A DNA stretch of 27,278 nt from positions 1 through 27,278 of IMG/VR virus record IMGVR_UViG_3300049228_000050; one strand, given 5' to 3'. Of the stretch, positions 1 to 27,278 are shown piece after piece. Source of the DNA: a virus. Lineage: Duplodnaviria; Caudoviricetes. Made by a program: the position numbers and the translations under genes. How positions within the stretch are numbered: position 1 is the stretch's first letter; every line of letters begins with the position of its first letter. The notes under the pieces are model-generated. The model searched no databases and was not told the DNA's origin. It saw only the letters and a list, made by a program, of their open reading frames with translations.

Positions 1-470
1 GCCATAAATGGCGCCATGTATTGCGAGACTGCCGAGGTAAACGTTTCGACGCCTGATTTATTCTTAACGATATCCGGCATTGGCCCCGGATCTGAAACGT
101 TGGCGCCTGACTTAGCCAGGTCATCCGGTCCAATTCCGGACGTCATCATGTCTGATTCATTGATCAGCGGGCTGTTGCTGGTAATAAAGTCAGCCATTTC
201 CCGAGTCGTGCGACCCAACTCCCATACCGAGCGCAACACGCCTTCGCCTACGCTTGCCGCGATCCGTCCTGGTGTATTGGTTTCTTGCTCTGCTGGCGGA
301 CTCGTGACTACGGTCTGCGGCGGTTTTTGCCCATATTTAGCCAGGTAAGCGCCTTCATACGCCTGTTGATATTGTTCCTCAGGCATCGCGGCAACAACAT
401 CAGCGATATCCTGCCCGCCAGGGCTAGCGCCGCTATGCCGTGCTCGATAGGCGTCTAGGATATCGGTCAT
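1..470 (-). CDS. N-terminal part of a large internal virion (ejection) protein, truncated by the window edge
   Basis: ATG at 470 overlaps the upstream stop (TAATG). The frame reads MTDILDAYRARHSGASPGGQDIADVVAAMPEEQYQQAYEG... and stays open to the edge. It sits in the T7 gp16-like slot. Not in the ORF track. Confidence 0.7.
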   Translation of the reverse strand, partial: MTDILDAYRARHSGASPGGQDIADVVAAMPEEQYQQAYEGAYLAKYGQKPPQTVVTSPPAEQETNTPGRIAASVGEGVLRSVWELGRTTREMADFITSNSPLINESDMMTSGIGPDDLAKSGANVSDPGPMPDIVKNKSGVETFTSAVSQYMAPFM

Positions 471-1978
471 TATTCGCGCGCCTTAAACGTTGATGAGGCA
501 GCCGGCTTAGAGCCGCTGCCTTTGAACTGTTGCGCGCTATGCAAACTGATTTCATTATCGAATTCGCGATCGCTGATATCGCCTCGTCGATAAGCTTCCC
601 GAGCTTCTTCGCGCGTCGGATAGCGTGGCGGCGGGGTCTTCCCGTCTTGGATGTCGTAACGGTTGATGATTTCCGTCGCAACGCTTGCCGCATCGAAGTT
701 TGGATTGCTCACTGCGCGTTGGTAGTATTCGCGTAACGCAAGCCCGGCGACCAAATCGCTTCGTCCACGAATGCCCATCGCTAAATTACCGGGAATGACG
801 CCTAGCGCCTTATCGATAGTCCTGGCGCCCTCCTTGTAATCACGCGTTGTCGTCGCCGCCGCGCCTTTCTCTAGAATGGAGAGCAGCTTATCTCGCTCGT
901 CAGAATTGATCCCGGATGATGCGTCTAGCGCATTCAAGATATCTCCAACAGCAAGCTGTCCGCGATATGCTTTTTGCTCCATGGTGGCCGCTAATTCTGG
1001 ATCTCCTGGTCCGCCTTTCCGGCTGATGGCTTCTGCTGCATCTGCCAAGGTTTTGAACTGGTCGCCTCGGATCTCATTCTCTCGTAACGCTTCGTATAAA
1101 GCAGGCGGGGTGATATTGCCTTGGATAACTTCCGCGTAGTAAGTCCCGAAATTGAGATCCTGAACTTCTCGTGTCACTTTTCTGTTGTTGTTATCTTCTC
1201 GCTCGCGCTTAGAGATTTCTTCGTTGCGCATGGCTTCAGAGCGTTTTTCGGCATTCAGGATAATTCGTTGCCGCGTCTCGACGCTCATGTCCGCGTAACG
1301 ACCACCGTAGATGTCTTCTAGCACCTGGTCCGGCTCTGAATACACACGATAATTGAGATCATCTTCCGCGACCCCATCGACAAAGGCGCGGGCTTTCTTC
1401 TCGGCTTCTATTGGCGTGATGAACCCGGCCGATGCGGCGCCATGGATCATGGCTAGTGATTGCTGCATTAAGCGCGGGCGCTCCGGCAATTGCACCGAGG
1501 CGAGTTCCTGGCGTCGCTGCCATAGCTGGTTTTCTAGCGCGGCCTTAGACCACGCTATCTGATGCGTTGTCTGCGTTCTTTGCGCTTCAAGTAATTGCGT
1601 AGAGCTGTACTCGTAAATCTCCGCGCTTAACGCCGCCTGTGTCTGCGGATCATCAACACCGCCTAGTGTTTGCTCGCTGAGCTTATTTAGGACTTCGCCT
1701 GCCTCTTGCGCCAACGGCACTCCGTTACGCTCAAACGATGGATCGCTAGAGCGCTCTGCCCACCACGAAGAATACTGTTGCCGCAGCGACAGGGAGCGCA
1801 TCGCGATATCTGTCGTGCGCTTAGCCGCTTGTGATCTGGCCGCCAGTTCTAGCGTCGCCTTGCTCAGCACATCAAGCGCTTGTGCGGCTCCTTCTTGCTG
1901 AACACCAGCACCGCGCCGTATAACGCCGCCAGCGCTGTCTGGCTCCGGAACCTGGCGGGAATAGGTTTGAATTCTCAT
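470..1978 (-). CDS. Internal virion protein (gp15-like position), 502 aa
   Basis: Long helical Ala/Glu/Gln/Arg-rich ORF, coupled to both neighbours, downstream of the nozzle gene. Confidence 0.65.
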   Translation of the reverse strand: MRIQTYSRQVPEPDSAGGVIRRGAGVQQEGAAQALDVLSKATLELAARSQAAKRTTDIAMRSLSLRQQYSSWWAERSSDPSFERNGVPLAQEAGEVLNKLSEQTLGGVDDPQTQAALSAEIYEYSSTQLLEAQRTQTTHQIAWSKAALENQLWQRRQELASVQLPERPRLMQQSLAMIHGAASAGFITPIEAEKKARAFVDGVAEDDLNYRVYSEPDQVLEDIYGGRYADMSVETRQRIILNAEKRSEAMRNEEISKREREDNNNRKVTREVQDLNFGTYYAEVIQGNITPPALYEALRENEIRGDQFKTLADAAEAISRKGGPGDPELAATMEQKAYRGQLAVGDILNALDASSGINSDERDKLLSILEKGAAATTTRDYKEGARTIDKALGVIPGNLAMGIRGRSDLVAGLALREYYQRAVSNPNFDAASVATEIINRYDIQDGKTPPPRYPTREEAREAYRRGDISDREFDNEISLHSAQQFKGSGSKPAASSTFKARE

Positions 1979-2616
1979 CGTGAGGGGCTTGTGATTGGGC
2001 GCCAGCCAGACGCGCCAGGGACCGCGTTAGCTTGTGCTCGTGTATATCTAGGCGTTGACGTGGTTCGTTTTACTGGCGCGGCCTTGCTCGCGGATTTCTT
2101 AACCTTGGCGTCATCCGTCGAGGTCCAGGGGGTTTCATACACAACCCGTCCGGAACTGCTTATCAAGGTCGAGCCGAAATTAGCTAGCGCGTTATTCCTT
2201 GCCGCACTCGATTGTACGTGCGCTTGCCATTCTTCTTGAGCGCCTTGTCGCTTCAGTCGTTTGTCTTCGGCTACCGCCGTGTTATAGAGCGCCGTCTTAT
2301 CCAGCGATTGGCGATAGATCATGTCGCTTAGCACGGCCATGGGAGTTCCTTCGAGGGTAACCCCTGACTTTGCATAATTAGCAAGCTGCTCTTGATTCAG
2401 CCGCCGCTGCTCATCGCGCATGACCATTGCGCGATCCTCGTAAGAGCGCCACGCGGCCGAAGCCTCTTCACGAAACACGCCGGCGTTGAATTCGCCCTGT
2501 TTTTCTAGGGCTTTTGCGCCTTGATATTGTTTGACAGTCGAGAGTAGGCCAAGCCCTACCGAAACCAATGGCAGCGCCTTAGTAAAAATGCTCCCTACAG
2601 TGGATAGCAGGCTCAT
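1975..2616 (-). CDS. Internal virion protein (gp14-like), 213 aa
   Basis: Hydrophobic N-terminus, coiled coil and a YAKSGVTLEGTP motif (A.SGV...GSP type) typical of podophage small ejection proteins. Confidence 0.75.
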   Translation of the reverse strand: MSLLSTVGSIFTKALPLVSVGLGLLSTVKQYQGAKALEKQGEFNAGVFREEASAAWRSYEDRAMVMRDEQRRLNQEQLANYAKSGVTLEGTPMAVLSDMIYRQSLDKTALYNTAVAEDKRLKRQGAQEEWQAHVQSSAARNNALANFGSTLISSSGRVVYETPWTSTDDAKVKKSASKAAPVKRTTSTPRYTRAQANAVPGASGWRPITSPSR

Positions 2617-4619
2617 AAATCCTCAACCACCAGCGTCCCAACAAGCGCCAAAATAGTTGCTGGCAATGGGAGATCTTGCTCAATCGTGATCTGAGCCTCT
2701 TCGTCGTAACCCTCTAGCTGGACCTCGCGAAACCCCGTAAACGGCTGCAATGGCCCGCCCATTGGATCGGATGCTTTCCGCATGTCTACGCGCTGTCCAT
2801 TAATCAGTAATCCGATCGAACGATAAAGACGCGCTTTGAACCTGCCCCAACTCTTAAACCTTCCTTGCGTGCTTCCATCTTGAGCCCCGACAACGCCCGG
2901 GAGCGTCGTTAACGACGAGCGATACAAAAGCCCTACAGTCGCCTTTGTAACCGCCAGGGGCAACGTAATTGCGCCGCCCGTGACAACCTGATCCGGTTGC
3001 ACTGAGCCATTCCCGAGAATTGAAACCGTCTCGCCTTCTAAATGCGTCAACCCAGACAATGTCGTCGTTGACGCGCCTGAATACATGAGACCAGAGTCAA
3101 CAAAATTCGCACTTTCGATGCTTGTCTCTAATTCAAACCGTTGAGAGAGATATTCAACGTATCTTTTAGTAACTCCGTTGATAGTCCGCTTAACGCTAAC
3201 CCATGTTTGCGTGTAACCCTCGGTTCCATTCGATGCAGAGACCGGAATGCACGCTACGGACTCAACAACGGCACTGCCTGTTCCGAACGATCCCGCAATT
3301 TCGTGAGTCCCCCAGCCAACGATTTCTTGCTCTCTATCGTAGGTGAGCCCGAGCAATGTGCCATCCGATCTCACCGCCCATACAACTGAATCAGGCTCCT
3401 TCGCATAAGCAAATTGCGTGATCCCGCTGCTCGTAATGTGCTCGGCTAACAGTGAGACATCAGGCGCCCGGTAAGCGTCGTCACGAAACTCGAAAGAAAG
3501 CTCACGCACTTTTCTTTTTGACAGCGATAGAAACAGCACAACATTCCCGGCGACGACCGGCATCACGTAAGCGCTGCCGTGTTCTGTCTGCGGGGTAATA
3601 CGAACATTGGTCGGGGTCAGCGGCTCCGACGGACTCCCGGCCGTGAACTCTGCGTTAGCCGTGCCAATGAAAAGAATATCTTTCGCGCGCAACCATTGGA
3701 TGGTGCTTTGATTCTGTGCGCTGATGGTGTAATTAACCGCGTCCGTATCTCCTACGCCGGTCGTCATGTCCTCGTAATCAGCGACTGCCGAGCCCCATAG
3801 CGTCTGCGGCTGAAAAGCAGAGCCGCCAAAATATAAGCGCTGTTCAAAAAACGAGACCGAGCGCGGGAACCCTCGATGGGTAGACCATGCGCCCTCGCGC
3901 CACGTGGTGACCGCCGTTGCTGCCCCGAAAGCAATCAACACCGTTGCATTAACGACTGTCGTTGATACAAAGCCAGTGATCCGCGCAACGCCCCGAGTGC
4001 CGCCGTGCGTTATCCCAATGATAGCCCCTGGCTCTGTGCCCACTGGCGCCATGTTCGCGTTAAAGTAAGCGGAACTAGCGGTGATTGTGATCGCGCCAGT
4101 CGTCGCGCTCGGCGTCATTGTGATCGCCGTGGCGTTGTCCGACAAATAAGGGCCGTCAGTGAATGCCACCTCTGACAACGTCCAGGACGTGTGCCCGGAG
4201 CGCGTCAGCTTGCGCGGCCAATGATTGGCGCTCGTGATGTACATCAGATCCGCAGTCTGCGCGTATTGCAGACTGAATAGATTAGCCTCCGGGAACTCGG
4301 TGGCTATTTCATACGGCGGCCCAGATAAAATCTGGCCATTGTCGCGATAGAACCGTAGGTAGAGATCTCCGAACTCCAAGATATACGCTTGCTCGACGCT
4401 GAATTCGAACGGGATCAAGCGCACTTTTTTGCTTGAGGTCTTTACCTCTGCTACATAGACACTACCGGGGCGACGGTCTACGCCACCGTGCGGCATGACG
4501 GTGAAATTGCTTAGTTCAGCAACGCCAGCCCCATAGCGGGAAATATCATCACGCCCAAAAAGACGTGGAGATACTTCGCCTGCCGTGAAGTTATTTTGCG
4601 CCGGGACAACTCTAGGCAC
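2613..4619 (-). CDS. Tail tubular protein B / nozzle (T7 gp12-like), 668 aa
   Basis: N-terminal QNNFTAGEVSPRLFGRDD...GGVDRRPG, plus FPRSVSFFEQRLYF and VGWGTH motifs. Confidence 0.92.
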   Translation of the reverse strand: MPRVVPAQNNFTAGEVSPRLFGRDDISRYGAGVAELSNFTVMPHGGVDRRPGSVYVAEVKTSSKKVRLIPFEFSVEQAYILEFGDLYLRFYRDNGQILSGPPYEIATEFPEANLFSLQYAQTADLMYITSANHWPRKLTRSGHTSWTLSEVAFTDGPYLSDNATAITMTPSATTGAITITASSAYFNANMAPVGTEPGAIIGITHGGTRGVARITGFVSTTVVNATVLIAFGAATAVTTWREGAWSTHRGFPRSVSFFEQRLYFGGSAFQPQTLWGSAVADYEDMTTGVGDTDAVNYTISAQNQSTIQWLRAKDILFIGTANAEFTAGSPSEPLTPTNVRITPQTEHGSAYVMPVVAGNVVLFLSLSKRKVRELSFEFRDDAYRAPDVSLLAEHITSSGITQFAYAKEPDSVVWAVRSDGTLLGLTYDREQEIVGWGTHEIAGSFGTGSAVVESVACIPVSASNGTEGYTQTWVSVKRTINGVTKRYVEYLSQRFELETSIESANFVDSGLMYSGASTTTLSGLTHLEGETVSILGNGSVQPDQVVTGGAITLPLAVTKATVGLLYRSSLTTLPGVVGAQDGSTQGRFKSWGRFKARLYRSIGLLINGQRVDMRKASDPMGGPLQPFTGFREVQLEGYDEEAQITIEQDLPLPATILALVGTLVVEDL

Positions 4620-4628
4620 TGGACGAGA

Positions 4629-6119
4629 CTAATTGCACATCACCGCGCCAATAGTCGGCGACGGCCCGAAGCGTTTACCGAAGTAGTCTACGCCTGCGAT
4701 GGGCGGCGCTTTGAAGGCCGCGTTACAGAGCGGGCTTGCGGCGGTTGGGCGGAAGCCTTCCGGGGTGGTGGGAGTTGTGTCGCCGGATAGGGTTGGATTA
4801 CTCCCGAGAGATCCGGCTTCAGAACTACAGCCAGCAATATAAGTGGCCACGGTTGAGAAATTCCCGCCGCAAATATTATTGCTATATTGGTTGGTTTCCC
4901 CGTCGGGATACATCAAATTATTGCCCCCTAGATAACTAGTGTTCGTACTGCCTATTTTAAGTCTCCATCCCGCTGATGCTGTACCCGTGTAATAGCAATT
5001 ATTGTTACGGTAAGTTACTTGATTCAAATCTGCAAAAAACTCAGCACATTCTTCCACGTTGACGAAGGAGTTGTTCAGAATCTGCATTGGCACGTTAAAG
5101 TCATCAGCAGAATTTGCTGTGAAACCGTATTTTGAATTCTCAACAACGTTCCCACGCATGATAAAAAAAGTTAAAGCTGTCGCCGCTGGGTCTGTAAAGT
5201 AAGTAAAAGCCGCATTAAAACCCTTAACGTAATTTGCGATTAATAAACAGCGCCCAGACGTACAACTGATGCCGTGATTAACAGTAAGTCGATTCCCGTT
5301 GTTGATGATTTTATTGTTGACAATAGAAGTCAACCCGGCTGTAGCCCCGACGATAATTGCTTGTTTAATTGCCGCCGTAGTCGTTGGCCATTTTATGGTG
5401 TTGTTGCTTATCGTCACGTCGCCATCAGCGTTGTAAACCTGAATAGCGTCGCCATTTACTCCGATAGTCGAAAAATTTGTAATGGTGGAATTGGAAATAT
5501 AAATCCCCCCGACTGTTGTATTGCCTGCGTAGATCGCATCTTCTCCGCATCCAGAAATGTTTGCCCGGTTTACGGTTATGGAATGCTTTTGCAACGCAAG
5601 GCAGACATACCCGCCGTTCCGCAGGATCACATCTTGCACGACGTTAAAACCAATTTGACTGCCGTTACTGGTGATAATAAAAAGGTAGCCGCCTGGGGTT
5701 TGTGCGCCGTTTTCGACGGTGATATTTTTTAGATCCAAGTAACTGGCATCTTGCGCCGGCTCACCGAAAGACAGCACCGGCTGAGCAACTCCATTCCCGT
5801 TCAAAGAACCCGGATTACCAGGGCAATCGCCACGCACCGTAATGTGTTGTGCACTGGTTCCGTTCTCGGAGAGAAAAAAAGTGGAATTAGAACTAACCGC
5901 TCCGCATACCCATACACTATCCCCCGCCCCTACGGCAGTCTCTATGCTAGCTGTGGTCCACCCCGTGGCTGCGTTAGCCTGAGAATTTCCGGAAAATGTA
6001 CCGCTACCGGTTTGAGATAAATAATAGTCTGCCGCGCCCGCACAGCGCATCAGCGCGACGGAAGCACACAACAGAACGGCGGTGATTACCGCGCCGCGCA
6101 GGGACCATATCTTGATCAT
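4629..6119 (-). CDS. Right-handed parallel beta-helix (pectate-lyase-like) protein with signal peptide and choice-of-anchor-Q-like C-terminus; possible depolymerase or adhesin, 496 aa
   Basis: Start reassigned to ATG 6119 (ATGA overlap with the upstream stop). Asn/Ile-rich repeats (ISNNTI, IVNNKII, ILNNSF), an N-terminal YYLSQTGSG motif and a C-terminal FRPTAASPLCNA...DYFG..F....IGA motif. Confidence 0.75.
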   Translation of the reverse strand: MIKIWSLRGAVITAVLLCASVALMRCAGAADYYLSQTGSGTFSGNSQANAATGWTTASIETAVGAGDSVWVCGAVSSNSTFFLSENGTSAQHITVRGDCPGNPGSLNGNGVAQPVLSFGEPAQDASYLDLKNITVENGAQTPGGYLFIITSNGSQIGFNVVQDVILRNGGYVCLALQKHSITVNRANISGCGEDAIYAGNTTVGGIYISNSTITNFSTIGVNGDAIQVYNADGDVTISNNTIKWPTTTAAIKQAIIVGATAGLTSIVNNKIINNGNRLTVNHGISCTSGRCLLIANYVKGFNAAFTYFTDPAATALTFFIMRGNVVENSKYGFTANSADDFNVPMQILNNSFVNVEECAEFFADLNQVTYRNNNCYYTGTASAGWRLKIGSTNTSYLGGNNLMYPDGETNQYSNNICGGNFSTVATYIAGCSSEAGSLGSNPTLSGDTTPTTPEGFRPTAASPLCNAAFKAPPIAGVDYFGKRFGPSPTIGAVMCN

Positions 6120-6556
6120 GGGAGGTACACTACGCTGATATCGACGGTACCCGTAGTCAGCACGCAAAGGCCGGCGCTGACCTCAATTCCCAACTCGTAT
6201 ACCTGCGATGCAACAAGCGGAATAGCTCCCGTTTTTTGTAAGGCTCCAGCAGCATTACACGTGCCGTCTGCGTCGTCGTAGGTCGCTGCCGTGCCTGCGG
6301 TCGAGGCGGTGACGATAATGCGCTTAATCAACGCTGCTCCCACAAAAACTTGCGTACTTGCCGCCGTTGTGATGCGCACTGAACTGCCGCCGTTGCTGGT
6401 TTCATAGGCGCCAAGCGCAGTGCTATACCCCGGCCCCCCCACGTTCTGCGCATCAATAATGACTCTCTCGCATTCGCCATTAGGACATGTGGTGTAAGAG
6501 CCCGCAGAGGCAATGGCCGATGCCAAAATCAGAATGAGTCCGCAAAAAACTTTCAT
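6116..6556 (-). CDS. Small beta-rich, virion-associated-type protein with predicted signal peptide, 146 aa
   Basis: MKVFCGLILILASAIASA|GSY leader. The Thr/Ala-rich body ITTAASTQVFVGAALIKRIIV resembles small phage structural proteins. Confidence 0.6.
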   Translation of the reverse strand: MKVFCGLILILASAIASAGSYTTCPNGECERVIIDAQNVGGPGYSTALGAYETSNGGSSVRITTAASTQVFVGAALIKRIIVTASTAGTAATYDDADGTCNAAGALQKTGAIPLVASQVYELGIEVSAGLCVLTTGTVDISVVYLP

Positions 6557-6560
6557 TTCT

Positions 6561-7181
6561 CTATCCTATTAACGCTTGCGTATTTGAAACAAAACTACCG
6601 TTTCGCACATCAAGCAATTCGTTGCTATCAATTTCGTCCGGGGTGCCCTCTTGCGTATCGGCGTGCTCGGCCGCATCCATGAGATTGGCATATAGCGCCG
6701 ACATTGCTTCGAGCATGGATTTAGACTTGGTGATGGGAATAGCGAGATTCATTGCGATCATGGCCGCCAGCGCGACCTTGAACCCATCATCAAATTGTGC
6801 CGGTGACTCTATGCGTGCGATATATTTTATCAACACGCTTGAACTGTTCGAGTAAAGGAGTCGCCCTTCGATTTTGTACGGGTTGAGATCTTCGACTTCC
6901 AGAACCCGCAAACAATAGGGTGTTGTGGGTAGCGTGTACCCGTACTGGAACCCCCATACGGGATAATCCGCGTCTATAGCGGCCAGTGGTGCGCCTAAGT
7001 TTTTACGTTTTGTCGCAAAATTCCAGGGGTAGGCGCGCAATGCGGTATCTCTGCATTGCGAGTAGAACAAGTTGCAAAGAATTGCATTCGTGCTCGTGTC
7101 TAGGTCTAGCGAGGTAATGCGCGTCGCGCCCAGCAAACTGAGCGCAGCGTTGCATATTTCTATCTCGCCAGACCATGACAT
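6561..7181 (-). CDS. Tail tubular protein A / adaptor (T7 gp11-like), 206 aa
   Basis: EICNAALSLLG...I.SL, PWNFATKR and Y.LP..CLRV motifs. Confidence 0.92.
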   Translation of the reverse strand: MSWSGEIEICNAALSLLGATRITSLDLDTSTNAILCNLFYSQCRDTALRAYPWNFATKRKNLGAPLAAIDADYPVWGFQYGYTLPTTPYCLRVLEVEDLNPYKIEGRLLYSNSSSVLIKYIARIESPAQFDDGFKVALAAMIAMNLAIPITKSKSMLEAMSALYANLMDAAEHADTQEGTPDEIDSNELLDVRNGSFVSNTQALIG

Positions 7182-7187
7182 CGCTGC

Positions 7188-7727
7188 TTACCGATTGTCG
7201 GTATACAGAACCTGTAGCGCGACCGTGCCGGCCGCTGTCGTAGCCGCCGTGAGCGTTAGGCACACATCAAAGTCCACTTGTGGATCTGAGGTAAGCCCGC
7301 ACAACTGCCATAACGGTGTTTCTAGCTTGTCGATATTGGTTGCCGTGGCCTCGTGGGTCACGTCCGTACCGACTACCAAGGCCGAAGCAATTGATTGCGC
7401 CGTCGCAAACACATCAGCGTCTACCGCTACTAGACCAGTGGTTACTGTCGCAACCTGCCCGCCTAGCCGAGTGGGCTGCGCGTAGTAGCAACCAATATCA
7501 GCCGCGCCGCTGGTGATTGCATCGCAATACATCAGCACACGTCGAACAAACGCATTCGAGGGAATGCGGCAAACCTTAAACACGCTGGCGATACTATCGC
7601 CGTTCGCAAGCTCAACAACGCCAGCCGCTAACTTTACCGTTCCGCCAGCTTTTGCCGCTTCCGCCTGCACTACGGGCACCGTCTCCATATTGGAGATGAC
7701 GCCGGATTTTCCTAGTACTACTGCCAT
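7188..7727 (-). CDS. Capsid decoration/cement protein, 179 aa
   Basis: Directly after the major capsid gene; beta-rich with DS..S.....RIPSNA and ADIG motifs. Confidence 0.65.
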   Translation of the reverse strand: MAVVLGKSGVISNMETVPVVQAEAAKAGGTVKLAAGVVELANGDSIASVFKVCRIPSNAFVRRVLMYCDAITSGAADIGCYYAQPTRLGGQVATVTTGLVAVDADVFATAQSIASALVVGTDVTHEATATNIDKLETPLWQLCGLTSDPQVDFDVCLTLTAATTAAGTVALQVLYTDNR

Positions 7728-7756
7728 TTTGGCTTTCTCCTAAATTGGCTGATGGA

Positions 7757-8620
7757 TTACGGCGTGCAGGCAATTTGAACAAGCTGCTCGTCTTCGATGC
7801 GCGTCGCCGCGAGGCTTGCGCAGACGTACACTTGTGTCGCGTTGCGTTTGTCACGTCGTGGGCCGATGTCGACCATGAGATCTTGACCCATGCCAACGCC
7901 AAGCGCTGCTTGCGTGTAAGCCAGGACTAGTCGGTTGCCTGAACCATCTAAAGTCAACCGCTGCGTGCGGATGAACTTGAAGCCCATGAACGTATCGATC
8001 GCCCCCTGCGCCAACGCCTTCACGGTATTGAAGTCGGACGATTTCACTTCGGTCGTGTTCAACAAGTCTGTTACCTGTTTTGCCGTCACGATAATGTGTC
8101 GCGGCAGATCTGGATCGACGTCCGCCGCATCAAGCAGCTCGCGTGCGCTCAAGAGTTTGGCGATGGTCAGTCCGGTTGCGGCTACGGCGACCTTTTGGCC
8201 TGCCGGTAATGCGGTAACAGTCGCGCCGCTCTGGCCTTCGTAGGCGTTACCGTTTGCAGCAGCAATGATCACATCATCAATCGAGCGGCCAACAGCCCAG
8301 CCACCGGACACCGCGTAATGGTTATCTGGCTGGTAAATGGTGCGAATGCGATCGATATTATCGATCAGATCAGCCCAATCCCAATCGGTCATCTCGGCGC
8401 GTCGGCGCGAATGCGGGGTGTTGGCTAGGGGGGTGTCTGCGTGGCGCGTGGTAATCTGCTGCGCCGATGTCGGACCAATTCGCTCGTAGTAGACCGTGCG
8501 GCCAACCACTGAGCCATCATTGCGAACCGTACCGAGTAGGCGCGAGCCTTTTTGCTGCGCCAACATGATCACGTTCGAGCGGTACATCTCGACGTGTGCT
8601 ACAGGGATCTGATTGGACAT
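7757..8620 (-). CDS. Major capsid protein, 287 aa
   Basis: LAQQKGSRL, RHADTP...TPHSRR, VKALAQGAIDTFMGFKF and ATRIEDE motifs; GGAGGA RBS; follows the scaffold gene. Confidence 0.93.
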   Translation of the reverse strand: MSNQIPVAHVEMYRSNVIMLAQQKGSRLLGTVRNDGSVVGRTVYYERIGPTSAQQITTRHADTPLANTPHSRRRAEMTDWDWADLIDNIDRIRTIYQPDNHYAVSGGWAVGRSIDDVIIAAANGNAYEGQSGATVTALPAGQKVAVAATGLTIAKLLSARELLDAADVDPDLPRHIIVTAKQVTDLLNTTEVKSSDFNTVKALAQGAIDTFMGFKFIRTQRLTLDGSGNRLVLAYTQAALGVGMGQDLMVDIGPRRDKRNATQVYVCASLAATRIEDEQLVQIACTP

Positions 8621-8768
8621 TGGTAGTCCTCCGAAAGTTGTTTAACAAACTCTCGAAGGACTACCCGATAGCGCGGACCCTTCTTACGGGTTTACGCCCG
8701 TCGCGTGGGTGCTTTCACCCGGTCTTCCGGACCCTTACATGGACTCCCCGGTTATGCATCTATATAAC
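8621..8768 (-). promoter_or_regulatory. Structured mRNA leader of the major capsid gene (several hairpins, RBS-sequestering stem)
   Basis: mRNA-sense stems GGGTG-AAAG-CACCC and ACGGG-CGTAAA-CCCGT, plus an 18-bp stem GGTAGTCCTTCGAGAGTT/AACTTTCGGAGGACTACC covering the SD. Confidence 0.75.
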
Positions 8769-9683
8769 CTAAGCCGCGCGGTCTTTCAAGGCAGCCATCT
8801 GCTGGAATAGATTTTCCATTTTCGAGACCAGCGGCTTGTGATTCGGATCGAGATTGTTTTTGTACGCGGGGTTACCCTGGATCTCGGCGATTTTCGCCTT
8901 AATCTCATCGAGCGAATCAGGCAACCCAAGATTGGGCCGCTGCCCTTGTACGATCCGATCCTCGCCAAGAAAATCGGCCACGCGCTCCATGTACTCAATG
9001 AGTAGCGGCGCATTGCCGAGCCCAACAGAATCGACTTGCTGCTTCAGCACTTCGCTGCGTTCCGCGCCTAGAATTGGCGTTAGCGTGCCCAGCGCTCGGC
9101 TAAGCCGCTGATCATATCCAGCGCCCCACTTTTCGCGCAGTTCATTCGCCGCTGACTCTTGCTGTGATTGCGCTTCTTGCGCCGCTGCCTTAATCGAGGC
9201 GAACCATTCCGCCCGCACGGCGGCAGCCTGTGTCGTCGATAAATTAGCTGTGTGCGCAATCGGCGCAAACCACTGATCAAGATTCCCCTGCACGTCGTTA
9301 GGCAAGCCCTCATCTGGCGTAAACTTATACGCGGTCGGCGCCTCTGGAACGCCTAGCCGCTGATAAAATGTCTTCCAGCCATCTGTATCATCGGGTCCCG
9401 GCATGCGCACCAGGCTCGGCACTTTCTCCGCGAGTCGCGCATCAAACTTTTTGATGTCATCCGGTCCCGCATCCGCACCGGGGATACGAATGCTTGCGCC
9501 GATCGCCTGTTGTGCATTGATGTAAGCTTTCGCCAGCCCGTCTGCATCCTTAATCCCAGTCTGCGCAATCGGATCTCGATAGTCGCTAGCCAAAGAATCA
9601 AGAAATCCGCCGCCAGTAGTGTTGCCGGCTACTGGGCTGCCGCCGTCATTCTGGTCGCCACCTGCGTTGTTGTCTTCGCTCAT
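8769..9683 (-). CDS. Capsid assembly scaffolding protein, 304 aa
   Basis: LAKAYINAQQAIG, FYQRLGVPE..Y, LREKWGAGYD and acidic N-terminus; between portal and capsid. Confidence 0.88.
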   Translation of the reverse strand: MSEDNNAGGDQNDGGSPVAGNTTGGGFLDSLASDYRDPIAQTGIKDADGLAKAYINAQQAIGASIRIPGADAGPDDIKKFDARLAEKVPSLVRMPGPDDTDGWKTFYQRLGVPEAPTAYKFTPDEGLPNDVQGNLDQWFAPIAHTANLSTTQAAAVRAEWFASIKAAAQEAQSQQESAANELREKWGAGYDQRLSRALGTLTPILGAERSEVLKQQVDSVGLGNAPLLIEYMERVADFLGEDRIVQGQRPNLGLPDSLDEIKAKIAEIQGNPAYKNNLDPNHKPLVSKMENLFQQMAALKDRAA

Positions 9684-9919
9684 AAGCTCCCCTGTTTTGC
9701 TGCTTCAACTATTGCCTGTAGAGCACGGATCACACTGCGCTGGCCCTCGACGTAATAAGCCCGGAATGGATGCGGGATATCGGCCGCCTCGATTTCTACC
9801 GACTCGCTCAACCGGTGGTGATAGACGCGCTCCATGTCTTCCAGTGCAATCGCGCCATTCGCGCTAGTGAACACATCCGCGTATACCCGCGCGATCCGCT
9901 CGCGCTCATCGCTCGTCAT
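9680..9919 (-). CDS. Bbp19-like small phage protein, 79 aa
   Basis: Y..VF.S.NG...LEDM...EGQRSV motif, between portal and scaffold. Confidence 0.8.
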   Translation of the reverse strand: MTSDERERIARVYADVFTSANGAIALEDMERVYHHRLSESVEIEAADIPHPFRAYYVEGQRSVIRALQAIVEAAKQGSL

Positions 9920-11529
9920 GCGGCCTGCATCTTCCCGGCCTTGCTCGCGAGATCAGCCGTCATTGCGATATCTTGTCGCTCCTGCATTGCTTGCTGTTGC
10001 TCTGCGCGCCCCTGGCGGATCGCGGCAACAGAATCATCGTCGCGCAACACCTCGGACGGGACGCCTTGTAGCAGAGCCGAGCGCTTTACCGCCTCATCCG
10101 CATCGAGTAAATCGAACGGCGAGGGATCGCCAGTCACCGCCGAGATATTGGCCGCCGTCTGGAATGCACGTTCGATTGCGATCACATCCGGCATTTGCTG
10201 TGCTCTGGCAAGCGGACCAATGTATTCGATATCGATTTCTTGATCCGTTAACTCTTGCGGTGGCGGCGGTAACATGCCGGCCCGCATCATCAGGCCAAAC
10301 GTGCGCTCGATAATCGGATTCAGCAACTCTGCCTGTAGCCGCCCGAGTGTCGGCCCCATCAACCGTTCCATCAGCTCCCATCGGATCTGGATCTCAGTCG
10401 CGGTCATGGGCTGAGACTGTGGCGGCGGAAGGCGTAGATGATCAGCAAAAAAACAGGATCGGATCTGAGCCTTGAGGTCTTGTATATCGAACTGCGCGAG
10501 ATCCATTCTGGCGCCGCTCGTGAGGTACTCCAACCGCGCATCGCGCTTGATGTAGGTGATCCCGTTCGGCACGGTGCGCACGGAACCAATAACGCCTTTG
10601 TCCTCAATCACCAGCGGCGGATCAATATCCTTCGCCGCTGCCCGGTGCATCATGCGCTTGGCAGAATTGAGGCTACGAATATCAGGCATCGCGGTGAATG
10701 CTGGGCCACGGCCCCAACCATCATCGTCCGCCGCAACGCGCCAGCGTGTGATGCTGGCCGGCATTTCCTCGTACCCGCCTTCGGCGATAATCACCTTATC
10801 CGTAACATTCACGTAGCACGATGCGTAGGGCATATTCGCTTGTCCACGCTTTCTTGGATCGTATTTCTCCCGTGGATAAATGGAGTGGATAATATCCAGC
10901 GGACGATGCTTATCCGTTGGCTGTGCATTTTCGGCTAGCGCTTGCTTTACGGTATCGCCGAGCATCTTTTTCCCTGGATGTTTTTCAAAGCGCTCAATGA
11001 TCTGAAGCGGCGACATTTTGAACTCACGGTATACGCTACTCGCGCGCCCCGCCGCATCCATTGTAAAAGTAAACTCGCCGACCGGCCACGCCATGAAATG
11101 CAATCGACCATTGACCATTTCGGTGTACGGGCAAGCGGTCGAAAAACCAATGAGATCTAGATACACCTCATCGATAGCCTGGTAGAAATTCGATTTCGCG
11201 ATTGCGCCTAACATCAAGTCCCGGCAATCCTCTAACCAATCACGTATCGCGCGCTCAGCGTTTAGTTCTTCGTTGGCCGTGCCAAGTGAAAACCACTTAG
11301 ACGCCTGCGGTGTGAGAGTTGAGGCTAAGTTGCCGGCTAATATTTCCGCCGCCTCTACGGCCGTCGAATCGTATCGCTCGACGCCCCGGCGCTGCCCCGG
11401 AGTAGAGAAGCGCGTGACGTTGCTCCTATCCGGCAACACGTAGTCCACGACCTCCTGAAAAAACGTCGCGACAACAGATTTCCGCGCCTTTAAATAGGCG
11501 TTTTCATCGATGACTTTTTGCGCATCCAT
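9916..11529 (-). CDS. Portal protein (head-tail connector, T7 gp8-like), 537 aa
   Basis: YDSTA, RW....GWGRGP...A.PD, MTATEI..R.....LGP..GRLQ.ELL.P and IEYIGPLARAQ motifs. Confidence 0.95.
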   Translation of the reverse strand: MDAQKVIDENAYLKARKSVVATFFQEVVDYVLPDRSNVTRFSTPGQRRGVERYDSTAVEAAEILAGNLASTLTPQASKWFSLGTANEELNAERAIRDWLEDCRDLMLGAIAKSNFYQAIDEVYLDLIGFSTACPYTEMVNGRLHFMAWPVGEFTFTMDAAGRASSVYREFKMSPLQIIERFEKHPGKKMLGDTVKQALAENAQPTDKHRPLDIIHSIYPREKYDPRKRGQANMPYASCYVNVTDKVIIAEGGYEEMPASITRWRVAADDDGWGRGPAFTAMPDIRSLNSAKRMMHRAAAKDIDPPLVIEDKGVIGSVRTVPNGITYIKRDARLEYLTSGARMDLAQFDIQDLKAQIRSCFFADHLRLPPPQSQPMTATEIQIRWELMERLMGPTLGRLQAELLNPIIERTFGLMMRAGMLPPPPQELTDQEIDIEYIGPLARAQQMPDVIAIERAFQTAANISAVTGDPSPFDLLDADEAVKRSALLQGVPSEVLRDDDSVAAIRQGRAEQQQAMQERQDIAMTADLASKAGKMQAA

Positions 11530-12674
11530 TAGCCCGACAACCTCGTAGCGCCACCGAGCAACTGAGGACGGCTAAGCGATGGCGCAAGCAATGTATTGCC
11601 CCATGAGTGGGTAGTTTGAGTGATCCGCCGTCGGCGTAATTCTTTCTCGCGCTGCAATTCATCTTCCGTTGCCGCGACCGCCGGCGGCGGTGACGCTGTG
11701 ATCGCTGCGGGAGCCGATGGCGCCGAGGAAGTTAGCGCGTTAGCCGCTAGCGCAGTGCCGGCCAAGACCGCCCCTTTGCCGAGGATCTCTTTGGCGGCTA
11801 AGCCTAGGTTAGCTGCCGATAAAAGCGTATCCACATTGGCTACCGCTGCCTTGCCCACCGACGCAACTTTAGACAACAACGAGCCGCCTGTAGTCGCCAC
11901 AGATGTAGCCACACTACCAGCGCTCGGCAGCGCCGCCGATGGCGTGCTAGAAAACAAAGATCCGAATGTGCGTTGCACCCCGCCGCCAGCGACAAATTGT
12001 GTGCCGCGACCGATCCCATACCCACTGAGGCCACCGAGCAGCGCGCCACCTACCCCACCTGTCGCGCCACCCACTGCCGCGCCTATTCCCGCCGACACGG
12101 CCGGGCCTATGCCGGGGATAAACGATGCAGCGACTTGCGCGCCCACCGATAGTACTTTGCCGATTGTAGAGTCGAGGAAGCTATTCGATTTTGCCATGCG
12201 CCGAGTGAGATCCTGCGCATACCAATTGGCAGAGTTAATCAGGCCCTGATCACCTGTTTGGCTTGGATTGTTTTTGTAATAATCCGGCGCGTATTTCTCG
12301 TAATCTCCGCCCGTGGATTTGATGTAGCCCTTAACATCGTCCAAAAATGTCGGGGCTCCTGGATCTATGCCGGCAGCCCAGAGTCCGCCGTATTGGCCAC
12401 CTGTGTTTTTGTAGTCGTAGGCATTAACTCCGCTATCGAGGCCGGCGTTAAACTTTGCCCCTAGCGGCCCGACCGTGCCCGTAGCTGGGCGCGCATATCC
12501 CGATGGCGCCGCTACTGGTGCAGCCACCGGGGCAGCGACTGGCGCCGGGGTCTGGGCAGCGACTGGCGCGGCCGGTGTTGGGGCGCGATACCCACGCCCG
12601 TAGACGCCACTCATGAGAGGATTTAGCAGCGGATCGTATGGATCGCCAGGTTTGCGGAACAAATTAATGGCCAT
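11529..12674 (-). CDS. Pre-portal virion protein, Gly/Ala/Pro-rich, 381 aa
   Basis: The C-terminal PPPAV..RRRR...LLG pattern is typical of the small gene before podophage portals. Also has a glycine-zipper segment and APVAA repeats. Confidence 0.6.
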   Translation of the reverse strand: MAINLFRKPGDPYDPLLNPLMSGVYGRGYRAPTPAAPVAAQTPAPVAAPVAAPVAAPSGYARPATGTVGPLGAKFNAGLDSGVNAYDYKNTGGQYGGLWAAGIDPGAPTFLDDVKGYIKSTGGDYEKYAPDYYKNNPSQTGDQGLINSANWYAQDLTRRMAKSNSFLDSTIGKVLSVGAQVAASFIPGIGPAVSAGIGAAVGGATGGVGGALLGGLSGYGIGRGTQFVAGGGVQRTFGSLFSSTPSAALPSAGSVATSVATTGGSLLSKVASVGKAAVANVDTLLSAANLGLAAKEILGKGAVLAGTALAANALTSSAPSAPAAITASPPPAVAATEDELQREKELRRRRITQTTHSWGNTLLAPSLSRPQLLGGATRLSG

Positions 12675-14364
12675 ATTCTTGCCGCCTTTCTGTTGCGTTT
12701 ATGCGCCCAAAACTCGGCCGCTGTAAATCGTATCCTACCGCAATCGGATCGAATTCATTCAGCGCTATTTCCTGCCGCTCTAGCCCATCATCGCGGACTG
12801 CGGTGACGCTTAGCGCCATGATGAGCGCATCGGCCAAGTTCGGCGAGGATACGCCGCGCCTACGCATATCGGCTTTTGCTTCTACCTGGATTTTGCCGTT
12901 CGCGGAGAATTTGCGCATGGGCCGACTAAGCTCGGCTTGCAGTTCTTGGAGCCGCGTGCACTTCCCGTCGATCGCAATTAGCTCCTCGATATTCGCCAAT
13001 GCCGGGAACCCTGCGCGTGCGCGCTCGACGGCTTTGTAAGTAGCCGCAAATCGTGCCCGTGCCCAACTCCAAGTTTGCGCGCGATAGTTCTGGTAGGTGT
13101 CTGAGTTGCTTTTTTCGCCAGCCTGTCCCTTGGCGTGTCGCCCTGGATCAATTACCCCGCTAGACCCGTGATATGCAGTGATATCGATCCGTCCTGGATT
13201 CAGACTCTTGAGCACCGTTTTCATGACTGGCGCGCCCATCCCATCGCCATCGTAGATCAGCACATCGGCGCGGAACTCGTCGGCCACCCGAAACGCCCAT
13301 TGCGTAGCATCACCAGCATCACCCTCGCTCTTGATTTCCGCGCCTAGGATCACCGAGCCATGGCGATTTACCACGGCCTTTGCATCGCCTACATCGGCCG
13401 GATCGAATCCAGTAGCACGCACGCCTGATGGCGCGATGCCTAGTGACTTATGCGCATCGATTGATGCCACTACCCACTTAGCGGGGATAAACGAATCCTC
13501 GGACGAGGCGTTGTAATCGAGATCGATTTCCTGCGCGACCGTGAGATCCGATTGCTCTTCGCGCTGCCGCTGATACCACGCATCATCCTTGCGCGGATCA
13601 TCGCGCCACGAAAACGTGAATACACGAAGCGTATTCGCGAAGCGCATGCGTTTTTTGTAGAACGCGTTTCCGCTCCCGTTGGGCGTGCTGATATCGATTT
13701 GGCAGTTGGTAGTTTGGGACAACGCCGCATCGACTGTATCTTGGCGCTCGATAAATGCCGCCTCATCCACCAGATAAATACTGGTTCGGCCGCCGCGCCC
13801 AATCTCATCGCCAGCCTCGCCCGTGATCGTTCCGCCACCCACTGGATTGATCAACCGCATATGTGCGCTACATGTGCGCTCGCTGTAGCCACGCGGCAAG
13901 AATTCATGCGGCAATTGCGCAAGGAAAAAACGCAGTTTCTCAAAAATACTTTTCGGATCTCCGCGCTTGTCTACGAGCTCCTCTTTGCGCGATCCAAAAC
14001 CTACCGTGAATCCCGGCACAAATAACCACATAGAAATAGCAAAGCCCACGGATAGCCACGTTACGCCGCAGTCTCGGGACTTATCGCACAGTCCACGTTC
14101 GCCGCTTTGCCATCGTGCCAGCAACCAATGGATATATTCAGTTTGTTTGGGCCACAGGACAAAGGGGATTGTTGAGATCAATCCGCGCTCTAGATTTCTA
14201 GGCTCGAAGGTTACGCCCCAGTCTGAAATAAATTCCGCCGGAGCATTACGATAATGTGCGGCGAGTGCGGGAAAAGCGCCTGGTGTGGCGCGTAGGCGAT
14301 TTAGGTTGTTCGCGCGCTCGGCGATGATCGAGGTGTAGTCAGGATTGCGGTAATCAAGAGCCAC
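12664..14364 (-). CDS. terL: Terminase large subunit, 566 aa
   Basis: KSRDCG Walker A variant, YLVDEAAF Walker B, ISTPNG coupling motif, nuclease GFDPAD and SPNLADA. Confidence 0.95.
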   Translation of the reverse strand: MALDYRNPDYTSIIAERANNLNRLRATPGAFPALAAHYRNAPAEFISDWGVTFEPRNLERGLISTIPFVLWPKQTEYIHWLLARWQSGERGLCDKSRDCGVTWLSVGFAISMWLFVPGFTVGFGSRKEELVDKRGDPKSIFEKLRFFLAQLPHEFLPRGYSERTCSAHMRLINPVGGGTITGEAGDEIGRGGRTSIYLVDEAAFIERQDTVDAALSQTTNCQIDISTPNGSGNAFYKKRMRFANTLRVFTFSWRDDPRKDDAWYQRQREEQSDLTVAQEIDLDYNASSEDSFIPAKWVVASIDAHKSLGIAPSGVRATGFDPADVGDAKAVVNRHGSVILGAEIKSEGDAGDATQWAFRVADEFRADVLIYDGDGMGAPVMKTVLKSLNPGRIDITAYHGSSGVIDPGRHAKGQAGEKSNSDTYQNYRAQTWSWARARFAATYKAVERARAGFPALANIEELIAIDGKCTRLQELQAELSRPMRKFSANGKIQVEAKADMRRRGVSSPNLADALIMALSVTAVRDDGLERQEIALNEFDPIAVGYDLQRPSFGRINATERRQEYGH

Positions 14365-14872
14365 GCTTGATCAGCTCGGCATATTTTTTTGCCGCATCCT
14401 CGGGTGAGAGATTGCGTAAATCAGCGCTCGTGATCGGTGGCAGGGAATCGGAGCCGCCAATCGAATGCTCTACTCTATCACCGTATTTTTTCGGCAGCAT
14501 TTTGCTCATTAGCCACTTGCGCGTATCGAGGCGTAGACGAGAGCGCTGAGAGTGTTCGCCGTTGTGCTTGTAGCCGGGATTATTTGGATCGTTTGATGCC
14601 ATCCAATCATTCTTACCATCGTCTGCGATCTCTAGCAGTTCATCGGCCATTTTCTCAGTGCGAGAATTGATCGCTTTTGCGTATTTGTTAGCAAGTTTTT
14701 GATCGGCTTCGATCCACTCGTGGAAAACTACGCGGCTGATACACCAGTCTTTTTCCTGGGATATTTTATAAAACGATTCGCCGTGTGAGATCCGCTCACA
14801 TATGCGGTCGACAATTGCAGCTTTTTCGTCCGCGCTATACGGATCGTGCATTGTTCCTTTGCGCTTAATCAT
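14354..14872 (-). CDS. terS: Terminase small subunit (Sf6 gp1-like HTH), 172 aa
   Basis: ICERISHGES, ADELLEIADD and QRSRLRLDTRKWLMSKMLPKKYGD motifs; directly upstream of terL. Confidence 0.92.
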   Translation of the reverse strand: MIKRKGTMHDPYSADEKAAIVDRICERISHGESFYKISQEKDWCISRVVFHEWIEADQKLANKYAKAINSRTEKMADELLEIADDGKNDWMASNDPNNPGYKHNGEHSQRSRLRLDTRKWLMSKMLPKKYGDRVEHSIGGSDSLPPITSADLRNLSPEDAAKKYAELIKRGS

Positions 14873-15042
14873 CCCGAGATTGCCTTATGCGCGAGATATC
14901 CGAGAGCCGCGACAAACGCGGTGCTAAGCATCCACTCGATGGCGGCGGCCGTTAGCCACTTGAGGCGGTACATGAGCGGGCGCCGTGATTTTGTTGCATG
15001 CCAATAGATTACAGCGGCATACCGGATTAGTCGATTGCTCAT
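14869..15042 (-). CDS. Small putative membrane protein, 57 aa
   Basis: Manually translated MSNRLIRYAAVIYWHATKSRRPLMYRLKWLTAAAIEWMLSTAFVAALGYLAHKAISG; stop overlaps the terS start (ATGA). Alternative start at 14973. Confidence 0.5.
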   Translation of the reverse strand: MSNRLIRYAAVIYWHATKSRRPLMYRLKWLTAAAIEWMLSTAFVAALGYLAHKAISG

Positions 15043-15254
15043 TGCGGTGTAGTGCCGGGAGATAGGCCCATGGGGTGTCCCGGGACACGGGAAGCGTCCG
15101 TTTGCCCTCCCGTTATGTTTTCGCCGTGGCTTACTTTCCTGGTTCGGCCAGGGAAATAATTTTCCGGCCGTTGATGCAAACGAGACCGGAAAATGAACGA
15201 TGCGCTTAAAGCCCTTTAGGATCTGGGCAATTAGGCAAAGGAGATCTTTCTTAA

Positions 15255-15293
15255 AAGATACGGCACGAAAACCATTGTCAAGCGGTTTTTTTT
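15255..15293 (-). promoter_or_regulatory. Candidate sigma70-type promoter for the packaging/morphogenesis operon
   Basis: Perfect TTGACA (15281-15276) preceded by an A-tract; TATCTT follows after a short 15-nt spacer. Confidence 0.4.
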
Positions 15294-15325
15294 GTTCTTT
15301 GTATTCAATTAGTTAGAGGAGAGCC

Positions 15326-15353
15326 ATTTAACATAATATCTGCGACGAAGTTG
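15326..15353 (-). other. dif-like site: perfect XerD arm, degenerate XerC arm
   Basis: Minus strand CAACTTCGTCG-CAGATA-TTATGTTAAAT; the last 11 nt equal the canonical XerD arm. Confidence 0.55.
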
Positions 15354-15383
15354 CATAATGACATTCTGAGCTCTTGCTGAGGC

Positions 15384-15392
15384 TGTGGATAA
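15384..15392 (-). promoter_or_regulatory. Consensus DnaA box
   Basis: TGTGGATAA is the reverse complement of TTATCCACA; single copy. Confidence 0.45.
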
Positions 15393-15396
15393 CTCA

Positions 15397-15418
15397 AATG
15401 TTAGTGGTTACTAACATT
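15397..15418. promoter_or_regulatory. Inverted repeat, operator-like
   Basis: AATGTTAGT-GGTT-ACTAACATT, perfect 9-bp arms. Confidence 0.55.
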
Positions 15419-15539
15419 CCTTGGCACGCTCCTTGATCACTGACAATTTGCGTCACATTCTGACGTCACATTCTGCCGCTGAGCGGCACTTACCGTTTGT
15501 CCTACACGTCAAAACCCGCCTAGATCCTAGCAAGCCACC

Positions 15540-15556
15540 TTGGCATGGAGGATGCA
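15540..15556 (+). promoter_or_regulatory. Candidate sigma54 (-24/-12) promoter
   Basis: TTGGCAT-GGAGG-ATGCA has correct GG/GC spacing and lies just upstream of a GGAG RBS and ATG 15600. A near-copy TTGGCACGCTCCTTGAT is at 15421. Confidence 0.6.
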
Positions 15557-15599
15557 TTATCTATCTCGTAAGCAAACAAAATCTATCTGGAGACGCGAC

Positions 15600-15887
15600 A
15601 TGACAATCATCACATTATCCCAGGCTGGCAACTACGCACGGATCGTCACGAGCTGCAAAGGCAGCTGGAAATACCAAGACGCATACCGGATAGCCACATA
15701 TCTTCCTTTCCCATCAGCCGATGGGAAAAGACTGCTCATGAAATCTCAAGGGACTGGGTCCAAGTTTGCGCTCACAAAAAAGACGGCGCACAAATGGACG
15801 CGCTATGACACCGGATCGCTGCACAACGCGGAAGTGATAGCCACTATCACTGATGATTTTGGCGATCAGTGCCTGGTGATCAAATGA
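15600..15887 (+). CDS. Hypothetical protein, 95 aa
   Basis: Start reassigned to ATG 15600 (GGAG at 15589-15592). Confidence 0.7.
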   Translation: MTIITLSQAGNYARIVTSCKGSWKYQDAYRIATYLPFPSADGKRLLMKSQGTGSKFALTKKTAHKWTRYDTGSLHNAEVIATITDDFGDQCLVIK

Positions 15888-16036
15888 TCACCATCGACTG
15901 CCACCCGGCCGACGCCGCTGACATCACGGCCTACGCCGCCTACCTCGCCGAGCGCCGCTTTTTGGCGCTGGCGATAAGGGCTGGAAGGAAGCAGAAATCA
16001 ATACCGAAAGAGGGAGAATTGGCGCATCGCGCCTAA
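15884..16036 (+). CDS. Hypothetical protein, 50 aa
   Basis: ATGA overlap; MITIDCHPADAADITAYAAYLAERRFLALAIRAGRKQKSIPKEGELAHRA; stop overlaps the convergent nuclease stop. Confidence 0.55.
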   Translation: MITIDCHPADAADITAYAAYLAERRFLALAIRAGRKQKSIPKEGELAHRA

Positions 16037-16383
16037 AACGGTAGATCATCGCCGAGCGCCTGACGGGCGGTGATCTGCTGCTGCGGGAGCGCGTTAGGGG
16101 GCGCCCCGGTAATCACCCGGATCGCCTCCTCAACCGAGGTGGCCACATGGATCTTGGCCTGCTGCCAGCGATGCCAGGTGGCTTGCTCCGGAGTCAGTCG
16201 TCGTTTGCTCGGCGACTTGGCCCCATCCTTGATCTCGATGAGGTGCCAGCGCTGGCGGTAGCTCACGACCAAATCCGGGAAGCCACCCCCGACGGCGGAA
16301 GTATCGGTCACTGCGGCGCCAATATCCCGCAGCGCAGCAATAATCTCCCCGTGATTGGCATCCACGCGAGATGCCCGTCTCAC
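16033..16383 (-). CDS. VRR-NUC-like PD-(D/E)XK endonuclease (resolvase-like), 116 aa
   Basis: VDANH.EI..ALR..G, GFPDLVV, LIEIKDG and LTPEQ motifs. Confidence 0.88.
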   Translation of the reverse strand: MRRASRVDANHGEIIAALRDIGAAVTDTSAVGGGFPDLVVSYRQRWHLIEIKDGAKSPSKRRLTPEQATWHRWQQAKIHVATSVEEAIRVITGAPPNALPQQQITARQALGDDLPF

Positions 16384-16637
16384 GGCCTTGGCGCTCCGGC
16401 CGCCCTACGAGCCTCCCTGTACGCTGCGACATCGACCCGCACCCTACCTACCGCCTCCTCTCCGCGCGCCTCCCTGAGCGAGCCGTAGTAGCGGGAGCGG
16501 GCACTGGTAGGCTGCCTCGACAAAAAGCGCACGACGCAGCCGTAGCACGTGGTGTGGATCACATGGCTGTGCTCGGCACACGGGATGCACTCGGGATCGC
16601 GCGTCTCCGGCTCGGGGATCCAGCAGGCCTGCCTCAT
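16380..16637 (-). CDS. Hypothetical zinc-binding protein, 85 aa
   Basis: CIPC...CYGC; coupled to both neighbours. Confidence 0.6.
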   Translation of the reverse strand: MRQACWIPEPETRDPECIPCAEHSHVIHTTCYGCVVRFLSRQPTSARSRYYGSLREARGEEAVGRVRVDVAAYREARRAAGAPRP

Positions 16638-16801
16638 TGCTCAACCTCGTAACACCAGATTTCCAAGATTTGCACGTCGGCCTCAATGTTTCCCGTGAAA
16701 CGCTCCGCCACCTGCTCGCAAGTAGCCAACTCGGCGTACTCGTAGGCGCTCGCGCGGAGTCCGTCGGGGGTCCACAAAGCTATCAGCAGGATGGTGATCA
16801 T
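16634..16801 (-). CDS. Hypothetical protein, 55 aa
   Basis: Manually translated MITILLIALWTPDGLRASAYEYAELATCEQVAERFTGNIEADVQILEIWCYEVEQ; ATGA overlaps at both ends. Confidence 0.6.
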   Translation of the reverse strand: MITILLIALWTPDGLRASAYEYAELATCEQVAERFTGNIEADVQILEIWCYEVEQ

Positions 16802-17310
16802 CGCGCTCCGCGGCGCTCGTAGTAGGCCTCGACGGCCTTGCGTGCTCGCTCTTTCGCGGCATCGGCGCTGGTGTGGCCGTCGAGATCCGTGCCGGACTCT
16901 ATCTCCGCGGCGCTCGCGGCCGGATTGTAGGGCAGTTTTTTGCCGGGCGCCTTGCGCAACATCTCGCGCAAGAGGCGGTTAAATTCGCCGCGGTCCTCTT
17001 TGTGCTCGACCTGATAACTCGCCGCGATGAAAGCCCCCCAAGAATCCTCCTTATGCCGCGCGGAGAAATCGGCAAAGAGATCGCCACGCCAATCCAGTTG
17101 GCTCGCACGCCAGGCCTCAATGTCGTTGTTTTGGAGCGCCCGGTGGCGTCCGCACAGTCCGTCGTCGCCATCCGCGGTCGACGGGCACGACACTCGACAG
17201 GCAGCCCATCGGCTCTTGCCCTGGCCCCCTGCCTTCCAGCCGCACTGGCAACTCCGCGCGTATTCGCTCAGGGTTTCCGCGCACTCGGGGCACCGTTTCG
17301 CGTTTTTCAT
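16798..17310 (-). CDS. Zinc-ribbon protein downstream of the replication initiator
   Basis: Start ATG 17310 (ATGA overlap); CPEC...CQCG and C...C...LC..H. Confidence 0.65.
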   Translation of the reverse strand: MKNAKRCPECAETLSEYARSCQCGWKAGGQGKSRWAACRVSCPSTADGDDGLCGRHRALQNNDIEAWRASQLDWRGDLFADFSARHKEDSWGAFIAASYQVEHKEDRGEFNRLLREMLRKAPGKKLPYNPAASAAEIESGTDLDGHTSADAAKERARKAVEAYYERRGAR

Positions 17311-18029
17311 TCGCTCACCACACATTCGCCGATGTACTGGGAGAATTTCTCGCGATTGAATAGCGTCGCCGGGCGGAGGTACAGCCTAAACCGGTCATCT
17401 TTCGCCCACTCGCGGACCTTGCGGGCGATTACCTGTCGGCATTCTCCGGGGGTAAATCCCTCCTTGAGGCGAGCATTCACAAAATCGAGATTGACCTTGG
17501 TCGGCCGGTAGGCGCGCCCCGCCTTTTCGTTCAGGAATTCGATAATTGCTCTCGCCTCGTCGAGTTTACTCGACATAGTACCGTTAGGTACTCTTGCTTC
17601 TGCTATCGGTTGATTCCGGTTGACGCGGTTGACGTTGTCGACAGATGTTGACGCTTTAAGCTTGCTACGCCGCTCGCGCTGTTTTTCCTTGAGATATTCA
17701 CGACGCTCGGCAGAGCGCATCACTTCTCGGTATTTTTTGTAGTTGGTGATAAACCACCCCCAAACTCGATGGGCATCGAGCCGGATGATTCGGCGTCCCT
17801 CCTCGCCTTGTGTCCGGCTCCGTTCATCCGGAGCCTCTAATTCCGAGATCCCCCGCTGGATGAAGTCAATTGGCCAACCAGTAGTGCCGGCGATAGCTTC
17901 CGGGGTCATATCAATCATGCCGTCTTGGTCGCACAGTGATAGAAGCACCATAAAGACAGCGGACGCCTCAAACCTGCCATATAACGATCCGCCCCACATC
18001 GATCCGAATAACTTGGAGAATCCAGCCAC
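17307..18029 (-). CDS. Phage replication initiator (wHTH-type N-terminus plus Phg_2220_C-like C-terminus)
   Basis: KLF.SM..GSL...EEGRRI...GW.I.NY.KYR N-domain; FLNEKAGR.Y...ARLKEG...YLRPATLF..KF..Y C-domain; internal repeats. Probable start GTG 18029 behind AGGAG. Confidence 0.85.
   Translation of the reverse strand: MAGFSKLFGSMWGGSLYGRFEASAVFMVLLSLCDQDGMIDMTPEAIAGTTGWPIDFIQRGISELEAPDERSRTQGEEGRRIIRLDAHRVWGWFITNYKKYREVMRSAERREYLKEKQRERRSKLKASTSVDNVNRVNRNQPIAEARVPNGTMSSKLDEARAIIEFLNEKAGRAYRPTKVNLDFVNARLKEGFTPGECRQVIARKVREWAKDDRFRLYLRPATLFNREKFSQYIGECVVSE
17608..17653. repeat. Iteron-like GTTGAC repeats inside the initiator gene (putative origin)
   Basis: GGTTGAT, GGTTGAC, GGTTGAC, TGTCGAC, TGTTGAC at 9-10 bp period in the interdomain linker. 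Confidence 0.7.
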
Positions 18030-18046
18030 AGACCACACTCCTATAA

Positions 18047-18074
18047 TGTTGACGAGTGTTGACGAGTGTATACA
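18047..18074. repeat. Iteron copies upstream of the initiator RBS
   Basis: TGTTGACGAG TGTTGACGAG TGTATACA, 10-bp period. Confidence 0.7.
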
Positions 18075-18146
18075 TCAGACCGCACCCGTGCCAGCGGGGG
18101 TGCGCGGGACAGTCCCGGATTGTCCGGGACATTTTTAATCGTCGCC

Positions 18147-18464
18147 TCAAGCAGTGATCTCAAATCCTAGCGCCTCAACGGTGAGGCGAAAGGCCCGCGC
18201 GAGCTGGGCGGTCGTGGTGGAACGATGATCGTTGCGCGCAAAGACAGGGTGTATCGGCAGCCGACTGGTCAAGCGAATAATCCCGGCGACGTCCGCGCTA
18301 CGATTCCAGGCGCGGAAAAACCTCCGATCCGAAATACCGCGCGGACTGAGCAATGCTCGCACGTGCCCGAGCGTGCATCTTTTGCCGTCGGCGCTGCTAA
18401 GCCATTTTTTGCAAAAATCGTCGGGTTCGGGCAAGACAAATTCATCATCATCATTTCTTCGCAT
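18147..18464 (-). CDS. Hypothetical phage protein, 105 aa
   Basis: Start ATG 18464 behind AAGGAG; C.LG and ND...T motifs. Confidence 0.65.
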   Translation of the reverse strand: MRRNDDDEFVLPEPDDFCKKWLSSADGKRCTLGHVRALLSPRGISDRRFFRAWNRSADVAGIIRLTSRLPIHPVFARNDHRSTTTAQLARAFRLTVEALGFEITA

Positions 18465-18666
18465 CGCGATGCTCCTTAAGGACTTCCCGCGGCACACTCA
18501 CTCGCAGGCGGATTGCTGCGCCGATGATCTCGTCTGAAAGATTTTGCGTGAGTGGATCATCCCAATAGTAGATTGCTTGTGGGCTGATCGGCTTACCGCA
18601 GCGCGTAAGGGCTTTACGCAAGCCACCGAGCCCGCCGAATAATTTGATTGCTGTGTTTTTTTGCAT
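18451..18666 (-). CDS. Cro-like HTH transcriptional regulator
   Basis: MQKNTAIKLFGG...L...L......ISPQAIYYW is a Cro/YdaS pattern; first gene of the leftward operon. Confidence 0.82.
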   Translation of the reverse strand: MQKNTAIKLFGGLGGLRKALTRCGKPISPQAIYYWDDPLTQNLSDEIIGAAIRLRVSVPREVLKEHRDAKK

Positions 18667-18672
18667 CGCCAC

Positions 18673-18735
18673 AGTATAGGCGCATCAAAATAATTTACAA
18701 GACAGCTTGACGCCACCAAGGTGGCTTGCTATGCT
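18673..18735. promoter_or_regulatory. Divergent sigma70 promoters with CAAG-N4-CTTG operators
   Basis: Rightward TTGACG(18707)-17-TATGCT(18730) with extended TG; leftward TTGTAA-16-TATACT; operators at 18698-18709 and 18717-18728. Confidence 0.8.
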
Positions 18736-18809
18736 GCGATCCAAGGTAGATTACTGCCGCCGGCCGGACGGGATCCGGATCACCAAATGCCTAAGCGCAG
18801 GAGATACAG

Positions 18810-19115
18810 ATGAGCAAATACCGCATGGACGATAATACGATCGTCGACACTACCCGAGCCACTCATACGTGGGAGGAGGACTCCCGCTGGGATGGATCCA
18901 ATCACATCAGTGTGGCCACTGGCTCGCAATGGGACCACGAAGATCTATACCGTTCGCGCAAGGGCCGGTACTACATCGTGCACAGCTCGCAATGGCAGGG
19001 CTCGACGCCGTGCGCCGAATGGATCAGCCACCGCGCTGCAGCCGCGTGGCTGCTGAATAACGCGCACGAGATCCCGGCGGAACTCGCGGATACCGCCGAA
19101 CTGATCTCGGAGTAG
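18810..19115 (+). CDS. Hypothetical early protein, 101 aa
   Basis: AGGAG RBS; DT..A...E.LYRS.KG.YY...IS...A..W pattern seen in small phage proteins. Confidence 0.8.
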   Translation: MSKYRMDDNTIVDTTRATHTWEEDSRWDGSNHISVATGSQWDHEDLYRSRKGRYYIVHSSQWQGSTPCAEWISHRAAAAWLLNNAHEIPAELADTAELISE

Positions 19116-19120
19116 GCGCA

Positions 19121-19291
19121 ATGATAATTGACTACGCCCCCAAGCAATGGCTGCGCCGCGACTGGTACGCCGCTGACAGCACCGAGCCTGCGACCTGGTG
19201 TGATCGCTGCACTAGATTCCTTGGCCTGGTTTTCATCCTCGCGCCAGCCGTGATTTTTTGGTGCGAGGAATATTTGAGAGCGAGGAATTGA
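19121..19291 (+). CDS. Small membrane protein, 56 aa
   Basis: Manually translated MIIDYAPKQWLRRDWYAADSTEPATWCDRCTRFLGLVFILAPAVIFWCEEYLRARN; fills the gap between neighbours. Confidence 0.55.
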   Translation: MIIDYAPKQWLRRDWYAADSTEPATWCDRCTRFLGLVFILAPAVIFWCEEYLRARN

Positions 19292-19292
19292 C

Positions 19293-19622
19293 GTGACCAG
19301 CATGACAGACGATCTAATCACTGCCCTCGACGCGTGCGGCTATGTGGCGCACGCATATAGACCGAATAATTTAGAGCGCAGCGCATGCTACGCCGTAGGC
19401 GTAAATAATGATGCCGACGCGCGACGGCTAATCAATGATATCGAGGGATGGTGCATCGCAAATAACCGCCTTTCTTTCACCGGTCCGAAAATTGATCTAC
19501 TCGGGCTAGGCATCATCGTATCCTGGCCGCAGTATCCGATTGCGCAGGCCGCAGAAAGCGATCCAGACCGTCGATATTACGAGCGCGAATACCTCGCAGA
19601 GCCGAGGAGCGCGAAACCATGA
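19293..19622 (+). CDS. Hypothetical protein, 109 aa
   Basis: GAGGA RBS, GTG start, coupled to the next gene. Confidence 0.7.
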   Translation: MTSMTDDLITALDACGYVAHAYRPNNLERSACYAVGVNNDADARRLINDIEGWCIANNRLSFTGPKIDLLGLGIIVSWPQYPIAQAAESDPDRRYYEREYLAEPRSAKP

Positions 19623-20356
19623 TCGCCTATCACGGCCGGCAGTCGATAAAAGATGACGTGCTCGCCAAACTAGCTGCGCACCGCGCCGCTGATGAGCTGA
19701 TCCAGGACTATGGATATTGGAGGGACGGCAAAGGCTGTGCGGTTGGCTGCACTATCGAGGGCAGTAGCCACGCCAAATACGAAACGGAATTCGGAATTCC
19801 ACAAGCGCTCGCTCGAATCGAGGACTCTATTTTCGAGGCGTTGCCAGTAGCTCAGGCGCGGCTTTGGCCTGAGCGATTCATGGGTGCAATTCAGCCAGGC
19901 GCTGATCTGTCGCTTGTAGTCTGGAAATTTCTTCGCCGGATACTAGATGCGGGGGTTACTGCGGGAATATCTGATCCGATTGTGGCCCCAGCTATCCATA
20001 AAGTGAACGATCTATTAGAGATCCTCGGAAACGGCGGCGACATATCCGCCGCGTGGGCCGCGAGGGCCGCCGAGAGGGCCGAGAAGGCCCCCGAGAGTGC
20101 ACCGTGGGCCGAGAGTGTCGCCGCGTGGGCCGAGAGTGCCGCCGCGTGTGCCGCGAGGGCCGCCGCGTGTGCCGAGAGGGCCGCCGAGAGTGCAACGTGG
20201 GCCGCGAGTGCCGCCACGTGTGCAACGTGTGCCGCGAGTGCCGCCGTGATGGCCGCGAGGGACGGGAGGTCCGCAAGGGGCGAGAAAGCCGCCGCGCGTG
20301 CAACGTGGGTTCGGTTCTCGAACGTCATGATCGAATTATTGGAGGCCGCGCAATGA
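19619..20356 (+). CDS. Phage protein with GCAVGC N-domain and Ala-rich repeat tract, 245 aa
   Basis: H..AD..IQ..YW..GKGCAVGC...H..YE...GIP..LA..ED.IFE.LP pattern; ATGA coupling at both ends. Confidence 0.8.
   Translation: MIAYHGRQSIKDDVLAKLAAHRAADELIQDYGYWRDGKGCAVGCTIEGSSHAKYETEFGIPQALARIEDSIFEALPVAQARLWPERFMGAIQPGADLSLVVWKFLRRILDAGVTAGISDPIVAPAIHKVNDLLEILGNGGDISAAWAARAAERAEKAPESAPWAESVAAWAESAAACAARAAACAERAAESATWAASAATCATCAASAAVMAARDGRSARGEKAAARATWVRFSNVMIELLEAAQ
20048..20309 (+). repeat. Degenerate tandem coding repeat (9-bp units in 21- or 30-bp blocks)
   Basis: GCCGCGTGG, GCCGAGAGT, GCCGCGAGG and GCAACGTGG units separated by GCC. Confidence 0.85.
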
Positions 20357-20715
20357 ACGACTTTCAAAAATACCTATCGAGCCTCAACGTAAACGCTTGG
20401 ACAGAGCTCACACATAAACAAGTGTGCCGAGCGTGCGCGCTTTGGATCGCAGAAAATCGCCACGATTTCGAGAATGCGATTTGGCAAATCGAGCCACAAG
20501 AAGCGCTAGCTGACGCCGTGATGGCTAGCTTCGACTGCCTCGGTCGCGTAGATGTCGAGGGCGTGAAAGTCGCCAATGCGGATATTGCAACGCTCATCAA
20601 GCAGGCTGTAATCGAGCAGGCACAAATCAGCGCCGAATCGTGGCTAAAAATGCGGCGTGGATGGTTGTTTGAGTTGGGCGCGAGAAAACTTAATCCCATG
20701 GAGAACTTAATATGA
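20353..20715 (+). CDS. Hypothetical protein, 120 aa
   Basis: True start ATG 20353 (GGAGG RBS, ATGA overlap); MNDFQKYL... Confidence 0.7.
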   Translation: MNDFQKYLSSLNVNAWTELTHKQVCRACALWIAENRHDFENAIWQIEPQEALADAVMASFDCLGRVDVEGVKVANADIATLIKQAVIEQAQISAESWLKMRRGWLFELGARKLNPMENLI

Positions 20716-21701
20716 GCGGATTTCGCAAAGCAAAAGCCGAACAAGCGGCGCTAAAAATAGGCGTATACGGCCCGCCCGGTAGCGGGAAAACCTTCACGTC
20801 GCTGCTGCTGGCCGAGGGGTTAGCGGCGCTTAGCAAGAAGCGTATCGCGTATGTGGATACCGAGCACGGTACGGATTTTTATTGCAAAACCGTTTCGACG
20901 CGGCAAGTACACCCAGAGGCTTTCGATTTCGACGCTCTGTACACAAAGAGCATCACAGAGACTCTACAGTCTGTGCGTGCACTGTCGCCCGATGATCATT
21001 CCGTGATCGTCCTGGACTCGATCACCCACTTGTGGGAGGCGTGCATCGCTGCATACGGCGGTCGGCAAACGAGCGCAGGAACGATCCCTATGCACGCATG
21101 GGGCAAGATCAAAAAACCCTACAAAGACTTGATGTCGGTCCTATTGTCCTCGCCCATGCACGTGATTTTTTGCGGGCGCCAGGGCACTGAGTACTCGACC
21201 AACGCGGAGACGGAAGAGTTGCGCGCGGTCGGGGTAAAAATGAAGGCAGAAGGCGAGACACCATACGAGCCCCACATCCTGATCCGCATGGAAGCTATAA
21301 GGCCGCAACGCACGAACGAACTCGCGCAGATAGTTGCGTATGCAGAAAAAGATCGAACGGGCGTATTAGCTGGCCGCTCTTTCGTGAATCCCACTTTTGA
21401 GACGTTGGCTAAACCTTTGTTAGCGCTCCTCGGGGGATCTCAGGCTCAAATCCCAACCAATGACGAGACGGCGGCACAAGACGCCGAGAGAATCACCGAG
21501 AATGAAAAATCGAGAATCGAACAATCTGCCCGCTTGCTTGCAGAGTACCAAGCAAAAATAACACTTTGCGATAGCCCGGATGCGCTAAAGGCGATCGGAA
21601 AAGATATTACGCCACAACTTAAATCTCAAATGATTCCGGCAGATGTTGCTGATTTGCGCTCTGCTTATCAAGAGCGTGAGCGTGATATTCAACGAGGCTA
21701 A
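20712..21701 (+). CDS. AAA_24-type ATPase, Sak4-like recombination protein, 329 aa
   Basis: GPPGSGKT, YVDTE, IVLDSITHLWE and KDRTG motifs. Confidence 0.85.
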   Translation: MSGFRKAKAEQAALKIGVYGPPGSGKTFTSLLLAEGLAALSKKRIAYVDTEHGTDFYCKTVSTRQVHPEAFDFDALYTKSITETLQSVRALSPDDHSVIVLDSITHLWEACIAAYGGRQTSAGTIPMHAWGKIKKPYKDLMSVLLSSPMHVIFCGRQGTEYSTNAETEELRAVGVKMKAEGETPYEPHILIRMEAIRPQRTNELAQIVAYAEKDRTGVLAGRSFVNPTFETLAKPLLALLGGSQAQIPTNDETAAQDAERITENEKSRIEQSARLLAEYQAKITLCDSPDALKAIGKDITPQLKSQMIPADVADLRSAYQERERDIQRG

Positions 21702-21706
21702 ATTAA

Positions 21707-22063
21707 ATGACTCAGCACAACAGCAAGACTGAGGCGGGGCCGCATTGCTCACATTGCCGCTTTCCTTTGCCAGCAAGTGACAGCGGGCTGCGCCACTACG
21801 GCACGCACACGGCGCACCAAGAGAATGAGTGCCTGCGGTTGCTGCATGCGGAAATTGAGCGACTGAGTGCGGCGCTGCGGAAGGTGAACGACCAAGCGGA
21901 ACACTTCGAGCGGCATTGGTACTTGGCAAAAGAAGACGCCGACCGCTACGAATTTGCCAAGACGCTTACGGGGCAAGTGGTGACGATGGAGACATTCAAG
22001 AACCGTGGCGGCGCTGAACTTGACCAGGCTCTCGACGACGCGATGGCCGAATTTTGTCCGTGA
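21707..22063 (+). CDS. Hypothetical mosaic phage protein, 118 aa
   Basis: AEIERL coiled segment and DADRY...LD.A.D.AM C-terminal pattern. Confidence 0.7.
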   Translation: MTQHNSKTEAGPHCSHCRFPLPASDSGLRHYGTHTAHQENECLRLLHAEIERLSAALRKVNDQAEHFERHWYLAKEDADRYEFAKTLTGQVVTMETFKNRGGAELDQALDDAMAEFCP

Positions 22064-22087
22064 TTGAGTAAGCGAGAAGGAGTAACG

Positions 22088-22168
22088 ATGGAAACGACCA
22101 TGGGCAGACTGAACCGCGAGGTCGATGCCATTGAGGAGCGCCCGCCTTTGGGGCGTCCCCTCGAATGA
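22088..22168 (+). pseudogene. 26-aa mini-ORF or gene remnant running into an attC-like site
   Basis: Strong AAGGAG RBS; METTMGRLNREVDAIEERPPLGRPLE. Confidence 0.4.
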
Positions 22169-22178
22169 CTTGTTAGAG
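22121..22178 (-). mobile_element. attC-like site, one end degenerate
   Basis: TTGAGGAGCGCCC-GCCTTTG-GGGCGTCCCCTCGAA-TGACTT-GTTAGAG; the minus strand reads CTCTAACAAGTCATTCGAGG, a typical attC start. Confidence 0.7.
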
Positions 22179-22198
22179 CGCATTCTTGGGAGAAAAAC

Positions 22199-22408
22199 AT
22201 GGCATGGATCGATAGGCAGAAGCAAGAGCCAAAGATTGGACAGACCATCATTGCTTGGGGCGAAGGTGATGGACCGTGCGGCTCGGTGGCCTGCTTTTGG
22301 GACTACGACGCTTGGCTTGATGTTTCGGATAGACGCGACGTATCATTTCGGTATTGGATGCCAGCCCCGGAATCGCCTTACGAGGCTGCGGCCTCGCTCC
22401 CCCTCTAA
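22199..22408 (+). CDS. DUF551-like protein, 69 aa
   Basis: MAWI.....P.....I...YWMPAPESP; GGGAG RBS. Confidence 0.75.
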   Translation: MAWIDRQKQEPKIGQTIIAWGEGDGPCGSVACFWDYDAWLDVSDRRDVSFRYWMPAPESPYEAAASLPL

Positions 22409-22422
22409 ATGACTGGTTGGGC
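22375..22422 (-). mobile_element. Eroded attC-like site
   Basis: GCCTTAC...CCCTCTAAATGACTGGTTGGGC; the right half resembles the 22121 site. Confidence 0.55.
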
Positions 22423-22435
22423 CTCAATGATAAAC

Positions 22436-22502
22436 GAATCTCCCCGCCCCGGGGCTGTTGTTCGACCGGGCGCACGCGACCCCGCTAGCGTGATGATGGC
22501 TG
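22436..22502 (+). repeat. 67-bp direct repeat, copy 1
   Basis: GAATCTCCCCGCCCCGGGGCTGTTGTT...GCGCACGCGACCCCGCTAGCGTGATGATGGCTG, near-identical to 24491-24557. Confidence 0.92.
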
Positions 22503-22555
22503 AGCGAGAGTCGCGCCGCCGGTTTCTGGGACTGGATTGACGCATACCACCTACT

Positions 22556-22750
22556 ATGACGCCTAACGATCCAAGCTCATCGTCGGGGCAGCGCGTGGTT
22601 AAAGAGCGTCGAACGATTCATTTGCTTCGGTGCGGGCAGACGCTGTGCGGCAAAACCGGACCGCCATCAAATTGGGGAGCAGATCACGCTTGGGCAGAAG
22701 ATCATGACCGCAAGCACGTCAACTGCCCAGGATGCCTCAATGCTCGCTAA
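22556..22750 (+). CDS. Small Cys/His zinc-binding protein, 64 aa
   Basis: IH......TLCG...VNCPGC. Confidence 0.65.
   Translation: MTPNDPSSSSGQRVVKERRTIHLLRCGQTLCGKTGPPSNWGADHAWAEDHDRKHVNCPGCLNAR
22561..22604 (-). mobile_element. Internally deleted attC-like site
   Basis: GCCTAAC-GATCCAAGCTCA...GCAGC-GCGTG-GTTAAAG. Confidence 0.6.
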
Positions 22751-23072
22751 CGAAGGGTTGGGCGGCTGGGTGCCAGTGGCAGAACGCATGCCAGACCACG
22801 GCGTGACTGTGCTGGTGTGCTACATGAACAGAGCCGGCAAATGGCGACGCATCCGTGCAAAGTGGGTCGCCGCGAAAACCAGTGAATCGAGCAGCGAAAG
22901 TGATATCGGCGAGTACGACGAGGCGGCTGATTGCTACTACGACCCCGAAAACTGGTATGAGCAAATCGACAATTGGCCCGAGTACACCGCCTGCACAGTT
23001 GGCGAAGGGCAGGTGACGCACTGGATGCCTCTGCCTGAGCCGCCTAACGTCGAAGTTAAGCGGGCGCCGTAA
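22740..23072 (+). CDS. DUF551-family protein
   Basis: WVPVAERMP.....VLV...VTHWMPLPEPP. Likely start ATG 22740 (alternative 22704). Confidence 0.85.
   Translation: MLANEGLGGWVPVAERMPDHGVTVLVCYMNRAGKWRRIRAKWVAAKTSESSSESDIGEYDEAADCYYDPENWYEQIDNWPEYTACTVGEGQVTHWMPLPEPPNVEVKRAP
22745..22763 (-). mobile_element. Collapsed attC remnant (R boxes only)
   Basis: CGCTAAC-GAAGG-GTTGGGC. Confidence 0.55.
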
Positions 23073-23100
23073 GGCGCTCCGCTTGGACGTAGGGTTAGCC
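23042..23100 (-). mobile_element. Intact 59-bp integron attC site (top strand = minus)
   Basis: Plus strand folds GCCTAAC-GTCGAA-GTTAAGCGG-GCGCC-GTAA-GGCGC-[T]-CCGCTTG-[G]-AC-GTAGG-GTTAGCC: R and L boxes, unpaired spacer, extrahelical G and T. Confidence 0.88.
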
Positions 23101-23141
23101 AGCACCCGCACAAACGCTGGCATGCAACTACAGGAACCACA

Positions 23142-23420
23142 ATGGAAACGATGATTCAACCGAAGGTGACAGGCTACCGCCAACTGAGCGAGGCCGAAGT
23201 GGCGCTGATGAACGAGGGCAAGGCGCTGGCCGAAGCCTGCGGCACCTACATTGCCAAGCTGCGCACGCACCCTAGCGCACACCCGATGGGCCACAACGCG
23301 CCCACCGAGCCCGGCCAATTGCCGACGCTGGACCAGCGATGGGTAAGCATTGGTGCCACCGACATTCAGCGCGGATTCATGGCCGTGATTCGCGGCATTG
23401 CGCAACCAACCACCTTCTGA
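23142..23420 (+). CDS. acb2: Acb2-family anti-CBASS cyclic-oligonucleotide sponge, 92 aa
   Basis: KVTGYRQLSEAEVALMNEGK and RWVSIGATDIQRGFMAVIRGIAQPTTF match the recalled Acb2 signature (GYR.LS..E...MN..K / RW..I..TD.Q.G.MA..R.IAQP..F). Confidence 0.88.
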   Translation: METMIQPKVTGYRQLSEAEVALMNEGKALAEACGTYIAKLRTHPSAHPMGHNAPTEPGQLPTLDQRWVSIGATDIQRGFMAVIRGIAQPTTF

Positions 23421-23427
23421 GGATGCC

Positions 23428-23616
23428 ATGACAACCTGGGCCGACGAGTACGCGACGATGCTGGAGGACTGCGAGAAGCGCAGCGAGAAGCTGACCGATT
23501 GGGAGTGTGGATTCGTGGATTCGTTGCAGCGGCAGATTGCCGATGGTCGCCGGCCCAGCGCGAAACAGGTGGAGACGCTGGACAACATCTGGGAGCGCGC
23601 CACGGCGCGTGGATAG
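23428..23616 (+). CDS. Small helical phage protein, 62 aa
   Basis: GAGGA RBS; LTDWE.GFVDS......S.KQ...L..IW pattern. Confidence 0.75.
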   Translation: MTTWADEYATMLEDCEKRSEKLTDWECGFVDSLQRQIADGRRPSAKQVETLDNIWERATARG

Positions 23617-23645
23617 TGCCGCCTAACAAGATTTAATCATCCGAA

Positions 23646-24551
23646 ATGACAAATAAATCTCCCCGCCCCGGCGTCGGCAGTCTATTCTCCGGGGTCGGAG
23701 GCTTTGACCTCGGCCTAGAGCGCGCGGGAATGTCGATCTCGTGGCAAAGCGAGATAGATCCATACGCGTCGGCCGTGCTGCAAAAACATTGGCCGGGAAC
23801 ACCGAATTTAGGCGACATAAAAGAGATCATAAATGCACCAACTGTCGATATCCTATGCGGGGGATTCCCTTGCCAACCCCACTCAGTCGCCGGGAAGCAG
23901 CGCGGCAAAGAAGACGAACGCCACCTGTGGCCGGAGTACATGCGACTGGTGCGAGCAATTCGACCGCGTTGGGTGCTGGCTGAGAACGTGCCTGGGATCA
24001 GAACTACCGCAGCCGATGAGGTCCTTGGCGATTTGGAAGCGGAAGACTACGCCGTCTGGCCGCTCGTGGTGGGTTTGTACGCCTTCGGCGCGCAGCATGA
24101 ACGCATGCGCATCGTCTTTGTTGCCCTCGATAAGCGCACAGAGTTATGGGAGCAACCGCGGCGGCTCTGCAGGGCGCGTGGGGAAGGACCGGCCGAGCCT
24201 AAAGACCTTGGCACTGCGCGGCATGATGCTGCCCACGATCAAATCAGTGGACGGCCATCCGAAGGGCAACGGCGGACTGAATCGGAATTCGCCGGGGTTG
24301 GATGCGTTGGCGAAAGCTGGATTGCTGAGCGCACAGAATGGGGGCGATCTGAACCCCCGGTGGTGCGACGGCTTCATGGGATTCCCCCCCGGCTGGTCAG
24401 AGCTCGACGAAGAGAGCGCATCAAGTGCCTTGGGAATTCCTTCAGCCCAATCCACGCGGAGGCACTCGGCAGAATGATCATGCGATTTGAGAATCTCCCC
24501 GCCCCGGGGCTGTTGTTAACCGAGGCGCACGCGACCCCGCTAGCGTGGTGA
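23646..24551 (+). CDS. C5-cytosine DNA methyltransferase, large (alpha) polypeptide, 301 aa
   Basis: Motifs I (SLFSGVGG), IV (GFPCQ), VI (ENV), VIII (HERMRI) and X (LGNS). Confidence 0.92.
   Translation: MTNKSPRPGVGSLFSGVGGFDLGLERAGMSISWQSEIDPYASAVLQKHWPGTPNLGDIKEIINAPTVDILCGGFPCQPHSVAGKQRGKEDERHLWPEYMRLVRAIRPRWVLAENVPGIRTTAADEVLGDLEAEDYAVWPLVVGLYAFGAQHERMRIVFVALDKRTELWEQPRRLCRARGEGPAEPKDLGTARHDAAHDQISGRPSEGQRRTESEFAGVGCVGESWIAERTEWGRSEPPVVRRLHGIPPRLVRARRRERIKCLGNSFSPIHAEALGRMIMRFENLPAPGLLLTEAHATPLAW
23833..24477 (+). CDS. Nested alternative-frame methyltransferase small (beta) polypeptide; true start uncertain
   Basis: LPS/LPT-type TRD-like repeats and LNPRWCDGFMGFPPGWS (motif IX-like), which is missing from the main frame. 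Confidence 0.7.
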   Translation: MHQLSISYAGDSLANPTQSPGSSAAKKTNATCGRSTCDWCEQFDRVGCWLRTCLGSELPQPMRSLAIWKRKTTPSGRSWWVCTPSARSMNACASSLLPSISAQSYGSNRGGSAGRVGKDRPSLKTLALRGMMLPTIKSVDGHPKGNGGLNRNSPGLDALAKAGLLSAQNGGDLNPRWCDGFMGFPPGWSELDEESASSALGIPSAQSTRRHSAE

Positions 24552-24557
24552 TGGCTG
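24491..24557 (+). repeat. 67-bp direct repeat, copy 2
   Basis: Near-identical to 22436-22502. Confidence 0.92.
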
Positions 24558-24732
24558 GATGCCAGAGGGCGATACCGGAATAGTTTCGGGAGCGGGAATG
24601 AATTGGAATCCCGGTGTAGCAGTAATGCGCGCCCGGGCGAGACGCAATCGGTAAATGCGTTGACGATCGGAGAAATGAGTGCCGACGTACTCCGCCGGAT
24701 CGTATGCCGGCCCTCACAGTGAGGGGAAATGA

Positions 24733-24969
24733 ATGAAAGAACAAACGCGACTAGACGTACTCGCACTGTGCGATGCAGCAGAACGCATGCGAGATGCTGC
24801 TAATAATCTTTGGTGGGCGAATAATGTTTCCGAGGGAAACACGATAGGCGAAGGCGTGGCGCCGACCATTGAAGAAGCGGAACTTGCACATGGGGAGGCT
24901 TTCGAAAAATTAGCCAAAGCTGAATTTAGTGTTAGGCGATGCTTGAATAAGGAAGGGGCGCATAAATGA
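24733..24969 (+). CDS. Hypothetical protein, 78 aa
   Basis: GAGGGG RBS; next ORF follows at its stop. Confidence 0.6.
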   Translation: MKEQTRLDVLALCDAAERMRDAANNLWWANNVSEGNTIGEGVAPTIEEAELAHGEAFEKLAKAEFSVRRCLNKEGAHK

Positions 24970-25157
24970 CCCGCGCATCAAAGCTAGTAGCGCGGCAAGC
25001 CGAAGACGAGGGCCTATGGTCTATTCCGTTTGATCGTCTTGAAACTATTCACGAGGCGTGTTTACGAATCGCTTTACGAAAGCTCCATGCGGCAGTGGAA
25101 GCTGACGAAGCGGATAAGAAGTCCCGCTCAGAGCCTAACGCCCCGAGCGGGACGTGA
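24966..25157 (+). CDS. Small phage protein, 63 aa
   Basis: LV.RQAEDEGLW...EA.L..ALR.LHAAVE pattern; AAGGAAGGGG upstream. Confidence 0.7.
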   Translation: MTRASKLVARQAEDEGLWSIPFDRLETIHEACLRIALRKLHAAVEADEADKKSRSEPNAPSGT

Positions 25158-25478
25158 TTACGCGGCTGGAGTGTTCTCAACGGCGGCTGCCGCAATGGCT
25201 TTCGCGTTGTTGCTGTCAAGCGTGGCAGTAATTTCGTCCAGCGCAATTAATGCGGCCGGTACGTCTCCAGCGGATGCTAGCTGATCGCGCAGGGCCTGAA
25301 CTTCGGCGCGAACGGTTGCAATCGCCTGAACGATCGATTCCGTAGCGCTAGTGTTCTCTGCGATTTCAAGTTTCAAGGTATCAATTTTTTCAGCAAGACT
25401 CATCACAATTCTCCCTAAGTGCAACACCCCATCAATCTGGGGGAAGCGAAAGTTAAGATTAATTTCCATTTTGGCCAC
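25158..25478 (-). CDS. Coiled-coil phage protein at the end of the lysis operon
   Basis: Heptad Ala/Leu-rich, ends ENTPAA. Alternative start ATG 25403 behind GGGAG. Confidence 0.7.
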   Translation of the reverse strand: MAKMEINLNFRFPQIDGVLHLGRIVMSLAEKIDTLKLEIAENTSATESIVQAIATVRAEVQALRDQLASAGDVPAALIALDEITATLDSNNAKAIAAAAVENTPAA

Positions 25479-25521
25479 CGATTAGGTTCGGCGGAATTAT
25501 AGCGGAAACAGTTAGAAACAA

Positions 25522-26148
25522 TTAAGCGAGCAAGAGCACAAAAAAGGAGATAAAGAACCCGCGAAAGAACTCTTGCCATGCAGGCGCGGTGCTCAAATCG
25601 AGCAGCCAATGGGGGATCTCAGGCACGTCCCCTATAGCCTTGGCTACTAACGCTGCCATCGTGGTCGCAACCATCATCGCCGGGATCAGTAACCAGATAT
25701 CGTGATGCCAGTACACCAGCGCCGCCACGGTCAGCAGCGGCCACAAGCCGCCGACACGGAGCAATGGATGGAGCTTTTCCCACAACGACCACTTGGGCCG
25801 AGTGCTGCCGATAACCCCCTCAAGTGTCTGCTCATACCCGCCAGCGTGAGGAATGAAGACTTTCTCGTCGCTGAAATGCCGAAACGTCTTACCGAAGTTT
25901 CCCGCAATCTGCTCGCCGAATTTCCACGTGATCCCGGCGATCAGAAACTGCCACCAGGTAAGCCCGAATGGCATACACACGACCATGCCGTAAACGAATT
26001 TGACCGCATGCCGGCAGTGATTTTTCCACTCGCGGCGACGCTCGTCGGGGAAGTGCTCGTCGGACGGAAAGCCGCCACGGATTCGATCACATAATCCGCT
26101 CAAGAAAGGCAGGATAACTCCAATGACTACTGACATTCTTTTGACCAC
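25522..26148 (-). CDS. Multi-pass membrane protein, 208 aa
   Basis: Several hydrophobic segments; DRIRGG motif after the first. Confidence 0.7.
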   Translation of the reverse strand: MVKRMSVVIGVILPFLSGLCDRIRGGFPSDEHFPDERRREWKNHCRHAVKFVYGMVVCMPFGLTWWQFLIAGITWKFGEQIAGNFGKTFRHFSDEKVFIPHAGGYEQTLEGVIGSTRPKWSLWEKLHPLLRVGGLWPLLTVAALVYWHHDIWLLIPAMMVATTMAALVAKAIGDVPEIPHWLLDLSTAPAWQEFFRGFFISFFVLLLA

Positions 26149-26447
26149 GCTTCCCAGGATTCAATCCGAGTGTGAAGGCTCCATAGCAGAGCCTGTAATG
26201 CGGTTTCTGCTGGAGAAAATAAGCAAGAGGATCCTGCCGTCGCACTGCCTGAATCTGAAAATTTCAGGGCATCATTCGGGGCAATGGGAGATAACAGATC
26301 AGGCGGTGGCGTGCACGCAATCCGCACCGGCACTTGCACAATCTCCCCCGGCTCGTGGATTACCAGCGGCGGCGGAGTATGAGCGCAGCCGATAAGCCAA
26401 AATGTAATATTAGCCGCTAAGAGGCTATATAACGCTTTACGGCGCAT
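26127..26447 (-). CDS. o-spanin (Rz1-like lipoprotein)
   Basis: MRRKALYSLLAANITFWLIG|C lipobox; Pro-rich body VQVPVRIACTPPP; overlaps the i-spanin end. Confidence 0.8.
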   Translation of the reverse strand: MRRKALYSLLAANITFWLIGCAHTPPPLVIHEPGEIVQVPVRIACTPPPDLLSPIAPNDALKFSDSGSATAGSSCLFSPAETALQALLWSLHTRIESWEAWSKECQ

Positions 26448-26820
26448 CAAACACCCGCCGAATGAATTCATTCATCACGGCGGGTCCGTGGCCATCGACA
26501 ACCGGCGCCTTGCGCGCCAGGACCGCCTTAGAAGCCGCCTGAGCCGCTTTGTCCTTCGCCTGCCCTGCCGCAGCGAGTGAGGCTATTGCTTGATTCTGCG
26601 TCGCCAGGCGCGCGACTAGGCCATTGTTCGCGGCTAGCGCCATGTCGCGGGCTAATTTGGCCTGGTCTCGCTCCGAGCCTGTGGTCAGGATCTTCGTCTC
26701 GGCGCTCTCTAGCGCGCGCTGAAGGCTGCGGATCTTCCACTGCATGCCCAGGACAAGCACGACCACAATCGCGGCGATTGCAATATGAGGAATGAATCGG
26801 CTGAAAACGAATGCGCCCAC
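26437..26820 (-). CDS. i-spanin (Rz-like), 127 aa
   Basis: Single N-terminal TM helix followed by an Ala-rich coiled coil. Confidence 0.8.
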   Translation of the reverse strand: MGAFVFSRFIPHIAIAAIVVVLVLGMQWKIRSLQRALESAETKILTTGSERDQAKLARDMALAANNGLVARLATQNQAIASLAAAGQAKDKAAQAASKAVLARKAPVVDGHGPAVMNEFIRRVFDAP

Positions 26821-26821
26821 A

Positions 26822-27277
26822 TCAAGGCTCGTAGAACTCGCCGGTCGAGTTCGGATCTCGCCGCTCGCTGCCGCCCGGGGGCTCGGCAGAGCGATCCCCT
26901 TTCCGGCGATCCGCCAGCTTCAGGCGCAGCGCTAATTCCGGATTACGGATTTCGGCGACTGTGATCACGGCCCACATAATCACGGGCGACGCTATCCCGC
27001 CTAGTACCACATGCGCAAACAATTGATCTAGTTCTGGGTGAAAAAAAGGCTTAGCGATAATTCCGATCACCGTGGCGGAAATCATTGTCGAAAATGCGCG
27101 CAGTTGAGCCGAGCTATAGCGCAGTGGCTCGGTGTACTTAATGTTCGTCGCTGCCGCTATTTTCCGCATCTCGATGAAGCTTTTAATCTGCGAGCGCTTC
27201 AGACATTGCGTCCAATAAATGCCTAACAGGCACCCAACAGGGTAGGCGAATAGAGCGATGCTGAGGTTCGGCCAATG
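26822..27277 (-). CDS. Holin-like membrane protein, 5' end outside the window
   Basis: Frame is open from the edge (HWPNLSIALFAYPVGCLLGIYWTQ... in frame with MRKIAAAT); three hydrophobic segments, charged C-tail, upstream of the spanins. Confidence 0.55.
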   Translation of the reverse strand, partial: HWPNLSIALFAYPVGCLLGIYWTQCLKRSQIKSFIEMRKIAAATNIKYTEPLRYSSAQLRAFSTMISATVIGIIAKPFFHPELDQLFAHVVLGGIASPVIMWAVITVAEIRNPELALRLKLADRRKGDRSAEPPGGSERRDPNSTGEFYEP

Positions 27278-27278
27278 C

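Follow-up and report, generated by a model that had tools for sequence, protein, structure and literature searches.

A decayed, integrase-less row of inverted integron-type cassettes in a phage genome

Introduction

How does a phage come to carry a row of integron cassettes, and which integrase put them there? Integrons are now regarded as bacterial stores of anti-phage genes, and the origin of integron cassettes is an open question. The locus considered here consists of five integron-type cassettes in a row (22121-23627), mostly decayed, in a phage window of 27,278 nt; "the window" denotes this whole stretch of analysed DNA, the source of which is the 75% complete record IMGVR_UViG_3300049228_000050. 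An earlier note had described an integrase-less cassette array of inverted polarity, and this observation is confirmed in substance: all six site positions and all five pairs of cassette ends that it listed are present in the sequence. The reading put forward here, to which a probability of roughly two in three is assigned, is that of a decayed five-cassette array in a phage early operon, derived from a phage-type integron that lost its integrase.

attC sites and their erosion

The sites (Table 1) were scored with two covariance models, R1, built from 26 bacterial attC sites only, and R2, trained on phage attC. The covariance-model check suggested for 23042-23100 bears out an intact attC: the site scores 40.4 bits with the bacteria-only model R1 (E 6e-7) and 52.4 bits with R2, and reaches significance on the + strand only. 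At 22123-22172, R1 gives 17.3 bits (E 0.044) and R2 19.5 bits (E 0.002); the left R box is degenerate here, GTC replacing AAC, and the extra G and T are kept. These two sites are attC. As the earlier note had it, the extra-helical G and T of both lie on the + strand, matching the Shewanella plasmid integron attC L219:7155-7214 and the L221 sites. The arms of site 5 resemble the former at 86% over 43 nt, and its annotated cassette genes lie on the strand opposite to the attC reading. Orientation was calibrated on the aadA7 attC primer (Qi supplement) and on annotated Shewanella and class 1 arrays.

Table 1. Coordinates of the array and its neighbours in the window
Feature	Coordinates	Strand	Description
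Sak4-like gene	20712..21701	+	ssDNA annealing protein / AAA ATPase, phrog_1366 + phrog_124
Site 1	22117..22178	+	attC at distal array end; near-complete hairpin
Cassette 1 (22123-22380) gene	22199..22408	+	69 aa, DUF551-like lead; reads through site 2
Site 2, eroded	22375..22422	+	left box TAC vs AAC, left arm gone
Cassette 2 (22381-22566) ORF	22409..22540	+	43 aa, no family
Cassette 3 (22567-22750) ORF	22556..22750	+	64 aa, no family
Site 3, eroded	22561..22604	+	both R boxes and outer arms remain, hairpin middle deleted
Cassette 4 (22751-23047) gene	22740..23072	+	DUF551, PF04448 49.5 bits, E 8e-13
Site 4, eroded	22745..22763	+	entire hairpin gone, 5-nt spacer joins R boxes
Site 5, intact attC	23042..23100	+	attC bottom strand on +; predicted crossover A23047/C23048
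Cassette 5 (23048-23626) gene a	23142..23420	+	Acb2 family sponge
Cassette 5 gene b (ORF62)	23428..23616	+	62 aa, conserved phage protein, no known family
Terminal site	23621..23645	+	R box GCCTAAC and following sequence; decayed attI or secondary site
C5 DNA methyltransferase	23646..24551	+	not a cassette

Of the eroded sites claimed earlier, the one at 22121 is thus recovered; those at 22375, 22561 and 22745 fall below significance in both models (R1 gives 7.8 bits at 22745 and does not list the other two; R2 gives 6.4 bits at 22561). R boxes together with an L-arm hairpin are complete at 23042-23100, partial at 22123-22172 and lacking at these three. Sites 2, 3 and 4 are deletion remnants. 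Site 2 retains its right arm and R box; site 3, compared by eye, resembles both arms of the intact attC L211:3629-3757 minus the middle; the deletion at site 4 fits slippage between two AACG copies, and the same product is predicted for 11 of 94 phage attC. When a right-arm weight matrix from these 94 attC was run over both strands of the whole window, 22155, 23077, 22399 (site 2) and 22740 ranked 1, 2, 3 and 5.

DNA folding alone singles out 23036-23106 (z -2.5 and -3.0 against shuffles), the other four sequences, folded as one or both strands, being no better than shuffles. An early hairpin heuristic was dropped for its many false positives, among them window 482-535, absent from the output of both covariance models. 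Across 93 phage attC, in an alignment that was fitted to the model, 95% of cells are paired and 9 of 14 pairs show compensatory changes. An Rfam search of the window returned no family. Taken as at least two attC in the same orientation within a few kb and without a nearby intI, a CALIN is present, its two covariance-model matches lying 0.9 kb apart; one is below 20 bits, so that under the 20-bit threshold of Qi et al. a single window site would count.

Cassette genes and their orientation

The cargo is of phage type and includes an anti-defence family, as proposed. Gene a of cassette 5 matches the Acb2 family PF24729 with 51 bits (cut-off 27; E 1.6e-13) and PDB 8h2j (E 4e-11). Its residues Y12, K27, R66 and T73 align with Y11, K26, R67 and T74 of PaMx33 Acb2, of which the first two serve dinucleotide and the last two trinucleotide binding, according to the available text of PMC10312549; the window protein is predicted to block bacterial CBASS immunity. 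ORF62, which accompanies Acb2, matches viral hypothetical clusters in the atlas. The best atlas match of the cassette 1 gene is a DUF551 cluster (0.91), Pfam and PHROG searches being without match.

Genes and eroded sites are interwoven. The cassette 3 ORF begins just upstream of site 3, crosses it and terminates with the TAA contained in the following R box. In cassette 4, the DUF551 protein takes its N-terminus from what is left of site 4 and has its stop codon in the site 5 loop. Its attC-like N-terminal peptide recurs in many homologues, and the site 5 R box falls in the reading frame of the conserved DUF551 C-terminus. No intact copies of cassettes 1-4 were found; among viral contigs, cassettes 1 and 3 have a single weak match apiece. 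A match to L211 was rejected as an attC-encoded peptide only, the L211 array being canonical. A ribosome site and ATG lie inside 20 of 39 long phage hairpins; the hairpin in front of a gene would often provide the ribosome site and start codon.

In a canonical cassette, a gene on the top strand is followed by its own attC. In the window the attC comes first and the genes lie on the bottom strand: R1 reads the gene-carrying + strand as the attC bottom strand, which upholds the inverse polarity claimed. In ten phage arrays, a PHROG match was obtained for 21 of 64 bottom-strand ORFs and for none of 64 top-strand ORFs; 43 of the 64 tested cassette ORFs have no family, and at IntI-bearing loci 9 of 29 bottom-strand ORFs have a match. 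Bacterial control cassettes (n=33) are canonical, with 22 on the top strand, 3 on the bottom and 8 unclear. Polarity calls from the longest ORF were discarded as noisy and replaced by other polarity tests. Among the latter, ORF-based calls were unclear in 26/56 and 21/45 phage cassettes, and 7/45 cassettes at IntI-bearing viral loci came out as canonical. No description of inverted phage cassettes was found in the literature searched; only canonical phage CALINs are known from it (Qi 2023, PMC9892861), and the inverted layout is absent from the available text of that study.

Integrase, terminal site and origin of the array

Neither an intI nor a recognisable attI is present in the window, and a search of the whole 75% complete record for tyrosine recombinases, IntI included, was negative, in agreement with the earlier note. 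The slot between the array and the convergent lysis-side genes lies wholly inside the window, and intI is absent there. It is occupied by the C5 methyltransferase, with a 16-bp direct repeat on both sides, where IntI-bearing phages keep intI and a phage integrase. The terminal GCCTAAC at 23621 is present, in a position held in relatives by attI or by the following attC. The sequence after it does not resemble attI by profile: scored on a profile from 25 viral attI-like sites it takes rank 81-173 among 672, and a gapped comparison places it at 90 of 672. Descent from a complete integron is therefore argued from the relatives of the window. A TTA five bases past the terminal AAC, as in L001 and L033, is a weak resemblance that was noticed afterwards by eye.

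In the complete phages L245 and L260 the slot behind the array is taken by an intact IntI (482 and 473 bits; cut-off 265), in addition to a separate phage integrase. Inverted arrays occur in complete temperate phages together with an intact IntI and a conserved attI-like site. At 54 IntI loci, 114 of 118 attC matches lie on the intI strand, and in 25 of the 40 loci with upstream matches a conserved terminal site lies no more than about 160 nt from the intI match. IntIs that adjoin arrays of this kind group in one clade, separate from the sampled bacterial IntIs, the viral loci having been chosen as best matches and the bacterial sample being narrow, with one phylum, one Shewanella plasmid and 80 metagenome matches. 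The contig L005, which has the window's Acb2 cassette, bears a truncated intI (5299-5607) adjoining its terminal site, and this remnant falls in the phage-associated clade. Against GTDB genomes the fragment has a single 43% match; that scan required exact 8-residue words and is thus weak evidence of absence. The intact phage IntIs, the L005 remnant and the phage clade make host IntI, the enzyme proposed in the earlier note, the less likely one. A terminase search of 32 records was set aside: it returned 4, and a terminase detected by hmmscan in L245 had escaped it. An array search of 50,697 annotated phages gave no match, and no close relative with the same backbone as the window phage was found.

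To judge from these relatives, the window holds a probable decayed member of this phage integron group, now without an integrase, and its history may be pictured as follows. IntI would act on the + strand in its folded form and cut it at AA/C in the left R box; a cassette would then consist of a hairpin and the gene or genes behind it. Cassettes would enter at the attI end, beside intI, and the phage early transcript would read the whole row, towards attI and into intI; the genes would face backwards for this reason. After the loss of intI, slippage would have deleted the older hairpins without breaking reading frames, thereby fixing the genes. Early-promoter control, part of the earlier note, is inferred here from gene order; a promoter scan of the window did not add to it, giving 5 sites versus 3.4 +/- 1.9 expected by chance, and in this chance-level scan no minus-strand promoter-like site was seen at the terminal (Pc) position.

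An unlikely alternative supposes a lineage that at no time possessed an integrase. The first cassette would have been placed by a host chromosomal IntI at a secondary (attG) site of the early operon, others would have stacked onto it, and only those that chanced to be co-oriented with phage transcription would have been kept. This would suit a terminal site that is not attI-like by profile, the diverse terminal sites of integrase-less relatives, and the near-complete genomes L022 (99%) and L034 (100%), which have arrays and no TIGR02249 match, so that integrase-less arrays do exist as had been claimed. In addition, IntI places cassettes at genomic GWT sites (available text of bioRxiv 10.1101/2022.09.11.507474), phage attC are IntI1 substrates with bottom-strand preference (Qi 2023, PMC9892861), and the plasmid collection yields a bacterial attC as the nearest one. 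However, a secondary insertion flips the entire cassette and leaves the gene on the top strand relative to its own attC; the sampled bacterial arrays are canonical; the cargo is phage-type, and no attC-bounded Acb2 cassette was found in plasmids; and L005, which shares cassette 5, keeps part of an intI that belongs to the phage-associated clade.

Breakpoints and cassette movement

The relatives indicate how units of the array may have moved. Cassette 5 is common to the window and the viral contigs L001 (90%) and L005 (86%); homology spans 23041/23038-23627, stops at the same CTAAC boxes in both, and gives way to neighbours that differ from those in the window, so that gene-content breakpoints among relatives do fall at R boxes. 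In runs X3, X4, X7, X14 and X17, contigs either stop or begin to differ at 23091-23093, 23618 or 23627; from this run comparison 16 of 24 small-share runs, including all RNA runs, were left out. Run X1 is identical to the window over 22059-23233 and 23343-24700 and is not counted as independent, since it may be the source sample. Cassette 5, alone among the five, thus recurs as one unit in varied contexts with breakpoints at R boxes; the array as a whole is mostly fixed, in contrast to the shuffling proposed earlier, because an intact attC is left only at the Acb2 cassette. If provided in trans, an IntI would still be expected to take that cassette out or put it in.

The same cassette-5 body stands behind five different hairpins in five phages. 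The hairpin differs in 11 of 21 pairs with a common downstream body and is shared in 0 of 6 pairs with only the upstream flank in common; in one cassette family an identical hairpin in 5 contigs has 5 different upstream genes. The 11 of 21 hairpin swaps are not explained by IntI if it crosses over solely at the left box. They are in line with a second alternative, less probable still than host insertion, in which the attC origin is real and modules now move mainly by short-homology Sak4 annealing at R boxes or arms, hairpins serving as translation starts and recombination landmarks. The Sak4-like gene lies directly upstream of the array and precedes arrays also in L163, L181, L198 and L245; long hairpins often hold translation starts, as noted above; a full attC stands in front of just 10 of 64 listed Acb2 loci, with the Acb2 and ORF62 pair of L024 and L032 having none; and a 67-bp non-attC direct repeat joins the cassette 2 ORF to the methyltransferase end (24491-24557). 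On the other hand, right-hand breakpoints fall at CTAAC with merely 5-7 nt in common, the extra-helical bases are conserved, as are the compensatory pairs, an intact IntI adjoins such arrays, and cassette ends remain complementary, which only circular excision needs.

This complementarity, reported earlier for all five cassettes, holds for cassettes 2-5 (6, 5, 7 and 6 of 8 positions), while the ends of cassette 1 reach just 2/8 ungapped and pair with two gaps. The chain of complementary ends was equalled in 1 of 500 shuffled windows under a scoring devised after the sites had been seen; in an earlier, stricter test a chain of length 3 was equalled by 3 of 60 shuffles and was not significant. 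That stop codons and DUF551 Pro-Pro-Asn codons mimic CTAAC in GC-rich DNA that folds anyway is very improbable: three sites fail both models, the site 5 R box lies in a coding frame and the end-pair tests are uneven, but the E values at sites 5 (6e-7) and 1 (0.002-0.04), four of the top five right-arm matches and the exact breakpoints in relatives refute chance at both of these sites and for cassette 5, leaving it still possible for site 2 and the ends of cassette 1.

Implications

The system by which bacteria shuffle genes probably has a mirror-image counterpart in phages; if so, the same recombination chemistry operates on both sides of the phage-bacterium arms race. At about even odds, temperate phages own an integron lineage within the early operon, with a phage-specific IntI clade and an attI of its own, that captures and trades mirror-image cassettes of ordinary phage genes; different hairpins on one gene pair, known also without attC, would represent cassette birth and the window domestication by in-frame hairpin deletion. 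That its cargo includes counter-defence genes (Acb2, Lar-like, methyltransferases, Mom-like) is put forward with equal reserve. Cassette membership would offer a rule for finding new anti-defence genes among the many family-less ORFs, and the occurrence of one gene pair without attC, with several attC and with attC being erased bears on cassette origin. Placed in a host integron, an inverted cassette would be antisense to the promoter there, and the cassette pools of phage and host may stay separate for this reason.

Comparison with known systems

The window resembles the phage CALINs of Qi 2023 (PMC9892861), integrase-less attC clusters with methyltransferase cargo. Those have the typical array layout, with one divergent-site case, and derive from integrons of host chromosomes or class 1 elements; bottom-strand genes, a phage IntI clade and an anti-CBASS cassette are not mentioned in the available main text of that study. 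Sites 3 and 4 recall the domestication of attG cassettes, in which folded attC are lost by replication slippage, and both kinds of cassette lie outside an integron platform; as far as the available text of bioRxiv 10.1101/2022.09.11.507474 goes, attG cassettes are canonical and sit in bacterial chromosomes, whereas the window has five stacked cassettes of one polarity. With PaMx33 Acb2, as given in the available text of PMC10312549, the window protein shares the family match and the four binding residues; unlike it, the putative window Acb2 sits in an attC-bounded two-gene cassette.

Class 1 and chromosomal bacterial integrons share with the phage arrays the attC structure with its covariation and the complementary cassette ends. 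In the relatives of the window, as in bacteria, the attC bottom strand is the intI strand, the array lies upstream of intI, and the IntI passes TIGR02249; complete bacterial integrons differ from the window itself in having intI and attI. In the phage arrays, unlike bacterial integrons, genes lie on the bottom strand behind the attC and are co-oriented with intI, start codons often fall in the hairpin, and the cargo consists of accessory genes of phages; these would be expressed as part of the phage operon, in the direction of attI, in contrast to the promoter at attI in bacterial integrons.

Array and attC sites

The window spans the entire 27,278-base virus record, which is estimated to be 75% complete and carries head, portal, tail and terminase genes of podophage type on the minus strand and an early operon on the plus strand, which encodes a Sak4-like annealing protein, small ORFs and a C5 methyltransferase; the cassette array lies in this operon, with Sak4 on one side and the methyltransferase on the other. 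Profile searches with TIGR02249 and PF00589 found no match anywhere in this 75%-complete record, in agreement with the earlier note, which had seen no intI. A 67-bp direct repeat (91%) occurs in cassette 2 and, a second time, in the methyltransferase gene at its 3' end. Its 16-bp core recurs at the start of that gene, placing direct repeats on both sides of the methyltransferase; no other locus of the comparison set had the core. Upstream, imperfect 21-bp tandem repeats encode an Ala-rich tract in a 245-aa ORF.

The attC sites were scored with a covariance model of 26 attC from bacterial genomes and plasmids adjoining IntI, in bottom-strand reading, its strand being verified against annotated cassette genes of two bacterial arrays (L219, L221) and the aadA7 attC primer in the PMC9892861 supplement. 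Run on the window unfiltered, with matches reported up to E 5, the model gave seven matches, of which four are background in structural or Sak4 genes. The attC proposed earlier at site 5 was borne out on the proposed strand: site 5 is intact and site 1 nearly so, and the top plasmid match for site 5 is an attC of a Shewanella integron. A second model, trained on 94 phage attC sites, gave sites 2, 3 and 4 no significant score in the window. A right-arm matrix placed sites 1, 5, 2 and 4 at ranks 1, 2, 3 and 5 among all window positions; the left-arm matrix listed site 5 alone and picked up no eroded site. Of the four eroded sites claimed before, site 1 is nearly intact, and sites 2-4 stay below model significance. 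Site 3 looks like an intact attC of locus L211 that kept both arms and lost its middle, although L211 was located via the peptide encoded by site 3, leaving only the right arm as independent evidence. Site 4 is what slippage between a pair of AACG copies should leave behind, a product that 11 of the 94 phage attC would also yield.

Two further observations concern site 1. A contig of sequencing run X1 matches the window at 22120-22187 and diverges just beyond the site, hinting at its presence elsewhere in another context. Just before it, a ribosome site with its start resembles the Acb2 leader, and an ORF from 22089 runs as a 26-codon frame through the hairpin; this leader-like start may be the remnant of an earlier cassette.

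Positions of array features and of hairpins on the cassette 5 body (window coordinates unless a locus is named)
Feature	Position	Strand	Bacteria-only model	Phage-site model
Early operon	~18810-25157	+
245-aa ORF	19619-20356
21-bp tandem repeats	20025-20310
Leader-like start before site 1	22078-22097
Site 1, attC	22123-22172	+	17.3 bits, E 0.044	19.5 bits
Site 2	22375
67-bp repeat, cassette 2	22436-22502
Site 3	22561
Site 4, remnant	22745-22763		7.8 bits
Site 5, attC	23042-23100	+	40.4 bits, E 6e-7	52.4 bits
Acb2 leader	23132-23151
Terminal box	~23621-23627
16-bp repeat core	23656
67-bp repeat, methyltransferase	24491-24557
Cassette 5 hairpin, L001	1747-1815
Cassette 5 hairpin, L005	3903-3960
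Cassette 5 hairpin, L034	3868-3962
Cassette 5 hairpin, L045	3891-3960

Over the eight bases past GTT, the ends of cassettes 1-5 match at 2, 6, 5, 7 and 6 positions. The complementary ends claimed for every segment are seen without gaps in cassettes 2-5; those of cassette 1 align only if two gaps are allowed. The chain score of cassettes 2-5, 8 under a scoring devised after the data had been seen, was attained by one of 500 shuffles; in a first, stricter chain test the observed value was attained by 3 of 60 shuffles and fell short of significance.

Gene polarity

Polarity was called from ORFs in segments of 80-1000 nt with an end match of at least 5/8. Among 33 cassettes of bacterial arrays, 22 were top-strand, 8 unclear and 3, all short segments of ~160 nt, bottom-strand. 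Arrays reached via window proteins (n=56) gave 26 bottom, 4 top (three in L211) and 26 unclear, and arrays beside IntI in viral loci (n=45, a set that also took in two metagenome loci contributing no countable cassettes) gave 17 bottom, 7 top and 21 unclear. Antisense ORFs abound in such DNA, so the longest ORF per strand was scanned for family matches instead. In 64 cassettes from 10 arrays, PHROG matches fell on 21 bottom-strand ORFs (three being Acb2, the search bait itself) and on none of the 64 top-strand ORFs, nor on any of six in the window. The other matching cargo comprises Lar-like restriction alleviation, methyltransferases, PAPS reductase and Mom-like proteins. The inversion of the genes relative to attC, as the earlier note had it, is real.

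Breakpoints and mobility

Among 80 viral loci with Acb2 relatives, L001 and L005 share with the window only one stretch, bounded by the left box of site 5 and the terminal box at 23627, each with a different preceding gene and an intact attC after the shared cassette. Contigs from five of eight sequencing runs compared (X3, X4, X7, X14, X17) have match edges at 23091-23093, 23618 or 23627, and several pass from these edges into other attC arms; for cassette 5, breakpoints in gene content fall at the boxes. Intact DNA copies of cassettes 1-4 were not found elsewhere. Many DUF551 homologues start with a peptide resembling the translated attC right arm. At L163:1290-1360, after a 73%-identical Sak4, the array opens with half an attC, the right arm only, encoding the N-terminus of the first gene.

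In a second Acb2 cassette family, an identical hairpin occurs in five contigs behind five different upstream genes. Pairwise comparison of 178 sites in 53 loci found the same hairpin in none of six pairs with the upstream flank alone in common and in 10 of 21 with the downstream body alone in common, all ten from this second family. The hairpin hence travels with the gene behind it and belongs to the downstream gene, as plus-strand cutting at the left AAC would predict. The 11 downstream-body pairs that differ in hairpin count against this simple picture. The cassette 5 body carries five different hairpins in five phages, a variety that hints either at swapping at the right box or at cassettes having been born more than once; four other bodies likewise carry differing hairpins. 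A full attC precedes Acb2 in 10 of the 64 Acb2 loci listed, most Acb2 genes having no attC at all, and the Acb2 and ORF62 pair occurs without attC boxes at L024:1241-1741 and L032:3900-4387. L024 retains a short leader that in the window follows the right box. L034:3868-5114 holds two near-identical long attC in tandem with the same leader behind each, the first preceding Acb2.

A probable phage integrase lineage

TIGR02249 matched in 3 of 16 array-bearing records, never above cut-off, and two array-bearing records that are 99-100% complete had no match, so integrase-less arrays exist. In L005, the N-terminal part of an IntI lies on the plus strand right beyond the last cassette. The full-length relatives of this IntI, 67 proteins with 64-86% identity, stand apart as a group from other IntIs, which are at 65% or mostly under 60%. 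With an alignment of 61 group members as query, 201 viral stretches matched and 80 were kept; attC were sought in 54 IntI loci (49 of the 80 kept, four metagenome loci and L214), where the bacteria-only model found 118 sites, 114 of them on the intI strand. In 25 of 40 loci with upstream attC matches, the last cassette is closed by a conserved site without a hairpin, at most ~160 nt from the intI match; this site is likely attI. Of 28 such IntI-bearing records examined, 13 reach 90% completeness or more. Both L245 and L260 show terminal repeats and phage genes, along with IntI at 482 and 473 bits, respectively, and a separate phage integrase behind intI. In L245, Sak4-like, SSB and Gam genes are followed by a cassette, the terminal site, intI and the integrase, after which come lysis and structural genes in convergent orientation.

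A tree of 182 IntIs (truncated sequences left out; the mislabelled entry L218 being the integrase of bacterial L213) places all 25 loci labelled as phage array type in one clade (support 0.977), which contains no bacterial genome or plasmid sequence; the canonical-array loci L305, L326, L329 and L340 lie outside it. With a similarity-picked viral set and a narrow bacterial sample, phage specificity of this clade is no more than likely. A second viral IntI group (L298, L302 and tree neighbours) lies apart, both of its callable cassettes being bottom-strand. L402 (KX853513.1, Virus Rctr41k; coordinates 4680-5678 and 8415-10101), a phage in the public record, has an IntI-like gene annotated as xerD, with four weak attC-like matches downstream on the minus strand, that is, in canonical polarity.

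Sequence past 23627 did not match a profile of 25 attI-like sites (rank 81-173 of 672 AAC positions), and the slot of intI in L245 and L260, which lies fully inside the window, is occupied by the methyltransferase with its short flanking direct repeats. That the window lineage once had intI and attI and lost them is thus an inference drawn from relatives; alternatively, a different IntI may have seeded the array at a secondary site. Integrase-less terminal sites (L001 4526, L013 5202, L022 4962, L033 7148, L085 6186) show TTA/ATA five bases past AAC, one base shorter than in the two bacterial attI seen (L219, L221); the window's terminal site has TTA at the same five-base distance.

Proposed mechanism and domestication

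Recombination would follow the usual IntI chemistry, acting on the bottom strand in its folded form; the difference lies in cargo layout. In front of each gene stands its attC, and 20 of 39 long hairpins include both an ATG and a ribosome site. Judged from gene order, genes pointing to attI and intI would let the early transcript cover array and integrase together. Four of the window's five hairpins are damaged, with frames running through them (ORF69 via site 2, ORF64 via site 3, DUF551 starting at site 4 and reaching into the site 5 loop), a pattern that fits domestication; slippage has been proposed as a route of attC loss (bioRxiv 10.1101/2022.09.11.507474, accessible part). An intact attC survives in cassette 5 alone. 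The Acb2 of this cassette shows all four ligand residues named in PMC10312549 and is therefore predicted to be anti-CBASS. The observation of the earlier note is confirmed, and its interpretation, that phages use host IntI to shuffle accessory and anti-defence cassettes, is supported in part.

Comparison with known systems

Accounts of inverted cassettes or of a phage IntI lineage were not found in the literature searched, which takes in only a minority of subscription papers, of figures and of bioRxiv supplements. Integrons in bacterial phage defence are the topic of bioRxiv 10.1101/2024.07.02.601719, as far as its accessible part goes. Qi et al. 2023 (PMC9892861, accessible part) described CALINs in phages and activity of IntI1 on phage attC; the layouts described there are typical and the integrons host-derived, whereas the window array is inverted. 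The array behaves as one of integron cassettes and has attC for its sites, but it falls short of a complete integron and departs from canonical cassettes in gene orientation.

Follow-up and report, generated by a model that had tools for sequence, protein, structure and literature searches.

The early region of the phage contig analyzed here carries an integron-type cassette that encodes an Acb2 sponge in inverted orientation relative to its attC site, and the cassette was probably put there by a host integron integrase acting in trans. The window, meaning the whole stretch of DNA that was analyzed, is an entire virus record of 27,278 nt, linear and rated 75% complete. Its virion and packaging genes (terminase, head-tail connector, capsid and tail) all lie on the minus strand, and an early gene run occupies the plus strand from about 19.1 to 25.2 kb. 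Besides small genes, the early run contains genes for a Sak4-like annealing protein, a DUF551 protein and a cytosine methyltransferase, as well as the acb2 unit (acb2 plus a gene for a 62-aa protein). The features of the cassette and its surroundings are given below.

22105..22604, minus strand: three decayed attC remnants between small plus-strand ORFs (cores at 22172, 22416 and 22561/22598; read by eye)
22704..23072, plus strand: DUF551 gene of the neighboring cassette (PF04448, E 1.7e-12; from the ORF list)
22746..22763, minus strand: collapsed attC heading the DUF551 cassette (its two cores are separated by 5 nt; absent from the geometry-scan calls)
23042..23100, minus strand (the top strand of the site is the window minus strand): attC of 59 nt with intact geometry, from the geometry scan and folding
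23048..23626, no strand assigned: cassette of 579 bp, comprising attC body, leader, acb2 and the 62-aa gene up to the next core (relatives align over 23038-23627)
23094..23141, plus strand: leader, with a 6-bp hairpin (23098-23103 with 23116-23121) and a ribosome binding site (23132-23135)
23142..23420, plus strand: acb2, 92 aa (PF24729, E 1.6e-13; PDB 8H2J and 8IXZ, E 4e-11)
23428..23616, plus strand: gene for a 62-aa protein from a family without a name, 7 nt beyond the acb2 stop codon; predicted three-helix bundle
23621..23638, minus strand: right-hand site with an R-type core, predicted crossover between 23626 and 23627 (an L-like box and 4 nt precede it on the minus strand)
24920..25150, minus strand: two half sites at the far end of the early run (cores at 24931 and 25133; read by eye)

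The 92-aa protein is securely a member of the Acb2 family. It scores 51 bits against PF24729, the Acb2/Tad1 hairpin profile (cut-off 27), and a sequence search of the PDB returned two chains at E ≤ 1, both of PaMx33 Acb2 (8H2J at E 4.4e-11), with which it shares 39% identity. The structural model is a long antiparallel pair of helices (residues 17-41 and 65-87; pLDDT 82), joined by a proline-rich loop whose length differs among relatives. In a fold search of 48,161 chains the top match was T4 Vs.4 (7UQ2; Z 7.5, rmsd 4.8, 83 aligned) and the second was PaMx33 Acb2 (8H2J; Z 7.5, rmsd 4.6, 80 aligned), both matches standing less than 1 Z from unrelated helical hairpins. PF24729 and the two-helix hairpin are therefore features held in common with PaMx33 Acb2 (8H2J, 8IXZ) and T4 Vs.4 (7UQ2); unlike both, the window gene is carried on an attC cassette. 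The Pfam hairpin family is also common to Tad1 (7UAV, 8KBB). Assignment of the window protein to Tad1 was rejected, because no Tad1 chain in the PDB matched it at E ≤ 1 (six matched a protein of the related locus L034) and because its length is 92 aa, compared with about 125. The first-pass annotation had named the protein Acb2 and pointed to its N-terminal Tyr and Lys and its C-terminal RW..I..T..Q motif; these residues are present as Y12, K27 and R66-W67..I70..T73..Q76, and the profile, PDB sequence and fold comparisons bear the name out.

The intact attC site lies immediately ahead of the acb2 leader and is canonical when read on the minus strand. In that direction R'' (23100-23094) is followed by a 5-nt spacer, L'' (23088-23081) and a short stem-loop, and then by L' (23061-23055), a 6-nt spacer and R' (23048-23042); the C + 6 bp + A spacing matches that of the aadA1 site. 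The extrahelical bases on the plus (bottom) strand are G23085 and T23078, 6 bp apart, and crossover is predicted between 23047 and 23048. Read on the plus strand, the same hairpin (23042-23100) has the 6-nt spacer first and an extrahelical base in its right arm. The R' box has the GTTRRRY form, the L box contains one G-T wobble, and R'' deviates from RYYYAAC at position 2, as it does in 34 of 167 related sites. The hairpin is more stable than dinucleotide shuffles (z -2.98 and -2.51), and the geometry scan called no other site in the window. No Rfam match was obtained, and exact-pattern scans of viral contigs for the attC body and the right junction gave zero matches. Given the bottom-strand rule for attC recombination (Loot et al., 2017, PMC5371416), the minus-strand reading assigns the site to the acb2 unit. 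Ownership of the intact attC by the acb2 cassette, as first proposed, is upheld on this reading, and the 12-mers at 23094 and 23616 (10/12 complementary) do enclose acb2 and the 62-aa gene on the plus strand. The DUF551 reading frame enters the attC and ends within the hairpin loop. We considered whether the site might belong to the DUF551 gene, the acb2 cassette having lost its own, and rejected this because the spacers and extrahelical bases place the site on the minus strand.

The same inversion is found in related arrays. One geometry rule was applied to both strands of 219 loci, oriented by acb2 or the partner gene, together with the window (1.1 Mb). It called 203 sites, 200 of them on the strand opposite the query gene, in a set in which the loci were picked by two query genes and some contigs occur more than once; after removal of duplicates the figure was 167 of 170. 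One shuffled copy of the loci (1.1 Mb) yielded six calls, four on one strand and two on the other, against the 203 of the real loci and window, and both sites called in a class 1 integron used as a control (L253) lay on the gene strand. The extrahelical C is present in 147 of 167 related sites. In this G+C-rich DNA, comparing longest ORFs failed to tell the two gene orientations apart (45 versus 32 of 77), and orientation was judged instead by ribosome-site, stop-position and Pfam tests. A ribosome site and ATG follow the attC on the gene strand in 101 of 140 cases and on the other strand in 1 of 140. ORFs of at least 50 aa that end no more than 24 nt before the core number 86 on the plus strand versus 22 on the other, and Pfam matches were obtained for 14 of 75 plus-strand ORFs (six of them Acb2) versus 0 of 75 on the minus strand. 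The cassette genes are inverted relative to attC, unlike those of bacterial cassettes: a canonical cassette has its ORF on the top strand with its own attC at the 3' side, and the ORFs here and in the related arrays are on the bottom strand.

In other respects the site resembles those of class 1 integron cassettes (the aadA1 and cmlA5 sites of L253): it has their R and L boxes, spacers of 5 and 6 nt, a pair of extrahelical bases separated by 6 bp and crossover between the G and the TT of the core. The differences are that the ORFs here occupy the bottom strand with attC at their 5' end, that the attC is often replaced, and that the cores are predicted to be paired on both strands. Predicted core pairing in the phage sites has medians of 0.84 and 0.70 for the two strands (n = 161), compared with 0.2 and 0.3 for the L253 control's top strands, and is consistent with cutting on either strand. 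In one phage array (L083, 1590-1649), an inverted attC is 95% identical over 58 nt to the class 1 aadA1 attC.

Phage CALINs are already known (Qi et al., 2023, PMC9892861). The arrays described there likewise consist of attC-bounded small genes in phages without IntI, and methyltransferase cargo occurs both there and in arrays related to the window. Genes inverted relative to attC and sponge cargo are not described in the accessible text of that paper, and the window array differs further in being decayed, with one site intact. Under the CALIN definition (at least two attC sites and no intI nearby), the window has one called site and six remnants read by eye. In the literature consulted, mostly open papers, neither inverted phage cassettes nor a cassette-borne acb2 gene was reported, and the figures or supplement of Qi et al. 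(2023) may show orientation. Integrons store anti-phage defense cassettes (bioRxiv 10.1101/2024.07.02.601686 and 10.1101/2024.07.02.601719); the use of the cassette format in phage-host conflict is common to both settings, and the window is the mirror case, with counter-defense on the phage side.

The acb2-plus-partner unit is mobile across phage populations. It recurs in other arrays (13 copies at 84-96% DNA identity), it has 14 different upstream site ends across 18 contigs, and 21 different sequences follow its 3' end. In sequencing runs X3 and X4, some contigs cover the acb2 unit and nothing else, with loose ends at 23042, 23091, 23618 and 23627, which puts the breakpoints at both attC cores. 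Among 162 distinct sites, pairs with the same attC body share the downstream leader alone in 21 cases, the upstream gene end alone in 1 and neither in 27, counts that are not independent and come from loci chosen by two query genes. The 17 body clusters offered 29 possible cases of a change of flank. The upstream flank had changed in 28 of these, indicating nearly constant exchange at the R' junction, as expected from IntI chemistry; the downstream flank had changed in 18, so that the R'' junction is also often exchanged. The attC body is not stably owned by its cassette, which plain bottom-strand IntI chemistry fails to predict. Divergence begins a median of 3 nt into the body in pairs with a common gene end (2 nt for unrelated pairs) and a median of 3 nt from the other core in pairs with a common leader (1 nt for unrelated pairs). 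Because the two-gene unit has such varied neighbors, phages likely trade counter-defense genes via a host integrase.

Most sponge genes are not cassette-borne. An attC heads the gene in 9 of 80 acb2 loci by a strict count (11 by leader) and in 2 of 54 tad1 loci. The first 15 nt of the leader are common to cassettes with other genes, tad1 included, as judged by a pattern scan. In a complete 41-kb phage (G003; L034, 2868-4110), an acb2 cassette is followed by a Tad1 homologue (8KBB, E 6e-13) in a cassette of its own, and the two have near-identical attC bodies and the same leader. Inverted cassettes with a NADAR domain and an Rv2179c-like exonuclease were seen in L151 (3298-3816) and L223 (146-706), and it is plausible that NADAR is counter-defense cargo.

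No tyrosine recombinase (PF00589) was detected in the window contig, rated 75% complete. PF00589 was found in 1 of 10 array-bearing viral contigs and in 0 of 2 near-complete array phages; the complete phage of L034 has no recombinase, and G005 encodes a tyrosine recombinase. The arrangement of a complete integron, with intI beside attI, is absent from the window, where the methyltransferase gene comes directly after the attI-like right-hand site. On the bacterial side, bins of Rhodoferax, Rubrivivax and Azonexaceae hold the nearest acb2 relatives, and this suggests a betaproteobacterial host. Three of five bacterial genomes or bins with an attC- or core-headed acb2 encode IntI above the TIGR02249 cut-off, in each case on another contig, the three calls coming from metagenome bins. 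In the experiments of Qi et al. (2023; PMC9892861), five of six phage attC sites recombined with IntI1, and top strands did so at a lower level. In the mechanism we favor, the plus (coding) strand of the hairpin would be the IntI substrate, cut between 23047 and 23048, and a host integron integrase acting in trans would insert the unit into the phage early region. As a result of the inversion the genes would be read from the phage early promoter. Acb2 would form its usual hexamer and protect against CBASS, and the 62-aa gene is likely a co-traveling early gene whose product would act by protein binding.

One bacterial locus bears on the role of host integrons. On a single 6.3-kb contig from one of these IntI-encoding bins (L281; G007:C260), intI lies near formyltransferase and HicB genes, and the two cassettes nearest to it (100-1760) are of the inverted phage type, with a canonical third cassette behind them, the second and third sites having been read by eye. 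This order is the one expected if host IntI inserts phage-type cassettes at its own attI. An ATG lies inside the attC of one of the inverted cassettes. A wider scheme can be drawn in which phages of Betaproteobacteria act as a cassette factory, host IntI cutting either strand, everyday early genes (sponges among them) thereby gaining new attC sites, spreading between phages in inverted form and entering host chromosomal integrons (as in L281), and the 62-aa protein serving as counter-defense cargo; we hold this scheme, in its entirety, to be tentative and on balance doubtful.

An explanation without IntI is that attC sites entered once from host integrons and that Sak4 has since swapped blocks through the hairpin arms and leaders. 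The Sak4-like gene is 1.3 kb upstream of the acb2 unit, and this protein together with the shared 15-nt leader means that some junctions could come from homologous exchange. The occurrence of one leader in acb2, tad1 and other cassettes, the R''-side exchange in 18 of 29 cases, the 10-nt direct repeat that flanks this copy and the likeness of several remnants to slip deletions all fit such swapping. However, shared sequence stops within 4 nt of the cores in 66 of 77 gene-end pairs and 109 of 139 leader pairs, the 21:1 asymmetry obeys the bottom-strand rule, and even widely differing bodies conserve the extrahelical bases and the spacer lengths. Moreover, just 2 of 45 Sak4-relative loci have any site at all. 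We consider the Sak4 explanation unlikely.

The cassette had initially been described as recently gained and probably still mobile. Recent gain is plausible: the acb2 unit has 62% G+C compared with 56% for the contig (5.6% of equal-sized windows are as high), GC3 is 0.76 and 0.83 in its two genes versus 0.56-0.65 in core genes, other copies are 84-96% identical, and neither acb2 nor the 62-aa gene is present in any of the 45 Sak4-relative loci, although these come from distant relatives. The acb2 unit adjoins the short attI-like site, and the sites to its left are decayed, the remnants at 22105..22604 folding no better than shuffles. This order fits a first-position, latest insertion, though two half sites lie to the right. 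In run X1, one contig spans 23343-25075 with zero differences from the window and a second spans 22059-23233; X1 contigs cover the junctions of the unit, which are therefore no assembly slip in that run, itself possibly the source of the window.

The right-hand end is a short attI-like or collapsed site and not an attC. No second attC was found 3' of the 62-aa gene, where there is a core and a short attI-like box. The attI1 of L253 has the same layout but a 5-nt spacer, the window spacer being one base shorter. Short attI-like sites in the array loci number 13 on one strand and 0 on the other. Four copies of the same such site lie mid-array in L182 (at 1126, 1452, 2151 and 3602), and shortened attI sites within arrays are reported to recombine (PMC12901181). 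Of 27 related acb2-plus-partner units, 15 terminate in a sequence with 12/12 complementarity. The right end found here, with its two mismatches, occurs in none of the 27 and is peculiar to this copy; it has become a direct repeat of 10 nt of the left flank. At the left end, the plus (bottom) strand of the attC is predicted to adopt an alternative fold (-18.1 versus -13.0 kcal/mol for the recombinogenic hairpin), and the cores of the recombinogenic strand have a predicted pairing of 0.014, a value equally low in 7 of 161 sites. The predicted misfolding of its attC and the short attI-like site at its other end make it probable that this copy is nearly fixed. Contigs that skip the acb2 unit were absent from runs X1-X4, and no empty allele was found among the Sak4 relatives, which have no DNA in common with the array beyond the query gene. 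Mobility thus holds for the unit across phages, but for this copy the lack of a recombinase, the low core pairing, the missing second attC and the absence of a skipping contig argue against it.

The 62-aa protein belongs to a large family, with 105 close homologues and 1,684 clusters at E ≤ 0.001, the Atlas clusters being mostly viral. Its model is a three-helix bundle (pLDDT 89), and D14, C15, R18, W25, E26, F29, S32, Q47 and W55 are conserved. No name for it came from Pfam, PHROGs, NCBIfam, PDB sequences or the ESM Atlas, and its best fold match (Z 7.0) was among generic bundles, with no specific fold. Neither the acb2 unit nor the 62-aa protein had a match in 50,697 GenBank phage records. 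Each of the two genes is mostly found without the other. Counted by partner loci, acb2 comes before the 62-aa gene in 7 of 26 from viruses and in 21 of 80 from metagenomes, these being the best 80 of 249. Counted by acb2 loci, the 62-aa gene lies 3' of acb2 in 4 of 80 from viruses and in 2 of 33 from genomes. In a tree of 73 distinct copies of the 62-aa gene, adjacency to acb2 appears in two clades, in one instance with the gene order reversed; 47 copies lack both acb2 and the cassette end. The association is a loose, old one and not a fixed pair. In L101, L103 and L213 the intact partner is preceded by the 3' end of acb2 alone, acb2 having been truncated there. Prediction of a complex of two Acb2 chains with the 62-aa protein scored 0.01 (mark 0.32), a result that speaks neither for nor against an interaction. 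In two single proteins the 62-aa domain follows another domain: Lar_restr_allev (PF14354) in P0117, one protein on one contig, and PF14216 in P0113.

Our best guess for the 62-aa protein is a small early factor that binds a protein. The earlier proposal that it is a candidate anti-defense factor fares poorly; its position beside acb2 is what speaks for it, with no family or specific fold match to add, and an anti-defense role appears unlikely, if far from negligible. A stronger version would have this copy still actively excising and the 62-aa protein acting as a dedicated counter-defense partner of Acb2. We regard this as quite improbable. It would account for the intact attC geometry next to an attI-like site, the 7-nt gap between the genes, the adjacency in two separate partner clades, the restriction-alleviation (Lar) fusion and the spread of the family over 1,684 clusters, but it sits poorly with core pairing of 0.014 on the active strand, the lack of a second attC, the derived right end and the low co-occurrence counts given above (4/80 and 2/33; 7/26 and 21/80), and the Lar fusion is a single case.

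Window Acb2 likely sequesters the cyclic di- and trinucleotides of CBASS, a ligand range predicted from its residues. Cao et al. (PMC10312549) assign Y11 and K26 of PaMx33 Acb2 to dinucleotides and R67, T74, A70 and I71 to cA3, and Hadary et al. (bioRxiv 10.1101/2025.08.24.671296) add L14 and P90 as pocket residues. The dinucleotide pocket (PaMx33 Y11, L14, K26 and P90) is kept in the window protein as Y12, L15, K27 and P89. In the trinucleotide pocket R66, I70 and T73 are kept, and PaMx33 A70 is S69 here. Y12, L15, K27, R66, T73 and P89 are invariant across 41 aligned relatives. Pocket residues alone are insufficient for cA3, because T4 Acb2 D61R, in which the missing arginine is supplied, still does not bind it (PMC10312549); in PaMx33 Acb2 a helix kink at E64 opens the cA3 pocket. 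Nor is the target system set by family membership, since 10 of 46 Acb2 homologues tested inhibit type I Thoeris (Hadary et al., bioRxiv 10.1101/2025.08.24.671296). The sponge might accordingly bind 3'cADPR and counter type I Thoeris, instead of or besides CBASS, and the tandem acb2 and tad1 cassettes of the complete relative L034 are in keeping with this. The chance of it seems small, however, as all six named residues of the CBASS-type PaMx33 protein (Y11, L14, K26, P90, R67 and T74) are kept at 39% identity, and Acb2_43 relies on other residues, located on an extra strand (Hadary et al., bioRxiv 10.1101/2025.08.24.671296).

In the related arrays, 29 of 74 attC sites of at least 85 nt hold a ribosome site and ATG in the loop, so that such an attC encodes the N-terminus of the next protein; examples are L033 (1237-1333) and L045 (4113-4217). 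It is very improbable that selection or mobility acts on the attC hairpin itself, as a portable joint from which passenger early genes receive their translation starts and stops. Those starts, the DUF551 stop in the loop of the window site and the same body at both ends of the unit in L178 would suit this view. However, the window site lacks a start, a body is much more commonly accompanied by its downstream leader than by the upstream gene, and no transposase-type duplication pattern is seen across sites.

Taken alone, the window Acb2 is a further member of a known family, 97% of whose bacterial copies are located in prophages according to an anti-defense survey (PMC11724313), and its inverted-cassette setting matters more. 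Integron recombination sites, turned round, carry anti-defense genes in phages, and inverted phage cassettes provide a defined place to mine counter-defense genes, the 62-aa family being one candidate. How new cassettes form is largely unknown (Loot et al., 2017, PMC5371416); one unit with 14 attC ends, and genes with and without attC borders, bear on this question.

Several minor features of the early region were also noted. A 67-nt direct repeat (22436-22502 and 24491-24557) has 91% identity, and a 16-nt third copy lies at 23655-23671, at the start of the methyltransferase gene. Exact matches to the 16-nt repeat (22436, 23655 and 24491) in viral contigs (n = 15) were unrelated. A 245-aa early gene contains G+C-rich 21/9-nt periodic repeats (20025-20309) that encode Ala-rich repeats. 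The cytosine methyltransferase ORF (23646-24551) overlaps a 214-aa ORF (23833-24477) in a different plus-strand frame. The end of the 214-aa ORF resembles what we take to be a methyltransferase C-terminal motif, and the pair is possibly a frameshifted or two-frame gene.
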